In this document: positions 1 through 64,000 of the stretch, piece after piece
Layout of the letters: every line of letters starts with the position of its first letter
Position numbering within the stretch: the first letter of the stretch is position 1
Made by a program: the position numbers and the translations under genes
The notes under the pieces: generated by a model
Seen by the model: only the letters and a program-made list of their open reading frames with translations
Database searches by the model: none
Told to the model about the DNA's origin: nothing
Assembly: GCA_963719515.1 (NCBI GenBank)
Contig: CAVRCJ010000003.1
Coordinates: 766,470 to 830,469, forward strand
Source: an uncultured cyanobacterium
GTDB taxonomy: Bacteria > Cyanobacteriota > Cyanobacteriia > CAKZMO01
Length of the DNA: 64,000 nt
Direction: 5' to 3'

Positions 1-764
1 ATGCGCCCACAGATGGCTACGACTACGGCGAGGATGGCTACGACCCGAGTGGGTGCAACGTGGGCGTCAACCCGAATACTGGCCAGATTCAAATTGAAAT
101 TAAGGGACTGGCTGAGCCCAAGAGCCCAGAGGCTGAGCGGATCTGCCGCGAAGACTTGACCGAACTCGTAACGGCCTTCGTGCAAGATAAGCCAACCATC
201 GAGAAGGGCCTTTTTACAGAAAAAGAGGAGCTGGTGCCTGAAGAACTGACCCAGGTGCGTATGGGTAAAATTGTTCAAGAGAAATTTCCGGACCTAGGCA
301 ACGAAGATCAAGAAGCTATCCGCCAGCATGCGATCGCCGCGCTCAACCTAGTCCAGCAGGGTAAAAACGTAGTGGGCGAAGCGGCTGGAGCGTACAACGT
401 CAATGCCGATGGCGGCGAGCCGACGAAGAACACGGCTTTGATTGATGGGATAAGAAAGTTTGCCCTCTCAGTCACCGACCTCGATATGGATCTAATCGAT
501 CGCATCAACCCCTTTGGTGAAGCCTACGCCATCTTGGCAAAGACCATGAGCGAAGAGCGGCTGAAGCAGGTTGCTGCAGTAATCGCCGCTAAGCGAATTA
601 GCCTCACCGTAGACGAAGCGAGAGAACTGGCCAGGCGGGCGGTACGATTTAAACAAGAGAAAGGCCGAGTCCCTTCCCTTACGGCCACTGACCCCTGGGA
701 AAAACGCATGGCGGAAGGAATCACCTTCTTGCAGCGCAAGGTAAGAGAGGAGACTGATGGCTAA
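1..764 (+). CDS. C-terminal part of a YeeB-like DEAD/DEAH helicase-associated protein; 5' end lies outside the window
   Basis: The frame is open from position 3 to the stop at 764 and overlaps the start of a YeeC-like gene. The tail (IDRINPFGEAYAILAK...GRVPSLTATDPWEKRMAEG) resembles YeeB-type proteins; helicase motifs are not in the window. Confidence 0.6.
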   Translation, partial: APTDGYDYGEDGYDPSGCNVGVNPNTGQIQIEIKGLAEPKSPEAERICREDLTELVTAFVQDKPTIEKGLFTEKEELVPEELTQVRMGKIVQEKFPDLGNEDQEAIRQHAIAALNLVQQGKNVVGEAAGAYNVNADGGEPTKNTALIDGIRKFALSVTDLDMDLIDRINPFGEAYAILAKTMSEERLKQVAAVIAAKRISLTVDEARELARRAVRFKQEKGRVPSLTATDPWEKRMAEGITFLQRKVREETDG

Positions 765-1950
765 GCACACCACTGACGCTGATCTGGACCTGCTCGCTGA
801 ACTAGGCGTGGATACTGCACCCACCCCCACTATTAAGCGGTCCCAGAAAGAAGAACGAATCATTGCGGGCTTTGAGGAAATTGAGCGATTTGTAGAAGAG
901 CACGGCCATTTCCCTCAGCATGGCGAGGACCGCGATATCTTTGAGCGCCTCTACGCCGTGCGTCTCGATCGCTTGCGAGAATTAGAGGACTGTCGCGAAC
1001 TGTTGAAGCCGCTAGATTCGCGCGGGCTGCTAGAGGCCGATGCCGCCTTCGCTCTCCCCATAGGTGAAAATCTAGATGACGAAACGCTGCTCGCAGAACT
1101 GGGCGTTGATGCTACCTCAGAAAACGACGTCACTCAGCTTACGCATGTTCGCTCCCGCCAGGAAATCAAAGCCGCTGAGGAAATCGCCCAGCGTAACCCC
1201 TGCAAAGACTTCGCCGAGTTTGAGCCTGTTTTTAAGCAAGTGCAGCAGGACTTGGACGCCGGAGTACGGCAAACGCTGAAGTATCAAGACAATGCAGCAA
1301 TCAACACAGGTGACTTATTCATTCTGGATGGGCAAAAAGTATTGGTAGCCGACATGGGCGAGCCGTTCGTGAGCGACTATGGCCGCCAGGACCGTAGACT
1401 ACGGGTGATTTACGACAACGCGACCGAGAGCGATTTACTATTGCGATCTCTCCAGAGAGCCTTAAATAAAGACAAAGCTAGTCGCCGAATTACTAAGACA
1501 GAGAACTTTGGTCCCCTGTTCTCCCATACTGAAGACGAAGACGACTTGGCAGCTGGTTGCATTTACGTGCTGCGCAGCCAGTCAGATGATCCATTCATTG
1601 CCAAGCATCGATCGATAATTCATAAGATTGGTGTAACTGGAGGTGATGTAAAAAAGCGAGTTGCCAATGCCAAAAATGACCCAACTTACCTACTCGCAGA
1701 GGTAGAAATTGTTACTACCTTCAAGCTATTTAACATCAACCGAAAGAAGCTTGAGGCCCTTCTTCATAAGGTTTTCGACAGCGCTCGACTAGATGTAGAA
1801 TTATCCGATCGCTTTGGTGTACCCGTACAGCCAAGGGAATGGTTTCTTATCCCATTTGAGGTGATCGAGGAAGTGATTGAGAAAATAAAAGTAGGAACCC
1901 TCGATCAGTTTCGATACAGTCCGGAAACAGCAAGTCTTACGCGGCTGTAG
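757..1950 (+). CDS. GIY-YIG / T5orf172 (YeeC-like) nuclease
   Basis: C-terminal GCIYVLRS...HKIGVT...KRVANA...LEALLHKVF...PREWF motif set typical of T5orf172/MUG113 domains. Confidence 0.85.
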   Translation: MAKHTTDADLDLLAELGVDTAPTPTIKRSQKEERIIAGFEEIERFVEEHGHFPQHGEDRDIFERLYAVRLDRLRELEDCRELLKPLDSRGLLEADAAFALPIGENLDDETLLAELGVDATSENDVTQLTHVRSRQEIKAAEEIAQRNPCKDFAEFEPVFKQVQQDLDAGVRQTLKYQDNAAINTGDLFILDGQKVLVADMGEPFVSDYGRQDRRLRVIYDNATESDLLLRSLQRALNKDKASRRITKTENFGPLFSHTEDEDDLAAGCIYVLRSQSDDPFIAKHRSIIHKIGVTGGDVKKRVANAKNDPTYLLAEVEIVTTFKLFNINRKKLEALLHKVFDSARLDVELSDRFGVPVQPREWFLIPFEVIEEVIEKIKVGTLDQFRYSPETASLTRL

Positions 1951-1986
1951 TGCGACTCGATGAAATAAACCCTGAGAAACTGCAAA

Positions 1987-2499
1987 ATGCAAAAACAAAG
2001 CATAGACTCAATCAAGACGATATTCAAAGACCGCCTCACCACCCTTGAGCACCTCCTAAAAACCGCTCAAACCCACTTCAACGGCGACGAATCATTCCTC
2101 GAAACCCGCCTCGCCCCCGACATGCTCCCCTTCGGCACCCAAATCGCCTTCACCTGCAACCAACCCCGCAGCTTCGCCCTGTGGTGCAGCGGCAACCCCA
2201 TGGATAACCTCGATCCAAGCGTCACCTCCCTCGCCCAAGCCTACGACCACATCGCCAACACCAAAGCGCTGCTGACGAGCATCGACGCCGAAGACGACAA
2301 GCTAGAAGAGGTTGCGCGCATCGACCTCGGCCCCGGCACCTACTTAGAGCTGCCAGGACGCACCTACGTCAACGACTTCCTGATGCCAAACTTCTACTTT
2401 CATCTGGTGACGGCTTACGACATTCTTCGCATGGCCGGCGTCCCCATCGGAAAACGGGACTACATGATGCATCTGGTGCCGTTCCTCAAGCAGGCGTAA
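1987..2499 (+). CDS. DUF1993 family protein (DinB-like helical fold)
   Basis: RLAPDMLPF and PNFYFHLVTAYDILRMAGVPIGKRDY signature. Confidence 0.9.
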   Translation: MQKQSIDSIKTIFKDRLTTLEHLLKTAQTHFNGDESFLETRLAPDMLPFGTQIAFTCNQPRSFALWCSGNPMDNLDPSVTSLAQAYDHIANTKALLTSIDAEDDKLEEVARIDLGPGTYLELPGRTYVNDFLMPNFYFHLVTAYDILRMAGVPIGKRDYMMHLVPFLKQA

Positions 2500-2606
2500 C
2501 GCCTCCAGCTCCCATAGCACCGCCCTACGGCCAGCCTCCCTAACCTAGACGAGATTTATCTCAGCAACCGGCAATTCTCCGCTGGATAGGTTATTGCAAA
2601 ACGTAT

Positions 2607-3263
2607 CTACTCGATTTTTATCTCAAGGGAATAGTCGCTCACCGAACCTGCATTGGCCGCTGAGCCAGAGTGCGCCACCCGCACTCTATATTCTCCGTCT
2701 GCCGGCAGCGTCCCTCGCCAGCGCCACCCTTCAAACTGAGCGCTGCCCGGAGGCGTTATCGACTGCGATTCTGCCGCCGGTACCCCCTGAATATCGTCGG
2801 GCTGATACCCCTCATTTTCAATCACGATAAGTAGCGCCGGGCCGTCGCTGCGCATTGTCGCTTCTAGGATTTGTCCCGCAAACGCCTGCACAATGTAGTC
2901 GTGGAGGGCAAAGCCAGCAATGCTGCCGCTCACCGCAGCGCTGCTTGCACCTGGGGCAAACCGGACGGTCTCAACCTTGTCAGCCTCCATTGCCGAGTTC
3001 GTCGCCGAGCTATTGTCGGCTGGCGCTGGGCTTTCGCTTTGCGGCTCGCTTCGAGCTGGCTCCGATGGCGGTGTCTGGCGCGGCTGCTCCGCTTCGGGCG
3101 AGGTCTCCCCGGTTGAAGCTTCGGGATTACCCGTTTGGGAGCGATCGCCATCGGTACGGGTTTCGGCTGCCGGAGGGCGAGCAGGGTCAGCAGGCGCGGG
3201 GCTGCGAGCGCAGGCCCCGGCAAGTAGAACTGCGAGTAGGGCGACAGCTGGTTTTACGGACAT
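2607..3263 (-). CDS. Lipoprotein with PliG-like (g-type lysozyme inhibitor)/PPC-type domain
   Basis: Lipobox LAGAC, Pro/Ser linker, then VRFAPGASSAAVSGSI..HDYIVQAFAGQ..GTLPADGEYRVRV..YSLEIKIE. Confidence 0.6.
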   Translation of the reverse strand: MSVKPAVALLAVLLAGACARSPAPADPARPPAAETRTDGDRSQTGNPEASTGETSPEAEQPRQTPPSEPARSEPQSESPAPADNSSATNSAMEADKVETVRFAPGASSAAVSGSIAGFALHDYIVQAFAGQILEATMRSDGPALLIVIENEGYQPDDIQGVPAAESQSITPPGSAQFEGWRWRGTLPADGEYRVRVAHSGSAANAGSVSDYSLEIKIE

Positions 3264-3312
3264 GGTGATTGAGAACGAATGGGGCAGTGGGTAAATAAAT
3301 CAATAACGGCGA

Positions 3313-4269
3313 CTAATCGCAGCGGACCAGCGTTTTTGGCTCGAACCCTTCAGATCTCCATTCCAGTCGGACACCGTCTTCAGCTGGCTCGATAAAATAC
3401 TCAGCCGGGCTTGAACTCACCTCTGGTACCCCCTCCCGCTGATAATAGGTGGCGTCAATGACGTACCCATTCTCTTGAGGGATAACGCTGTTCACCGTCG
3501 CGTCGCCACCGTAAAAGTCGAGCTTGTCTGGGGAGATGGTCACCTCAGCCATTGATGTTCCCGGCTCCGAGCACTGCGCTTGAGTGGTATCAAAGGTGCC
3601 CAGCACGGCGTCCGGAAGCTGAGTGCTGTTTGGCGAGGCGGCGGCGGAACGAGAGCTGCAGTCAAAGGTTTTAGCGTCCCGATCAGCAATTTGGCGAGCG
3701 GCGACGTTCTGGCTAGGCTCAGCGTCGGCGGTGACCCAATCGACTAGGCAGCCGGGGTCTCCCTCCTGGCCAATTGTGAAAACGGCTAGCTCTGACGATT
3801 GGACGTTGGGGCTACCGCCCGATTCGAAGTTGTAGCGCAGGATAGCCGCCACCGGCTGACCGCCCTGAAGTCGCCACTCGACGGTATCGCCGATTGAGTT
3901 GAAGGGGCGATTTGCGGTCGTCCACTCGTCGTTGGGGACGCCCGCGTCGACGTCGAACCGAATGTCCGATTCGGTGACGTAGAGCGGGATGCCTTGGTAC
4001 CCTTCACAGCGCAGCGCCATACCGCCGCTCTCTTCGTAGGTCTCTAGAACTTCGCAGTCCTCAAGGTTTAAATCGGTGTAGGCGCTTTCAATATCGTCAG
4101 CGTCGCTGGAGGCGTTGGCGTCGGCCTTCTGATTTTTAGAGGGCGAAGTAGTTTCTGGAGTTTTAGGATCTGAGGCGGTGCTAGCGCGATCGCCCTGCCC
4201 TGAGCAGGCTGTGAGTAGCGCGGCGATGGTAACGACGCTAAACAGCTTTTTGCTGATGCTTGTTTTCAC
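3313..4269 (-). CDS. Hypothetical two-domain lipoprotein
   Basis: Probable GTG start at 4269, lipobox LLTAC, low-complexity linker, paired Cys residues. Confidence 0.7.
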   Translation of the reverse strand: MKTSISKKLFSVVTIAALLTACSGQGDRASTASDPKTPETTSPSKNQKADANASSDADDIESAYTDLNLEDCEVLETYEESGGMALRCEGYQGIPLYVTESDIRFDVDAGVPNDEWTTANRPFNSIGDTVEWRLQGGQPVAAILRYNFESGGSPNVQSSELAVFTIGQEGDPGCLVDWVTADAEPSQNVAARQIADRDAKTFDCSSRSAAASPNSTQLPDAVLGTFDTTQAQCSEPGTSMAEVTISPDKLDFYGGDATVNSVIPQENGYVIDATYYQREGVPEVSSSPAEYFIEPAEDGVRLEWRSEGFEPKTLVRCD

Positions 4270-4335
4270 GACTATGGAAGAATAAGCTGCTTTACAGCAG
4301 ATGTACAAGAGCAGAAGAACTTTATCTGCTGAATG

Positions 4336-5528
4336 TAAGTAGTTCGGCCTTGAAAAGCTTAGCAACATGTAGTTCTATGAAGGAACAACTCTATCGTCAG
4401 TGGGAGGCATCATGTCATGGGCGCACGCTTACGCATCTTCCTCAATCCTGAAGAGGATCGCACCTTATTTGAACTGCGCAAAGCCAAGACGGTTCCTCAA
4501 AGAGTCAAAGACCGAGCCCAAGCGGTTCGTTTGAGCCATCAGGGGATGTACGTGGAGAAGATAGCCGCTCACTTTGGCCAGAACGTGCAAACGGTGCGCC
4601 AGACGCTACGTCGGTGGCAGGAGAGAGGGTTAGGCGGGCTGTGGGATGGCCCTCACCCCGGTGCCAAGCGGCGATGGCAGAACGAGGATATGGAACATCT
4701 AGAATCATGCCTGAGGGAAGAGCCACGAACCTACAATAGTCGCCAGCTAGCGCAAAAGCTAGCAGAAGAGCGAGGAGTACAGTTGAGCGCAGACCATCTC
4801 AGACGGGTACTGGAAAAAAGGGGGTGATATGGAAGAGGACGCGCCACTCTCACCGCAACAAGCAAGACCCAGAGGAGAAGGCAAAGAAGCAAGCAGACTT
4901 GGATATGCTGGAGTGGGCAGCGGCGGCAGGGGATATTGACCTTTTCTACACGGATGAGTCTGGTTTCTGCCAGTGGATGCCCGTAGGTTACAGCTACTAT
5001 TTCCGGGGTGAGCAGAAGCGGCAAGAGCAAACGAAGCGAAAGGGCAGACGCGTCAGTATATTGGGGCTGCTCCAAGGAGGCATCAAGTTTGTCTATGCCT
5101 TAGTGATTGGTAGTTTCGACGCGCAGCGCTACATCACCGTGATGGACGAGCAGGCTCGCCAGGCCCAAAAGGTGATGGAGAAAACCGGACGCATAAGAGT
5201 GATTGTGCAGGACAATGCTCCAATCCATACCTGTAAGCAGGTGCAGCAGAAACGAGCCCAGTGGGAATCACAGGGACTGTATCTGTTCTTCTTGCCCAAG
5301 TATTGCTCCGAGATGAATCCGATTGAGGGCGAGTGGCATCAGCTCAAGGCGCACGAACTTGCAGGGCAGATGTTCGAGGATGAATTAGATCTTTGCTATG
5401 CGGCCATCGATGGCATTGGTGCCAGAGCGCAGGCGGGCGGATATGAAGCACAGCGCTTTAGATTTCCCTCCAAACTGGACCCTTTACAATCCGTTGCATA
5501 GCTCAGCTTTTCTAGCCCTACCTACTTA
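4336..5528 (+). mobile_element. IS630-family insertion sequence, apparently complete
   Basis: Imperfect TIRs TAAGTAGTTCGGCCTTGAAAAGCTTAGC and revcomp TAAGTAGGTAGGGCTAGAAAAGCTGAGC, with TA at both ends; contains HTH and DDE ORFs. Confidence 0.92.
4417..5501 (+). CDS. IS630 transposase in two ORFs (4417-4827 HTH; 4824-5501 DDE) joined by a probable -1 frameshift
   Basis: Slippery AAAAAAG-GGGG at 4814-4824; DDE motifs DESGF, QDNAPIH, EMNPIE. Confidence 0.88.
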
Positions 5529-5550
5529 ACTTAGCTTGCACAGCGCTTCC

Positions 5551-7282
5551 CCCGGATATCTCACCAAGAGGTAGAAGTTGGGGTCAAAGAACTGCGAGAA
5601 TGCAGATACCACAAAGCTTCTGGCAGCTTTAACCTATGACCCCAACAATTACAGAGTGTAGCGGAAAACCCATCGTTGTAGATCGCATCGACAAGCGCAA
5701 GGTTGTCGTGGATTTTGATGGTGGGCACCTGAGCCACGACGGTGGGCTAGCGCTAGTGGCAGCAGTAGATCGCCACTTTGGCATCAGCGGTAAGTTTGCG
5801 GAGTGCTTCACGGACCACCGAGACCCATCACGGGTGCAGCATAGCGTAGAGCATCTGTTGAGCCAGCGGCTGTATGGATTGGTGCAGGGATATGAGGATC
5901 TCAATGACCATGAGCAGTTGCGCCACGACCTGAGCTTCTGCGCGGCGGTTGGGAAGCTTGAGAGCAATCACGCCCGCTGCGCGCCGTTGTCAGGCAAGAG
6001 TACGCTGAATCGCTTCGAGGGCTCGCCGCACTACGACAGCGAAAAGCCAGGGCGCTACGTGCGCATCAGCATGGACCGGGAGGCGATAGAGCAAACGTTT
6101 CTTGACCTATTTTTCCAGCTATCAGAGCCCACTCCAAAGGAGCTGATATTGGACTTGGACGTAACCGATGATGCTACCCATGGCAACCAGATTGATAGCT
6201 TCTTCAATGGCTACTACCAGCATGAGTGCTACGCGCCGCTGTTGATTTTCTGCGGACATCACCTGCTGGCGGCGCAACTGCGCCCTTCGAACGTGGACCC
6301 AGCTCAAGGCGCTTTGGAGCAGCTGCAGCGCATCATTCCCAAGCTGCGTCTGCGCTGGCCTGAGGTGAGAATCATCGTGCGGGGCGACAGCGCCTATGGC
6401 CGAGAGGACATCATGAGCTGGTGCGAGGCGCAGCCAAGTGTGGACTATGTGCTGGGGCTAGCGGGCAATGGGGTTTTGGAGCGCATGAGCCAACCGCTTG
6501 AAGCCAAGGCTAAAGCTGAGTTCGAGCGCTGCGGTAGCGTCGAGCCTCCCTTGCCCACCACCGCTTGGTATCGTACCGTCTACTACCGCACCCAATCGTC
6601 TTGGACAAGGCGGCGGCGCGTGGTGAGCAAAATCACCTACTCAGAGGCTGGCCCCAAGCGTCACTATGTCGTCACCTCGATTCCCGCGAGCCAGATGCTT
6701 CCTTCAGCGCTTCACCAAGACCTCTATTGCCCCAGGGGCGATATGGAGAATCGCATCAAGGAACACCAGCTTGCCCTGTTCAGCGACCGCACCTCTACCC
6801 ATACCTTCGAGAGTAACCAGCTGCGGCTTTGGTTCTCTTCGATGGCCTATGTGCTCATGCATGCCCTTCGTCAGCATCTGCTCTATGGCACCGTCCTTGC
6901 CAAGGCTCAGCTGGGCACCATCCGCCTCAAGCTCCTCAAGCTCGCTGCCCATATTCGCTTATCCGTTAGGCGGGTTCACATTGCCCTTGCTTCCCATGAA
7001 CCTTACCGTGACTTGCTCGAGCGGCTTTACTACCGATTGAACCAGCTGCCTCGGCCAGGGTAGACCCCTTGAGCTACGTTGCTTATTAATCTCATAGCCT
7101 CTGGTGCCTTTGGCCTCGCTTCAGCCTGCCGATTTTTTCCAAAAATCTCTGCCCTCTGCTCTCGGCGATCGCCTAGAGCGCATTTGTCGTCCCCACGGCC
7201 ATTCCAGAATCAGCTCATTCTCACTAAGCTGTTACTATTGACACTCAGCTTCCCCCCTCAATTTGCTTGTGAGAAATCCGGG
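5551..7282 (+). mobile_element. IS1380-family insertion sequence, complete, with 4 bp TSD
   Basis: TIRs CCCGGATATCTCACCAAG and revcomp CCCGGATTTCTCACAAG; TTCC direct repeat at 5547-5550 and 7283-7286. Confidence 0.92.
5636..7063 (+). CDS. IS1380 transposase
   Basis: FDGGHLSHDGG, GYEDLNDH, LDLDVTDD, VRGDS, RGDMENRIKE motifs. Confidence 0.95.
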   Translation: MTPTITECSGKPIVVDRIDKRKVVVDFDGGHLSHDGGLALVAAVDRHFGISGKFAECFTDHRDPSRVQHSVEHLLSQRLYGLVQGYEDLNDHEQLRHDLSFCAAVGKLESNHARCAPLSGKSTLNRFEGSPHYDSEKPGRYVRISMDREAIEQTFLDLFFQLSEPTPKELILDLDVTDDATHGNQIDSFFNGYYQHECYAPLLIFCGHHLLAAQLRPSNVDPAQGALEQLQRIIPKLRLRWPEVRIIVRGDSAYGREDIMSWCEAQPSVDYVLGLAGNGVLERMSQPLEAKAKAEFERCGSVEPPLPTTAWYRTVYYRTQSSWTRRRRVVSKITYSEAGPKRHYVVTSIPASQMLPSALHQDLYCPRGDMENRIKEHQLALFSDRTSTHTFESNQLRLWFSSMAYVLMHALRQHLLYGTVLAKAQLGTIRLKLLKLAAHIRLSVRRVHIALASHEPYRDLLERLYYRLNQLPRPG

Positions 7283-7401
7283 TTCCCCCACCGGTTTTTA
7301 GGCCACTTTTTTAGTCGTCAGTTTGATGGCTGCGCGATCGCCCCATCTTTCGATGCTAAAATTGCCAGCTGCAATGTTGGCAGAGACAAAGCCAGAGAAC
7401 C

Positions 7402-9102
7402 TTAAAAGTTAGACCTCCAAATATGAACACCACGCTGTGCCAGCCGCCGCTGTCTAGACGCAATCGCATCGGCGGTCCACTCTTCAGCCGATATACGGTT
7501 TGTTAGGTTATAGACGCTTCTTGGATAGTACTCACGCTTAATCGCGTAAGCTTGGTTACCGATTTCTCGATTTATAGGCGGTTCTAGCGGCGTTAGATTG
7601 CCAATGCGGTAAACTATTTCTTCAATCTGGCTGCCGCTAAAACACGTCCTCCAGTCTTCGCTTAGCGATTCAGGTAAGATATGCTCAATAGAAAACCCAT
7701 CTTCACTGATATCTTCGCGGCCTGAGGCATCTATCTCAAGCTTCCAGAGAATATATCTTGCCAGCTTACGCTTTTGACCTTTTGTAGATATGGTAAGCAA
7801 TGAAAAATCCTGTAAGAACTTTTCGTCAGAAACATAAACTGGCCGCAGCCTCTCAAATACCTGCCTTGGGTAAGTTATCTCATCATTCGTAATTGCAATA
7901 GCGACTTTGTTGTAGAGTATCTCTAGCTCGTTTGGGTTTAGGCTGCTCACAATGTTGTAGCGGAAAGACAAGACGCAGACCAGTTTTAGCAAGCGAGTGA
8001 AATTTTCAGGCGCGAATCTTCCATAAGCGGCAAAGAGAGCTGGATAAGCCTGCTTGACTCGGAATAGTTCAAGTTCGCGAATATAGGGACGATTGCTTGG
8101 AGTGTCGCGCCAGAAATCATCATTAGAATTTCCAAGAGCGACAAACAGGCCGCTGTAGCCTTCAAGCTGGTCAAGTAGAGTGAAGGCCTGTTGTCCATTG
8201 GTCACGGCTTCTCGAACTGTCTTGAACAATCGCTCTCGTCTAACTCTAGTTTGCTGACGGCTTAAGTAATATCTTAAAAATTCAGGAAATTTCTCCATCT
8301 GAACGGTGCTAATAATCCTTCGCCATTGCCTTTGGGCTTCCTGCAAGTCGTCTGGGCCTTGAAATAGCGAAAATAAATAGTTTTTTAGCAAATCTGTTGA
8401 GCTGAGCTCCATTCCTCTGGCATTCAATGTTTCAAAGACGGTGTAAGCGTTCAACTCGTCCTCAATACTGATCTGAATGAAAAGCAGCCTTCGAGCAACT
8501 GTGTTGGTCAAGAATTCGGCCAGACCTTCGCCATCACTGACAACATCATGTAGATTTTCAAGCTGATTCGAAAAGTACTTAAAGGATTTCCAAAGTAGTT
8601 GATTTGATTTTGAAAGAGCGCGAATATTTAATGGATTTCTAAGATTAATTAAGTTGCTTTGATAGAAATCATTATTGTTTTCATTTAGAATGATTTTACT
8701 CGAATAGCGAAGCGATCGCGGATCCTTATCGCTAAGATAAGTACGCTTTAAAATTTCTTGCCTTTCTTGATTCGCCTCTTTATGATTTTCACGCACTACA
8801 AGATTCTGTATTTTCTCGATTACGGCGATAGCAACGATACTCAGAGTGGCTAGTCTTTGCTGGCCGTCAATTACCGTAAAGTACTTGTCTGAAGTATCTG
8901 AGCTCTGCAAAACAATGGTGCCCATATAGTGGCTAGAGTCAGGCGTCTCGTAAATGGCCAAAATATCTTGCCAGAGATCTTCCCAGTACTCTTCTTTCCA
9001 CGAGTAATCTCTTTGAAAAGGGGGGACTCGGTAAATCTTGCCATTGCCGATCAAATCGCCAAAGCTGGCAGTACGCGTGTCTAATAAGTTGTTTAGTGCC
9101 AT
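7402..9102 (-). CDS. DUF262-DUF1524 (GmrSD-like) modification-dependent restriction nuclease
   Basis: VPPFQRDYSW, IDGQQRL, FETLNARG in the N-terminal domain; IEHILP...IGNLTPL...N HNH motif; AT-rich. Confidence 0.9.
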   Translation of the reverse strand: MALNNLLDTRTASFGDLIGNGKIYRVPPFQRDYSWKEEYWEDLWQDILAIYETPDSSHYMGTIVLQSSDTSDKYFTVIDGQQRLATLSIVAIAVIEKIQNLVVRENHKEANQERQEILKRTYLSDKDPRSLRYSSKIILNENNNDFYQSNLINLRNPLNIRALSKSNQLLWKSFKYFSNQLENLHDVVSDGEGLAEFLTNTVARRLLFIQISIEDELNAYTVFETLNARGMELSSTDLLKNYLFSLFQGPDDLQEAQRQWRRIISTVQMEKFPEFLRYYLSRQQTRVRRERLFKTVREAVTNGQQAFTLLDQLEGYSGLFVALGNSNDDFWRDTPSNRPYIRELELFRVKQAYPALFAAYGRFAPENFTRLLKLVCVLSFRYNIVSSLNPNELEILYNKVAIAITNDEITYPRQVFERLRPVYVSDEKFLQDFSLLTISTKGQKRKLARYILWKLEIDASGREDISEDGFSIEHILPESLSEDWRTCFSGSQIEEIVYRIGNLTPLEPPINREIGNQAYAIKREYYPRSVYNLTNRISAEEWTADAIASRQRRLAQRGVHIWRSNF

Positions 9103-9260
9103 GGTCTTATTCTATGCACAGCTTCGCGATGACTCGATTAGTCAAATTAACATAGGTACCGATAACCGACTGCCTCCTGTATCACCGACAGCTGCGTCTC
9201 TTCCTATAATGGAGTTTGCTAGGGATGTATCCCTACATACCTCCACCAGACGACCCGCCC

Positions 9261-10877
9261 ATGCCCCAAGACCTACAGCACGAGGTAGAGACCCGGCGCA
9301 ACTTCGCCATCATCTCCCACCCCGACGCCGGAAAAACTACGCTCACCGAAAAGCTGCTGCTCTATGGAGGCGCTATCCACGAGGCCGGGGCCGTCAAAGC
9401 GCGGCGGGCCCAGCGCCACGCCACCTCAGACTGGATGAAAATGGAGCAGCAGCGGGGCATCTCCATCACCTCCACCGTGCTGCAGTTTAGCTACGACGAC
9501 TATCAGATCAACCTGCTAGACACCCCCGGCCACCAGGACTTTAGCGAAGACACCTACCGCACCCTAGCCGCCGCCGACAACGCGGTGATGCTCGAAGACG
9601 CCGCTAAGGGCCTAGAGCCGCAGACCCGAAAGCTGTTCGAGGTCTGCCGGATGCGATCGCTGCCCATCTTCACCTTCTTCAACAAGATGGACCGTCCGGG
9701 CCGCGAGCCGCTGGAGCTGCTGGACGAGATTGAGCAGGAACTGGGGCTGCAGACCTACGCAGTCAACTGGCCCATCGGCATGGGGGACTACTTCAAAGGG
9801 GTGTTTGACCGGCGCAAGCGGCAGATTCACCTGTTTGAGCGGTCGGCCCACGGCACCCGCGAGGCCGCAGAGACGGTTATCGACCTGGGCGACCCGCGCA
9901 TTGAAGAGCTGCTGGACAAAGACCTCTACTACCAGATGAAGGAGGAGATCGAGCTGCTGGACGAGGTGGCTGCAGATCTAGACCTAGACCTGGTGCATCA
10001 AGGGAAGATGACCCCCGTGTTCTTCGGCAGCGCCATGACCAACTTCGGCGTGGAGCTGTTTCTAGAATCGTTCTTGGACTACGGCCTCAAGCCCACGCCC
10101 CACACCAGCAGCCAGGGCGAAATTCTCCCCACCTACGACGACTTCACTGGCTTCGTCTTCAAGCTGCAGGCCAACATGGACCCCAAGCACCGCGATCGCG
10201 TCGCCTTTATTCGCGTGTGCTCCGGCAAGTTTGAGAAGGACATGGTGGTCAACCACGCCCGCACCGGCAAGCCCGTGCGCCTGTCCCACCCGCAAAAGCT
10301 GTTTGGCCAGGGACGCGAGTCACTGTCTGAGGCCTACCCCGGCGACGTCATCGGCCTCAACAACCCCGGCGTGTTTGCCATCGGCGACACCATCTACCAG
10401 GGCAAGCAGCTGGAGTACGAGGGCATCCCCTGCTTCTCACCAGAGCTGTTCGCCTTTTTGCGCAACCCCAACCCCTCTAAGTTCAAGCAGTTTCGCAAAG
10501 GCGTGAACGAGCTGCGGGAGGAGGGGGCCGTGCAGATTATGTATTCCACCGACGAGTCGAAGCGCGACCCGATTTTGGCGGCGGTGGGGCAGCTGCAGTT
10601 TGAGGTGGTGCAGTTCCGCCTGGAGAACGAGTACGGCGTGGAAACTCTAACGGAGATGCTGCCCCACAGCGTGGCCCGCTGGGTGACCGGCGGCTGGGAA
10701 GCCCTGGAGAAGGCGGGGCGACTGTTCAACACCGCCACGGTGAAGGACAGCTGGGGCCGCCCGGTGCTGCTGTTCCGCAATGAGTGGAACTGCCGCCAAG
10801 TGGAGGGGGACCACCCGGAGCTGAAGCTGAGCAACACGGCTCCGGTGGTGTCGGGGCAGGAGCCCGACTCGCTGTAG
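9261..10877 (+). CDS. prfC: Peptide chain release factor 3
   Basis: [52 protein letters not shown]. Confidence 0.98.
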
Positions 10878-10885
10878 AGGCAGGC

Positions 10886-11257
10886 TTACTTCAGCGTCAG
10901 CGCCGCCACCGCCAAGCAGCCCCAGCCCACCAAAAACGCGACGCCCCCTAAGGGCGTTATGGCCCCCAGCACTTTGACGCCCGATAGGCTGAGGCCATAG
11001 AGACTGCCGGAAAACAGCGCCACCCCGACAACAAAGGCAATGCCTGCCGCTGAGAGCCACAGGCTGGCCCCGTTGCGCAGCAGCAGCGCCACCAGCATCA
11101 GGGCTAAAGCGTGGTACATCTGGTAGCGGGCTCCCGTCTCAAAAATTTCTAGGGCGCGATCGCTGAGCTGCGCTTTGAGGGCATGGGAGGCAAACGCACC
11201 CCCCGCGACAGACAGGCCGCCCAATACAGCGGCGATCGCCAAAAAGAGTTGGGCCAT
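10886..11257 (-). CDS. DUF423 (YgdD/TMEM256) membrane protein
   Basis: GAFASH, FETGARYQMYH, FSGSLY, GAITPLGG motifs. Confidence 0.92.
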   Translation of the reverse strand: MAQLFLAIAAVLGGLSVAGGAFASHALKAQLSDRALEIFETGARYQMYHALALMLVALLLRNGASLWLSAAGIAFVVGVALFSGSLYGLSLSGVKVLGAITPLGGVAFLVGWGCLAVAALTLK

Positions 11258-11305
11258 GGGTTATCCTCAATCTTGGTAACTTCGATTGTAAGGGGGCCAA
11301 CCCAG

Positions 11306-11986
11306 ATGACCGCTACGACCGTCAAACTCTACGAACTTGCGGGCGAGAGCGATGATTACCGCTTTAGCCCTTACTGCTGGCGGACACGGCTGGCACTGGC
11401 CCACAAAGGAATTGCGGTGGACTCCGTGCCCTGGCGGTTTACCGAGAAAGATGCGATCGCCTTCTCTGGTCAGGGCAAGGTGCCGGTGCTGGTGGATGGC
11501 GAATGCACCGTGAACGATTCGTGGGCGATCGCGGAATACCTGGATAACGCCTATCCTGAGAACTCGGTGTTAGGCAATTCAACAACTCAAGCCCTGTGCT
11601 ACTTCATCAAATGCTGGGATGAAACCGCGTTGTCGAGAGCTTTAGTCCCGGTAATTCTACTGAATGTCTTTAACCATTTGCACCCCAAAGATAAAGCGTA
11701 CTTCCGCGAAAGCCGAGAAGCGCAAATTGGTCAGTCTTTAGAGAGTTTTTCGGCAGACTTAGAGGCGAAGCTAGATCTATTTCGCAAGACCTTGTCCCCC
11801 GTACGGCGCACCCTACAAAATCAGCCCTTCATCGCGGGTTCGGCCCCTAAATTTGCGGACCACATTGTTATGGCGCGACTACAAATGGCGCGCGTGACGT
11901 CGCCCCTGCCGCCAATTACCGAAGATGACCCTATATTTGACTGGCAGCAGCGGATGGTAGAGCGCTACCCTGTTCTCGAGCTTTAG
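11306..11986 (+). CDS. Glutathione S-transferase (beta-etherase-like)
   Basis: FSPYCWRTRLALAHKG, KVPVLVDG, DSWAIAEYLD. Confidence 0.9.
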   Translation: MTATTVKLYELAGESDDYRFSPYCWRTRLALAHKGIAVDSVPWRFTEKDAIAFSGQGKVPVLVDGECTVNDSWAIAEYLDNAYPENSVLGNSTTQALCYFIKCWDETALSRALVPVILLNVFNHLHPKDKAYFRESREAQIGQSLESFSADLEAKLDLFRKTLSPVRRTLQNQPFIAGSAPKFADHIVMARLQMARVTSPLPPITEDDPIFDWQQRMVERYPVLEL

Positions 11987-12408
11987 CCCGCGTCCCGCCA
12001 AACCTAAAGCCCGAGCAGAAACTCAGGCGATCGCCGTAAATCCCTGTCCTTTGGGCAGCCGTCGGCCTCTGTGACATTCAGGGGCTTTTTTTGCAGTCAA
12101 ACTTGCGAATGTAAGCATTTATAGAGATTAGTTGCGAGGAAAATACGATACGTGACAACATGGTTAAAGTTACAGTCAAATCAAAATCTTTCTTAATTAA
12201 CATTAATGATCGTTAATTAAGAATGATTTAGTAACGAAACTGCCAAGGAGCTGGCCATAGGTAAACGGTGTCGGGGGATTGTCCTCCGGCGGGGGGCGAA
12301 CCCTCAAGCAGCGTCGCGTTTATTTGTGGTCTTCGACTTAATTCTCAACCGAGTAAGGGTTAGAAATCACCGGAGTCTTGAATCGGCGATCGCTTCTGGA
12401 GCTTATCG

Positions 12409-15400
12409 ATGAACGTGCTGATTGTAGAAGACGATCAAAATATAGCCTGTACTCTAGAGCATTTGTTCTCCAGCGCCTGTCGTGCTGTAGACGTTCTCTC
12501 TAGTGAGGAAGCGGGCAGGCTACAGCTCACGAGGGCCTTTGACTACAGCCTGATAGTGCTGGACGTCACGCTAGCCCAGCCCGATGGAATTAGCCTGTGT
12601 CAGCGGCTGCGGGCTCAAGGGTCTCAGGTGCCCATTTTGTTTTTGACCGGGCAAGCGGGAGACCACCTAAACCTCTCTTTCCCGAACACAGACAGGGATG
12701 ACGCTATTGCCAAACCCTTCACGGCAGAGGATCTGATGGCCCGGGCAAATGCCCTGCTTCACTCGGGAAAGGCGAAGCCACCTGCTGAAGCCGACGGGGC
12801 GCAGACTCTTTTAAGCAAGCTACAGGCGACTGAGACACAGCTGAGGCAGCAAACCGAACGCCTGCAGCTCGCCCAGGAAACCATCAAGGGAGAACGGCAG
12901 CGCTACCAAGCGCTTCAGCAGCGGGACCATCAAAGGCAGGTTTTATTTGACTACCTTGAAGCTGAGCGCCAGCAGGCGGAGAGTCACCGTCAGCAGCAGT
13001 GGGAGCGGGAGCGCCTAATTACCGAGATCACGCGCTCAATTCGGGAGACGCTAGATCTAGAAAAGATTTTGCAGTCAGCGGCAGACCAAGTGCGCCATCT
13101 GCTGCAAACCGATCGGGTGGTTGTCTTCCGCCTCCAGGCCAACCAACAGGGCATTGTCGAATCTGAGTCGGTGGCCCCAGGTTGGCCCTCAATGCTGTCG
13201 ACCATCATTCGAGACTCTTGCTTCAGTGAGCGCTATACCCAGCTGTATCGCCGAGGCCGGGTAAGTGCGATCGCGGATATATACAAGGCAGGCTTTAAAA
13301 CCTGTCATGTCGACCTGCTCGAGACCTTTGAGATCCGGGCAAACTTGGTGGTTCCCATCTTGCAGGAGGACGCGCTGTGGGGCCTGCTGGTTGCGCACCA
13401 ATGCTCAGCCCCCCGGCAGTGGGACCCCGAACATACCCAGCTGCTGCTGCTGGCTGCGGCGCAGCTGGGTATCGCCATTCAGCAGGCTGAGCTTTATCAG
13501 CAGGCGCAGCGCGAACTCCTCGAACGCCGCCAGGCGCAGGCGGCCCTATTGGAGAGCGAGGAGCGGTTTCGCTCTCTGGCGGCCTTTGCCCCGGTTGGCA
13601 TCTACCAAACCGACGTGGAAGGGCGCTGCCTCTACACCAATTCACGCTGGCAGGAAATCGCGGGGTTGTCCTTTGAGGAGAGCCTTGGGGAGGGCTGGGC
13701 GCGCGGCCTTCACCCTGACGATCGCCCCAAAGTTTTTGAGGCTTGGAATCATTTTGTTCACGAGGGGCAGCCATTTTCGCTAGAGTTTCGCTTTTTGAGC
13801 CCCCAAGGCGACGAGCGCTGGATGTATGGCTGCGCCACGGCGATATACTCAACGGCGGGGCAGGTGGTGGGCTATGTCGGGGTCAATGAAGATATCAGCG
13901 ATCGCAAGCAGGCTGAGCGAAAGATCACAGAGCAGGCGGCCTTAATCGACATCGCGACGGACGCCATCTTTGTTCGCGACTTGGAAGATCGAATCGTATT
14001 TTGGAGCCAGGGGGCAGAGCGGCTGTACGGCTGGAGTGGTGACCAAGCCCTCGGGAAAATTGCCCACAAGCTATTTGGCAAAGCCGCAGAATCGATTATT
14101 GACTGCGTACTTGAGACCGTTATCAGCGAAGGCTACTGGCAAGGAGAGCTGACCCAAGGGACCCAATCAGGCGGCACCATTGTGGTGGAGAGCCGCTGGA
14201 CCTTGATGAGAGATTCGGCGGGAGCGCCCCAGTCGCTCCTCGTGGTCAATACCGACATCACCGAGAAGAAGCAGCTGGAATCTCAGTTTTACAGGGCGCA
14301 GCGGTTAGAGAGCCTGGGCAGACTGGCCAGCGGTATCGCCCACGACCTCAACAATGTCCTCACTCCAGTTTTGGCGATCGCCCAACTCCTGCGGCTCACT
14401 CGGAAAAATTTAGACGCCGAAACCCAGGATCATCTGGAATTGATCGAGCGGAGCGCCAAGCGGGGCGCTGCCATGGTCAAGCAAATTTTGACCTTTGCGC
14501 GGGGGAGCTACGAAGAGCCTGCTGCCGTTGCGCTACCGCCGCTGCTAGAAGAAGTGGCCACGATGGCCCGACAAAGTTTTCCCAGGGCCATCGAGATTCG
14601 CTGCGATTTTCCATCGTCAGAATCAAACGCGATCAAAGCAGTCTGGGCCGACGCAACCCAGCTGCACCAGGTGTTTATGAACCTCTGCACCAATGCCCGG
14701 GACGCCATGCCCGACGGGGGGACGCTCACCCTCTCCGCTAGGCCGGTGGTGGTGGACCAAGCGATCGCTCGGGTAAACTTAGGCCTTGAGGTCGGAAGCT
14801 ACGTTGTGGTTACCGTCACGGATACGGGGGTGGGCATTGCCTCCGAAGTGCGCGAGCGGATGTTTGAGCCCTTTTTTACAACCAAAGAGACGGGACAGGG
14901 GACGGGGTTGGGCCTGGCAACGACCCTCGGCATCATCAAGCATTACGGCGGATTTTTGCAGGTCTTTAGCGAGGTGGGAAAAGGGACGCAAATTAAAGTT
15001 TATTTGCCTACCACCGAGCCCATATCGACAGAATCTAGCGCCCTACCGGAATCTACAAACGGAAATGGACGGTGCATTCTGGTGGTAGATGACGATGGTG
15101 TCGTCCAGCACAGCACGCGATCGCTTTTGGAAAACCACGGCTACACCACGGTGGGGGCCAGCGATGGGGTGGAGGCGATCGCCTACTACACCCAGCACAA
15201 AAGCAACGTCAAGGGCATTGTGATGGACGTGATGATGCCGAATATGGGGGGCATCCCTTTGATCGAGGAGATCAGGGCTATTGACCCAACGGTCAAGATT
15301 ATGGCGGTCAGCGGACTGGCGACAAACCTGGAGCCCGCGTTGGCCGCCGGGGCACACGTCTTTTTGACCAAGCCCTACGCGCTAGACAAGTTTTTGACCC

Positions 15401-15426
15401 AGCTCAGCAATTTGCTCCAAGACTAG
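12409..15426 (+). CDS. Hybrid sensor kinase REC-GAF(CBCR)-PAS-PAS-HisKA-HATPase-REC
   Basis: GAF with DSCF and CH motifs; H-box GIAHDLNN; G boxes DTGVG and GTGLGL; terminal receiver domains. Confidence 0.92.
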   Translation: MNVLIVEDDQNIACTLEHLFSSACRAVDVLSSEEAGRLQLTRAFDYSLIVLDVTLAQPDGISLCQRLRAQGSQVPILFLTGQAGDHLNLSFPNTDRDDAIAKPFTAEDLMARANALLHSGKAKPPAEADGAQTLLSKLQATETQLRQQTERLQLAQETIKGERQRYQALQQRDHQRQVLFDYLEAERQQAESHRQQQWERERLITEITRSIRETLDLEKILQSAADQVRHLLQTDRVVVFRLQANQQGIVESESVAPGWPSMLSTIIRDSCFSERYTQLYRRGRVSAIADIYKAGFKTCHVDLLETFEIRANLVVPILQEDALWGLLVAHQCSAPRQWDPEHTQLLLLAAAQLGIAIQQAELYQQAQRELLERRQAQAALLESEERFRSLAAFAPVGIYQTDVEGRCLYTNSRWQEIAGLSFEESLGEGWARGLHPDDRPKVFEAWNHFVHEGQPFSLEFRFLSPQGDERWMYGCATAIYSTAGQVVGYVGVNEDISDRKQAERKITEQAALIDIATDAIFVRDLEDRIVFWSQGAERLYGWSGDQALGKIAHKLFGKAAESIIDCVLETVISEGYWQGELTQGTQSGGTIVVESRWTLMRDSAGAPQSLLVVNTDITEKKQLESQFYRAQRLESLGRLASGIAHDLNNVLTPVLAIAQLLRLTRKNLDAETQDHLELIERSAKRGAAMVKQILTFARGSYEEPAAVALPPLLEEVATMARQSFPRAIEIRCDFPSSESNAIKAVWADATQLHQVFMNLCTNARDAMPDGGTLTLSARPVVVDQAIARVNLGLEVGSYVVVTVTDTGVGIASEVRERMFEPFFTTKETGQGTGLGLATTLGIIKHYGGFLQVFSEVGKGTQIKVYLPTTEPISTESSALPESTNGNGRCILVVDDDGVVQHSTRSLLENHGYTTVGASDGVEAIAYYTQHKSNVKGIVMDVMMPNMGGIPLIEEIRAIDPTVKIMAVSGLATNLEPALAAGAHVFLTKPYALDKFLTQLSNLLQD

Positions 15427-15435
15427 CTGACACTC

Positions 15436-16821
15436 TTAGCTTGCCGTCAGCGCCGCTTCAGTCAAGGCTGAGGCGGTAACCCTATGCTGTCGCTTCCAGC
15501 TCGCCAGATCTTCAAGGGCGCGATCGCGGTACTGGCCGTAGCGCTCCTGCTTTTTGCGGACGCGCTGCGGCAGTTCTGGAATGATGCCAAAGTTGGGCGG
15601 CATGGGCTGGAAGTGCTTGGGTTCAGCGGCGCTGATGAATCCGAATAGCGCCCCCATCATGGTGGTGTGGGGCAGAGAGAGCGGCTGTTGCCCCCGCACC
15701 ACCCGCGCTGCGTTGGTGCCCGCCAGCCAGCCGCCAGCCGACGCGGCGGTGTAGCCCTCCGTGCCCACCAGCTGCCCTGCCGCCAGCAGGGTAGGCCTGT
15801 TGTGAAACTGCAGCGCCGAAGAGAGGAGCTGGGGCGAATTGATGAAGGTGTTGCGGTGCATCACCCCCATGCGCACAAACTCAGCGTTCTCTAGACCCGG
15901 AATCAGGCGGAAAACTCGCTTTTGCTCCCCCCAGCGAAGATTCGTCTGAAAGCCCACCATGTTCCACAGCTGCCCTGCTTTATCTTCCTGGCGCAGCTGC
16001 ACCACGGCATAGGGCCGCAGATGGCGGTTTTCGGGGGCGCTGAAGTCGCCAAGCCGGGCATCGAACAGGCCCACGGGCTTGAGCGGGCCATAGCGCATAG
16101 TGTCTTCGCCGCGACGGCCCATCTCTTCAATCGGCAAGCAGCCCTCGAAAAATTTAGCGGTCTCCAGCTCGAAGTCCTTTAGCTCCGCCTGCTCCGCTCC
16201 GCAGAGCGCCTCTCGAAAGGTTCGGTACTGCTCCGGGGTCATGGGGCAGTTGAGGTAGGCCGCTTCGCCGCGATCGTAGCGGGAGGCGAGGAAGGCCACT
16301 TCGCGATCGATGCTGTCGCCCACCACGATGGGGCTGGCGGCGTCGAAGAAGCTCATGTACTCCAAGCCGGTGAACCGCTGCAGGTCTTCGGCCAGGCTTT
16401 GCGTGGTGAGCGGGCCGGTGGTGAGCACGACGACACCATCATCGGGGATGCGATGAATTTCTCCGCGCCGCAGCTCGACAAGGGGATGGGCGGCCAGGGT
16501 ACGGGTGAGTTCAGCACTAAACACCGCTCGGTCTACGGCTAGCGCTCCCCCCGCTGGGACCCGGTGCTCGTCGGCTTTGCCAATAACGATAGAGCCCAGC
16601 TGCCGCAGCTCTTCGTGGAGTAAGCCGGAAGCGCGATCGCTCGATTGGGCTCCGAAAGAGTTGCTGCACACCAGCTCCGCTAGGTGCTCGGTATGGTGGG
16701 CCGGGCTGAGGCGCTGGGGCCGCATTTCGTGCAGGACGACGGGGACGCCCGCTTGGGCTACCTGCCAGGCGGCTTCTGTTCCCGCAAGGCCACCGCCGAT
16801 GACGTGAATGGGCTGCACCAT
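15436..16821 (-). CDS. trmFO: tRNA (uracil-54)-methyltransferase TrmFO (Gid)
   Basis: [53 protein letters not shown]. Confidence 0.97.
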
Positions 16822-16941
16822 TTTCTCTATATGCCTAGATAGTGACGTGACGGGATTCTCTCTGTTGGGCGACGAAAGCAGACCTGAAAACCCTGGACAA
16901 TGGTTTTGGCTGTTCTTTCGTACACGTTAGCACCCCCCATT

Positions 16942-18235
16942 ATGGCACTGTTCAAAATAGGCGATCGCGTTCCAGACTATGAAAATCAGTACCTCAATGG
17001 CAGAGCGGTCAAGGGTGTTGCCGTTTACGCTAATGATGAAAAAGTCGGCAGCGCTCACGACCTTTTAGTGGATGATGACGGTCGAATTCGCTATTTAGTC
17101 ATCGACACTGGATTTTGGATTTTTGGGAAGAAAGTGCTGCTGCCCATTGGGCACTGCGAGGATGTAGCAGAGAGCGATCGCATCCACGCCAACGGGCTCA
17201 CCGAAGCGCAGGTAGAAAATCTGCCGGCATATTATGACGAGCTTGTAGTAGACGATGACTACGAAAAGCGGGTGCGCTCAGCTTACCGAACGGCGACGGC
17301 AGACCAACCTGCCTCTGAGAATGATCATAATGACCCTATTGCGCCGGAGACTCACGAACGGGAGGCAGATGCAGACGCCACGGGGGATGATGGGTCTCGT
17401 CGGCTGCGTCTATATGAGGAGCGGCTTGTCGCGCACAAGCGTCGTCAGAAGACGGGCGAAGTTAAAGTGAGCAAGCGCGTCGTGACAGAGCAGGTTGAAG
17501 GCTCTGTGCCCCTGTATAAAGAGAAGATTATTATCGAAATCGAGTCGTTTCCCGGCATGACCCAGGTCAACGTCGCGGGGAGGACGGTCGAGACGGGCAG
17601 TGGCGCCCGCGCCGATCTGTACGCTGACGAACTCGAAATTCGCAAAGAAGCGGTGGTTCGCCAAGAGGTCACAATCCGCAAAGAGATCGACGAAGAGGTG
17701 GTGACCGTAAGCGACACCGTGCGGCGAGAAGAGATAGAGGTGTACCAAGAGGGCGTATCTGAGGTTGACGGTGTTGACCGTGAAGCCTCACAGACAAGGT
17801 CTAGCGCTTCCGAAGCACCCCCCGCTTCCCAGACGACGAGCAGCGCGCCTCAAAAAACGAGCAGCGCGCCCCATCGATCGACCACCGCGCCTCAAACCGC
17901 CTATTTAATCTTTAATCCGGCTGCGGGTCAGGGAGACCCCGAGCAAGAGCTTGGCGTGATTCGATCGGCGCTTGAGCCTGAGATGACGCTCAATATTCAT
18001 GAGACAACGCCAGAGGTCGGTGCCGATCAGCTCGCGCATCAGGCTCTGGAGGCGGGTGCGGAAGCGGTCTTGGTGTCTGGCGGTGACGGGACGATCTCTT
18101 CCGCTGCCAACGCTGTGGTGGGCCGCGACGTCCCGCTCGGCATCATTTCCCGAGGAACCGCAAACGCCTTTGCTAATGCCTTAGGTCTGTCTGAAAATAT
18201 TGAAGAGGCTTGCCAAACCATTCTTCGAGGCACGA
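16942..18235 (+). pseudogene. PRC-barrel + DUF2382 + diacylglycerol kinase (YegS-like) fusion, disrupted at 18236; residual C-terminus at ~18628-18717
   Basis: YLVIDTGFWIFGKKVLLPIG (PRC), LRLYEERL (DUF2382), IFNPAAGQG..GGDGT..RGTANAFA (DAGK). The sequence switches to an IS605-type end after ILRGT. Confidence 0.8.
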
Positions 18236-18618
18236 GTGACATCCTCCCGACGCTGACAGCAAGCTGTACAGCGCGGGCTTCCTCAGTGACTCCCAGCTAT
18301 TGCCGAGACATATCCTGAGATAGGTTTATACTCCGCCTGATGCCCCACGGCAGAGTTTTGAATTTTCATCTCCGCGAGGGAGGATACGCACTATGTGTCG
18401 CAGATACATTTGCAAACTGAGGAACGGGTAACTTGCAGCTTTCGCCTACGGGCCCGTCACACTCTTTGCGGGGTGTATCACCTTGCTATCTCTATCATAC
18501 CAACTGCTAGCCTCAGCGCTGAGCGCACTATCCGCTGTGCATCATTTTGCGGGCGCACTTCGGCTAGCGCGACTCTCATCCCGACGCTCACCCTGACGGG
18601 TAGAGCGCGGGGCTTCCT
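18236..18618 (-). mobile_element. Non-autonomous IS200/IS605-derived element (383 bp, no protein) carrying a probable omega-type RNA
   Basis: Two related subterminal hairpins in the same orientation (minus strand GAAGCCC(C)GCGCT...AGCGTCGGGA); right end finishes GTCAC; decayed tnpB-3'-like sequence; no TSD. Confidence 0.75.
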
Positions 18619-18826
18619 GTCTAGTAGCTAACCATTTTTGCGCCGGACGAGGCTGCCCCGGAGCCTCGTGAAAGCATTGAGCAATTGCCGAACGCCAAGG
18701 TCAGGGAGAAGGCTTAACAGCTGACGTTTTGGGCGCTTTGGGTTCAGCCCAGGCGATGTTGCTGTAGACCGTAACCCAGCTGTTTGCCCAATGAGTATTG
18801 CGTGAAGGCCACGATCGCTTTTGGGC

Positions 18827-19807
18827 CTAAGCCACTCCAGCCTTGAACACCCGGCCAATGACCTCTTCCACCGGGGGGTCCGTCACGGTTAAATCCACCA
18901 CCGCCAGCTCCGCCAGCAGGCGGGCCACCGTCTCCGTGAGGCGATCGCGCCGTACGATAAACCGGGCCACGCAGCCGTCTAGCGACTCTAGCTCTCCGTA
19001 GGGCTGCAGCTGCGCCGACTCGCAGCCCTGCGCCAGCTCTACTTTCACCGCCCGGTAGGGAGCAAAGCGCTCTAGCAGGTCGTTCAGCCCGCCGTCGTAG
19101 ATCAGCTCCCCCTCATAAATCAGCATGACGCGATCGCAGAGCGCCGTGATGTCGGCCATGTAGTGGCTGGTCAGCAGCACCGTCGCGCCGTACTGCTGGT
19201 TGTACTGCCTCAAAAAGTCCCGCACGCTGGACTGGGCGTTGACGTCGAGACCGAGAGTGGGTTCATCCAAAAACAGCACCTTGGGGTGGTGCAGCAGGGC
19301 CGCCAGCAGCTCGGCCTTCATCCGCTCTCCTAGGGAGAGCTTGCGTACCGGCTGGTTGAGCTTTTCCCCTAAGTCGAGCAGTTCCGTCAGCTCCCCGAGC
19401 CGCCTGCGAAACTCGCCGTCGGGAATGTCGTAAATGGCGGCGTTGATGCGCAAGGAGTCTAGGGTGGGCAAGTCCCAAATCAGCTGCTGCTTTTGCCCCA
19501 TCACTAGGGTGATGTTGTGCAAGAAGCTGGGGGTGCGGCGGAAGGGCACCTGGCCCGCCACCTGCACCTGGCCTCCGGAGGGATGAATGAGCCCGGTGAG
19601 CATTTTGAGCGTGGTGGTTTTGCCTGCGCCGTTGGGGCCGAGGAAGCCCACCACTTCCCCCGGCTCGATGGAAAAGGTGACCTGCTTGACGGCCTGTACC
19701 TGGCGATAGCGGCGCTTGAAAAAGTGGGATAGGGTGCCCTTTAAGCCCGGATCTTTGATGGGGACGGGGTAGGTTTTGCTGAGCTGGTGGGCCTCGATGA
19801 TGGCCAT
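18827..19807 (-). CDS. ABC-2 type transporter ATP-binding protein
   Basis: GPNGAGKTT, LSLGERMKAE, FLDEPT, TSHYM. Confidence 0.95.
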   Translation of the reverse strand: MAIIEAHQLSKTYPVPIKDPGLKGTLSHFFKRRYRQVQAVKQVTFSIEPGEVVGFLGPNGAGKTTTLKMLTGLIHPSGGQVQVAGQVPFRRTPSFLHNITLVMGQKQQLIWDLPTLDSLRINAAIYDIPDGEFRRRLGELTELLDLGEKLNQPVRKLSLGERMKAELLAALLHHPKVLFLDEPTLGLDVNAQSSVRDFLRQYNQQYGATVLLTSHYMADITALCDRVMLIYEGELIYDGGLNDLLERFAPYRAVKVELAQGCESAQLQPYGELESLDGCVARFIVRRDRLTETVARLLAELAVVDLTVTDPPVEEVIGRVFKAGVA

Positions 19808-19890
19808 GGTGATGCCTTCCGGGAGGGGGTATTTATGATCATAGCCCCCTGCCGTTGGCGTCTCTCCGGAGGGGACCCTGGACATTTTGG

Positions 19891-20199
19891 CTAGCGGGCT
19901 ATCTCTAGGGAGCGCAGCCGCATCAAGTAAAACAGCACCTGCCCCTGACTCTGGGTGATGTGAACGCCGCTGGGGCCAATCTCAATAGGGCCGGTCCACC
20001 TGACTGGCTCGACATAGCGCTTCAGGTGCAGCCGGTAGATGGTTTCGCGGACGCCTTCAGGGGAGCCGATGAGGATGTGGCGGACAACTTCGCTGCTGGG
20101 GCCAGGGTCGGGGGGGGTGAGCAGGGTGGGAGCGGCCTCTGTGGCCAGCATGTCAGGTGCGGCCTCGGGTTGAGGCAGCTCAGGATATAGAAATGTCAT
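19891..20199 (-). CDS. Small cyanobacterial hypothetical protein
   Basis: Pro-rich N-terminus then RHILIGSPEGVRETIYRLHLKRYVE..W, a pattern recalled from a cyanobacterial family; GAGAG RBS-like sequence upstream. Confidence 0.7.
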   Translation of the reverse strand: MTFLYPELPQPEAAPDMLATEAAPTLLTPPDPGPSSEVVRHILIGSPEGVRETIYRLHLKRYVEPVRWTGPIEIGPSGVHITQSQGQVLFYLMRLRSLEIAR

Positions 20200-20417
20200 G
20201 GGTTTTCTCTCTTTTTTATGGGGTAAGAAAACCCAAAAATAAGGTCGTGCCTTGTTTTGGGCGGCTGAGGTGGCTGCAGATATTGGATAATACCTGCAGC
20301 TCGAAGACAGCTATGTCCTGTCCAAGGGTCAGGGTGCGATCGCCACCGCTAATGGCGATCGCACCCGTTTGACCAAATTTTTGGGGTTAGCAAGCTGCAT
20401 CGGACTACAGCTTCTAG
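20200..20417 (-). ncRNA. Putative highly structured leader/ncRNA upstream of the small ORF
   Basis: Stems at 20392-20413, 20332-20366, 20273-20300 and 20200-20234, plus long-range pairing 20230-20246 with 20371-20388. Confidence 0.6.
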
Positions 20418-20423
20418 CAGATG

Positions 20424-20452
20424 AGTGTAGCGCCTTAGGGGATGAGAGGCAA
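20424..20452 (-). promoter_or_regulatory. Sigma70-type promoter for the structured leader
   Basis: Minus strand TTGCCT-N17-TACACT immediately upstream of the first hairpin. Confidence 0.55.
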
Positions 20453-20670
20453 GCGTCAGGTCGTGAAATCAGCGCTCATTTTGAAAAATGCAGGCAACGA
20501 ACCGTCTGGCTACGCTATCACCCTCGCCACAGGCAAACGCTAAAGCGATCGCGGTCGTCGCTTGGCGTAGCTATTGCTCTCTTTTAAATCCAGGCACATC
20601 GACAGATGATGCAATAGTTTCAACAGCGATATCGTTGATCTGACCTGTCGCATTCACCCTCTCATCACCT

Positions 20671-21174
20671 ATGACATTTAGCGAAAAAATCAGTCAGTCT
20701 AGCAAACAACCCAGCGACCCCCGCAATCAGGAGCAGGTTACCCCGGCTGAATCGCCCGCCAACGGCAATCTGGCTACGCCCGTCAACTCGTCTAACTTTT
20801 CTAAGACTCTTATTAATAATATGCCTGCCTACCGCGAGGGGTTGTCTATTACCCGTCGGGGTCTGGAAGTGGGGCTTACCCATGGGTTAATCATCTATGC
20901 GCCTTTCGCTAAGCTCGGTCCCCTGCGGGATACCGACATTGCCAATGCGGTGGGGCTGCTCTCTAGCGTTGGGCTAACCATCATTCTCACGGTGACGCTG
21001 CTGCTCTATGCCGTCAGCAATCCGCCTGCCCCGATTCAAACGATTACTACGCCTAATCCTCCTAACGCAATGGCCACCAGCGAGGGCTGGAAGGACTATG
21101 CCAAGGGATTCTGCATCGGCAGCTTTATTGGGATTGCGATCGCCTACGCAGTGGTGACCCTGCTCGGTCTCTAG
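20671..21174 (+). CDS. psaL: Photosystem I subunit XI paralog (PsaL2-like)
   Basis: GNLATPVNSS, NMPAYREG, RRGLEVGLTHG, KLGPLRDT; N-terminal DPRNQE motif. Confidence 0.9.
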   Translation: MTFSEKISQSSKQPSDPRNQEQVTPAESPANGNLATPVNSSNFSKTLINNMPAYREGLSITRRGLEVGLTHGLIIYAPFAKLGPLRDTDIANAVGLLSSVGLTIILTVTLLLYAVSNPPAPIQTITTPNPPNAMATSEGWKDYAKGFCIGSFIGIAIAYAVVTLLGL

Positions 21175-21198
21175 AGCGTCTGCTGCTTTATCCGCAGC

Positions 21199-21429
21199 TT
21201 ATCGCCGTCTGCAGTCTTTGCGGGCGGCGATCCTTTTTTTGTGTAGATGGTCGCGCATTTTTTCTTGTAGCGCGGCCAGGCTATCGGCGGCGGAGCGCAG
21301 CTCAATGACGAAGTCGGGGGCGATGGGGGGAAAGGTTCCGCGCTGCTGCGGGGTGAGGGCCTCCCAGCGGCGGCGCTTTACCCCAAGCGGCATCGGGGGA
21401 GCGGTTGGCACCGTGGTGATGGCGGTCAT
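21199..21429 (-). pseudogene. Uma2-family endonuclease remnant
   Basis: RWEALTPQQRGTFPPIAPDFVIELRS..LQEKM core only; flanking parts of the domain are missing. Confidence 0.8.
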
Positions 21430-21548
21430 GGCTTGCTTTGGGGTGGGCCTTGCCCTTGCGAAATCTATGTTTATTATCGCCTGTGCGATCGCCTCCGGGG
21501 TGTTTGCGGATCTAGATCTGCGGCTAGATGATGTGATGCCGTAGGGGC

Positions 21549-21573
21549 GTTCGCGTAGCGTAGCCGAAGGCTT
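21549..21573 (+). repeat. Small dispersed double-hairpin repeat inserted in a HIP1 site
   Basis: GC[GTTCGCGTAGCGTAGCCGAAGGCTT]GATCGC; related to insertions at 51361 and 51749. Confidence 0.7.
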
Positions 21574-21759
21574 GATCGCGATCGTAAGATAAGGAGCTTG
21601 CGGCTACGCTATCTCCGCTACCTTCTGGCTACACCGCTGCGGTTGAACAGCCATTTGTCAATGCCTCGGCGATCGGTAGCCCCGATTAGCATTTGGGGGC
21701 GGTTTGGCTAAGCTATGAGGGTAAATGCTGTCTATTGGCACTCCTGCTAAGCGCTGTGG

Positions 21760-21975
21760 CTAAGCGCCTCTAGCTTGCTCGAAGGCCTGAATTTTGTGAG
21801 TAAGGCTTTCTACCGTCTCGCCAACAAACAGGCTATTTCGGTGCGCTAGAGTGTCGCCGCCATCGCTCCACCAGCGGCTGACAACGACGACCATTTGGGA
21901 TGGCGTCATTGTTCGACTGAGAATTTTCATTGCTTCCAAGACAACGGCCTGCTCGTCAGGGAGTGAGATGTTCAT
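21760..21975 (-). CDS. Putative antitoxin partner of the PIN gene
   Basis: 71 aa, ATGA overlap with the PIN gene stop. Confidence 0.6.
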   Translation of the reverse strand: MNISLPDEQAVVLEAMKILSRTMTPSQMVVVVSRWWSDGGDTLAHRNSLFVGETVESLTHKIQAFEQARGA

Positions 21976-22415
21976 TCGGGTGCCTCGGTAAGTTCTAGAA
22001 CAAAGCTAACCGGATTCATCGCTTTGATTGGGCCTTTATAGCGACGCAGTAGCCGATCATCACAAGCGAGAAATGCATAACATCTGGCTTCTTCAGCAGA
22101 AGCGATATGAAGAGCATCAAGGGGCTTTATCCCTTCCTGTTCTAGCATTTTAGCTCTTTGGGTGATGTCATCTTTGAGAGGCTGGCAGGTTTGCGCGAGC
22201 CGCAAGCACTCGGTAACTCAGCTTTGACGGACCTGACTAGAGTTTCGACTATTTTCGTAATCTAGTACGGGCGAGCTGACAAGCTCTAAGCGATTGTCCT
22301 CAACTAATTGCAGTATTGTTCGCAGCGCTTGGGTTTCGAGAATTATCCTGGCTTGGGTTTGATCATCAAATGGTCGGTTGAAGACGCTGGTATCTATATA
22401 AATTCGTGTTGACAA
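21972..22415 (-). pseudogene. PIN-domain (VapC-like) toxin with one in-frame TGA at 22218-22220
   Basis: IYIDTSVFNRPFDDQTQARI and IKPLDALHIASAEE..FLACDDRL lie in the same frame, separated by a single stop (probably TGG>TGA). Confidence 0.85.
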
Positions 22416-22547
22416 GTCCCAACCCCTAGTCACTCCGTTGTCTTAGCTGCCTTTTAGGGTTCCCTACCGTGCAGCGATTGGAACAAAACAGAGACAAGTA
22501 AGAGCTCGCTTTAGCCCGCTCTATACTAAACTACATTGTGGGTTCTA

Positions 22548-25521
22548 CTACTTCAAGCGATCAATTTGGTCTTGGATTCGCTTAGCATCCATCGGGAAAA
22601 CTTGTAAGAAGTATTCAAGCGCTTCGTTCAACCGTTTCAGACCCCCAGTCATATCGCCATAGTAGGTTGCTTTTAGATTTCCAATGTATTCAAGAGCAAA
22701 TGCTCTACCATATCTATTTCCTTCTTGTTCGTAAATGCTCTCAGCCTCAGAAAACAAGGAGATTGCTTCGTCCAGGCAGCCACACTCAAGCTTGATCCTA
22801 CCAGCGTTAAAGAAGATGTTTGCTCTCTTTTCAAGATCTTCGTGCTTTTGCGCAAGGGATATAGCATCTTCAGATAGTTTTAGAGCTTCTCTGCCTCTGT
22901 CGAAAGGAGATCTATCTTGATCTTGAAGTACTAGTAACCCGAGTTCTACCATAGCTGACGCGGAATTTGGTTTGTCCTGACTTGCTCGATCCAGTAATAT
23001 ACTTTCTCTACATAGTTCGATTGCTTCTTTTATTTGACCTAGACTTTCCTTCAAGCCCGAAAGACTTTTGGAGAATAGCAGCCTTTTCTGATATGCTGCG
23101 AGAGCTCTTTAGAGCCATTCTATAATGGACAGCAGCAGCGCTGAATCCACCTAATTGAACTTCAGCATAAGCACGCCTACTATATATGTCACTATCATTG
23201 CTTATCTTAAGAGTATTAGAGCATAAAAAGAGGGCTTCTCTAAACAAGCCCCTATAAAACCATCGATTGGTTAACATTTTCGTAACTGCTACAGCATACT
23301 CTTCTATTTCTAAAAATAATGCCATTCGATGAATTTCTAAAAGCTTTCCTTCTGTAGTCTGACTTGCTTTTAATACCCAAGATTCATACAAAATTTTAAC
23401 AGCAGGCTTACATACTTTCTCAATATCTTCATAAGGCTTTAAGGGTAATATTTTTGGCACTCGCAGCGAAGCGTCTACCGAAAGCTCTAATAAACCTAAG
23501 GATATACATCGATCAATAATATCCGCTTCGATTTTAAGAACTTTACATACTTCAAGAGCTACTTCTGCTGGTACTGAGATCTGAAAGACTATCAAGCATG
23601 AAAGCAAAGATTCAATTGAGCCATGGAGGCATGACAGTAGAGGCTCGCTTATTATTTGATTTCGTAGATTTATAGCAATAGATTCTAACTGAGGCGCAGA
23701 AGTATATATCTCCTGCGCCAGCTTTTCTAATAGAAAAGGATTACCATCTGCCAGCTCTAGCACTTGCTTTAGTAAAACATCATTCACGCTGGAATTCGCT
23801 TCAAAACACTTCAGACGGCTGCACTTTTTTCGTAGGTCCGCCCCCGCAAACGCATCCAGCGGCTGCTTATGAAACCACCGCCACCCGCTAAACTCAAAGT
23901 CGTAGCGGCTGGTCAAAATTAGCTTGTGGGGCGCATAGGTTTCCTCAATCGCCCACAGCAAATCTCGCAGCGGCTCCACCGCCCAAGGCCGCAGCACATA
24001 GCCCCCGCCCCGCGCTTCCAAATTCTGCTCAAAGTCATCCAGCACCAGCAAAAAGGGCTTTGCCCCCGCCTCCTGCAGTTGCTCAAACACCCCCCGCAGC
24101 CGGTACTTCAGCGCCTCATCAGGGTTTTTAAGGCGATCGCGCAGCGCCTGATCGTCCACGCCATCCGCCAGCGCCGCCGCCAGCTTCGCCGCGTCCACCC
24201 GCCCCGAAATCACGATTCGCTTAAAGTCCGGGAGGCGATCGCACAGCCGCGCCGCCAGGCTGCTCTTGCCCAAGCCCCCCATGCCGTGCACCAGCACGCC
24301 TATCTTCTCCGGGTCTTTCAGCGCTCTAAGACAGCGCTGAAGCTGCCGCCGCCGCCCCACAAAGCCCTCGCGCCCCGGCACCTTGATCTGCTTAGTCTTC
24401 GGGTCCAAAAATTCAGTGGTGACAGTGGGCTTCGGCGCTCGCTTCCAGCCCCGCGTCCGGGGCGAGGTCACCAACTCACCGGGTAATCGCTGCCCCACAT
24501 ACAGCCGCAGCAGATACCAGTCCCGCCGCTCCTGCTTGATCATCTCCTGCACCGTTTCCGCCAGTGCCGAGGTCAGCGATCGCCCCCGCGACAGCTCGGT
24601 ATGCAGCCTGGCCGCTGCCGCCGTAGCGTCCGTATCCAGCACCGTTTGCCCCCAGCCCAGCACCGCCGCTGCGCCGCAGGTCAAAAGCTGCTCCGCCATC
24701 GAGGGCACCGCCCCCGCATTGCCCGCCTGTCCCGTGCGGCAGCCAGATACAAACACCAGCTTTGGCAGCGGCAGGCGCAGGCTTTTGGCAATCTCTTCTG
24801 GGGCCGCATAGTGGGCCAACCCCTCCGCCGTCTCCGTCATAAACCGGGGCTCCCCGTCTTTCAGCGTGGCGTGCCCCGTTAGGTGGGCCACATCAAAATA
24901 GCCCTTGCCGCCGTCTCTGCCATAGTCATCCACGGTCTGCTGCAGCTCCTCCAGGTTGCCGGTCTCTTCCACCACCAGCTCCACCGAGGACCGCGCCGCC
25001 GCTGCCAGAATTTCCCCCTCCTCCTGCTCATAGTCCAGCACCGGCTCCACCCCCTCCGGCGAGGTCGCCATAAATAGCACCCGCAGCGCCCGATTCTGCG
25101 GGTCAGGGTCCACCGTCAGCCGCCCCACACTATCCGACGACGCCCACCGCACCGGCACCACCGCAGGCAGCCGCTGCACCAAAAACTGCGCCCCATCGTG
25201 CAGCACCTCCCAAGGCAGGTGGGCCAGCCGCTCCGCCGTAGCGATCGCCAGCACAATTTCTTCGCCAGGGTGCTGGGTCAGTTTGGTCGCTAGCCAGCGC
25301 TGGTCACCGTCTAGCCAGTCATAGAGCCGCTGCCCTGTTTCCGTCAGCTCTTCCTGAAATCGCTGAGAAACGTAGTGATTGGTCTCTGCCTGGTCCACCA
25401 GGTCCTGAATCTCGGAGAGCTGCAGCGATCGCTCATCGTAGTCATTGGGGTTGTCCCCAAAGCAGCGCAGTTCGACAGTTTCGCCGCTGACGGCTTTGAG
25501 GTCGAGGTGGAGGATAGCCAT
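22548..25521 (-). CDS. CHAT (caspase-like) protease - STAND/NB-ARC-like ATPase - TPR protein, split by a 1 bp frameshift at ~23066-23069
   Basis: LPWEVL, HLTGH and VSGCRTG dyad; FVGRR, GMGGLGKS, LVLDDFE, LTSR, DGNP; TPRs continue in ORF 22548-23054. Confidence 0.85.
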
Positions 25522-25526
25522 GGGTG

Positions 25527-25859
25527 CTAGGCGTCTAAAATTTTCTGAATCTGCTCAACGGTGGCGTCCTTTAGCAGCAGACGCCTGCCGTTGCGGCCCA
25601 CGAGCATTGCTTTTTCAACTCGGGCCGGGGCGCTGGGCGATCGCGCTTTGCGAGCGGCCTGATACCACTGGTAAAGCTTCTCAGCAATGGTCAGCGTCCC
25701 GCCTACAATCCCCACAATGGTGGCAATGGCGACTAAGATGCCTTCCTTCTCGTCTTCACCCTCCACCTCATACCCGCCGGAGAGGCCATCGATAGCCAGC
25801 ATCTCCTCGGTGGCGGCAACGGCGTCGCTGCCCTGAATTTCAATCAAAATATCGGCCAT
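25527..25859 (-). CDS. Small membrane protein co-operonic with the CHAT-STAND gene
   Basis: 110 aa, acidic linker then hydrophobic ILVAIATIVGIVGGTLTIA; 5 bp gap to the CHAT gene. Confidence 0.8.
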   Translation of the reverse strand: MADILIEIQGSDAVAATEEMLAIDGLSGGYEVEGEDEKEGILVAIATIVGIVGGTLTIAEKLYQWYQAARKARSPSAPARVEKAMLVGRNGRRLLLKDATVEQIQKILDA

Positions 25860-26223
25860 AGGTTACGACGCAACAGCCCGCTGCAGAATGGATATACGCC
25901 TGTTATATCATCTGCCTAAAAAAAGAGGGCAATAGTGCTCTGGGACTGGTCTGCGACCAAGAAGTAGGCGTTCTAAGTTTTCTACAACAGCCAGATAGCG
26001 ACTGCGAACCGCCTCAAACCATCTAGAGCAGCGCAGCCCTCTCAAATCGCGATCGCTACACCATGCACAATCTGGGCTCATCGGCGCTTCAGCGTCATCA
26101 ACAGCGACACCTGAGCTATCAACCCCCACACCTGAAGCATCAACTACCACCCTCAAGAGGCCAGTCACCGCATCTAAAGTGCCGTCGAAACGGCCATCTC
26201 CCGGATCTACTCTTAGGCGACTC

Positions 26224-27402
26224 TTAGGCGACAGTCAAAGGCCGGTCTCCAGAGACCATCGGGGCCCCCTCTTCCCGAACCGGCTGATACAGCGTATCCC
26301 GCTGCTGGGCCGGACGCCCAATAGAGGCGATCGCCCCCTGCAGCTGCTCCGCCGTCATGCAGGTGCCCCCCTTCGCCCCCGCCATGGTGGTAATGTGCTC
26401 CTCCATCAGCGTGCCGCCAATGTCATTACAGCCCCACTGCAGGGCTTCCGTGGCCCCCTCTAGCCCCAGCTTCACCCAGCTGGGCTGGTGGTTGACAATC
26501 CACTCGCCCAAAAATAGCCGCGCCACCGCCATCAGTTTCAGGGCGTCGGCTAAAACGGGCTGATCGCGGCCTACCCGCCGCCGCAGGGGTTTCGGCGCTT
26601 CTTGGCCCACAAAGGGCAGGACGATAAATTCGGTGATGCCCACCTCCCCACGCGCTTCGGCCCGCTGCTGCAGCGATCGCAGCTGGGCCAAGTGCTGCAC
26701 CTGCTGCAGCGGCGTCTCGATGTGGCCTGAGAGGATGGTGCTGGTGGTGGGCATGCCCCGGCGGTGGGCCGTCTCTACCACTTCGAGCCAGGTGGCCGCG
26801 TTAATCTTCTCGGGGCACAGCACCCGGCGCACCTCGTCGTCGAGCACTTCCGCCGCCGTCCCCGGCATCGAGCCCACCCCGGCCTCCTGCATGGCCCCAA
26901 TCACCGCGTCATAGCTCAGCCCGTCTTCTCGGGCAATAAACTGCACCTCTTGCGGGGAGAAGGCGTGCAGGTGCAGCGCGGGAAACTGAGTTTTGATGAC
27001 TTCAATGAGATGGGTATAGTACTGCAGCGAGGTGCCGTCCCGCTTCGCGCCGACGTGCAGGCCCCCCTGCATGCAGATCTCCGTTGCCCCCACCGCCACC
27101 GCGTCTGCCGCCTTGCTGAGGATAGTCGCCTCATCTAGCCAGTAGGCCCCCTCGCTGCCCTCGTCCCGCCGAAAGGCGCAGAAGCTACAGTGCTGCTCGC
27201 AGATGTTGGTGAAGTTGATGTTGCGGTTAATGACGTAGGTCACCGTATCGCCCACCAGCCGCCGTCGCAGCTGGTCCGCCGCCTGCTGAATGGCGGCCAC
27301 CGCCTCCGGGTCAGTCTGGCTCAGCAGCAGAACGCCGTCGGCCTCTTGTAGCGGTTGGCCAGAGAGGGCCTTTGCAATTGCGGTGTCAAGTCCCGAACTC
27401 AT
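26224..27402 (-). CDS. cofH: FO synthase subunit CofH (radical SAM)
   Basis: [55 protein letters not shown]. Confidence 0.95.
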
Positions 27403-27646
27403 AGCGAATTTTAATCAAATCTTATACCGCTCAGTGTAACGGCTTTTGACGGTAGGCAGAGGCGATCGCGCTGCCAACCCCCCGACGCCTCGCGTCACAG
27501 ACTATATTTGTTCCACTGTAAGAGGCGCGGTCGGTGCCCTCTAACGCCTCCCAACGCCTTTCATCACGATTAGCAACACCGCCCTAACGCGCTGCCCCCA
27601 AACGCTGATAAGTTAAGGAGCAGCGTACTGACGTTAGGACGACACC

Positions 27647-29326
27647 ATGCCACCACGCCGCAATATCGCCCTTGTTATCGCTGGAGGGGCATCGCTGGGA
27701 AGCTACGAAGCGGGGGTCATGACGGAGCTGCTGTATGCCTTGGAGTACCTCAACCGCACCCGCAAGCCCGATGAGCCCGAATATGTGATCGACGTGATTA
27801 CCGGGGGGTCAGCTGGGGCGCTAACGGCGGCGCTGGTCGCTCGCATCATCATGTACGATGTCAAGCTGCGATCGCGGCTGTACGAGGCCTGGGTGGAGCG
27901 CATTGATATCGTTGAGCTCATGCGACAGGCTCCGGACAACGCCATATTGTCTAAAGAGGTGATTCACAAGCTGACCCACGAGCTGATTGTTGAGGGCTCT
28001 GGGGATGCCGCTAGCCGAAGTGACGTAGCATCCTATGCTCCCCGCAGACTGCGTCTGGGCCTCACCCTCAGCAACATGAACGGCATCGACTATGCGCTGC
28101 CTGCCCTGTCGTCTGCCATGGCGACGGGGCGACGGTTTATAACAACGCTGTTCTCCGACACGGCCCAGTTTGAGGTTTCCGAGCGCAATATTCTGAACTC
28201 GGAAATGTGGGCTGAAATTGTGGAGGCGGCGATCGCCAGCAGCAGCTTTCCCATTGCCTTTCAGCCCGAAGCAGTGAATCGACGCCCCGCAGACTACCCC
28301 AACTCGCTGCTGTCCCAGGGCACCTCAGCTTTTTTCCCGCCCCCCAACGAAGACGGGCAGAGCGATCGCCCAATGACGTTTCTAGACGGCGGCATTTTCA
28401 ACAATGAGCCGCTGCAGGAGGCGATTCGGCTCGCTCGGGATATAGACGGCGGCATTCCCAACCCCGATCGCCTATTTCTGCTGATTGACCCTTCTATCAA
28501 CGTGTCCAGCTTCGAGGCCGATATCGACGCCAAGGCCCCTCTAGAGAACCACGTTAGCCGCCTGATTGAGATGATTTTCAACCAGGGGCAGGCGATCGAG
28601 TGGCTGCGGCAGGCCTACCTCAAAAACACTGAAATCGCCTGGCGAGACGAGCTGGTCAAGGGAATTACCTTCCTGGTGCGCACGTCCGACATCGACAGTA
28701 ATGCTCAGTTCGTGGAGGGGCTACAGCAGCTGGCCCAGCGGGTGATTCGAGAAAAAAGCCAGATTGCGGAAGAAGATTTGCAGCCTGCTTTAGAAGACCT
28801 GCTCAAGTCGATAGAAGACCGCTTTCCGAAAGAGTACGCCAGCTTGGAGTCAGCCACAAGAAGTGATCAAAAGCAGCTCGTGTTTCGTAATTTGGTTTTC
28901 ATCCTCAATACCGTAGCGAACTTAGAAGATAAGTCCATCCTGCGATTCTCGGTGATTGGCTCAACGGCAGGGCAGACCGCCGGCGATCAGATCAGCGGGT
29001 TTGGCGGCTTTTTCAACCAAGAGTGGCGACAGTATGACTACAAGCAAGGGCGAATCGAGGCCCATGCTCGCTTGACGGAGATTTTAGTCACCGCTTACCC
29101 CAAAGAGCAGGTCAACGGGCGCACCAGCGACGATTACCGCATCGAAGAAGACTTTTCCAACGTCACCCTCAGCGACGCCAATCGCCGCTTGAGGGTGACC
29201 ATTCGCGACACCATCCTCGATCGCCTCTCTAAGGTCGTGGGCAATACGCTAAAAATTCCCGCCTCGGGCTGGCTGGTGACGCAGATCATCCTCCGCCGCC
29301 GCGTCAGCGAACTGTTGGAGCTATGA
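27647..29326 (+). CDS. Patatin-like phospholipase
   Basis: AGGASLGSY, GGSAG (GxSxG), ASSSFP, DGG motifs. Confidence 0.9.
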   Translation: MPPRRNIALVIAGGASLGSYEAGVMTELLYALEYLNRTRKPDEPEYVIDVITGGSAGALTAALVARIIMYDVKLRSRLYEAWVERIDIVELMRQAPDNAILSKEVIHKLTHELIVEGSGDAASRSDVASYAPRRLRLGLTLSNMNGIDYALPALSSAMATGRRFITTLFSDTAQFEVSERNILNSEMWAEIVEAAIASSSFPIAFQPEAVNRRPADYPNSLLSQGTSAFFPPPNEDGQSDRPMTFLDGGIFNNEPLQEAIRLARDIDGGIPNPDRLFLLIDPSINVSSFEADIDAKAPLENHVSRLIEMIFNQGQAIEWLRQAYLKNTEIAWRDELVKGITFLVRTSDIDSNAQFVEGLQQLAQRVIREKSQIAEEDLQPALEDLLKSIEDRFPKEYASLESATRSDQKQLVFRNLVFILNTVANLEDKSILRFSVIGSTAGQTAGDQISGFGGFFNQEWRQYDYKQGRIEAHARLTEILVTAYPKEQVNGRTSDDYRIEEDFSNVTLSDANRRLRVTIRDTILDRLSKVVGNTLKIPASGWLVTQIILRRRVSELLEL

Positions 29327-29462
29327 GTCACGGCGCTAGGGCTCATGACAGAAGAAAGAATTTAGCGAGAGGCCCTGTACAATTAGGCCGTCGGCGTTGA
29401 GCAAAGAAATGTTACATTGTGAGATGTCTCTGACACACTGACGACTAAATTGGGTAACTCTC

Positions 29463-29960
29463 ATGGGCTTTGTTCAACGGTTGCTGACGCTCCTGCTAGT
29501 CGGGGCGATCGCCTTAGGCACTTCATTCTCTCCGGCACTGGCGGCCAGCTCTAGCGTCATTAAGCTACAAGATGACACCGGCTTGACGAAGGACTACGCC
29601 GGTAAAACCCTAGTCCAGGCCGAATTTTACAACGACGATTTAGCGGGAGCTGACTTTAGCAAAGCCGATCTTCGGGGAGCCGTATTTAACGGAACCCAGC
29701 TCAAGAACGCCAACTTTCGCGGCGCGAACCTCAGCGACGGGGTCTCTTACCTGAGCGATATGTCAGGGGCCGATTTCAGCGACGCAATTCTCGAGTCCGC
29801 CATGCTGATGAAGACTAATCTCAAAGACGTCACGATTGACGGGGCTGACTTTAGCCTAACGGTATTGGACCGGCTGCAGCAGCGCCAGCTCTGTGCGATC
29901 GCTAGCGGCACTAACTCCACAACTGGCGTAGATACCAAAGAATCTCTAGAGTGCCGATAA
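29463..29960 (+). CDS. Exported/lumenal pentapeptide repeat protein
   Basis: Signal peptide ending PALA, A(D/N)(L/F)xx repeats, C-terminal LC..ASGTN..TGVDTKESLEC. Confidence 0.92.
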   Translation: MGFVQRLLTLLLVGAIALGTSFSPALAASSSVIKLQDDTGLTKDYAGKTLVQAEFYNDDLAGADFSKADLRGAVFNGTQLKNANFRGANLSDGVSYLSDMSGADFSDAILESAMLMKTNLKDVTIDGADFSLTVLDRLQQRQLCAIASGTNSTTGVDTKESLECR

Positions 29961-30030
29961 GGGCCGCGTCGCGGTAGGGATATAGCGCCGCCCTATTTTC
30001 AGGGGCGCTCACCCTGCCCCCGCCATACCC

Positions 30031-31662
30031 CTAAAACCGGAATGTCGCCCGCAGGGTCCCCATCACGAAGTCGTCATTAGCGTTGTTTTGGTCCGGGGCC
30101 GTAATCCAAATGACCCCCGGCGTGATGGCGATACTGTCGGTAATCTGGTGGCGGTAAAATGCCTCCACATGGACCGACGTGTCGTTCTCTAGCGCCAGGG
30201 TCGCTACCGATTCCCCCGCCAAGTAAGGCTCCACGCCCACCGTAATTCCCCCCAGGTTTCCCTCCGCCAGCAGGTCGGGGAAAGATAGCCCCAGCCCGTA
30301 GTACCAAATTTCACCGTCCCCCTGCTCTAGAAAAATAGCGTCGGTAAAGCCCCCAAAGGCGTTGATAGCAAACCGGGAACTAGGTTGAAAAAACGCCTGC
30401 AGCCCGTAGGAGTTGGTGACGACGGGCGACCCCAAGGCAACATGGCTACCGCTCGCAGCTGTCGTACCCACAAAAAACTCGTCTCCAAAGCCGGAGTCAA
30501 AGATAAAGTTGTCTGACGTATGGTAGCCGTGAACGTAGGTCACCCCCAGCTTAAGGCGATCGCTTGGGGCAAAGGTAAGCTGTCCCAGCGCCGCATAGTC
30601 GCCGTTAAAGAGGCCGCTACCGCCGTCAGGGCTTACGGCCTCGTCTGCCAAATAGCCTCCCGTCAGCACCAGCTCCCGGTCGGGGGTTAGCGCCAGGTTG
30701 ATAGCCGCCCCAGCGCCGCCGCCAATTCGGTAGATAGGGCTGCGCTGGCCGAAGGTGGAGATTGCCCCCTGCCCGCCGTCCCCATCGTCGAGATAGTCGT
30801 TGAAGGTGCTAAATACATAGTCGTCATGCCGTCCCCGGACCCCAGAGACGTAGACTTCAAGGCGATCGCCCAAGGGAAAGGTGTAGGACAGCCGGTCTAC
30901 CTCGAAGTCGTTGTCGGTATTCCCACCCACGCGCTGAGCGAGGGAACCCTCAGCGGTTGAGGCGTCTAGGCCCTCTAGGGGAGCGGGGCGAGTGAAAGGC
31001 TCAACGCTGCCCGCCGCAAGACGGGTCACCAGGGCATCTTCACCGGTAAAGCTGGTGACCAGGTTCAGCCGAACGCGATCGCGAAAGACTGTGTTGTCGC
31101 TGCTGTCCTCAGAATCACCGAAGGCAACATCGTCCCCGCCAAAGCGATCGCTAACGTCAAAAATCACTTCCCCCCGCAGCTTAGTCGTGGTGGAAAACTG
31201 ATTGGCCTCCAGCTCGGCAGCCTGTGCTTCCAAGGTGGTGCTGCGCCGCCGCAGGGCCGACAGCTCTGCGCCAAACTCACCCTGCAGTCGCTGCAAAGTC
31301 TGAATATCTTCGCGGCTAATGAGGTTTGTTTCGATCAACTCGCTAATCTGCTCGAGGCAGGCGTTCAGCCCCGCCGCAAACTCATAGCGGCTCATGGCGG
31401 TGCCGCCGCGATAGGTGCCGTCGGGATACCCTGCAACGCAGCCGTAGCGGGCCACCAGCGACTCCAGCGCCCCGTAGGCCCAGTCGGTAGGCTGCACGTC
31501 CCGCAGCTCTGAGACGGCGGTGACCTGAGAGAGCGAATCGCTCTCTAAATCGCCGCCGCTTGCCTGGGCTGGGGTAGACAGCAGAATGAACCCGAGTACT
31601 AGAGGTAGCGGCCAGGGTTGAATCTTTTGGAAGGGGGATACTCCAAAAAAGCAGCTTGCCAT
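30031..31662 (-). CDS. Cyanobacterial SLH-domain outer membrane porin (OprB/iron uptake porin type)
   Basis: DVQPTDWAYGALESLVARYGCVAGYPDGT, QFSTTTKLRGE, terminal LRATFRF. Confidence 0.95.
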   Translation of the reverse strand: MASCFFGVSPFQKIQPWPLPLVLGFILLSTPAQASGGDLESDSLSQVTAVSELRDVQPTDWAYGALESLVARYGCVAGYPDGTYRGGTAMSRYEFAAGLNACLEQISELIETNLISREDIQTLQRLQGEFGAELSALRRRSTTLEAQAAELEANQFSTTTKLRGEVIFDVSDRFGGDDVAFGDSEDSSDNTVFRDRVRLNLVTSFTGEDALVTRLAAGSVEPFTRPAPLEGLDASTAEGSLAQRVGGNTDNDFEVDRLSYTFPLGDRLEVYVSGVRGRHDDYVFSTFNDYLDDGDGGQGAISTFGQRSPIYRIGGGAGAAINLALTPDRELVLTGGYLADEAVSPDGGSGLFNGDYAALGQLTFAPSDRLKLGVTYVHGYHTSDNFIFDSGFGDEFFVGTTAASGSHVALGSPVVTNSYGLQAFFQPSSRFAINAFGGFTDAIFLEQGDGEIWYYGLGLSFPDLLAEGNLGGITVGVEPYLAGESVATLALENDTSVHVEAFYRHQITDSIAITPGVIWITAPDQNNANDDFVMGTLRATFRF

Positions 31663-31859
31663 TGCAGGGTCTCCGTCCCACTCAACAGAACTTGCTATAA
31701 AACCGTACTACAGAACAGCCCCCATCGCCCGCAGCGGCGGTTTCGCAGATCCAGTCTTAGCCTTCCTGAACGGCCCCAAAGTCCTTGAGTGATCCCATCA
31801 GCGTCCGCTTGCGGGGCTACACTTGCGGGGCTATGGCTGCGGAGCCTATGGCTGCAGGG

Positions 31860-32681
31860 CTACAGGTTTCCAGTGGCGGCGATCGCGGCCGCTACGGCCT
31901 GCTGTCGCCGCTGCTGATCGGCCCAGATGCTCTCTAAGGTATTGCCCAATCCCGGCGCGTTCCACTGGTTGGTCTCGGGGTCGATATAGGCGTAGACGCG
32001 AGCCTGCAGCACTGCCTCCGACCCCGTATACCCCAAATCGTGGGCTTCCTTAAGCCGATCTAAATATCCCTCGGGGCTGAGGGCCGCGAGCGGGGCCTGA
32101 TTGGCTAAATCCAGCGCGTTGAGCTGCTCTTCTACCCCCCAAGGCACGTCAATGCGCTCGGCCCACTGGTGCAGCTCGGCCCCCTGCCGCCGCAGCCGCC
32201 GCATCTGCTTGATGTCGGCCTCTTCGGGAGACGCTGCCCCGTGCTGGTAAGAAAATGTCCCCTGGTTCCAAGCGCCGTTACCGGGGTCTACATGACCGAA
32301 GTAGGCCGAGGTCTTTTCGCCCGTTGGGAGGCGAGTGCCCTCCGCCGCTCCTACGGCCTTAGCCACGACGGAATCGGTCTCTCCCGCAAACAGCTTTTCT
32401 AGCTCAGGCGGCAGAACCACAGGAGTCGCGGAGCCGCTGTGGGGTCTGATCACGCGGCGGAGACCGGCGCCGATATCCGGGAGCCCAAAGTTCAAGGCTC
32501 CGCCTGGATCAAACCAGCTCGCAGGCTTAAAAGGGGCGGGCTGGGCGATCGCCGTCGGGGGCGACTGCAGCTGGACCTGCTCATCGCGGCCATTTCCCAG
32601 CGCCGTCGCAATGCCTGTAAAAATGACCAACCCCAGCAGCCAGGGCGGCAGAATCGCTTTCTGTCGTTGAAGATTGTGCAT
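31860..32681 (-). CDS. Membrane-anchored hypothetical protein, possibly lysozyme-like
   Basis: N-terminal TM; AVGAAEGTR..AYFGHVDPGNG..NQGTFSYQHG core. Confidence 0.65.
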   Translation of the reverse strand: MHNLQRQKAILPPWLLGLVIFTGIATALGNGRDEQVQLQSPPTAIAQPAPFKPASWFDPGGALNFGLPDIGAGLRRVIRPHSGSATPVVLPPELEKLFAGETDSVVAKAVGAAEGTRLPTGEKTSAYFGHVDPGNGAWNQGTFSYQHGAASPEEADIKQMRRLRRQGAELHQWAERIDVPWGVEEQLNALDLANQAPLAALSPEGYLDRLKEAHDLGYTGSEAVLQARVYAYIDPETNQWNAPGLGNTLESIWADQQRRQQAVAAAIAATGNL

Positions 32682-32766
32682 AGTTAAACTTCACTGTTTA
32701 AGGCTTTGGGACAATGGGGGGGGCATTTAGATTACAGGGCGAGGGAACCCCAGGACTCGGATCAGA

Positions 32767-33240
32767 CTAAGGCGTCAAAAATCGGGTGAGCAGATCGCTT
32801 GACGGCTCTACCATGGCCCAAGTGCCGTCCGGCTGCTTGCGCAGCGCCGCAAAGTGCAGCGTTGAACCACTGCCAATGCGATCGCCCGCCAGCAATTCGC
32901 CGCTGCGTAGCCGACGTAGGCCGCACAAGCGGGCCAGATAGGCGGGCAGGTCTGGACTAGAGAAAATGGCGCAGCCCTGTCCATCAGGCTGCAGGCGACC
33001 GCTAAAGGGAGCATACACGCTGCCGCCGCCGAGGTCGATAGAGACATCTCCCAAGCCGGCAACGATCTGACGGTCGGCGACTATCGTACCGGGCTGGAGC
33101 TGCCACTGCTGCTGAATGGGGGGCTGCGGGGCGATCGCTACCGGAGACTGGCAGGCCGCTCCCATCAGCCACAGGAGTCCCCCCAGCGCATAGCGAGGGA
33201 GCCGGCGGCACAGCCCTTTAAAGGCGATCGCCCTAGTCAT
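32767..33240 (-). CDS. Hypothetical lipoprotein with a degenerate M23-like fold
   Basis: GAAC lipobox-like; VYAPFSGRL and IGSGSTLHFAALRK..VEP; start overlaps the upstream stop. Confidence 0.6.
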   Translation of the reverse strand: MTRAIAFKGLCRRLPRYALGGLLWLMGAACQSPVAIAPQPPIQQQWQLQPGTIVADRQIVAGLGDVSIDLGGGSVYAPFSGRLQPDGQGCAIFSSPDLPAYLARLCGLRRLRSGELLAGDRIGSGSTLHFAALRKQPDGTWAMVEPSSDLLTRFLTP

Positions 33241-33778
33241 TAGGAAACTTAAAATCGTAGCCCGCATATTCCTCCCCTTCATACAAAATGATTACCCAAG
33301 TCTTCGCATCGAACGCCAGCGGGTAAGCCTCCCGCTCTGCCTGAACGCCAGCCCTCACCTCGAGGGGGGAGAGCGCGCAGTAAGGTTCGCCTATGGCCTG
33401 CCGGACGGCTGCCTTCGAGCTCCGTTCAGGAATCGCCATCAGGCTCGCCAGCTGCTCTCGGGATAAAAAGGCCTCGGTCTGAGCAACAGATTGGCATACC
33501 GTACTCTTTACCGCAGGCTGCCGAATGCTGCCCACATCTACCATTAGCAGCAGCCCTGCCACAATGGAGCTCCCCGCCAGCCAGTAGCGAGGCTGAGACA
33601 TTCCCTGACGCCTAGGACTATCGGAGACGGTAACGGAGTCGGACCGGTTGATAGGTGGGGGCATGCCGCGCTTTTGGGCAGCGCTATCCGTCACGCTAAA
33701 GGGGGGGATTGCTCCCTCAGGCCTCGCTTTGTAGCGCGGGGAAACGGTGGGAAGATGGACGCTAGAGGGTTTTGTCAC
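33233..33778 (-). CDS. Membrane-anchored hypothetical protein
   Basis: TM segment, then LSREQLASL..SKAAVRQAIGEPYC..REAYPLAFD..YEGEEYAGYDF. Confidence 0.7.
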   Translation of the reverse strand: MTKPSSVHLPTVSPRYKARPEGAIPPFSVTDSAAQKRGMPPPINRSDSVTVSDSPRRQGMSQPRYWLAGSSIVAGLLLMVDVGSIRQPAVKSTVCQSVAQTEAFLSREQLASLMAIPERSSKAAVRQAIGEPYCALSPLEVRAGVQAEREAYPLAFDAKTWVIILYEGEEYAGYDFKFPND

Positions 33779-33896
33779 GGTAACCTCCTTAAATCAGGCA
33801 ATGGGCAATTTAGAGACTCCAGGGACAGCGTGGTCTTGAGGAGTAGCAGTAAATAGACCCATCGACTCTTGCGGCAATAGTCTATCTACGTTTTTA

Positions 33897-33910
33897 AGTA
33901 CAATTGTACT
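33897..33910. promoter_or_regulatory. Cyanobacterial LexA-type operator
   Basis: Perfect palindrome AGTACAATTGTACT matching RGTACNNNDGTWCB. Confidence 0.65.
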
Positions 33911-34184
33911 ATATCAGCATAGTACGGTAGAGTAAGCCGTTTGCTAAGAAAAATGTTCATGCTTTGCTAACAGCTTCTTGGTCGCTTTACTGACAGCTCA
34001 GGTTCCAGCAGTGTCGGGCTGAAGCGTCCGGGCATTGATGTGTATCTCGCCAAGGGCCCGTATTAAAGACGTAATGTCCAACCAGATATCCGAAACAGCT
34101 CACGGCAATAACGCACAGCGCGCCTTAAGACGGTAGGCTAGTTAACCCATACAGCTGTCCGTTAGAGCCCTATAGAAGCTCACC

Positions 34185-35069
34185 ATGGTCAAAGTTGATC
34201 GCCGCGCAGTTCCCTACCTATTTCTTTTACCCGCCCTCAGTGTTCTCGGACTGACAGTGCTGTATCCTGCACTACAAGCGGTGTTCCTCAGCTTTACACA
34301 ATTCAACTATGACATCACCCAGCCTCCCCGCTGGGTCGGTTTAGCGAACTTTGAGCGCCTGGTAACCGACCTGGTTTTTTGGAAGACCCTGGGTAATACT
34401 GTGCTGTACTTAATGGCTGTCGTCCCGATTTTGGTGGTGCTGCCGCTGGGACTAGCAATTTTGGTGAACCGAGCCTTGCCCGGTATTCACTGGTTCCGTG
34501 CAGCTTACTATGCGCCTGTCGTCGTTTCGATGGTGGTGGCCGGGATTGCCTGGCGCTGGCTCTATGCAGAGAATGGACTGATCAACCAGACGCTGCAGTG
34601 GCTCCACCTATCTGAAACAGGTGTTCCCTGGCTGACGAGCCCTAATTTAGCGCTGTGGAGCGTGATGGCGGTGACCGTCTGGAAAGGGCTGGGGTACTAC
34701 ATGGTGATTTACTTGGCGGGGCTACAGTCGATTCCAGCAGATCTCTACGAGGCCGCCGCCATCGACGGCTCCGACGGCTGGCTGAAGCACATCGACATCA
34801 CCTTGCCCGCGATGCGCCCCTACCTATTTCTCGTGGCGGTGATCTCGGCGATTTCGGCGACAAAGGTTTTCGAAGAGGTCTATGTGATGACGCGGGGCGG
34901 TCCCTTAAACAGCTCCAAGACAATTGTGTACTACGTCTACGAACAGGCGTTTGATCCGACTAATCTCGATGTAAGCTATGCCTGTACTGTTGGGCTGGCG
35001 CTGTTCCTAATTATCCTTGTGCTATCTCTACTTCGCCTGACGCTGGGGTCTGCAGCCTCGCCGCTTTGA
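34185..35069 (+). CDS. Carbohydrate ABC transporter permease
   Basis: WVGLANF, WKGLGYYMVIYLAGLQSIP, LYEAAAIDG (EAA motif). Confidence 0.95.
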   Translation: MVKVDRRAVPYLFLLPALSVLGLTVLYPALQAVFLSFTQFNYDITQPPRWVGLANFERLVTDLVFWKTLGNTVLYLMAVVPILVVLPLGLAILVNRALPGIHWFRAAYYAPVVVSMVVAGIAWRWLYAENGLINQTLQWLHLSETGVPWLTSPNLALWSVMAVTVWKGLGYYMVIYLAGLQSIPADLYEAAAIDGSDGWLKHIDITLPAMRPYLFLVAVISAISATKVFEEVYVMTRGGPLNSSKTIVYYVYEQAFDPTNLDVSYACTVGLALFLIILVLSLLRLTLGSAASPL

Positions 35070-35158
35070 GGAACTGCACTATTCCTCTGGGAAGGCCAAG
35101 AAGAGGGATAGCAGGAGATAGACGAGAGAAATAGGAGAGACCGGCGAGAGCGAGGGAT

Positions 35159-36610
35159 TCAGGGTCCGCACCGCGATCGCCCCTGCTCAATTTTCTGCAG
35201 CAGCCACCCCGGCACCCCAACGCTGGCCCGCCTGTAGAGGCGGTCAAATTCCTGCTGAAAGTGAGCCGCCACGATGGGGCTGGCGATCGCCAGCAGCACT
35301 TCATCGTTTTGAGTATTGGCCGCCACGCTCCAGTTTTGCGACCCTGTGAGCACTCGCACGCCGTCGAGTACGGCAAATTTGTGGTGCAGAACGTCGCCCT
35401 CAGGCAGCACAGGCGTTCCCACCGTGGGCAGCGCGGGCATCCAGGGGGCATTGCCCACGTCGTAGCGGCATTGGGTATTGACTAGGGAAACGCCCAGCAG
35501 ATCCAGCGCCTCGCTGTAAGGGCGGTAGGCAAAGCCTGGGTCGATTAAGGCGCGAATTGGCACCCCAAACCGGTGGGGCGACTGGAGTGCGGCGCTGAGC
35601 CGCTGATCAGAGAAGACGAACAGCGCCAGATCGATGGACTGGCTCGCATCGACTAGCCAACGGGCCGCCAAGCCGTTGACGCTTTTCTCCCAGGGCTGGG
35701 TCGTGGAGGTGGGGGAGAACTGCACCGCTACTGGGGTATCTGCTATCCATAGGGTCTGCGTGGGGCGGTATGGCTTTTGCAGGCCAAAGCGGCTGTCAGG
35801 CTGACCGCCGGGGCCGTCTCCCCACATTAAATCAAACTCTTGGGTGAACTGGCGGGCTAGCTCGGGGCTGGCGATCGCCAGCAGGTGGTTGGCGTTGCCC
35901 AAGCTGGCAGCAGAATTGAGGTCGCCGTGCAGCCCGCTGAGGGTGAAGTTGGCAGACCCGGTGACCACAAGCCGTTCGTCAATCACCAAAAATTTGTGGT
36001 GCATCAGGCCGCTGCCTTTAGAGCCGTCGGCGGTGTCATCGAGTATGCGGACACCGGCAGCCTGCAGCAGCGCCAGCGCGTCGTGCGCCTCCAGCGGTGA
36101 GGTGCCATCGCCAGCGGCATCGACCAGCCGCAAAAACTCGTCGTACTTGTGGCGATCGCGTTCCGTCAGCTCGGCTACCTGGGCTGCAGAAACTTGGCTC
36201 CAGGGCCGGCTGTACTGGTTTTCGAGCACCACCCGCACCTGCACTCCTGCCCGCTGGCGCTCTATCAGCGCGGCGGCGATCTTGGGTAGGTTGAGCTCTT
36301 GAACTGCGAGGTCCACCGAGACTTGGGCGCCGGCGATCGCCTCAATAATGACCTGCTCTAGATTGCTGCCCTGCCGCAGCTGCTGCCGATAGGGATGGCG
36401 ATAGCGAAAGGACTCGGCGTGGTTAAAGTAGACCCGGAGAGCGGGGTGCTGCGGCAGCGGTGGGGGGAGGTTATTTGGGGCAGCGTCCCGCCGCCACAGC
36501 CCAATCCCTGAGCCCAGACCGGCGATGACGAGCGCGCCAATTCCCCCTAGGAAAATCAGCCGCGATCGCCGGTCTGAGGAATGACGTCGCAATCTGGTGG
36601 CAGGTAGCAT
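35159..36610 (-). CDS. Phospholipase D-family nuclease, competence ComA-like
   Basis: Two HKD motifs, MHHKFLVID..TGSANF and LHHKFAVLD..TGSQNW; N-terminal TM. Confidence 0.85.
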   Translation of the reverse strand: MLPATRLRRHSSDRRSRLIFLGGIGALVIAGLGSGIGLWRRDAAPNNLPPPLPQHPALRVYFNHAESFRYRHPYRQQLRQGSNLEQVIIEAIAGAQVSVDLAVQELNLPKIAAALIERQRAGVQVRVVLENQYSRPWSQVSAAQVAELTERDRHKYDEFLRLVDAAGDGTSPLEAHDALALLQAAGVRILDDTADGSKGSGLMHHKFLVIDERLVVTGSANFTLSGLHGDLNSAASLGNANHLLAIASPELARQFTQEFDLMWGDGPGGQPDSRFGLQKPYRPTQTLWIADTPVAVQFSPTSTTQPWEKSVNGLAARWLVDASQSIDLALFVFSDQRLSAALQSPHRFGVPIRALIDPGFAYRPYSEALDLLGVSLVNTQCRYDVGNAPWMPALPTVGTPVLPEGDVLHHKFAVLDGVRVLTGSQNWSVAANTQNDEVLLAIASPIVAAHFQQEFDRLYRRASVGVPGWLLQKIEQGRSRCGP

Positions 36611-36720
36611 ATTGTGGTAGACAGAATTAAAGGCCAGTTGCGGGACCGCTGTGCTGCTCAACCCTTCACACCCTGTCAGCGTTCCCAATTTTTGGGAACT
36701 CACTCAAGCTATACGAACCA

Positions 36721-37692
36721 ATGGAAACCCACACAGCAGACTGTCTGATACTGTTGCACATCATGAAAACGGGCGGCACCACGCTATCCCGAATGCTGGA
36801 GCACAACGTAGCGCCAGAACACTATCACTTTTTAAGAGATGCACAGTCTGTTGAAGAGGTCCTGACCATTCCAGAGGAAACTCGCCGCTCTCTGAAGCTG
36901 CTCCGCGCCGGCCATATTCCTTTCGGAGCCCATCAGTACCTGCCGCAGAGCAGCAAATATGTCACGATGCTGCGCAATCCGGTGGACCGAGTGCTCTCTC
37001 TGTACTATTTTATCTACTTTCCGCCTAACAAAGAGGCACCCCAACCGCCTGTCCCTTTGCTGGAGTGGGCTAAGTCTTTCTCAGTAATCGACAACAACCA
37101 AACCCACAAGCTGGCAGGCGTTAGGTACAAAGACCGTGAGGGAGACGCCTCTAGAGCGCTGCTAGAGGCGGCGAAGCACAATCTCGACGAGCATTTCTCA
37201 GTGGTTGGCCTCACGGAGCGCTTCGACGAATCCGTTTTGCTCATGCGCCACGCTACAGGGCTGACCAATATTCTTTACCAGAACAAGAACGTCAACCAGA
37301 ACCGTCCTAAGAAAACCGCTGACCCCGCTGTCGTCGAGATTATCAAAGAGCGCAATCAGCTCGATACAGAGCTGTATCAGTATGCCCAGCAGCGATTTGA
37401 CGACCAGATCGCCCAGATTCCCTCTTTCTCTGAAGAGTTAGCTCTGTTTCAAGATCTAAATGCTCAGTTTACGGCGGCGGCGGCGGTGACGGACGAAAAG
37501 GTAGAGGTTTTAAAGGAGCTGCGCCAGCGAATACAGTCCATGCGCGAAAGCCGCGACGAATTCAAGCTGAAGTTCTCGCATGTGCAAAGGGCCTACCACA
37601 GCCTCGCTGACGTGCAGCCAAGCCACGAGCTCTCAAAGCTCACGCAGCTCAAGCATCAGCTCAAGTCGCTGCAGTTTTGGAAGAAATCTTGA
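36721..37692 (+). CDS. Sulfotransferase family protein
   Basis: HIMKTGGTT (5'-PSB), RNPVDRVLS (3'-PB), VGLTERFDES, NQLDTELY. Confidence 0.88.
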   Translation: METHTADCLILLHIMKTGGTTLSRMLEHNVAPEHYHFLRDAQSVEEVLTIPEETRRSLKLLRAGHIPFGAHQYLPQSSKYVTMLRNPVDRVLSLYYFIYFPPNKEAPQPPVPLLEWAKSFSVIDNNQTHKLAGVRYKDREGDASRALLEAAKHNLDEHFSVVGLTERFDESVLLMRHATGLTNILYQNKNVNQNRPKKTADPAVVEIIKERNQLDTELYQYAQQRFDDQIAQIPSFSEELALFQDLNAQFTAAAAVTDEKVEVLKELRQRIQSMRESRDEFKLKFSHVQRAYHSLADVQPSHELSKLTQLKHQLKSLQFWKKS

Positions 37693-37700
37693 CATCCCCG

Positions 37701-38519
37701 TCACGGCAAAATTTCTACCGTATTGCCAACGCTCACGGTGCCCAGATTCTCTTGGATGAGGTTTTGCCCAAACCAAATCTTGCCGTCCCAGCGGCGAAAG
37801 GTGGCCAGGGTTTGCAGCGGCTCGACGCCTCGCTGGCCGGTAGATTGATCGACGGTGGTGATGGTGCAGCGAGCGCAGGGTTTGGCGACTCGGAAGGTTG
37901 TAGTCCCCACTCGAATACGCGACCAGCCGTCTTCTGCAAAGGCGTCGCAGCCCTGAACCACGAGATTGGGCCGAAACCGATTCATGGGCAGGGGCGAGCC
38001 TAGCCGGCGGTTGAGGTCAGCCAGCGACGCCTCTGAAATGAGCAAAAAGGGGTAGGCATCTGCAAAACTAACTTGGGGTACAGCGGCACCGAAAGACTCA
38101 TCGGGGAGAGCGGCCTGACCGTGATCAACAGGGCGATCGCTCTCCTCCGGCATGTAGACCAACCGGCACGGCGTCCCGAGCAGGGTGCTAAACCAGTCGC
38201 TGACGCTAGAGGCCATGGGCACCGCCTCGCAGCGATCGCCCCACACCTCGACGGGAACGAGCGCTGCAGAGGGCGGCTGCAGCGGCACGGTTTGGCGGCC
38301 ATAATCGGGAGCGGTGACCACCAGCTCGCCGCTGCCAATTGTCACCGACGCTAGGGCCAGCCGGGGGTGAGTTCGCTGGCTAATGAATTTTCCTTCGGCG
38401 TCAACCAGCATCCAGCGGCGATCATACTGAAAACCCTTGGCCTCTACGGCTGCTGCGGGCAGCGCAATACCGGCCGCAGATTTTATGGGGTAGATATAGA
38501 GTCCGCTAATCGTCACCAT
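37701..38519 (-). CDS. MOSC domain protein (YcbX-like)
   Basis: YPIKS, DRRWMLVD, FADAYP, RFRPNLVV, KPCARC. Confidence 0.95.
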   Translation of the reverse strand: MVTISGLYIYPIKSAAGIALPAAAVEAKGFQYDRRWMLVDAEGKFISQRTHPRLALASVTIGSGELVVTAPDYGRQTVPLQPPSAALVPVEVWGDRCEAVPMASSVSDWFSTLLGTPCRLVYMPEESDRPVDHGQAALPDESFGAAVPQVSFADAYPFLLISEASLADLNRRLGSPLPMNRFRPNLVVQGCDAFAEDGWSRIRVGTTTFRVAKPCARCTITTVDQSTGQRGVEPLQTLATFRRWDGKIWFGQNLIQENLGTVSVGNTVEILP

Positions 38520-38699
38520 AAGCGCGTGCTGGGTTAAAGAAACGGTGGCCTCAAGCCTGCCTTAGATTACCACTAGCGGCTCGCCTTCTGCCCCAATACA
38601 GCAGCCCCGACTTCCCAACCTCTACACCGCGCGCGGATGGGGCATAGCCGGCCATGCTGCTTTAGGCCGCAGCCGGGCCGACCCTTAAAGTGGGCCGAC

Positions 38700-38969
38700 C
38701 TAACGGTGACGTGATTCCAACCAAACCCGCACTTCATCCTCTGAACTAAAGGTATCGGCGTACTGAGTTGTAGGGTCGAAAGCTCTCCAGTATTGGCGAC
38801 CGGTGCGATCGCGAGCGACCACAATCTTAGGGTCTTGGTCTAAGGTCGCTAGATTGAGGACGAACTCCTGGAAGCGGTGAAGCGTGGCGCGAACCAGGTT
38901 GTGATGGGGACGCTGGGGGGCAAGGAGTTCGAGCTTCTCGTACTGGAAGCGTTGTTCAAAAGTCTGCAT
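38700..38969 (-). CDS. Small cyanobacterial hypothetical protein
   Basis: GGAGG RBS; DRTGRQYWRAFDP..FSSEDEVRVWLE pattern. Confidence 0.75.
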   Translation of the reverse strand: MQTFEQRFQYEKLELLAPQRPHHNLVRATLHRFQEFVLNLATLDQDPKIVVARDRTGRQYWRAFDPTTQYADTFSSEDEVRVWLESRHR

Positions 38970-39184
38970 GGCGTACCTCCTGCTAGAAATGGTGTTGCGG
39001 CTTAGCTATTGGAGCCGATGAATCCACCATATCGATACCTCTAAGAATGATCAAAAGGCAGCGGTAATGGTATCTATGAGCGCTACTCATAGACCGGTTA
39101 TATAGATCTTCTACGAACCCTCTGGGGCTGACCCCCAGAAGCCTGTTTCCGCATTCAGCAACGTGGTAGCATCCGATCAGATTT

Positions 39185-39216
39185 TGTCGAATTACTGTCG
39201 AATTACTGTCGAATTA
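39185..39216. repeat. 11 bp tandem repeat x3 (TGTCGAATTAC)
   Basis: Directly visible just upstream of the M48 gene. Confidence 0.9.
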
Positions 39217-39230
39217 ACTAGAGAACTGCG

Positions 39231-40079
39231 GTGTCCCGTCTACTCTTTCGGCTCGTCATTGGCGCTGCTTTTGCGCTATTTGGGCTATTTAGCTATTTCA
39301 CCAGCACAACTGAAAACCCTGTCACCGGCGAAACCCAGCGGGTACGGCTCTCCCCTGATGAGGAAGTCGAGCTGGGGCGTCAGGCCAAGGACGAGCTGCT
39401 AGGGCAGTCGGGGGGACTTTACCCTGACGAGGTGCTCCAGGCGTACCTTGACCAAGTTGGCGCAGAGGTGGTGCAAGACTCGGGGGCGGCTCAGTCCCCC
39501 TACCCGTTCGAATTTCACCTGGTAGCAGACCCACAAACCGTCAACGCTTTTGCCCTGCCGGGGGGCCAGATTTTTATCACGACGGGGCTATTAAGTCGGT
39601 TAGACACCGAAGCGCAGCTGGCTGGGGTGCTGGGGCACGAGGTCGGACATGTGGTGGCCCGCCACGGGGCTGAGCACTTGGCAAAGCAGCAGCTAGGAGC
39701 GTTTTTAGTCAACGCCATCGGCATCGCGGCCAGCGATAACCCCTACGACGCCCGTCAGGCCGCCGTCATCGCCCAAGCGGTGCAGCAGCTGATTAGTCTG
39801 CAGTACAGCCGCGAGGATGAATTAGAGAGCGATCGCTTGGGCATCGATTTTATGACCGAGGCGGGCTACAGCCCTGAGGGCCTAGTAGAGCTGATGCAGG
39901 TGCTTAGAGACGCCCAGGGCGGCGAAGCGCCTCCAGAATTTTTTAGCACCCACCCCAACCCCAACAACCGCATCGAGATCCTCGAAGCCATGATCGAGGA
40001 GCGCTACCCCGGCGGCGTGCCTCCCCAGCTAGAGGAAAGAGAAGCCGAGTTTGAGCAGACCGTGGACCCGAGGCTGTAG
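39231..40079 (+). CDS. M48 family zinc metallopeptidase
   Basis: NAFALPGG, HEVGH, YSREDELESD, FFSTHP. Confidence 0.95.
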   Translation: MSRLLFRLVIGAAFALFGLFSYFTSTTENPVTGETQRVRLSPDEEVELGRQAKDELLGQSGGLYPDEVLQAYLDQVGAEVVQDSGAAQSPYPFEFHLVADPQTVNAFALPGGQIFITTGLLSRLDTEAQLAGVLGHEVGHVVARHGAEHLAKQQLGAFLVNAIGIAASDNPYDARQAAVIAQAVQQLISLQYSREDELESDRLGIDFMTEAGYSPEGLVELMQVLRDAQGGEAPPEFFSTHPNPNNRIEILEAMIEERYPGGVPPQLEEREAEFEQTVDPRL

Positions 40080-40092
40080 CGAGAACTTCAAA

Positions 40093-40632
40093 ATGGACCT
40101 ATTTACTCTGTATTGGATTTTGGTCGCCGTCATGGTGGTCGGTGCCCTAGGCGAACTGATTCCCGGCATGCCTGGGGCGAGCCTGATATTGATCTCCATT
40201 TTGGTATGGGCGATCGCCACTGACTTCACCGGCATCGGCTGGTCTTTAATTGTCGTCTTTATCCTGTTGATCGCTAGCGCCGCCGTGGAGCTGCTGGCCG
40301 CCTACTGGGGAGCCAAGCGAGCGGGGGCGAGCCGCTGGGGACAGTTTGGGGCGCTGATTGGGCTGGTGGCGGGGGTTATCGGTCTTTTGCCAGCGCTGCC
40401 CTTCGGCGGTCCGCTGCTGGGCATCTTTGTCGGCCCCTTTGTGGGAGCCTTTATTGCTGAGTACATTTACCGCAGTGACCTGCAGGGCCGCGATCGCACC
40501 GAGACAGCGTTCAAAGCCAGCCTGGGGACGGTATTCGGTTCGATTGTCGGAAACCTGATCGATGGACTGCTGTCCGTGTTAGCCGTGGTGGTTTTCGTGC
40601 TCACCACCTACCCCAGCGTCAGCAGCCTTTGA
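40093..40632 (+). CDS. DUF456 membrane protein
   Basis: IPGMPG, GAKRAGASRWG, GPFVGAFIAE. Confidence 0.9.
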   Translation: MDLFTLYWILVAVMVVGALGELIPGMPGASLILISILVWAIATDFTGIGWSLIVVFILLIASAAVELLAAYWGAKRAGASRWGQFGALIGLVAGVIGLLPALPFGGPLLGIFVGPFVGAFIAEYIYRSDLQGRDRTETAFKASLGTVFGSIVGNLIDGLLSVLAVVVFVLTTYPSVSSL

Positions 40633-40642
40633 GCCGGAGGGC

Positions 40643-40918
40643 TCACCGCAGCCCTCGGCGGATGAGCCCTAGAACGGCGGCCAGCACTGCCGAACCGATG
40701 ATGGACCAGATGATCGGGAAGCCCTGACCCCCCAAATTAATAGACAGCAGCACGGGAAGCCCGAACTCGCGGGCAATCCACACGCCGAGGTACGCGCCGA
40801 TCACGCCAATAACGATGGAGACCAGGCAGCCGCCCCTTGAGTAGCCGACGAGCGCCTGGCCAAGCCCCCCACAAATCGCGGCAACGATGAGCAGCAGTAA
40901 GAGTTCTAGAATAGACAT
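40643..40918 (-). CDS. GlsB/YeaQ/YmgE (transglycosylase-associated) membrane protein
   Basis: SIVIGVIGAYLG..IIWSIIGSAVL. Confidence 0.85.
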   Translation of the reverse strand: MSILELLLLLIVAAICGGLGQALVGYSRGGCLVSIVIGVIGAYLGVWIAREFGLPVLLSINLGGQGFPIIWSIIGSAVLAAVLGLIRRGLR

Positions 40919-41066
40919 AGGTTCTGTTGTCCTAATTTAAAGAAATCGTCAGTCACACTGTTGTAGGCTTTAGGTCCCGCCCCCCGTAAGTTGTAAGCCC
41001 TATTGGGTTCTATACTGGTACCGGTTTTTCCACCTCTATTTAGGCTAGAAAGCCACCGAGACCACT

Positions 41067-41113
41067 GTGCTTGAGATTACTGGTGCTTGAGATTACTGGT
41101 GCTTGAGATTACT
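41067..41113. repeat. 16 bp tandem repeat x3 (GTGCTTGAGATTACTG)
   Basis: Directly visible upstream of pilD. Confidence 0.9.
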
Positions 41114-41170
41114 ATGGGTTAATTCAAGCGGGCTGTACCAGACTGTACTGGAGAGGAAGCGATCGCCATC

Positions 41171-41959
41171 TTGACGTCAGCGCTAGCGTTTCTCCTAGGA
41201 ATCGCCGTGGGCAGTTTTCTTAACGTTGTGGCCTACCGACTCCCCCAGGGTCAATCAATCCTATGGCCGCCGTCCCGCTGCCCGAGGTGTCAACGCCCCC
41301 TAACCTGGCGAGACAACGTCCCGGTGGCGGGCTGGCTGCTGCTGCGGGGGCGCTGTCGCTACTGCCGTGGTGCAATATCTCCCCGCTATCCCCTTGTCGA
41401 GTTTTCAACCGGGCTGCTGTTTGTGCTGACGGTTTGGCGGTTCGACCAGCCGACGCTGATCTTGGGCTACTGCCTGCTCATCAGCTGGCTGCTCGCCCTC
41501 AGCTTAATCGACCTAGACACCCTGCGACTACCCAATGCCCTGACCCAGCCGGGGTTAATCGCCGGGCTAGTGTTTCACGCCGGGGTGGGGTGGGGCGAAG
41601 CGGGGTTTGTCGGACTGGTGCGCGGTCTCGTGGCCAGTCTCTTAGGAGCGGTTGTCGGACTTTGGCTATTTGAGGGGGTCGCGTTCATCGGTTCAATAGC
41701 TTATGGCCAAACTGCTATGGGGGGAGGGGATGCCAAGCTAGCGGCCTTGCTGGGGGCCTGGCTCGGCTGGCAGCAGCAGCTACTGGCTGGCTTTCTGGCC
41801 TGCGCTCTAGGGGCGCTATTTGGTATCTTTGGCTTAGCATCAGGCCGCTTGGGCCGACGTCAGGCGATGCCGTTTGGCCCGTTTTTGGCGCTGGGTGGTA
41901 CCCTCAGCCTGTTTTTTGGCAGGGCTTTGATCTCGACCTATCTGGGATGGTTCTCGTAG
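41171..41959 (+). CDS. pilD: Prepilin peptidase/N-methyltransferase
   Basis: GSFLNVVAYRLP, two CxxC, IDLD, MGGGDAKL, PFGPFL. Confidence 0.95.
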   Translation: MTSALAFLLGIAVGSFLNVVAYRLPQGQSILWPPSRCPRCQRPLTWRDNVPVAGWLLLRGRCRYCRGAISPRYPLVEFSTGLLFVLTVWRFDQPTLILGYCLLISWLLALSLIDLDTLRLPNALTQPGLIAGLVFHAGVGWGEAGFVGLVRGLVASLLGAVVGLWLFEGVAFIGSIAYGQTAMGGGDAKLAALLGAWLGWQQQLLAGFLACALGALFGIFGLASGRLGRRQAMPFGPFLALGGTLSLFFGRALISTYLGWFS

Positions 41960-42032
41960 ACGGGTCTGACCCGCCACAGACTTAACTGTGGGGCTGTCGG
42001 TAGAGTAGCTTCCAGCGCAGCATTGTTTATTT

Positions 42033-42305
42033 ATGGCTATCGACTTGCATATGGCGCGTGCTGAACTCTGGATTACGATCAAAACGGGACTGCGGTGGGA
42101 AGTGGAATTCATGCAGCAGATTCTTGCCGCCCAAGAAATTTCCGCGAGAATCATCAACCATGGCGCGTATCCCCACTTTGGCTGCGGGGCGCTAGCGGCA
42201 CTCCAGGTGCAGCGGCAGGATCAGTGGACCTCGCTGCTGCTGCTCAGCCCAAAAGAAGAAGAGCTTGCCCCATCTGACGAATGGCCTCCCGCAGACCCAA
42301 GCTAA
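42033..42305 (+). CDS. Small hypothetical protein (DUF2007-like)
   Basis: WITIKT..RWEVEFMQQILAAQEI pattern; lies between pilD and accD. Confidence 0.6.
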   Translation: MAIDLHMARAELWITIKTGLRWEVEFMQQILAAQEISARIINHGAYPHFGCGALAALQVQRQDQWTSLLLLSPKEEELAPSDEWPPADPS

Positions 42306-42379
42306 TTCACCGCGGAATGGCGATGTCAGCAAATTTGTGAAAAGATGAGGACGAGCACCGTGAGGAGGCAGCGATCGCT

Positions 42380-43306
42380 ATGTCCCTATTTGATTGGTTT
42401 GCAAATCGTCAGAAATCGGGCACAACCCCCAACTCGAACTATCAGCGAGAAATTGCTGATGGATTGTGGAGCAAGTGCATGGCCTGCGGCGTTTTGACCT
42501 ACACCAAAGACCTGCGCACCAATCAAATGGTTTGTTTGGACTGCGGCCATCACCATCGTATCGGCAGCGACGAGCGCGTCCGCCAGCTGATTGATAGCGG
42601 TACGTGGCATCCTCTAGATGATAACCTCCGGCCCATCGACCCCCTCAACTTTCACGACCGTAAGGCCTACCGCGATCGCATTCAGGATTATCAGACCAAA
42701 ACCAGCAAGCTCGACGCCGTCAAAACCGGGCTAGGGCAGCTCGATGGCTTACCGGTAGGGCTAGGGGTCATGGATTTTGAGTTCATGGGCGGCAGCATGG
42801 GTTCTGTCGTCGGGGAGAAGCTAACTCGGATGATCGAGCGGGCCACCGACGAGCGGCTGCCCGTTGTTATCGTCTGTGCCTCCGGCGGGGCGCGCATGCA
42901 GGAGGGCATGCTGAGCCTGTCCCAAATGGCAAAAATTTCTGGAGCCCTAGAGCGCCATCGCGAAGGCCGCCTGCTTTATGTCCCGGTGCTCACCAATCCA
43001 ACGACGGGGGGCGTCACGGCTAGCTTTGCCATGCTCGGTGACGTGATTATTGCCGAACCCAAGGCAACAATCGGGTTTGCGGGGCGGCGGGTTGTGGAGC
43101 AAACGCTGCGCGAGAAGCTACCCGACGATTTTCAGACCTCGGAGTATATGCTGAACCATGGCTTTGTGGATAGCATCGTACCTAGAACTCAGCTCAAGAA
43201 GCTTTTAGCCCAGCTCATTTGCCTCCACCAGCCCCACGTTCACACCCCTGACTTTGTCAACATTCCTCAGTCTGTTCCCGTCCCGCGCCCGTTTTCCCAG
43301 ACCTAA
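42380..43306 (+). CDS. accD: Acetyl-CoA carboxylase carboxyltransferase beta subunit
   Basis: Zn finger, [37 protein letters not shown]. Confidence 0.98.
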
Positions 43307-43312
43307 TACGCC

Positions 43313-43951
43313 ATGTCGGCAGCTCAGTACCTCTATCTGCATGGTTTTGCGTCCGGTCCCCAATCTCATAAAGCGCAGTATCTTCAGGCCCGCCTGAAGG
43401 AAGTTGGCCAACCCCTCGCTGTCCCTGACCTCAATACGGGCGGCTTTTTCGGCTTGACCCTGACTCGCCAAATTGAGCAAGTCGGCTCCCTCGTGCTGCG
43501 GTACGGAGGACCGACTGTGTTGATCGGGTCTAGCTTTGGAGGGCTGACCGCCGCTTGGGTTGCTGAGCACCAGCCCAAAGTAGAACAGCTTGTGCTACTT
43601 GCTCCAGCGTTTGACTTTTTGAAATATCTGCGGTTGAGGGTTAAAGAACAATCTCGTCAGTGGCGCGAAGATGGCAAAATGTCTCTCTACCACTATGGCT
43701 TTCAGCGAGAAGAACCGCTGAGCTATAGCTTCGTCGAGGATTTAGCGCAATACCCAGATGCAGAGTTGAGGCGATCGCTGCCGACGCTCATCATCCATGG
43801 ACTGCAAGACGACGTCATTCCAGCGTCGGCAAGTCAGAGTTACCAAAGTGCTCGTCCTTGGGTAGTGCTAGATTCGGTTGAAGACGATCATGCGCTTACC
43901 CAATCGCTGCCCTATATTTGGCAGCGACTGAGGGTGCAGCTTACCGCTTAG
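43313..43951 (+). CDS. YqiA/YcfP alpha/beta hydrolase
   Basis: YLHGFASGP, GSSFGG, HGLQDDV, DDH. Confidence 0.92.
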   Translation: MSAAQYLYLHGFASGPQSHKAQYLQARLKEVGQPLAVPDLNTGGFFGLTLTRQIEQVGSLVLRYGGPTVLIGSSFGGLTAAWVAEHQPKVEQLVLLAPAFDFLKYLRLRVKEQSRQWREDGKMSLYHYGFQREEPLSYSFVEDLAQYPDAELRRSLPTLIIHGLQDDVIPASASQSYQSARPWVVLDSVEDDHALTQSLPYIWQRLRVQLTA

Positions 43952-43953
43952 GT

Positions 43954-44514
43954 TCACTCCACCTTCGTGCGTACGTTGAGCCGTCGCAGTGGCCGTCTCG
44001 CCATCCGCACCGTGTGGGGCAAAACTCCTACCAACAGAGCGAATGCATCATCTGGAATCTGGGCAATCGTTTCTCGGTCAAAGTACCCTTCGAACTGGTT
44101 CAAAATCTTTTGAGCCCGGTCTAATGAGGTGTTGCCGTCCGTAAACTGATGGGTTAGGCGAATCCACTGTCGCCGAATCATGTAGCCCTTCTGACGCTCT
44201 TCGTGAGATGCTGGCTCAATGACAGAGAGGTCTCCTACGGGTAAAACGTTTTCGCAGTCCTGGTCAAAATATCCGCCAACAGCAGCACCAGGACCGGCAA
44301 ACTCCGAGTGATAGGCTTTGTAAAGCAGCAGTCCGCTCCGGCGGCGGCTGTCTACCGTGAGTAACCGACCGGCTTTGATTTCGGCTAAAATTTCAGCTGC
44401 ATTGGAGTACCGCATAGGGGGAATATTGGCCTTAGCAGTAGCGTCGCTGTCTGCGCGTTCGCTATGAGTGCCTACTTGCTGTAAGACTTGAGTTTGTTTG
44501 ACTACTTGAGTCAT
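43954..44514 (-). CDS. Cyanobacterial hypothetical protein, possibly a degenerate Crp-like regulator
   Basis: EFAGPGAAVGG and C-terminal HTH-like PDDAFALLVGVLPHTVRMAR. Confidence 0.6.
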   Translation of the reverse strand: MTQVVKQTQVLQQVGTHSERADSDATAKANIPPMRYSNAAEILAEIKAGRLLTVDSRRRSGLLLYKAYHSEFAGPGAAVGGYFDQDCENVLPVGDLSVIEPASHEERQKGYMIRRQWIRLTHQFTDGNTSLDRAQKILNQFEGYFDRETIAQIPDDAFALLVGVLPHTVRMARRPLRRLNVRTKVE

Positions 44515-44899
44515 GGCGTCGAAGCAATATAAAATTACTGTTTGAGCTGGATCAGAAGCAATCTACAGGGGTACGCGAGCGTTTGACTGTAGGCGAGACT
44601 CAATTTTTCAGACACTCAATATACGGAGCTAATAAATTGAGAGGCTTCTATTATTTTTCCCTAAAAAATAAGGGATGCGGTGTATTGGGCAGTAGGCATA
44701 TTTCTACGGTCTCAAGTAAATTGGTTACTTTTGACCGATGGCAGCATCCTGTCATGGACCAAAAACACCTTTGAACAGACATCGTGACTCAGAAACTCTT
44801 CTTCCACCATTTTATGACATGATACCGAGGTATTTTTCTTAGAAATGACGAGGAGTTGTTAAAGACAGAATGAAGATGTTCATCAGGATTTAAGAACAC

Positions 44900-46490
44900 T
44901 TACTTGGAGGACTGCCGTTTTTGGCGGTACTTCAGCGCGATCGCTAGCCCTAAGCCAATTACAAGACCTGAAGTTGGTTCCGGTACTGCCACGGGATCTG
45001 TAGGCGGAACCCCGCCACCGGTATTGCCACCGCCAGTATTGCCACCGCCAGTATTGCCGCCACCGGTATTGCCACCACCGGTATCGCCGCCGCCAGTATC
45101 GCCGCCGCCAGTATCTGCCGCCGCCAGTATCGCCGCCGCCAGTATCGCCACCGCCGGTATCGCCACCGCCAGTATCGCCGCCGCCGGTATCGCCGCCGCC
45201 AGTATCGCCACCGCCAGTATCGCCGCCACCGGTATCGCCACCACCGGTATCGCCGCCGCTACCCGTATTGGGATCGTCTGTTCCGCCATCCCCTCCCCCT
45301 GAAGGTGGGGGGCTCACGACGTCGTATCCGATGACATCAAATAGTAGCCGGTCCACATCCGTGATTTCAAGCTGCTGCCCTAGCGCTGGCGTTGGCTCCG
45401 AGATGCCAACGTAGGTTCCACTTAGTTCATCAGCCTGCCAACTACTCGCACGTTGACCGTCTCCGGTTCTGACACCGGTAGAAAAGCTGGCGATTTTGGT
45501 TCGTCCACCATCGATAGAGAAGTACTTGTCTACCTCCTGTCCGTTTATTTGGCGGCCTGTTGTCCAATCAAAGACGCTAGAAGCCTGCGTACTCGCAGAC
45601 AAGGCCACGCTGTCGTCTGAGAATCGGAAGAGATCAACAGGGCTTACGAAGGGAAACTGGTTGTCGTTGAAGAAGAAGCTGCCATCCTCTGTTTCCAAAG
45701 GAGCGTTGAAATCTAGAACGTCAACTCCACTGATAAATCCCAACGACGAGCCGATCCCTTGAGCGGCCACACCTACAAAGTCAAAGGCATTGTCATCAAT
45801 ACCGTCACTTCGATCAAAGTCCCATGGAAACAGGCTGTTGAGCTGCAGCGAACCATCGCTCCGCGTCGTAGACGGATTGAAAGCTGCAGGAGCGCAGTTG
45901 CGCAGCCCTTCAGCCGGTAAACCAATTGCCTTTGCGTTGGCGCTCGTCAACCGGATTGAGCGATTGTTACAATCGCCATCTGCATCGAGGTAGGGCACAG
46001 TACTGCCCGGACCGTTGGGGTTATTCTGGGTTCCATTGAGCAAGAGCGCAAATTCTGCATCGACTAGCAGATCGAAGTTTGCGCTCTTGGGAAGATTTTG
46101 AATGGCGATTGGATCATTGATGGAAGTGGAATCGGCGGCAAGCGCATTGGTAAAGTTACGATACGAGACATTGACCCGGGTGGGACTGAACCGCCCTAAG
46201 GATGGGGAGTTGAGTACGCCGAACTCAACATCAAGGTTGACTGTGATATCGTCATCAAGAACTGACGACCACAAATCGCCCGCTTGGTTAAATCCGTTGA
46301 TGACGTCCTCAGATGTTCCCTCAGCAAAACCAAAGTTGAACTCCAATGCCTGAGTGCGTGCGGGAACGCTCCATATTGTAGTAGCACCAAGCATGAGAGC
46401 GAGGATCCTCAATGGTCGATTGACGCCAATCACTCGGAGCCACTGAGTATACACGGTTGCTGAAATGTGTTGGGATTTCATATCCACCAA
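44900..46490 (-). CDS. NF038122-like metalloprotease-fold PEP-CTERM protein, frameshifted in its GGG(D/N)T repeat
   Basis: LTSANAKAIGL, DFVGVA, LGFISG, DLFRFS, YFSIDGG; VPEP-TM-basic tail is in another frame; extra base at ~45116. Confidence 0.8.
45013..45262 (-). repeat. 15 bp coding tandem repeat, GGG(D/N)T x ~16
   Basis: (GTATCGCCRCCRCCR)n on the + strand; one unit is 16 bp. Confidence 0.9.
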
Positions 46491-46920
46491 ATTCTGATAG
46501 CTGCGGTAACGGTGGAAGATTTACACCTGAAACCTGCTGTCTTCGTCAGCTTTGAGCCTGTATCGAAATAAACTCTTCAGCACATACACCCGGTAACTCA
46601 ATTACAAGATAGCGACAAATTAGTGCTGCCGTCGCTAGATACTCTCAAGGTTTACCAGAAATTAAAGTTAGACCCAGGTCTCAACAGGTTTAGATATATT
46701 TTTATGCCCCTCACATATATGAGGGAACTAAAGTCTGTAGGCCTCTCTCTCTAAGGACTGAGTAACCGCGTAACATGTTCCGAAATCGCCTTGAACCTTA
46801 TGAGTAACCGTGAGCTGAGGATGTGCCACTTTGCGAACTGAACTACTACTCAGAAGTAGGTGAGCGCGCAGTCGCGAATAAAATGGCAGAGGTTGCCTCC
46901 CGGTACAAGAAGCGCTCTAG

Positions 46921-46946
46921 GATAGGACTATTCAAATAGTCCTATC
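46921..46946. other. Perfect 12 bp inverted repeat (terminator or operator)
   Basis: GATAGGACTATT-CA-AATAGTCCTATC, downstream of the beta-barrel gene. Confidence 0.6.
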
Positions 46947-46996
46947 GACTCATCGTGAACCTTCTTGTTTCGCAAACAGTGGGCGACATCTTTATC

Positions 46997-48199
46997 TTAG
47001 AAGAGCGGCAGATTAACGCCGACGCTAATACCAATTAAGGCGCTATTAAAATCAATAAAGTCAAGATCGGAATCACCGAGCCGCCCGCCGCCAAATAGAG
47101 AAATGCGCGTCGTCGAGGACGGTCTATAGCTGATCTGACCAATGAGCTGCTGATAGTGGTCGTCTCTATCTCCGTCTATGAAGTCAATGAGCGATAGCTG
47201 ATAGAAAATACCTAGGTCTATCCTGGACTGAACAGGATAATTTGCCCCAACGCTCAAGCGGTTAATCAAGCGGCTGCGGCTGTTTGGATCCGCAAAACTG
47301 CGCTGAAGCTGATATGCCGTGTCTATTCTCACTGGGCCAAGCTGATCCTGACGCCCTATGCTTGCCCGAAGCTGATGGTCAGAAATAATGCGATCGCCAC
47401 TCTCGCGGAAAAGCTGCTCATTCTTCCAGCCCACGTCAATATAGGTGCGGCGCGTGATTCTATGAAATATAGAAGCCCCCATCTCCAACTCGTCGTAGTT
47501 GAAGTCAGTCTCATCGAAGTAGCGCACGACGTTTCCATTGAGCGTCAGCACCGCAAAGGTTTGAGAGCCTAAAGCGGGTACAGCCCGTAGGCCAATGCCG
47601 GCCTGTAGGAGGCCGTCTTCAATAGGATCTGCGCTAGAGAGCGCGTTGTCGCTCAAGATCGTACTTGATTGGATTGTGGCATACACCACCGGAGGGCGGG
47701 GAGGCGTGTCCTCTGCGGGCTGAAGCCGCAGAACCCCCAAGTCTGTGTCTACGTCAGCTTGAGGATAGAGCCGCAGAGTCCCCAAGTCTGGATCGTCGTT
47801 GGGAACAGTAAAGCCATCGCTATTTGGCGTCTGGGCCAGTGTCTCAGCTAGCGTCTCATCAACCGAGGGCTGCAGCACCTCTGCTTGGAGTGAGCCGCCC
47901 TCCTCCGGTTCGTCTGGCTCTACTCCGCCCTGAGGGCGTTGAGAGGTGAGCGCCCACGCTGCCTTTTTGTTCGAGGTGGTCTGTTTCGCGGAGGCGAGAA
48001 GGACAGCAATATCTCTGCTGTCCTCTAAATCCTGTAATCTCAGCTCTATCGCCGTAGCATCGGCTGCAGCCTCTCGATCTGTGGTTGCTGCCTCTGATGG
48101 ATAGGCTTGCGCATTAGCCGGCGCTTGAGCACACCCGACGCAGAATGTACAGACAGCCAAGAGTCGAATACGAAGGGTATAGGCAGAGTAGCGAGACAT
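46997..48199 (-). CDS. Outer membrane beta-barrel protein
   Basis: Signal peptide, DPDLGTLRL repeats, alternating amphipathic strands, terminal Phe. Confidence 0.75.
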   Translation of the reverse strand: MSRYSAYTLRIRLLAVCTFCVGCAQAPANAQAYPSEAATTDREAAADATAIELRLQDLEDSRDIAVLLASAKQTTSNKKAAWALTSQRPQGGVEPDEPEEGGSLQAEVLQPSVDETLAETLAQTPNSDGFTVPNDDPDLGTLRLYPQADVDTDLGVLRLQPAEDTPPRPPVVYATIQSSTILSDNALSSADPIEDGLLQAGIGLRAVPALGSQTFAVLTLNGNVVRYFDETDFNYDELEMGASIFHRITRRTYIDVGWKNEQLFRESGDRIISDHQLRASIGRQDQLGPVRIDTAYQLQRSFADPNSRSRLINRLSVGANYPVQSRIDLGIFYQLSLIDFIDGDRDDHYQQLIGQISYRPSSTTRISLFGGGRLGDSDLDFIDFNSALIGISVGVNLPLF

Positions 48200-48623
48200 A
48201 GTTCAGGAACATTTTTCAGGCAGGTCACAGAAATTGGCCTTCCCGCATCTTAACCGATCTGCCAAGGACGCTTGGAAAGACTCAACGAAGTTGATGTGGC
48301 GTGCGATTGGATGCCTTTTTAACTTGTTATCGCTGGGCTAGGGACAGCATATTGCGTTTATTTGAAGGCGCAGTAAATCGAGCGCTATTTTCTATCAAGA
48401 CCCAGTAAAGTTACTCCAACTTTATAAACAGTTTGACCTGATTTAGGAAAATCTAGATGATCATGGTATCAAGGGTCATCTATCTATATCCGGAGCGTTA
48501 CGAGATTAGCTAGCTCCATACAGTGTTTTGTTGAATTTCAACCTCACCCTATGGTTTGATGTTGAGTATATTTTGTAACATCTCCGCTAATCGTTGCTGC
48601 TTGCTTGAGAGGTGAATTGACTC

Positions 48624-50363
48624 ATGATCCGAAAATTTAGTCTGACGTTAACTTTTTCTTTATTTATAGGGCTTCTCTACCCGCTGTCGGCAGAAGCTGT
48701 TCCGCTAACTCGGGCCGTTATTCGGCTGCTTCGCAATGAGGTCAATCTTATCCCTCAGGGGCGATCGCCTCGTCAAGCATTTCTCTCCGACGCAATGACC
48801 CCCGGAGATGCCCTGTCCACTGCTCGACAATCTTTTGCAGAAGTTCAGTTCAACGATGGCTCCATAGCACGCGTTGGGGAAAGTGTACTGTTTCGCTTTG
48901 TTTCTGACACACGCACTTTTCGCTTAGACAATGGCACGGTCTTGCTCATCATTCCACCCGGCCAAGGTAGAACTCGCGTTCGCACACCGAACGCAACAGC
49001 AGGTATTCGAGGCTCAGCGCTATTTGTTCGCCACAACCAAAATGAAGAGAACCCTGAGATGGGGGTTACGCTGATCGGGGCGCTGACCAACAGCGAAATT
49101 ATGGTGTGTAGCGACGGCGCGGTTGAAGTCTGTGATGAGGACTCTTCGGTTGAGGAGTCGCAGCAGGTGACGCTGGAAGCGGGGCAAATGGCCGTTGTCA
49201 GCGGCGGTGAAATTCTGCAGATCTATGAGCTGGATTTAGAGACGTTTTATGAGACGAGCCCGCTCGCTATCGGGTTAGGGGATTCGGAAGACGGATCCAA
49301 CGATAGTGTAATCCCCTGGCAGGTTCAGGAAGAAGTACGCGATGGTTTAGCAACAACCCGCTTTCCAGAAGACAACGGCGACGATATCCTCGTCAATCCT
49401 GAATTTATCACTTCGTCTGATCTCAATAGAGATACGCCATCCTCTACCGGCACCGGCGGGCTCGCTTCTCCCGCTGAGACGGTAGATTCTATTTTCATTG
49501 ATGGCGAGACAATATTGAATCTTCAAGGTGAGGAGCCATCAGAGTCACCTGTGGAGTCACCAACACCAGTACCACCAACACCGACACCAGTACCGACACC
49601 AGTACCGGTGCCAACGCCAACACCGACACCAGTACCGACACCAGTACCGGTGCCAACGCCAACACCGACACCAACACCGACACCGACACCAGTACCGGTG
49701 CCAACGCCAACACCAACACCAGCACCGACACCGACACCAGTACCGGTGCCAACACCAACACCGACACCAGTACCAACGGGCCCTATTGAGCCGCCAGTGA
49801 CAGGACCAGGACCTGGCGAGCCATCAGTGCCAGGACCCATTGAGCCACCAATTCCAGTTGAGCCACCAGTTCCAGTTGAACCACCAGCTCCAGTTGAGCC
49901 ACCAATTCCAGTTGAACCACCAGCTCCAGTTGAGCCACCAGCTCCAGTTGAACCACCAGCTCCAGTTGAGCCACCAATTCCAGTTGAGCCACCAGCTCCG
50001 GTTGAGCCACCAGCTCCAGTTGAGCCGCCAGCTCCAGTTGAACCACCAGCTCCAGTTGAGCCGCCAGCTCCAGTTGAGCCGCCAGCTCCAGTTGAACCGC
50101 CAGCTCCAGTCGAGCCGCCAGCTCCAGTTGAACCGCCAGCTCCAGTTGAGCCGCCAATTCCGGTTGAGCCGCCAGCTCCAGTTGAACCCCCGGCCCCAGT
50201 TGAGCCGCCAATTCCCGTCGATCCACCAGCACCAGTAGGACCGGGAAACCCCCAAGATGATCCGGGTATTGAAGTTCCTCCCCAGGGAGATCCGTTTGGA
50301 GATGACGGTATCCCATTCAACGGCGAGAACGACCAGGGGGAGGACAACAACAACCAGGGATAA
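48624..50363 (+). CDS. Secreted FecR-domain protein with a long Pro-rich stalk
   Basis: [26 protein letters not shown]ecR motif; PT/PV and VEPPAP repeats. Confidence 0.88.
49560..50236 (+). repeat. Coding tandem repeats: (PT/PV)n, then 18 bp VEPP(A/I)P x ~21
   Basis: CCAGTTGARCCRCCAGCT units. Confidence 0.92.
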
Positions 50364-50397
50364 GATAGACAGCTGACTTCGTTTTGTCAGTCAGTAA

Positions 50398-50444
50398 CCA
50401 TCAGTAAAGCGGCGAGAGACAGCTGATCGCCGCTTTACTGATGG
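50398..50444 (+). terminator. 18 bp inverted repeat after the FecR gene
   Basis: CCATCAGTAAAGCGGCGA / TCGCCGCTTTACTGATGG; no U tract. Confidence 0.55.
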
Positions 50445-50509
50445 CTGCGCAGTCACGATCAACTAGACAGCGGCGGTAAAGTCTATCTGGTTGCCGCTGC
50501 CGCTTATAG

Positions 50510-51866
50510 AAGTCGCCGTAAAACCCATCTGCTTTAGGGGTGGGATATAAGGCGGTGAGCGTTAGCGAATATGTCCACACTTTACACGGCGAGTCTTAGA
50601 CTGTAAGTATGGTTCAAAGGGCTTACCGCTATCGCTTCTATCCTACTGCTGAGCAAGAAAACCTCTTGCGCCGGACGATGGGGTGTACTCGCCTGGTCTA
50701 CAACCGCGCTTTGGCGGCAAGGACTGAGGCTTGGTACCAGAAGCAAGAGCGCGTCGGCTACGCTCAGACCTCGTCGATGCTGACCCAGTGGAAAAAAGAG
50801 GAGGGCCTCGAATTTCTTACTGAGGTTAGCTCGGTTCCCCTTCAGCAGGGGCTGAGACATCTGCAGACCGCCTTCACTAACTTCTTTGCAGGTCGGGCCA
50901 ACTATCCCAGCTTCAAAAAGAAGCGCAACGGCGGTAGCGCGGAGTTTACCAAGGCGGCGTTCAAGTTTAGGGGCGTTCAAGTCTACTTGGCTAAGTGCTC
51001 TAAATCTCTGCCTATTCGATGGTCTAGGGCGCTTCCGAAAGATGCCGCACCATCGACTATCACGGTGAAGCTGACGCCTGCAGGCCGGTGGTTTGTGTCG
51101 CTGTTGGTGGAGGTGGATATTGAGCCACTGCCGGTATCTCCTAACAAAGTTGGCCTGGACATGGGCATCACCAGTCTGGTCACGCTGAGCACAGGCGAGA
51201 AGATTACCAACCCCAAAGGCTTCAGGGCTAAGTACCGCAAGCTACGAAAAGCTCAAAAGGCTCTCAGCCGCAAGCAAAAGGGCTCGAACAACCGATACAA
51301 AGCGCGGCTCAGGGTGGCTAGGGTCCACGCTGAGATAGCCAATGCCCGCAAAGACCTGCTTCCCTTCGGGACGCTTCGCGAACACAAGCTGACAACCCGG
51401 CTGGTGCGCGAAAACCAAGCGATCGCCGTCGAAGACTTGGCAGTGGGGAACATGGTCCGTAATCACTCTTTGGCGCGCGCTATCAGTGATGCAAGCTGGG
51501 GGGAGCTGGTGCGGCAGCTTACCTACAAGTGCGAATGGTACGGGCGGAAGCTTGTCAAGATTGACCGATGGTTCCCTAGCTCTAAGCGCTGTGGCAGCTG
51601 CGGCCATGTCGTAGATAAGCTGCCGTTGAATGTTCGAGAGTGGCAGTGCCCTGAGTGCGACGTGAAGCACGATAGAGACGTAAACGCTGCTGTAAACGTA
51701 TTGGCCGCTGGTCTAACGGTGTCAGTCTGTGGAGCGACCGTAAGACCCGTTGGCGAAGCCTGCGCTTCGCGCATAGAGAGCAAATCTCGGAAGGCAGGTG
51801 CTACGAAGCAGAAAAGTCTTGGAGCAATCCAAGAATCCCACGCGCTTTAGCCGTGGGAGTAGTCAA
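50510..51866 (+). mobile_element. IS200/IS605-family (IS1341-type, tnpB only) element
   Basis: Left hairpin CGCCGTAAAACCCATCTGCTTTAGGGGTGGGATATAAGGCG; right hairpin TCCCACG..CGTGGGA ending GTCAA; left boundary approximate. Confidence 0.85.
50609..51850 (+). CDS. tnpB: RNA-guided endonuclease TnpB
   Basis: AYRYRFYPT HTH, RuvC GLDMG / VEDL / DRDVNAA, zinc finger CGSC..CPEC. Confidence 0.96.
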   Translation: MVQRAYRYRFYPTAEQENLLRRTMGCTRLVYNRALAARTEAWYQKQERVGYAQTSSMLTQWKKEEGLEFLTEVSSVPLQQGLRHLQTAFTNFFAGRANYPSFKKKRNGGSAEFTKAAFKFRGVQVYLAKCSKSLPIRWSRALPKDAAPSTITVKLTPAGRWFVSLLVEVDIEPLPVSPNKVGLDMGITSLVTLSTGEKITNPKGFRAKYRKLRKAQKALSRKQKGSNNRYKARLRVARVHAEIANARKDLLPFGTLREHKLTTRLVRENQAIAVEDLAVGNMVRNHSLARAISDASWGELVRQLTYKCEWYGRKLVKIDRWFPSSKRCGSCGHVVDKLPLNVREWQCPECDVKHDRDVNAAVNVLAAGLTVSVCGATVRPVGEACASRIESKSRKAGATKQKSLGAIQESHAL

Positions 51867-51922
51867 CTAGCCACGCTTTCACGAGACGCTAGAATAACAG
51901 CGGCGTAGTAGGGGAAATCACA

Positions 51923-52348
51923 ATGGGACAGCGAGAGCGACTAGTACTGATGGCAGAAGACGAGCTAGTCAACTACAGCACCGACGCCCTAAAAATGGAG
52001 CGACTGCGCCGCAAAATCGGCCTGTCGGTCCCTGTAGCAGAGCAAAAGCAGGTCAAAGAAGAGCTGCAAACGGAAATGGACTCAGGATCTTTCGTCCAAG
52101 ACATTGTAGAAAATCAGCGCCAGCTCGCCGCTCTGCCGTTCTGGGGCATCGCCGGGCTAGGCCTGCTGTTCGGCATCTCCTTCCGCCAGCCCCTCGACTT
52201 CCTCGCCCCCGCGATCGCCTTCCCCTTGGCCTTCAACATTCAGAAGTGGGGCTGGCGGCTAGAGGCCAAGCGCCTGCTGATTCGCACCCTAGAAGACATT
52301 GAGCAGCGGATGCAGTCTCCCCAGGAAGAGTCCTCGGAAACTGCGTAG
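51923..52348 (+). CDS. Hypothetical membrane protein
   Basis: 141 aa ORF, RBS GGGGA, two hydrophobic segments. Confidence 0.75.
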   Translation: MGQRERLVLMAEDELVNYSTDALKMERLRRKIGLSVPVAEQKQVKEELQTEMDSGSFVQDIVENQRQLAALPFWGIAGLGLLFGISFRQPLDFLAPAIAFPLAFNIQKWGWRLEAKRLLIRTLEDIEQRMQSPQEESSETA

Positions 52349-52427
52349 AGAAACCTATCACCCGGTAGACGTCAACCAGGCGTCAAGTAGCGTCTGATGA
52401 AGAACCAAAGATAACGCCGAATCGACT

Positions 52428-53591
52428 ATGTCTGACGTACGCGATGCAGAAACCCCTGTGATACACCGCGGTCTCCAAGATATTCTGATTGACAAGACCT
52501 ATATCTCCGACCTCAGGACCGACGACTTCGGGCTACTTTACCGGGGCTACCCCATCGCCGCCGTGCTAGAAACCCTGACCTACGAGTCGGTGGTCTACCT
52601 GCTGCTACAGGGATCTCCCCCCGACGCGTCTGCGGCTCAGGCCTTTCGCGATTGCCTCGCCGCTCACCGCGAGCTGCCCGCCTTCGCCATTGCCATGATC
52701 GAGCAGCTTCAGGGCGCCTCCCCGCTGGTTGCCCTACGCACCGTGGTTTCTGCCCTAGCGGCAGCCGACAGCCCCGCTAGTCCCGCAGAAAACGCTACCG
52801 AAGCCTTCATCGACCAAACCGCCCGCCTCCTGGCCCAGTCGGCCACCGCGATCGCCATCCACCACGCCGCCCGTCAGGGGCGATCGCTACCCGACTACGA
52901 CCCAGCATTGGGCCACGCCGCCAACTTCCTTTACCAAATCGCGGGGCAGCGCCCGACGGACGAAGAGGCCCTAATTATGGACCAGTGCTTCATTCTGCTG
53001 GCGGAGCACGGTTCCAACGCCTCCACCTTTGCGGGGCGAGTGGCCGCTAGCACTGGGGCAGACCTGCATGCCTCGATGACGGCGGCCCTCGGCACCCTAG
53101 GGGGCAGCCTCCACGGTGGGGCGATGGGGGAGGTGATCGACATGCTGAATGCGATTGACTACGACCAAGACGTGCTTACCCAGCTAAAGGCGCGGCGCAA
53201 GCAGCAAAAGCGCATCAGCGGCTTTGGTCACCGGATCTACAAGACCATAGATCCTAGGGCCCCGTTTTTGAGGGTTCATGCCCGCGCCCTGAGCTTGTCG
53301 AAAGGCAGCGACCTGTTTGACAAAGCAGAGGCAGTAGAAGCCGCCATGGCTCCCTATCGACGGCGCGGCGTCAACGTCAACGTCGACTTTTACCTCAGCA
53401 TCATCTACCACCTGCTGGGCATTCCGGTAGATATGATTACGCTGACGGCGGGGCTGAGCCGCATGGTAGGCTGGGCGGCCCACATCCTAGAGCAGACCCA
53501 GAACAACGTGTTAATTCGTCCGTCTATGCTGTACGCCGGGGAGATTATGCAAGCGCCGTCGCCGCTGCCCGAGTCGGCGGCACTGCATTAA
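52428..53591 (+). CDS. Citrate/2-methylcitrate synthase family protein
   Basis: LLYRGY, AEHGSNASTF, LHGGA, GFGHRIYK..DPR, NVDFY. Confidence 0.92.
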   Translation: MSDVRDAETPVIHRGLQDILIDKTYISDLRTDDFGLLYRGYPIAAVLETLTYESVVYLLLQGSPPDASAAQAFRDCLAAHRELPAFAIAMIEQLQGASPLVALRTVVSALAAADSPASPAENATEAFIDQTARLLAQSATAIAIHHAARQGRSLPDYDPALGHAANFLYQIAGQRPTDEEALIMDQCFILLAEHGSNASTFAGRVAASTGADLHASMTAALGTLGGSLHGGAMGEVIDMLNAIDYDQDVLTQLKARRKQQKRISGFGHRIYKTIDPRAPFLRVHARALSLSKGSDLFDKAEAVEAAMAPYRRRGVNVNVDFYLSIIYHLLGIPVDMITLTAGLSRMVGWAAHILEQTQNNVLIRPSMLYAGEIMQAPSPLPESAALH

Positions 53592-53727
53592 GCGAGCGGC
53601 GACACTGGCACACCCAAACAGAGGGGGCGCTCAGTGGCCCCCTCATTCCGCAGCCCCTTGCAGAATCTATCTTCGGGGTTTAGGTTGAGGTGTAGCCTCG
53701 AGGCCAAGACAGAAACTGAGAATTACT

Positions 53728-54147
53728 ATGATAGAACCTGGAAAAACCGTGAAAGTACATTACAAAGGGATTCTAAACGACGGAGAGGTGTTTGACTCTT
53801 CTGAGGGAAGAGAGCCCCTGGAATTTCAGGTTGGCTCTGGTCAGGTGATTCCGGGGTTTGATGCCGCCATCCAGCAGATGGATACCGGAGCCACCAAGAC
53901 GGTCACCATCCCGAGCGCCGAGGCCTACGGTGATGTGCGTCCTGAGATGGTGGCGACGGTGCCCCACGCCCAGTTTCCAGAGGGCATGAATCCCGAGGTC
54001 GGTCAGACCCTACAGCTGCAGACGCCCCAGGGTGCCCTGCCGGTGCAGGTGGTTAACGTTCAAGAGGAGGGGGTCACCATTGACGGCAACCACCCCCTCG
54101 CGGGTGAGGATTTGACCTTTGAGCTGACGGTGGTGGAGGTCGCTTAG
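53728..54147 (+). CDS. FKBP-type peptidyl-prolyl isomerase (SlyD-like)
   Basis: VHYKG, FDSS, QVIPGF, AYG, DGNHPLAGEDLTF. Confidence 0.93.
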   Translation: MIEPGKTVKVHYKGILNDGEVFDSSEGREPLEFQVGSGQVIPGFDAAIQQMDTGATKTVTIPSAEAYGDVRPEMVATVPHAQFPEGMNPEVGQTLQLQTPQGALPVQVVNVQEEGVTIDGNHPLAGEDLTFELTVVEVA

Positions 54148-54464
54148 CGGCACTGGAGTTTAAGCTCTTATGGCAGTGCGTGGTGAGGCCCTCGGAACCC
54201 GTTGCCTCACCGCTCTCACCCTTATGCGATCGCGCTTTGTCAAGAGTGCGTAAATTTCAGCACAATTACGGGATAGGATAAGGCCACCGCCGTCTACTGT
54301 AGAAGCAGACAGCGATGGCCGCTGCACTTACTGTCCTTAAAGCTGTTGACGAAATCGATGGTTTTTATGACTATAGTAGTGCGGATAGTTTCAGGCTTAC
54401 GGTGTAGCCCTTTTATATAGATCAAGCCCAGTCGCTCCAAATTAAATCGACATCACCTGCATCT

Positions 54465-55076
54465 ATGACACCATCCCCCGTCACGCCTGATTACGATGCG
54501 TCTGGCAGCTTGCCTGACTACTCTGGCAGCTTGCCTGACTACAACGAGGCAGATTTTTCTTGCTGTCCCACCGACATCGACTTACAGATGGTGGCAGCGC
54601 GCGATCGCCATCGTGTGCTGACGGCAAAAATTTTTGTTCCTGTTGAAGTAGAGCAAGTCTGGCAAACTCTGACGGACTACGAAGGCTTAGCGAGCTTTAT
54701 CCCCAACCTAGCGGAGAGCAACCGCATCCAGCACCCCAACGGCGGCATTCGCCTGGAGCAAATTGGCAGCCAAAGCATGCTCCGGTTCAAGTTTTGCGCC
54801 CGCGTCGTGCTAGACATGGTCGAGAATTTCCCCAGCCAGCTGCACTTCGAGATGGTGGAGGGCGACTTTAGAACGTTTAAGGGATGTTGGCAGCTAGAGC
54901 CCGCTACAGACGCCGCAACGAACCAGAGTGGGACACAGCTCACCTATCACCTGACGGTGTGCCCTAGCCGCATCATCCCGGTGCGGCTAATCGAGCAGCG
55001 GCTGGGCAACAACCTGTGTGAGAACCTGATGGCCATCCGAGATCGGGCGATCAAGCCTCAGCTTTCACCCACGTAG
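54465..55076 (+). CDS. SRPBCC/polyketide cyclase family protein
   Basis: VWQTLTDYEGLASFIPNL, FEMVEGDFRTFKGCWQL; 21 bp duplication at 54501-54542. Confidence 0.9.
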   Translation: MTPSPVTPDYDASGSLPDYSGSLPDYNEADFSCCPTDIDLQMVAARDRHRVLTAKIFVPVEVEQVWQTLTDYEGLASFIPNLAESNRIQHPNGGIRLEQIGSQSMLRFKFCARVVLDMVENFPSQLHFEMVEGDFRTFKGCWQLEPATDAATNQSGTQLTYHLTVCPSRIIPVRLIEQRLGNNLCENLMAIRDRAIKPQLSPT

Positions 55077-55123
55077 CCGCGCAGGGTGCCGTTACCGAGA
55101 GCAGCGCACCCAATCGATACAGT

Positions 55124-56728
55124 CTACAGCCCCAAATCCACCGCCACCCGATGGGCGCAGGCGAATCCAGAAAACGCGACCGCGTTGAGGCCCTGCCCCG
55201 GAAACGTGCTGTCCCCCACGCAGTAGAGTCCCGGCACCGCCGTACGGTTGAAGGGCATCCCCAGCAGTCCCATGAGCTTGCGGCTGGGCACCGGGCCATA
55301 GGTCCCGTCGGCCCGGCCCAAAAATCGGCGGTGAGTGCGGGGCGTCCCCATCTCTTGATAGTCCAAGGCTTGCTCTAAACCCGGAAAAATCGCCTCAAGC
55401 CGCTCGATCAGCTGAGCGGCGATCGCCTCTTTCTTTTGCTCATATTCTGCAGAAGCCAGATTCCACCCGTCGATCCAGCAGGGGGTAAAGGCGTGGATGA
55501 TGTGGTACCCTGGCGGGGCCAAGTCAGGGTCCAGTAGGGTAGGAATAGAGACAAATAGGGTGCCGTAGGGCGACTCCATTTGGTCCCAGTTTTCGAGCAA
55601 AATGTGGTGGCACTCGGTGCCTTCCGGCAGCAGGTCGGCCTTAACGCCCAGATGCATGCTGAAAAAGCTGGGGGACTTTTGGTATCGCTGGTCCCACCGC
55701 TGCTCTTTCTTTGGCTTCAGCTCCGGCGGCAACAGCTTGCCAAAGGTGTCCCAACGGGTAGCGTTGGACACCACTCGCCGCGCCCGGTAGGTTTCCCCCG
55801 TAGCAAGCTGCACCCCCACGGCGCGCCCCTGCTCCATGACAATTTGGGTGACGCGGGCGCGGTAGTGAATTTTGCCCCCCGTCTTCTCTAGCCCCTCCGC
55901 TAGCTTTTCGGCAATTTGGCCCACACCGCCCTTGGGGTAGTTGATGCCGCCGTAGTGGCGATCGCTGAACACCATCCCCGCGTTGATCATTGGGGTTTGT
56001 TCGGCGGGCACTACAGACCAGCAGTAGCACTCCATGTCGATAAACTTCAGCAGCTCCGGATCGTGAATGTAGCGCCGCGCTACGTCTCCCGCATTTTGTG
56101 GCAGGTACTTCACTAAGCCCAGGCAGGCCAAAGGACTCTGAAAGAAGACCCGCGTGAGGTAGCGAGGCTCTTCTAAAGACAGCAGCTCCATGACGTTGAG
56201 GCAGTTGAACACCGACCAGCACTCGTCGTAAAACTGGCGGATGCCCTTAGCTTCGTGGGGAAATTGGGCCGTGAGTTCGGCCAGAAATGCCTCGTAATCG
56301 CGGTGAACCTTAAGGGTCAGGTCGTCGGGCAGATGGTAGTGAATTTGTACCGGGTCAGGAATGGTCTCCACCGAGACGCCGACCGCGTCCAGTGCCCGAG
56401 TCAGCAGGTTAGTGGTGCCCTGGTCACCAAATCCAAAGATCATCGACGCGCCGACGTCGAACCGGTAGCCCTGCCGCTCGAAATAGCCGGCACTTCCCCC
56501 CGGGATCAAGTAGCGCTCTAATACCAGCACGCTGGCCCCCTTGGCGGCAAGCTGTGTCGCCGTCACGAGCCCCCCGATACCGGAGCCGATGACGATAACG
56601 TCAAACTCGGGTTGGGGTGAGGCGGCTGTGAATTGGGAGGAGCCCGATTGAGTAACTTGCTCTAAAGGGTGGTCTGCAGCCTGGGCTGCAGACTGAGGAG
56701 AGGAACGAGAAATTTGCTCTGACGGCAC
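55124..56728 (-). CDS. crtH: Carotenoid isomerase
   Basis: [45 protein letters not shown]; start uncertain. Confidence 0.95.
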
Positions 56729-56920
56729 GACGCAATACTCGGTTAACGCTTCTGTACGCTTGGTCTTTAAGTCTACCTGACTAGGACGTTTCCTGGTCGG
56801 CTGGGGCTTGCTTCCTCTCGGGCTACAGCTGATGAAGATTAAATCGAAGTTCGACTAAGGGAGTATGATGATTCAGGCATCCAAAGCCTCTGCGTCATTA
56901 CCGTTCATCCGCTTATCGCC

Positions 56921-57571
56921 ATGGCCCCTCAACTGCGCGTCTATGTTCCTCCCCACCCGCTTATTAAGCATTGGCTGGGGGTCGCCCGCGATGGCGCTAC
57001 TCCCTCTGCCTTATTTCGCAGTGCGATGGTAGAGCTAGGGCGCTGGCTCACCTACGAGGCCATTCGCGACTGGCTCCCCACCATCACCACAGAAGTTCAG
57101 ACGCCCCTCACGACCTGCGAGGCCACCTTCATTAACCCAGAGGTGCCCGTCGCCGTCGTCCCCGTGCTTAGGGCCGGGCTTTCAATGATGGAAGGTATTC
57201 AGGCGCTGCTGCCGCTCTCCTCGATTTACCATTTGGGCCTAGTTCGAGATGAAGAGACCCTCCAACCCAGCTGCTACCTCAACAAGCTTCCTGAAGCGTT
57301 TAACCCGGAAGCACGAGTGCTGATCAGCGAGCCGATGCTGGCAACCGGGGGGTCAATTGTGACGGTAATGGAAGAGCTGACGCAGCGCGGCGTGGACCCG
57401 GCCCTCGTGCGAATCATTTCGGTTGTCACCGCTCCTCCGGCGCTACAGCAGCTGGGGGCTCGCTATCCGGCGGTGCGCATCTACGCGGCGGCGATTGACG
57501 AAACCTTAAACGATCAGGGCTTTATCGTCCCAGGCCTGGGAGATGCGGGCGATCGCACCTTTGGAACCTAG
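56921..57571 (+). CDS. upp: Uracil phosphoribosyltransferase
   Basis: HPLIKH, VPVLRAG, PMLATGGS, IVPGLGDAGDRTFGT. Confidence 0.97.
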   Translation: MAPQLRVYVPPHPLIKHWLGVARDGATPSALFRSAMVELGRWLTYEAIRDWLPTITTEVQTPLTTCEATFINPEVPVAVVPVLRAGLSMMEGIQALLPLSSIYHLGLVRDEETLQPSCYLNKLPEAFNPEARVLISEPMLATGGSIVTVMEELTQRGVDPALVRIISVVTAPPALQQLGARYPAVRIYAAAIDETLNDQGFIVPGLGDAGDRTFGT

Positions 57572-57763
57572 TCCCGCCGCTGACGGAAAACTGAAGCTGT
57601 TTCTAGAGTTGCGCTTAATAACTGTTCAAATTCAGCGGGGACGCAGCGCAATAAAGTTGATTCAGTCCAGAGATTGATGATATTTTCGGGCAATTCTAAA
57701 ATAGTAAGGGTCCGCAATCAATAGTTCGACTAGACAACAGTCCTATAGAGGGTAAATCGACAC

Positions 57764-58084
57764 ATGGGTCAGCAGCAGGATAACTTCATGGGTGGCTTTT
57801 TGCTTGGCACCATCGTCGGCGGAGTCTTGGGTGGCTTGACCGGGGTTTTGGCGTCATCTCGTATTGCCAATCGCGAGTCAGTCCAGGGCGGGCGAGCGGG
57901 CGAATCGGATTCATCGCGGACCATCAAGCACACCAGCGGCCGCAGCATCGAATCGACGCGGCGGAGCCTAGAAGATAAGATTGCTCAGCTGAACGAGGCG
58001 ATTGACGACGTCAGACAGCAGCTAAACAGCGTTGAGACCAGCAGCGACAACGGTGACCAGGCCATTATCAACGACGGCCTCTGA
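57764..58084 (+). CDS. Hypothetical protein (TM + coiled coil)
   Basis: FMGGFLLGTIVGG, RRSLEDKIAQLNEAIDDVRQQL. Confidence 0.8.
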   Translation: MGQQQDNFMGGFLLGTIVGGVLGGLTGVLASSRIANRESVQGGRAGESDSSRTIKHTSGRSIESTRRSLEDKIAQLNEAIDDVRQQLNSVETSSDNGDQAIINDGL

Positions 58085-58174
58085 GCGAGAGCCCGCCGTT
58101 TAGATTAGAATGCAGGATAGGCCAACGCCAACCGTAAGGATATATCACCGCTAAGATACCCGCTTTAAGACACT

Positions 58175-58465
58175 ATGGCTCTAGCTACTATCACCACTGC
58201 GATCGCGCAATTCTTGTTTTTCTACTCAGTCCTGCTGATTATTCGCATTTTGCTGAGCTGGTTCCCCAACATCGACTGGATGAGCCAGCCTTTTGCGGCG
58301 CTTAGCCAGCTCACCGATCCCTATCTCAACCTCTTCCGCTCATTTATTCCGTCGCTGGGCGGGATCGATTTCTCCCCGATCCTGGCGATTTTGGCGATTC
58401 AGTTTCTTCAGAACCTAATGGCAAGCGCCGCTGCATCGACCAGCTCCTTGATGATGCCCTACTAG
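58175..58465 (+). CDS. YggT/YlmG family membrane protein
   Basis: RILLSWFP, LTDPYLNLFR, GGIDFSPI. Confidence 0.95.
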   Translation: MALATITTAIAQFLFFYSVLLIIRILLSWFPNIDWMSQPFAALSQLTDPYLNLFRSFIPSLGGIDFSPILAILAIQFLQNLMASAAASTSSLMMPY

Positions 58466-58519
58466 CGTCGAGTCAAGCGCTGACGCTGCCAATTCCGAGC
58501 TAAGCGCCGACACGCTTAG

Positions 58520-58978
58520 TTAGTACCGCCGCACTCGCCCTGTGAACCCTGACGCTTTAAACTGCTCTAGCTTTAGCGGGGTGGGCTGGTTGGCAGCGAC
58601 GCTGATGCGAATAGAGAAATCGCTGACGCCCGGCGGCACTTCGTCAATAGCGCCCAAGCGGGTGCGGTTTTGGAATACGGGATTGTTGTTGGCGTCGTAG
58701 ATGCGGCCAAAGACGTCGGCGTTGAGGACCGGCTTGCCCGAGGTATTCTCTGCCTTACCTACCACGAGATAGCAGTCTGCTTCGGCGACGCTACCCGCAG
58801 CCACCATTCCGGTTGCAAGCTCTGCAGGGCAGTCAGTATAGTCGATGTCGAACAGCTTTACCTGGATTGAGGCGCTGGCGGTGGGCGATAGAAGCCAGCC
58901 CGTTACCCACAGGCAGAGGGTGAGGAGGCCGGTCAGTACGACGCGATGTAGCGAGGAGCGAGTCGTAGGCTCAAACAT
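58520..58978 (-). CDS. Exported conserved hypothetical protein
   Basis: Signal peptide, Cys pair, NADVFGRIYDANN. Confidence 0.8.
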   Translation of the reverse strand: MFEPTTRSSLHRVVLTGLLTLCLWVTGWLLSPTASASIQVKLFDIDYTDCPAELATGMVAAGSVAEADCYLVVGKAENTSGKPVLNADVFGRIYDANNNPVFQNRTRLGAIDEVPPGVSDFSIRISVAANQPTPLKLEQFKASGFTGRVRRY

Positions 58979-59143
58979 AGGTCAAATTCCATCGAGGTGG
59001 CAGCGCGGATGAGGATGGTATCCCCCATCAGCTTACCGCGCTGGCTCACCATCAGAGCGGGTAATCGCTACAATCTACAATGAGTTGGGTGGTCTATTGA
59101 GATGCGCTACCCCGGCGAACACCTGAAGCACGAGAACAACGCT

Positions 59144-60289
59144 ATGACATCTACGGCAACTCCCCAAAATAGCCAATCCGCAGCGATGGAGATTGAGAAG
59201 CACGGCCTACCGGTTACCATCATCACGGGATTCCTCGGTAGCGGCAAGACAACGTTGCTCAATCACATTTTGACGAACCAAGACGGCGTGAAGACGGCGG
59301 TTCTCGTCAACGAGTTTGGCGAAATTGGCATCGACAACGACCTGATTGTTGAGACGGGCGACGATAGCGGCATGGTTGAGCTGAGCAACGGCTGCATCTG
59401 CTGCACCATCAACAACGACCTCATGGAGGCCGTTCACCGGGTGCTAGAGCGTCAGGATAATGTCGACTACCTGGTGGTGGAAACCACGGGACTGGCGGAC
59501 CCGCTGCCGGTAGCGTTGACTTTTTTGGGCACTGAGCTGCGCGACATGACGCGCCTAGATTCTATCGTTACCGTCGTTGACGCCGAAAATTACAGCTTGG
59601 ATCTATTTAATAGCGAGGCGGCCCAGAATCAGGTGGCCTACGGCGATACGATTTTGCTCAACAAGACCGATTTGGTTGACGACGCGAGGCTAGAGTATTT
59701 GGAGTCGAGCCTCCGCAAGGTGAAGGCTGACGCTCGGATTCTGCGGACGAACCAATGCCAAGTGCCGCTGCCGCTAATTTTGAGCGTGGGTCTTTTTGAG
59801 TCGGAGCAGTACTTTAAGTCCGGTGAGCAGGACGACCACGCCGGTCACGACCACGCCGAGCATAACCACCACGACCACGCCGAGCATGACCACGCCGAGC
59901 ATGACCATCACGACCATGCTCATCACGATCACGACCACGACCACGACCATCACTCCCACCACCTAGAGAACGACGGCTTCACCTCGCTCTCGTTTCAAAG
60001 CGATAAGCCCTTCGCAATTCGTAAGTTCCAAAACTTTTTAGATAACCAAATCTCAGAAAACGTCTTTCGGGCTAAGGGTATTTTGTGGTTTGATGAGAGT
60101 CCCAAGCGACACATTTTCCACCTCAGCGGCAAGCGGTTTACTCTTGACGACGAGCAGTGGAAAGCGGAGCCCAAGCTGCAAATCGTTCTGATCGGCCAAG
60201 ATCTCGATCACGAGACGCTGCGATCGCAGCTAGAGGCCTGCGTCTGCGTTCCCTCAAAAAATCGCGGCATGGGGTTTGGCGGCAGGTAA
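59144..60289 (+). CDS. CobW/COG0523 metallochaperone GTPase with His-rich insert
   Basis: GFLGSGKTT, NEFGE, GCICC, ETTGLADP, NKTD; His/Asp repeat at ~59830-59960. Confidence 0.95.
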   Translation: MTSTATPQNSQSAAMEIEKHGLPVTIITGFLGSGKTTLLNHILTNQDGVKTAVLVNEFGEIGIDNDLIVETGDDSGMVELSNGCICCTINNDLMEAVHRVLERQDNVDYLVVETTGLADPLPVALTFLGTELRDMTRLDSIVTVVDAENYSLDLFNSEAAQNQVAYGDTILLNKTDLVDDARLEYLESSLRKVKADARILRTNQCQVPLPLILSVGLFESEQYFKSGEQDDHAGHDHAEHNHHDHAEHDHAEHDHHDHAHHDHDHDHDHHSHHLENDGFTSLSFQSDKPFAIRKFQNFLDNQISENVFRAKGILWFDESPKRHIFHLSGKRFTLDDEQWKAEPKLQIVLIGQDLDHETLRSQLEACVCVPSKNRGMGFGGR

Positions 60290-60311
60290 GAGCAATAGCA
60301 GGCTGTTTCCC

Positions 60312-62192
60312 TTACGCAATTTTGCAGCGCCGCCAAAACCGCAGCGTCTCGTCGGCGCTGCCGCTAACCAACTGGTCTCCGGTGGGGTTAAGGGCGATCG
60401 CGCTGACGCACCAGTCGTGGGGCAGGGCATGAAGCCGGGCAATGTTCTGCGGCTGGGTGAGGAGGCTAGATTCGAAGGGCTCTTTTGGCTCGCTGGCGCT
60501 GCCCGGCAGCCCCCAAAGATGAATTTGAGCATCATCACCGCCGCTCGCAAGCCGCTGAGGAGAGGGGCTTAGGGCCGTCACGGCTCCCTGATGGGCTGCC
60601 GTGACGTAAAGCCGACTCATGTCGACGATATCCCACAGCTGCAGCTGTCCCCGCTCATCCCCTAAAGCAAGGACGTCCCAGCGGGGCAGAACGGCCATGG
60701 CGGTTACGGCAGCGCCTACCTGCAGCACGTTGAGGGGTTTGGCCGAATCTAGATCCCAAAAGCGAATGGTGCCGTCGTGGCTGCTGCTCACCAAGATCTG
60801 CTGATTGGGGCTGATGGCGAGGCCGCTGATCTTACCCCGGTGCTGCCGCCAGCGCTCAATCGCCACGCCGTTTTGCCAATCCCACAGCTGCAGGGCGCCG
60901 TTCGCCCCTCCGCTAATCAAGAGGCTAGGCGTAGCGGCGATCGCGCTTACGTCCCAGCTCTGGCTCACCAGGCGAGTTTGCCGCCTGCAGTCTGCCAAAG
61001 ACCAAACGCATAGGGTGCCGTCGTCGCTGCTGCTGAACAAGGTCAGTTCATCATCGCTGATCTGCAGAGCGCTGATGCGATCGCGGTGCCCCTTTCGGCC
61101 TGGCTGGATCACCTGACGGCATTCTCCTTCCCAGGTCCAAACTCGAATACTGCGATCGCTGCCGCCGCTGACAACGGTGGTAGGGCCAGCGGCGATCGCC
61201 GTCACCGCGCCGCGATGATCTGTGGCCCTGTGGTGGCAGCGCCAGGTGTCTTGAGCGCTGTCTTGAGGCGGCGGGCTGGGCGGGAGCTGTGGGGTGAGGG
61301 CTGGCAGGGCCTCCAAATCCCTGAGCACGGCGGCAGCAGTGCGGTAACGCTGGGGGGCGGGGCGCAGCAGCTGGGCGAGAACCTGCCCTAGCTCTGGGCT
61401 CACCAGGGGAGCAAGATAGGTCTGGCGCAGCTGGTCGGTTTGCGCTGCCGAGTAGAGGTCAAAGGGCGAGACCAAGGTCAATAGCTCAGCGCACAGTAGC
61501 CCCAGGCTGTACAGGTCGCTGGCAAAACCAGGCTGTCCCGCAACCTGTTCGGGGGCGGCATACTGCGCATTGCCCGCTGGCTTGGCGGCCATAGATCCCT
61601 CAACCAAGGCAGCGCCAAAGTCTACCAGCCACAGCCGCTGAGACGCCCCGCAAATGATGTTTTCCGGCTTGATATCTTGGTGGACAATACCGTGGTCCTG
61701 CGCCCTGCTCAGCACTGGCAGCAGCTCACTCAGCAGCTGACGCGCCTCGGCTTCGTCAAACGGCCTCCCTTCAGCCAACCGCGCGGCCAGCGAGACCCCG
61801 TCGATCCAGGCCCAAACCAAGTGCCAGCTGTCTCCCCGAAGAATTGCCTCCAGCAGCTGAGGCACTTGGGGATGCTGACTAAACTGTTCCAAACGCTGGG
61901 CGTATGCTGAAAACTGGGGCCGAGAGAGCTGGGGCTGAACCTCGCCCTCAGGACTAAACCAGCCCTGCTGAATGACGCAGCTGTGCTGCCCTCGCCCTTT
62001 GGGGTGGTTCTCTTTAGGCTGATGGTCTAGGCCTTGCCACGTCCTGCTGACGGCGCTCTCCCCAATGAGGGCGATCGCCCGGTAGCGCCCGGCCAGCTCC
62101 AGCGGTGAGCCACAGGACCGGCAGACCTCTGCGGTGAATGGGTTCTCGGGGTAGGGGCAATATCGATTAAGGCAGTAGCAGCCGTCGTTCAT
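60312..62192 (-). CDS. Ser/Thr kinase-like + WD40 protein
   Basis: N-terminal C4 zinc ribbon, HQDIKPEN, DFG, APE, ~7 WD repeats. Confidence 0.9.
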   Translation of the reverse strand: MNDGCYCLNRYCPYPENPFTAEVCRSCGSPLELAGRYRAIALIGESAVSRTWQGLDHQPKENHPKGRGQHSCVIQQGWFSPEGEVQPQLSRPQFSAYAQRLEQFSQHPQVPQLLEAILRGDSWHLVWAWIDGVSLAARLAEGRPFDEAEARQLLSELLPVLSRAQDHGIVHQDIKPENIICGASQRLWLVDFGAALVEGSMAAKPAGNAQYAAPEQVAGQPGFASDLYSLGLLCAELLTLVSPFDLYSAAQTDQLRQTYLAPLVSPELGQVLAQLLRPAPQRYRTAAAVLRDLEALPALTPQLPPSPPPQDSAQDTWRCHHRATDHRGAVTAIAAGPTTVVSGGSDRSIRVWTWEGECRQVIQPGRKGHRDRISALQISDDELTLFSSSDDGTLCVWSLADCRRQTRLVSQSWDVSAIAATPSLLISGGANGALQLWDWQNGVAIERWRQHRGKISGLAISPNQQILVSSSHDGTIRFWDLDSAKPLNVLQVGAAVTAMAVLPRWDVLALGDERGQLQLWDIVDMSRLYVTAAHQGAVTALSPSPQRLASGGDDAQIHLWGLPGSASEPKEPFESSLLTQPQNIARLHALPHDWCVSAIALNPTGDQLVSGSADETLRFWRRCKIA

Positions 62193-62216
62193 CTGGGGCG
62201 AGGGCTCAAGTTTTAC

Positions 62217-62909
62217 TTAGTAAACCCGCACTTGCGAGATGGCGATCGCCCCGGAAAAGCACATGTCCACGTCGGAGCCCGGATCTCTGGGGCGCTGACT
62301 GTAGTTTCCCACATACCGGATGGCATTTTGCTCTAGCTGGTAGTCCGTGGGCAGCGGCTGACTGCACAGCGGGCAAAAGACCATGTCGGGTTCAGGCTCG
62401 CTGGCGCTCACGGTGGGGAGGTTAACGTTCCAAAAGGTTCCCGGCTCAGAGGGCTGACTCAAGAGCTTCGACAGCACCATCGCCGTTAGCTTTGCCGCCC
62501 TGTCCCAGTCGATGGGCGCTCTGTTTTTGATGTATTGGGAGATGGCGATACCCGGCACCCGGTGCAGCAGTCCTTCTCGGACGGCGGCTACCGTCCCCGA
62601 AACATGCACATCGGCTCCCAGATTCCCCCCAGCGTTGATGCCGGACAGAATATACTTGGCCTCTGGAACCAGCGCGTTAACGGCGACGCGGGCACAGTCG
62701 GCGGGGGTACCGTCTAGGGCGATCGCGTCAGGTGAGCGGCGGTCTATGGCGATGGGCCGGCCCCGAGTCAGCTGATGACTACAGCCTGAGTGGGGCCGGG
62801 TAGGGGCAACCGTGACCGAGTTGGCAATGTCGCAGAGGGTAAGCGCCTGCTTGAGAGATTGAATGCCGGGGGCGTCGATGCCGTCGTCGTTGGTGAGGAT
62901 GAAAGTCAT
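62217..62909 (-). CDS. surE: 5'/3'-nucleotidase SurE
   Basis: LTNDDGIDAPG, GTPADC, SGINAGGNLG, SGTVAA. Confidence 0.95.
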   Translation of the reverse strand: MTFILTNDDGIDAPGIQSLKQALTLCDIANSVTVAPTRPHSGCSHQLTRGRPIAIDRRSPDAIALDGTPADCARVAVNALVPEAKYILSGINAGGNLGADVHVSGTVAAVREGLLHRVPGIAISQYIKNRAPIDWDRAAKLTAMVLSKLLSQPSEPGTFWNVNLPTVSASEPEPDMVFCPLCSQPLPTDYQLEQNAIRYVGNYSQRPRDPGSDVDMCFSGAIAISQVRVY

Positions 62910-62981
62910 TCAGGAATAGGCGCTATTGCTGCGATCGCTACAGGCTTTATCGTAGCGAACTGAACCCGACTGGAGGCTATC

Positions 62982-63629
62982 TTACGGCTCTAGCGCTCGC
63001 CGGGCGGCCTCTTCAATCTGCCGGGCAGCGGTGGCTTTACGCTCGCTGTAGCGATCCGTCAGCTCGTCTACCTGGTCCCGCAACAGCAGGGTGAAGCGAT
63101 ACAGCTCTTCCATAACGTCCACGACGCGATCGCGGTAGGCTGACGCCTTCATCGTGCCGTCTTCTTCAAACTCTTGGTACGCCTTGGCCACTGAAGACTG
63201 GTTGGGAATCGTGAACATCCGCATCCAGCGTCCCAAAATGCGCAGGGTGTTGACGGCGTTGAACGACTGGGAGCCCCCTGAAACCTGCATCACGGCTAGG
63301 GTTCTCCCTTGGGTAGGCCGGACTGCCCCGATGTTGAGCGGGATCCAGTCGATTTGAGTTTTCATCAGTCCGGAAACGTTACCGTGCAGCTCTGGGCTCG
63401 ACCAGACCTGCCCTTCTGACCATAGGGAAAACTCTCGCAGCTCCTGCACTTTGGGGTGGGTGTCTGGCTCGGCGTTATGAAGAGGGAGACCCCGAGGATT
63501 GAAGAACTTTGTCTCGGCACCAAAGTCTTCAATGATGCGGGCCGCTTCCTCTGCCAGTAGCCGGCTGTAGGAGCGCTCCCGCAGAGAGCCATAGAGAAAA
63601 AGAATCCGGGGTTTGTGGTCAGAACTCAT
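62982..63629 (-). CDS. arsH: Arsenic resistance NADPH-dependent FMN reductase ArsH
   Basis: [41 protein letters not shown]. Confidence 0.96.
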
Positions 63630-63769
63630 AACCGAAGTTTTGTAGGAAGGTAGACTTTTAACGGGCTGGCAGTCTTACAGTGTCGGTAGTGTCGCCGAGT
63701 AAGTTTAGAATGTGCTGGACCTCTTCGGCTCGGTTTTCTTGATGTAGCAGCGCCGCCAGCGCCAGATAG

Positions 63770-63916
63770 GTTTACTTCGCAGCGCTTTACCCCGTTGAGT
63801 TCAACCGCCTCGATGACCTTGCGGCGTAAGTCAATGCTGTATGGGGTTGCCATGACAGATACTGAGAGCGGCTATTTCCCTATTCTATGTCTTAACCTAT
63901 TATGGCGATCGCTATA
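63770..63916 (-). pseudogene. Truncated IS630-type element (left end plus start of HTH ORF)
   Basis: MATPYSIDLRRKVIEAVE; minus-strand end TATAGCGATCGCCATAATAGGTTAAGACA; rest missing. Confidence 0.7.
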
Positions 63917-63959
63917 TGTGGAAGGGCAGAAGAGCCCATAGGATTACTCGCCTTCGGCT

Positions 63960-64000
63960 CACCGTCTTACTATCCCACCTCCTTTAGGGGGGGATATAGG
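63960..64000 (+). mobile_element. Probable end hairpin of another IS200/IS605 element running off the window
   Basis: TATCCCACCTCCTTTAGGGGGGGATATAGG resembles 50521-50552. Confidence 0.5.

Follow-up and report, generated by a model that had tools for sequence, protein, structure and literature searches.

A ~220-nt leader predicted to fold into several stems, with a promoter in front of it and a small ORF behind it, lies on the minus strand of a 64,000-nt stretch of DNA from an uncultured cyanobacterium (hereafter the window), and the question is what such a self-contained unit does. An initial annotation made from the letters alone had offered four answers: a riboswitch-like leader, an RNA-protein particle with variable hairpins, a toxin-antitoxin-like unit or a small mobile cassette. 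We found its promoter, hairpins, long-range stem and ORF by sequence and folding, all of them where it had placed them on the minus strand (Table 1). The long-range stem P1 encloses P2 to P5, with P0 on its 5' side and P6 over the Shine-Dalgarno region, and the whole leader has a folding energy of -93.4 kcal/mol (z = -8.76), a value that none of 200 shuffles reached. A strict promoter scan did not call the mRNA promoter of the window copy, because its 8 of 12 consensus matches fall below the required 9; TTG-N(16-18)-TAnnnT is kept in 43 of the 44 close copies described below, with a drifting spacer. Some of the earlier proposals held in part. The long-range stem and the hairpin over the ribosome-binding site do overlap and could compete, but by just 3-4 G residues. 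The 14-bp hairpin P2 is real, but its construction from two HIP1 sites is incidental, because one whole subfamily keeps the hairpin without HIP1. In the proposed protein motif (HILIGSPEGV..I..LH...Y.....W) the Gly, Ile, Leu, Tyr and Trp are near-invariant, but the His is not kept in a second subfamily. Three elements had been overlooked: the P3 GACAG/CTGTC hairpin, the P5 helix (degenerate in the window copy, where folding predicts 3 pairs) and an antisense unit.

Table 1. Parts of the module copy in the window, in window coordinates.
Feature	Position	Strand	Basis or remark
Promoter -35 box TTGCCT	20447..20452	-	Sequence; 17-nt spacer to the -10 box
Promoter -10 box TACACT	20424..20429	-	Predicted mRNA start near 20417
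P0, mRNA 5' hairpin	20392..20413	-	Folding; 4/7 pairs with double changes
P1 5' strand, long-range stem	20371..20386	-	A-run is the complement of the putative antisense U-run
P2, 14-bp hairpin with copy-specific 7-nt loop	20332..20366	.	12/13 pairs with double changes
P3, GACAG/CTGTC hairpin with variable loop	20305..20323	.	Predicted first hairpin of the antisense RNA; covariation
P4, 12-bp hairpin (one G-U)	20273..20300	-	Loop region contains the predicted antisense promoter
Predicted antisense -10 box GATAAT	20286..20291	+	Motif scoring, 67 leaders
Predicted cis-antisense RNA, ~85-90 nt, two hairpins then U-run (20378-20382)	20298..20386	+	Inferred from sequence
P5 helix, CATCC/GGATG in most copies	20247..20272 (about)	-	4/5 pairs with double changes family-wide
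P1 3' strand	20230..20246	-	Last G residues common to P6
P6, hairpin over the Shine-Dalgarno region beside the start codon	20200..20234	-	Folding; pair counts in 67 leaders
ORF, 102 aa	19891..20199	-	Translation

The window copy is flanked by an ABC transporter gene on one side and by psaL, then Uma2/PIN fragments, on the other. This psaL (20671-21174) is divergent from the module, adjoins the Uma2 and PIN fragments and scores below all NCBIfam equivalog cut-offs; it is possibly a second, accessory psaL. The 397-bp repeat at 18235-18631, which overlaps the end of a 472-aa ORF (16900-18318), is an active MITE-like element: at least 8 copies occur in the genome at 99-100% identity, metagenome contigs show it with many differing flanks, and copies of it lie directly upstream of two module copies. 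A junction between 21580 and 26087 in a single metagenome contig omits 4.5 kb of accessory genes (its short side is 23 nt). A short hairpin repeat with GACGCCAACGG lies 3' of the ORF stop codon, at about 19845-19875, and this 11-mer has 24 occurrences in the genome, including downstream of several module copies.

The module is present many times. In the 5.28-Mb genome the ORF has 60 matches, 46 of them at E 1.2e-12 or better, and a DNA profile of the leader has 55, the 44 strongest of which are all followed by the ORF. Of the corresponding 44 ORFs, 39 parse as intact, 4 carry breaks and one escaped the parsing pattern, so that at least 4 leaders persist in front of a broken ORF. A covariance model recovered the same 44 leaders together with 13 weaker full-length and 2 marginal matches; nine of the weaker matches lie in front of genes for a divergent subfamily of the protein, and RNA and ORF are thus nearly always found together. 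Profile searches for the ORF in the genome counted 81 frames when the threshold was E 0.01 and 78 when it was E 1e-6. The initial annotation had described the protein as often multicopy, and the count bears this out with 44 close module copies and about 78 copies of the ORF. Similarity between copies often begins within a few bases of the -35 box and ends at the stop codon, although one clade has an additional 100-640 bases upstream in common. The closest pair is about 94% identical and there are no near-identical copies. Over 730 ORF pairs the median dN/dS is 0.49, and it is below 1 in 13 of the 15 closest pairs and above 1 in the other two, values that indicate purifying selection on the ORF copies. 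A HIP1 site falls in the 60 nt preceding the promoter in 20 of 44 copies versus 106 of 1361 control windows, the controls being unmatched for intergenic DNA. By eye, no terminal inverted repeats or target duplications were seen in the flanks of the 44 copies, no transposase is associated with them, and the 63 neighbours of 30 copies include no reverse transcriptase family, a retron feature. No joint skipping the whole module was found in contigs of four DNA runs from one study.

Among 201 sampled genomes of the phylum, 24 carry the family, with a maximum of 71 matches in one genome, and the covarying leader is present across several cyanobacterial families. The RNA-bearing form is seen on contigs of whole genomes. 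The family gene also occurs in 13 cyanobacterial plasmid records, in one case between a ParG gene and a replication gene and in another near a phage integrase; the window protein itself had no plasmid match, and 50,697 phage records gave no family match. Two genomes of the same genus have genes about 85% identical and are not syntenic at the module region; among 12 loci taken from them, a single one has a flank in common with a module site of this genome, and for several the flank was too short to compare. No Rfam 15 family exceeded its gathering threshold in the window (best E 0.021, far below threshold), 149 family members matched no Pfam, NCBIfam, PHROGs or PADLOC model, and PDB sequences and the ESM Atlas gave no usable match. 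We found no description of the family in the main texts of the literature searched; supplementary tables of cyanobacterial dRNA-seq or RNA-motif studies may list it.

The upstream regions of homologues align well and covary. In an alignment of 47 leaders drawn from this genome and others, double changes occur at 28 of 37 consensus pairs and 90.9% of cells pair, and shuffled and slid alignment controls fall far below the real leader pairing, with the caveat that kinship inflates the shuffle test. The 44 close copies, the covarying leader and the lack of a match in the family libraries support the undescribed multicopy RNA-protein module that had been suspected. We then counted pair types on the mRNA strand of 67 leaders (44 from this genome and 23 from others). 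The ratios of Watson-Crick to G-U to A·C pairs are 364/31/1 for P0, 697/77/28 for P1 and 790/22/102 for P2, and P6 has 502/15/4 with a further 15 pairs of other kinds. Since an A·C pair on one strand is a G-U pair on the other, these counts argue for selection on P2 to fold in the antisense RNA, and on P0, P1 and P6 to fold in the mRNA.

The opposite strand carries a candidate promoter for such an RNA. With the -10 consensus as a general yardstick, a -10 box is found in the P4 loop as nAnnnT in 67/67 leaders and as TAnnnT in 47/67, and the two invariant positions of the loop are those of the box. It lies 14-19 nt from P3 in 66 of the 67, has a mean score of 5.9 (versus 2.2 for shuffled sequence and 3.3 for the mRNA strand) and beats its own shuffles at p < 0.05 in 31; no conserved -35 accompanies it in the 67 leaders. 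A start 6-7 nt past the box would give an RNA of 88-99 nt with two hairpins, reaching a U-run. This antisense segment folds better than the mRNA strand in 62 of 67 leaders, and the predicted RNA of the window copy folds at -42.6 kcal/mol (z = -4.71). The U-run begins after a 3-nt gap behind the hairpin and was not called by a terminator scan of the window. A divergent subfamily that came to light after the antisense idea carries TAAAAT or TACAAT in the corresponding position, as a script showed for 10 of 11 leaders and inspection by eye for the eleventh, and all 8 of its leaders that were computed fold better as antisense. The sequence signature thus points to a small RNA opposite the 5' region of the mRNA, with a promoter and an end of its own, and we consider this antisense architecture highly probable.

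The loops that this RNA would present are close to unique for each copy: all 44 P2 loops are distinct, and the P3 loops come in 41 distinct versions among the 44 copies. In 11 independent close copy pairs, 76 of 152 loop sites differ (0.50) versus 87 of 295 four-fold sites (0.295; Fisher p = 3e-5), though the promoter spacer of the same pairs also diverges fast (77 of 187 sites, 0.41) and four-fold sites may therefore be a low yardstick. Non-cognate duplexes between close paralogues are still long, with a mean of -165 kcal/mol versus -206 for cognate ones, so specificity would rest on loop kinetics alone. As for the effect on translation, P6 sequesters the ribosome-binding site in the predicted fold of all 44 copies. 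When the antisense target was forced to be unpaired, the cost of opening the Shine-Dalgarno/AUG region went up in 32 of 44 copies and down in 2, the mean rising from 8.4 to 11.4 kcal/mol (+3.0; 44 copies), with a gain of only +0.3 kcal/mol in the window copy. In these folding models the rise would fit a loss of P1 followed by full closure of P6. P5 with the U-run behind it is a possible antisense-induced terminator; the U-run is missing in some copies. Two other ideas were dropped along the way. P2 does not qualify as an attC-like DNA site, as its boxes are in the wrong order and it has no GTT. LexA control, judged against the commonly known box, is unsupported: none of the 44 promoters has a LexA box with fewer than 2 mismatches, while GTAC occurs in 15/44 promoters versus 6/44 controls.

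We also looked at the protein. It consists of a variable Pro-rich N-terminus and a core of ~60 aa, with the near-invariant residues named above and no invariant residue that looks catalytic. No membrane segment is apparent: the highest 19-residue Kyte-Doolittle mean among 39 ORFs is 1.16, with a median of 0.72. A first structure model showed no sheet and no fold match, and a model of the short form gave a strand-helix-strand (beta-alpha-beta) core with pLDDT 96-98. Searches with the second model returned generic half-ferredoxin arrangements only (best Z 4.0 versus 48,161 chains; Foldseek E 0.12 in PDB and 0.038 in BFVD), and matches this generic say nothing on function.

In many lineages the protein occurs without the long leader RNA, and its neighbours differ accordingly. 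In a scan of loci outside this genome (48 of 90 candidate frames), an XRE-type HTH or ParG-like RHH gene is the upstream neighbour at 17 of 31 RNA-less loci, 4 of these 17 being from one genus, versus 0 of 15 RNA-bearing loci, one of which has a MerR gene farther away. On a protein tree of 69 rows and few columns the RNA label changes about 6 times, and well-supported branches force 5 of these changes. Some loci have a short hairpin leader only, sometimes in tandem, behind a promoter that bears a palindrome. At two loci (L056 and L070) a ~65-nt HIP1 hairpin unit is tandemly duplicated as the leader upstream of the family gene, and at L070, L052 and L053 a palindrome lies between the promoter boxes, where its position makes it likely to be a repressor site. 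At six loci (L050, L058, L174, L177, L178 and L181) the gene that comes before the family gene, in the same orientation, encodes a DUF7662-HTH_3 fusion, which is a candidate antitoxin or repressor. Given the tight RNA/protein lock, the purifying selection and the lack of a fixed partner, the protein would most simply be a growth inhibitor; granted the antisense architecture, we think toxicity somewhat more probable than not.

The small-gene family, very probably antisense-locked, is real and apparently undescribed. Sequence comparison shows its conserved promoter, the covarying folds, the antisense -10 box, the strand asymmetry, loop diversification, the alternation of repressors and the integrase linkage described below; from these we infer two transcripts, a P1/P6 switch, toxicity and addiction, which would fit together as follows. 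The sigma70-type promoter would give an mRNA with the ~220-nt leader, in which P1 shortens P6 over the ribosome-binding site and lets some translation pass. The leader-internal promoter on the opposite strand would give the two-hairpin RNA of ~90 nt, whose loops may kiss the matching P2 and P3 loops of its own mRNA. The resulting sense-antisense duplex would remove the 5' strand of P1, so that P6 closes fully, and would probably be degraded. With private loops for each copy, dozens of paralogues could be kept without mutual neutralization. For the protein, a soluble growth inhibitor is the most likely role, and each copy would then act as an addiction lock that persists where accessory DNA ends and next to integron integrases. 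We lean, if only slightly, towards this reading of the locus as a type I toxin-antitoxin-like, antisense-locked module with a new soluble cytosolic protein. Of the four options first offered, the toxin-antitoxin-like unit fits best, by way of a cis-antisense RNA that had been missed.

Upstream of the 44 copies there are often PIN, MNT, NYN, TIR, Uma2 or methylase genes or CRISPR-like DNA, and downstream housekeeping genes; one copy has a CRISPR-like repeat array as its immediate upstream neighbour (L007:2138-3056, G000:C10). A link between the family and integron integrases is real. In genomes with at least 10 family matches, a family gene lies within about 500 nt 3' of intI at 15 of 20 loci and never 5' (one locus with too little DNA is omitted), while the chance expectation for such adjacency is well under 1 in 100 per locus. 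Beyond the 30 top-scoring IntI loci treated below, 20 others, picked in family-bearing genomes, include 10 with a family gene, all on the 3' side. As a cause of the link, the module may stabilize integron platforms, be carried along with them or act on the integrase.

The last of these roles leads to the rival that survives best, in which the protein would be an antisense-controlled accessory factor of IntI, and attI-intI-module platforms would have seeded the genome and later lost intI. Besides the 3' linkage just described, deleted intI genes lie 340-640 nt upstream of three module copies in this genome, and 4 modules have 8 of the genome's 11 attC-like sites (2 of the 11 being seeds of the search profile) in the 11 kb upstream of them. 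In 36 of 44 copies, GC content is also lower in the 1.1 kb upstream than on the downstream side (p = 8e-6). However, this polarity was not repeated in 32 further copies (19/32, p = 0.22), 41 of 44 copies have no trace of intI, and the genome has no intact IntI. No attC-like match lies inside or directly after any module copy, and neither an integrase nor an attC adjoins the window copy. Just 4 of the 30 top-scoring IntI loci in the cyanobacterial class have the family gene, and 11 of 47 IntI-bearing genomes have no family match. The IntI-linked genes come in both orientations and from different subfamilies, and a trans-acting cofactor would leave the private loops unexplained. An accessory factor of IntI is a tentative reading and, on balance, an unlikely one. 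Similarly doubtful is the idea of a dedicated integron partner whose RNA-locked protein guards or gates integrase platforms; were it true, 50-80 mutually insulated antisense switches per genome would mark the sites of foreign-DNA uptake, and the two-loop RNA barcode of each copy would be under diversifying selection. One intI remnant is seen at L075:1110-1650 (G000:C18), where about 47 codons from the N-terminal end of the gene and 20 from the C-terminal end are left; attI-like repeats come before it, and 21-nt tandem repeats and a HIP1 doublet after it, followed by the module promoter.

Antisense control is also familiar from regulators of mobile elements, as in phage sar/ant and plasmid CopA. 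A non-toxic regulator of this type (an antirepressor, a Cro-partner or a plasmid control protein), spread by hitch-hiking, would explain why Cro/CI-type HTH and ParG-like RHH genes are found as divergent or tandem neighbours, and why the 13 plasmid records include ParG/replication-gene and phage-integrase contexts. We nevertheless consider it improbable, since neither the 50,697 phage records nor PHROGs gave a match, the RNA-bearing copies have no fixed partner gene to regulate, and purifying selection on dozens of dispersed copies would be unexplained if the gene were a harmless hitch-hiker. Less probable still is a riboswitch-like leader that senses a ligand or a protein, or else an RNA-protein particle formed by the protein on its own leader. 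Strong covariation, a P1/P6 overlap that could switch and the nearly constant pairing of RNA with ORF would suit either, but P2 prefers the opposite strand and the protein does without the RNA in many lineages. A ligand-binding riboswitch in particular is disfavoured because the one conserved loop, that of P4, varies like a -10 box and the other loops are hypervariable. Binding of the protein to the leader could coexist with antisense control. Finally, a non-autonomous transposon or repeat with no selected RNA or protein function would account for the sharp ends at the -35 box and stop codon, the patchy presence (24/201 genomes) and the single shared flank among the 12 same-genus loci (several being too short to compare), but is very improbable given a dN/dS below 1, the compensatory changes, the keeping of both promoters and a best copy identity of about 94% versus 99-100% for the 397-bp repeat. 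The mobile cassette of the initial annotation, in its classical form, is likewise not shown, because no pair exceeds about 94% identity and no transposase lies alongside.

Read as a type I-like, antisense-locked module, the family would be a large unrecognized antisense-controlled system with a new soluble protein and up to 70-80 copies per genome. The private loop code of each copy would make it a natural set of orthogonal RNA switches, and it would offer a clean case of one gene family that alternates between RNA and protein repressors. It also gives a testable link to integrons, the role of which has had little study in cyanobacteria.

How does the module compare with known systems? In CopA/CopT and in pT181 attenuation, a two-hairpin antisense RNA of ~90 nt causes or accompanies refolding of a leader, and its hypervariable loops are the incompatibility code. 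The RNA predicted here shares the length, the two hairpins and the hypervariable loops, and would share the leader refolding. Unlike those systems, the module controls a gene other than a replication initiator, and its RNA-bearing form lies on whole-genome contigs.

SymE/SymR of Escherichia coli is, in the excerpted text of its description, a small soluble protein repressed by a cis-encoded RNA; the same text places SymE homologues beside Cro/cI HTH or RHH genes and at mobile-DNA hot spots, gives 14 copies in Erwinia and describes SymE as AbrB-fold (PMC1891008). Our family, also a small soluble protein with a cis-encoded RNA predicted to repress it, resembles the SymE of that text in its alternation with HTH/RHH repressors, its copy expansion and its hot-spot location. 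In contrast to SymE, 0 of 149 family members match any Pfam family, the core is predicted to be beta-alpha-beta where an AbrB fold is described, the 44 promoters have no LexA box with fewer than 2 mismatches, and there is linkage to integrases. AapA/IsoA of Helicobacter pylori, as presented in the portion of the source used here, has a 30-aa AapA peptide, activation by 3'-processing and 6 syntenic loci, and IsoA uses two loops for locus-specific kissing (PMC5416894). Both it and our module are repeated on the chromosome, and the module is predicted to resemble it in a two-stem-loop antisense RNA over the 5' leader, in sequestering the Shine-Dalgarno sequence in the mRNA fold and in locus specificity through loop sequences. 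Unlike AapA as it appears there, the module has a globular core of ~60 aa, a putative leader-internal switch and sites that turn over within a genus. At about 78 copies the family is also far larger than the 14 of SymE and 6 of AapA given in these excerpts.

Within the phylum, MsoT1/MsoA1 of Microcystis aeruginosa, the one cyanobacterial type I candidate that we found published, is called the first such candidate in the available part of its report; it has an opposite-strand antisense RNA, MsoT1 has predicted transmembrane helices, and the screen retained membrane proteins only (PMC12390103). A cyanobacterial host and an opposite-strand antisense RNA (predicted here) are common to both, whereas our protein, unlike MsoT1 as excerpted, has no membrane segment. 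More generally, it is not a short hydrophobic transmembrane peptide of the kind seen in Hok, Ldr, AapA and MsoT1. With sedentary integrons, In0 and CALIN elements, as treated in the excerpted source (PMC4889954), the family shares a setting: its genes often abut intI, and attC arrays lie upstream of 4 modules. Unlike the integron cassettes of the same text (PMC4889954), the module sits across intI from the cassette array, on the 3' side, is equipped with promoters of its own and lacks an attC. The module would work like SymE/SymR and AapA/IsoA and belongs to neither.
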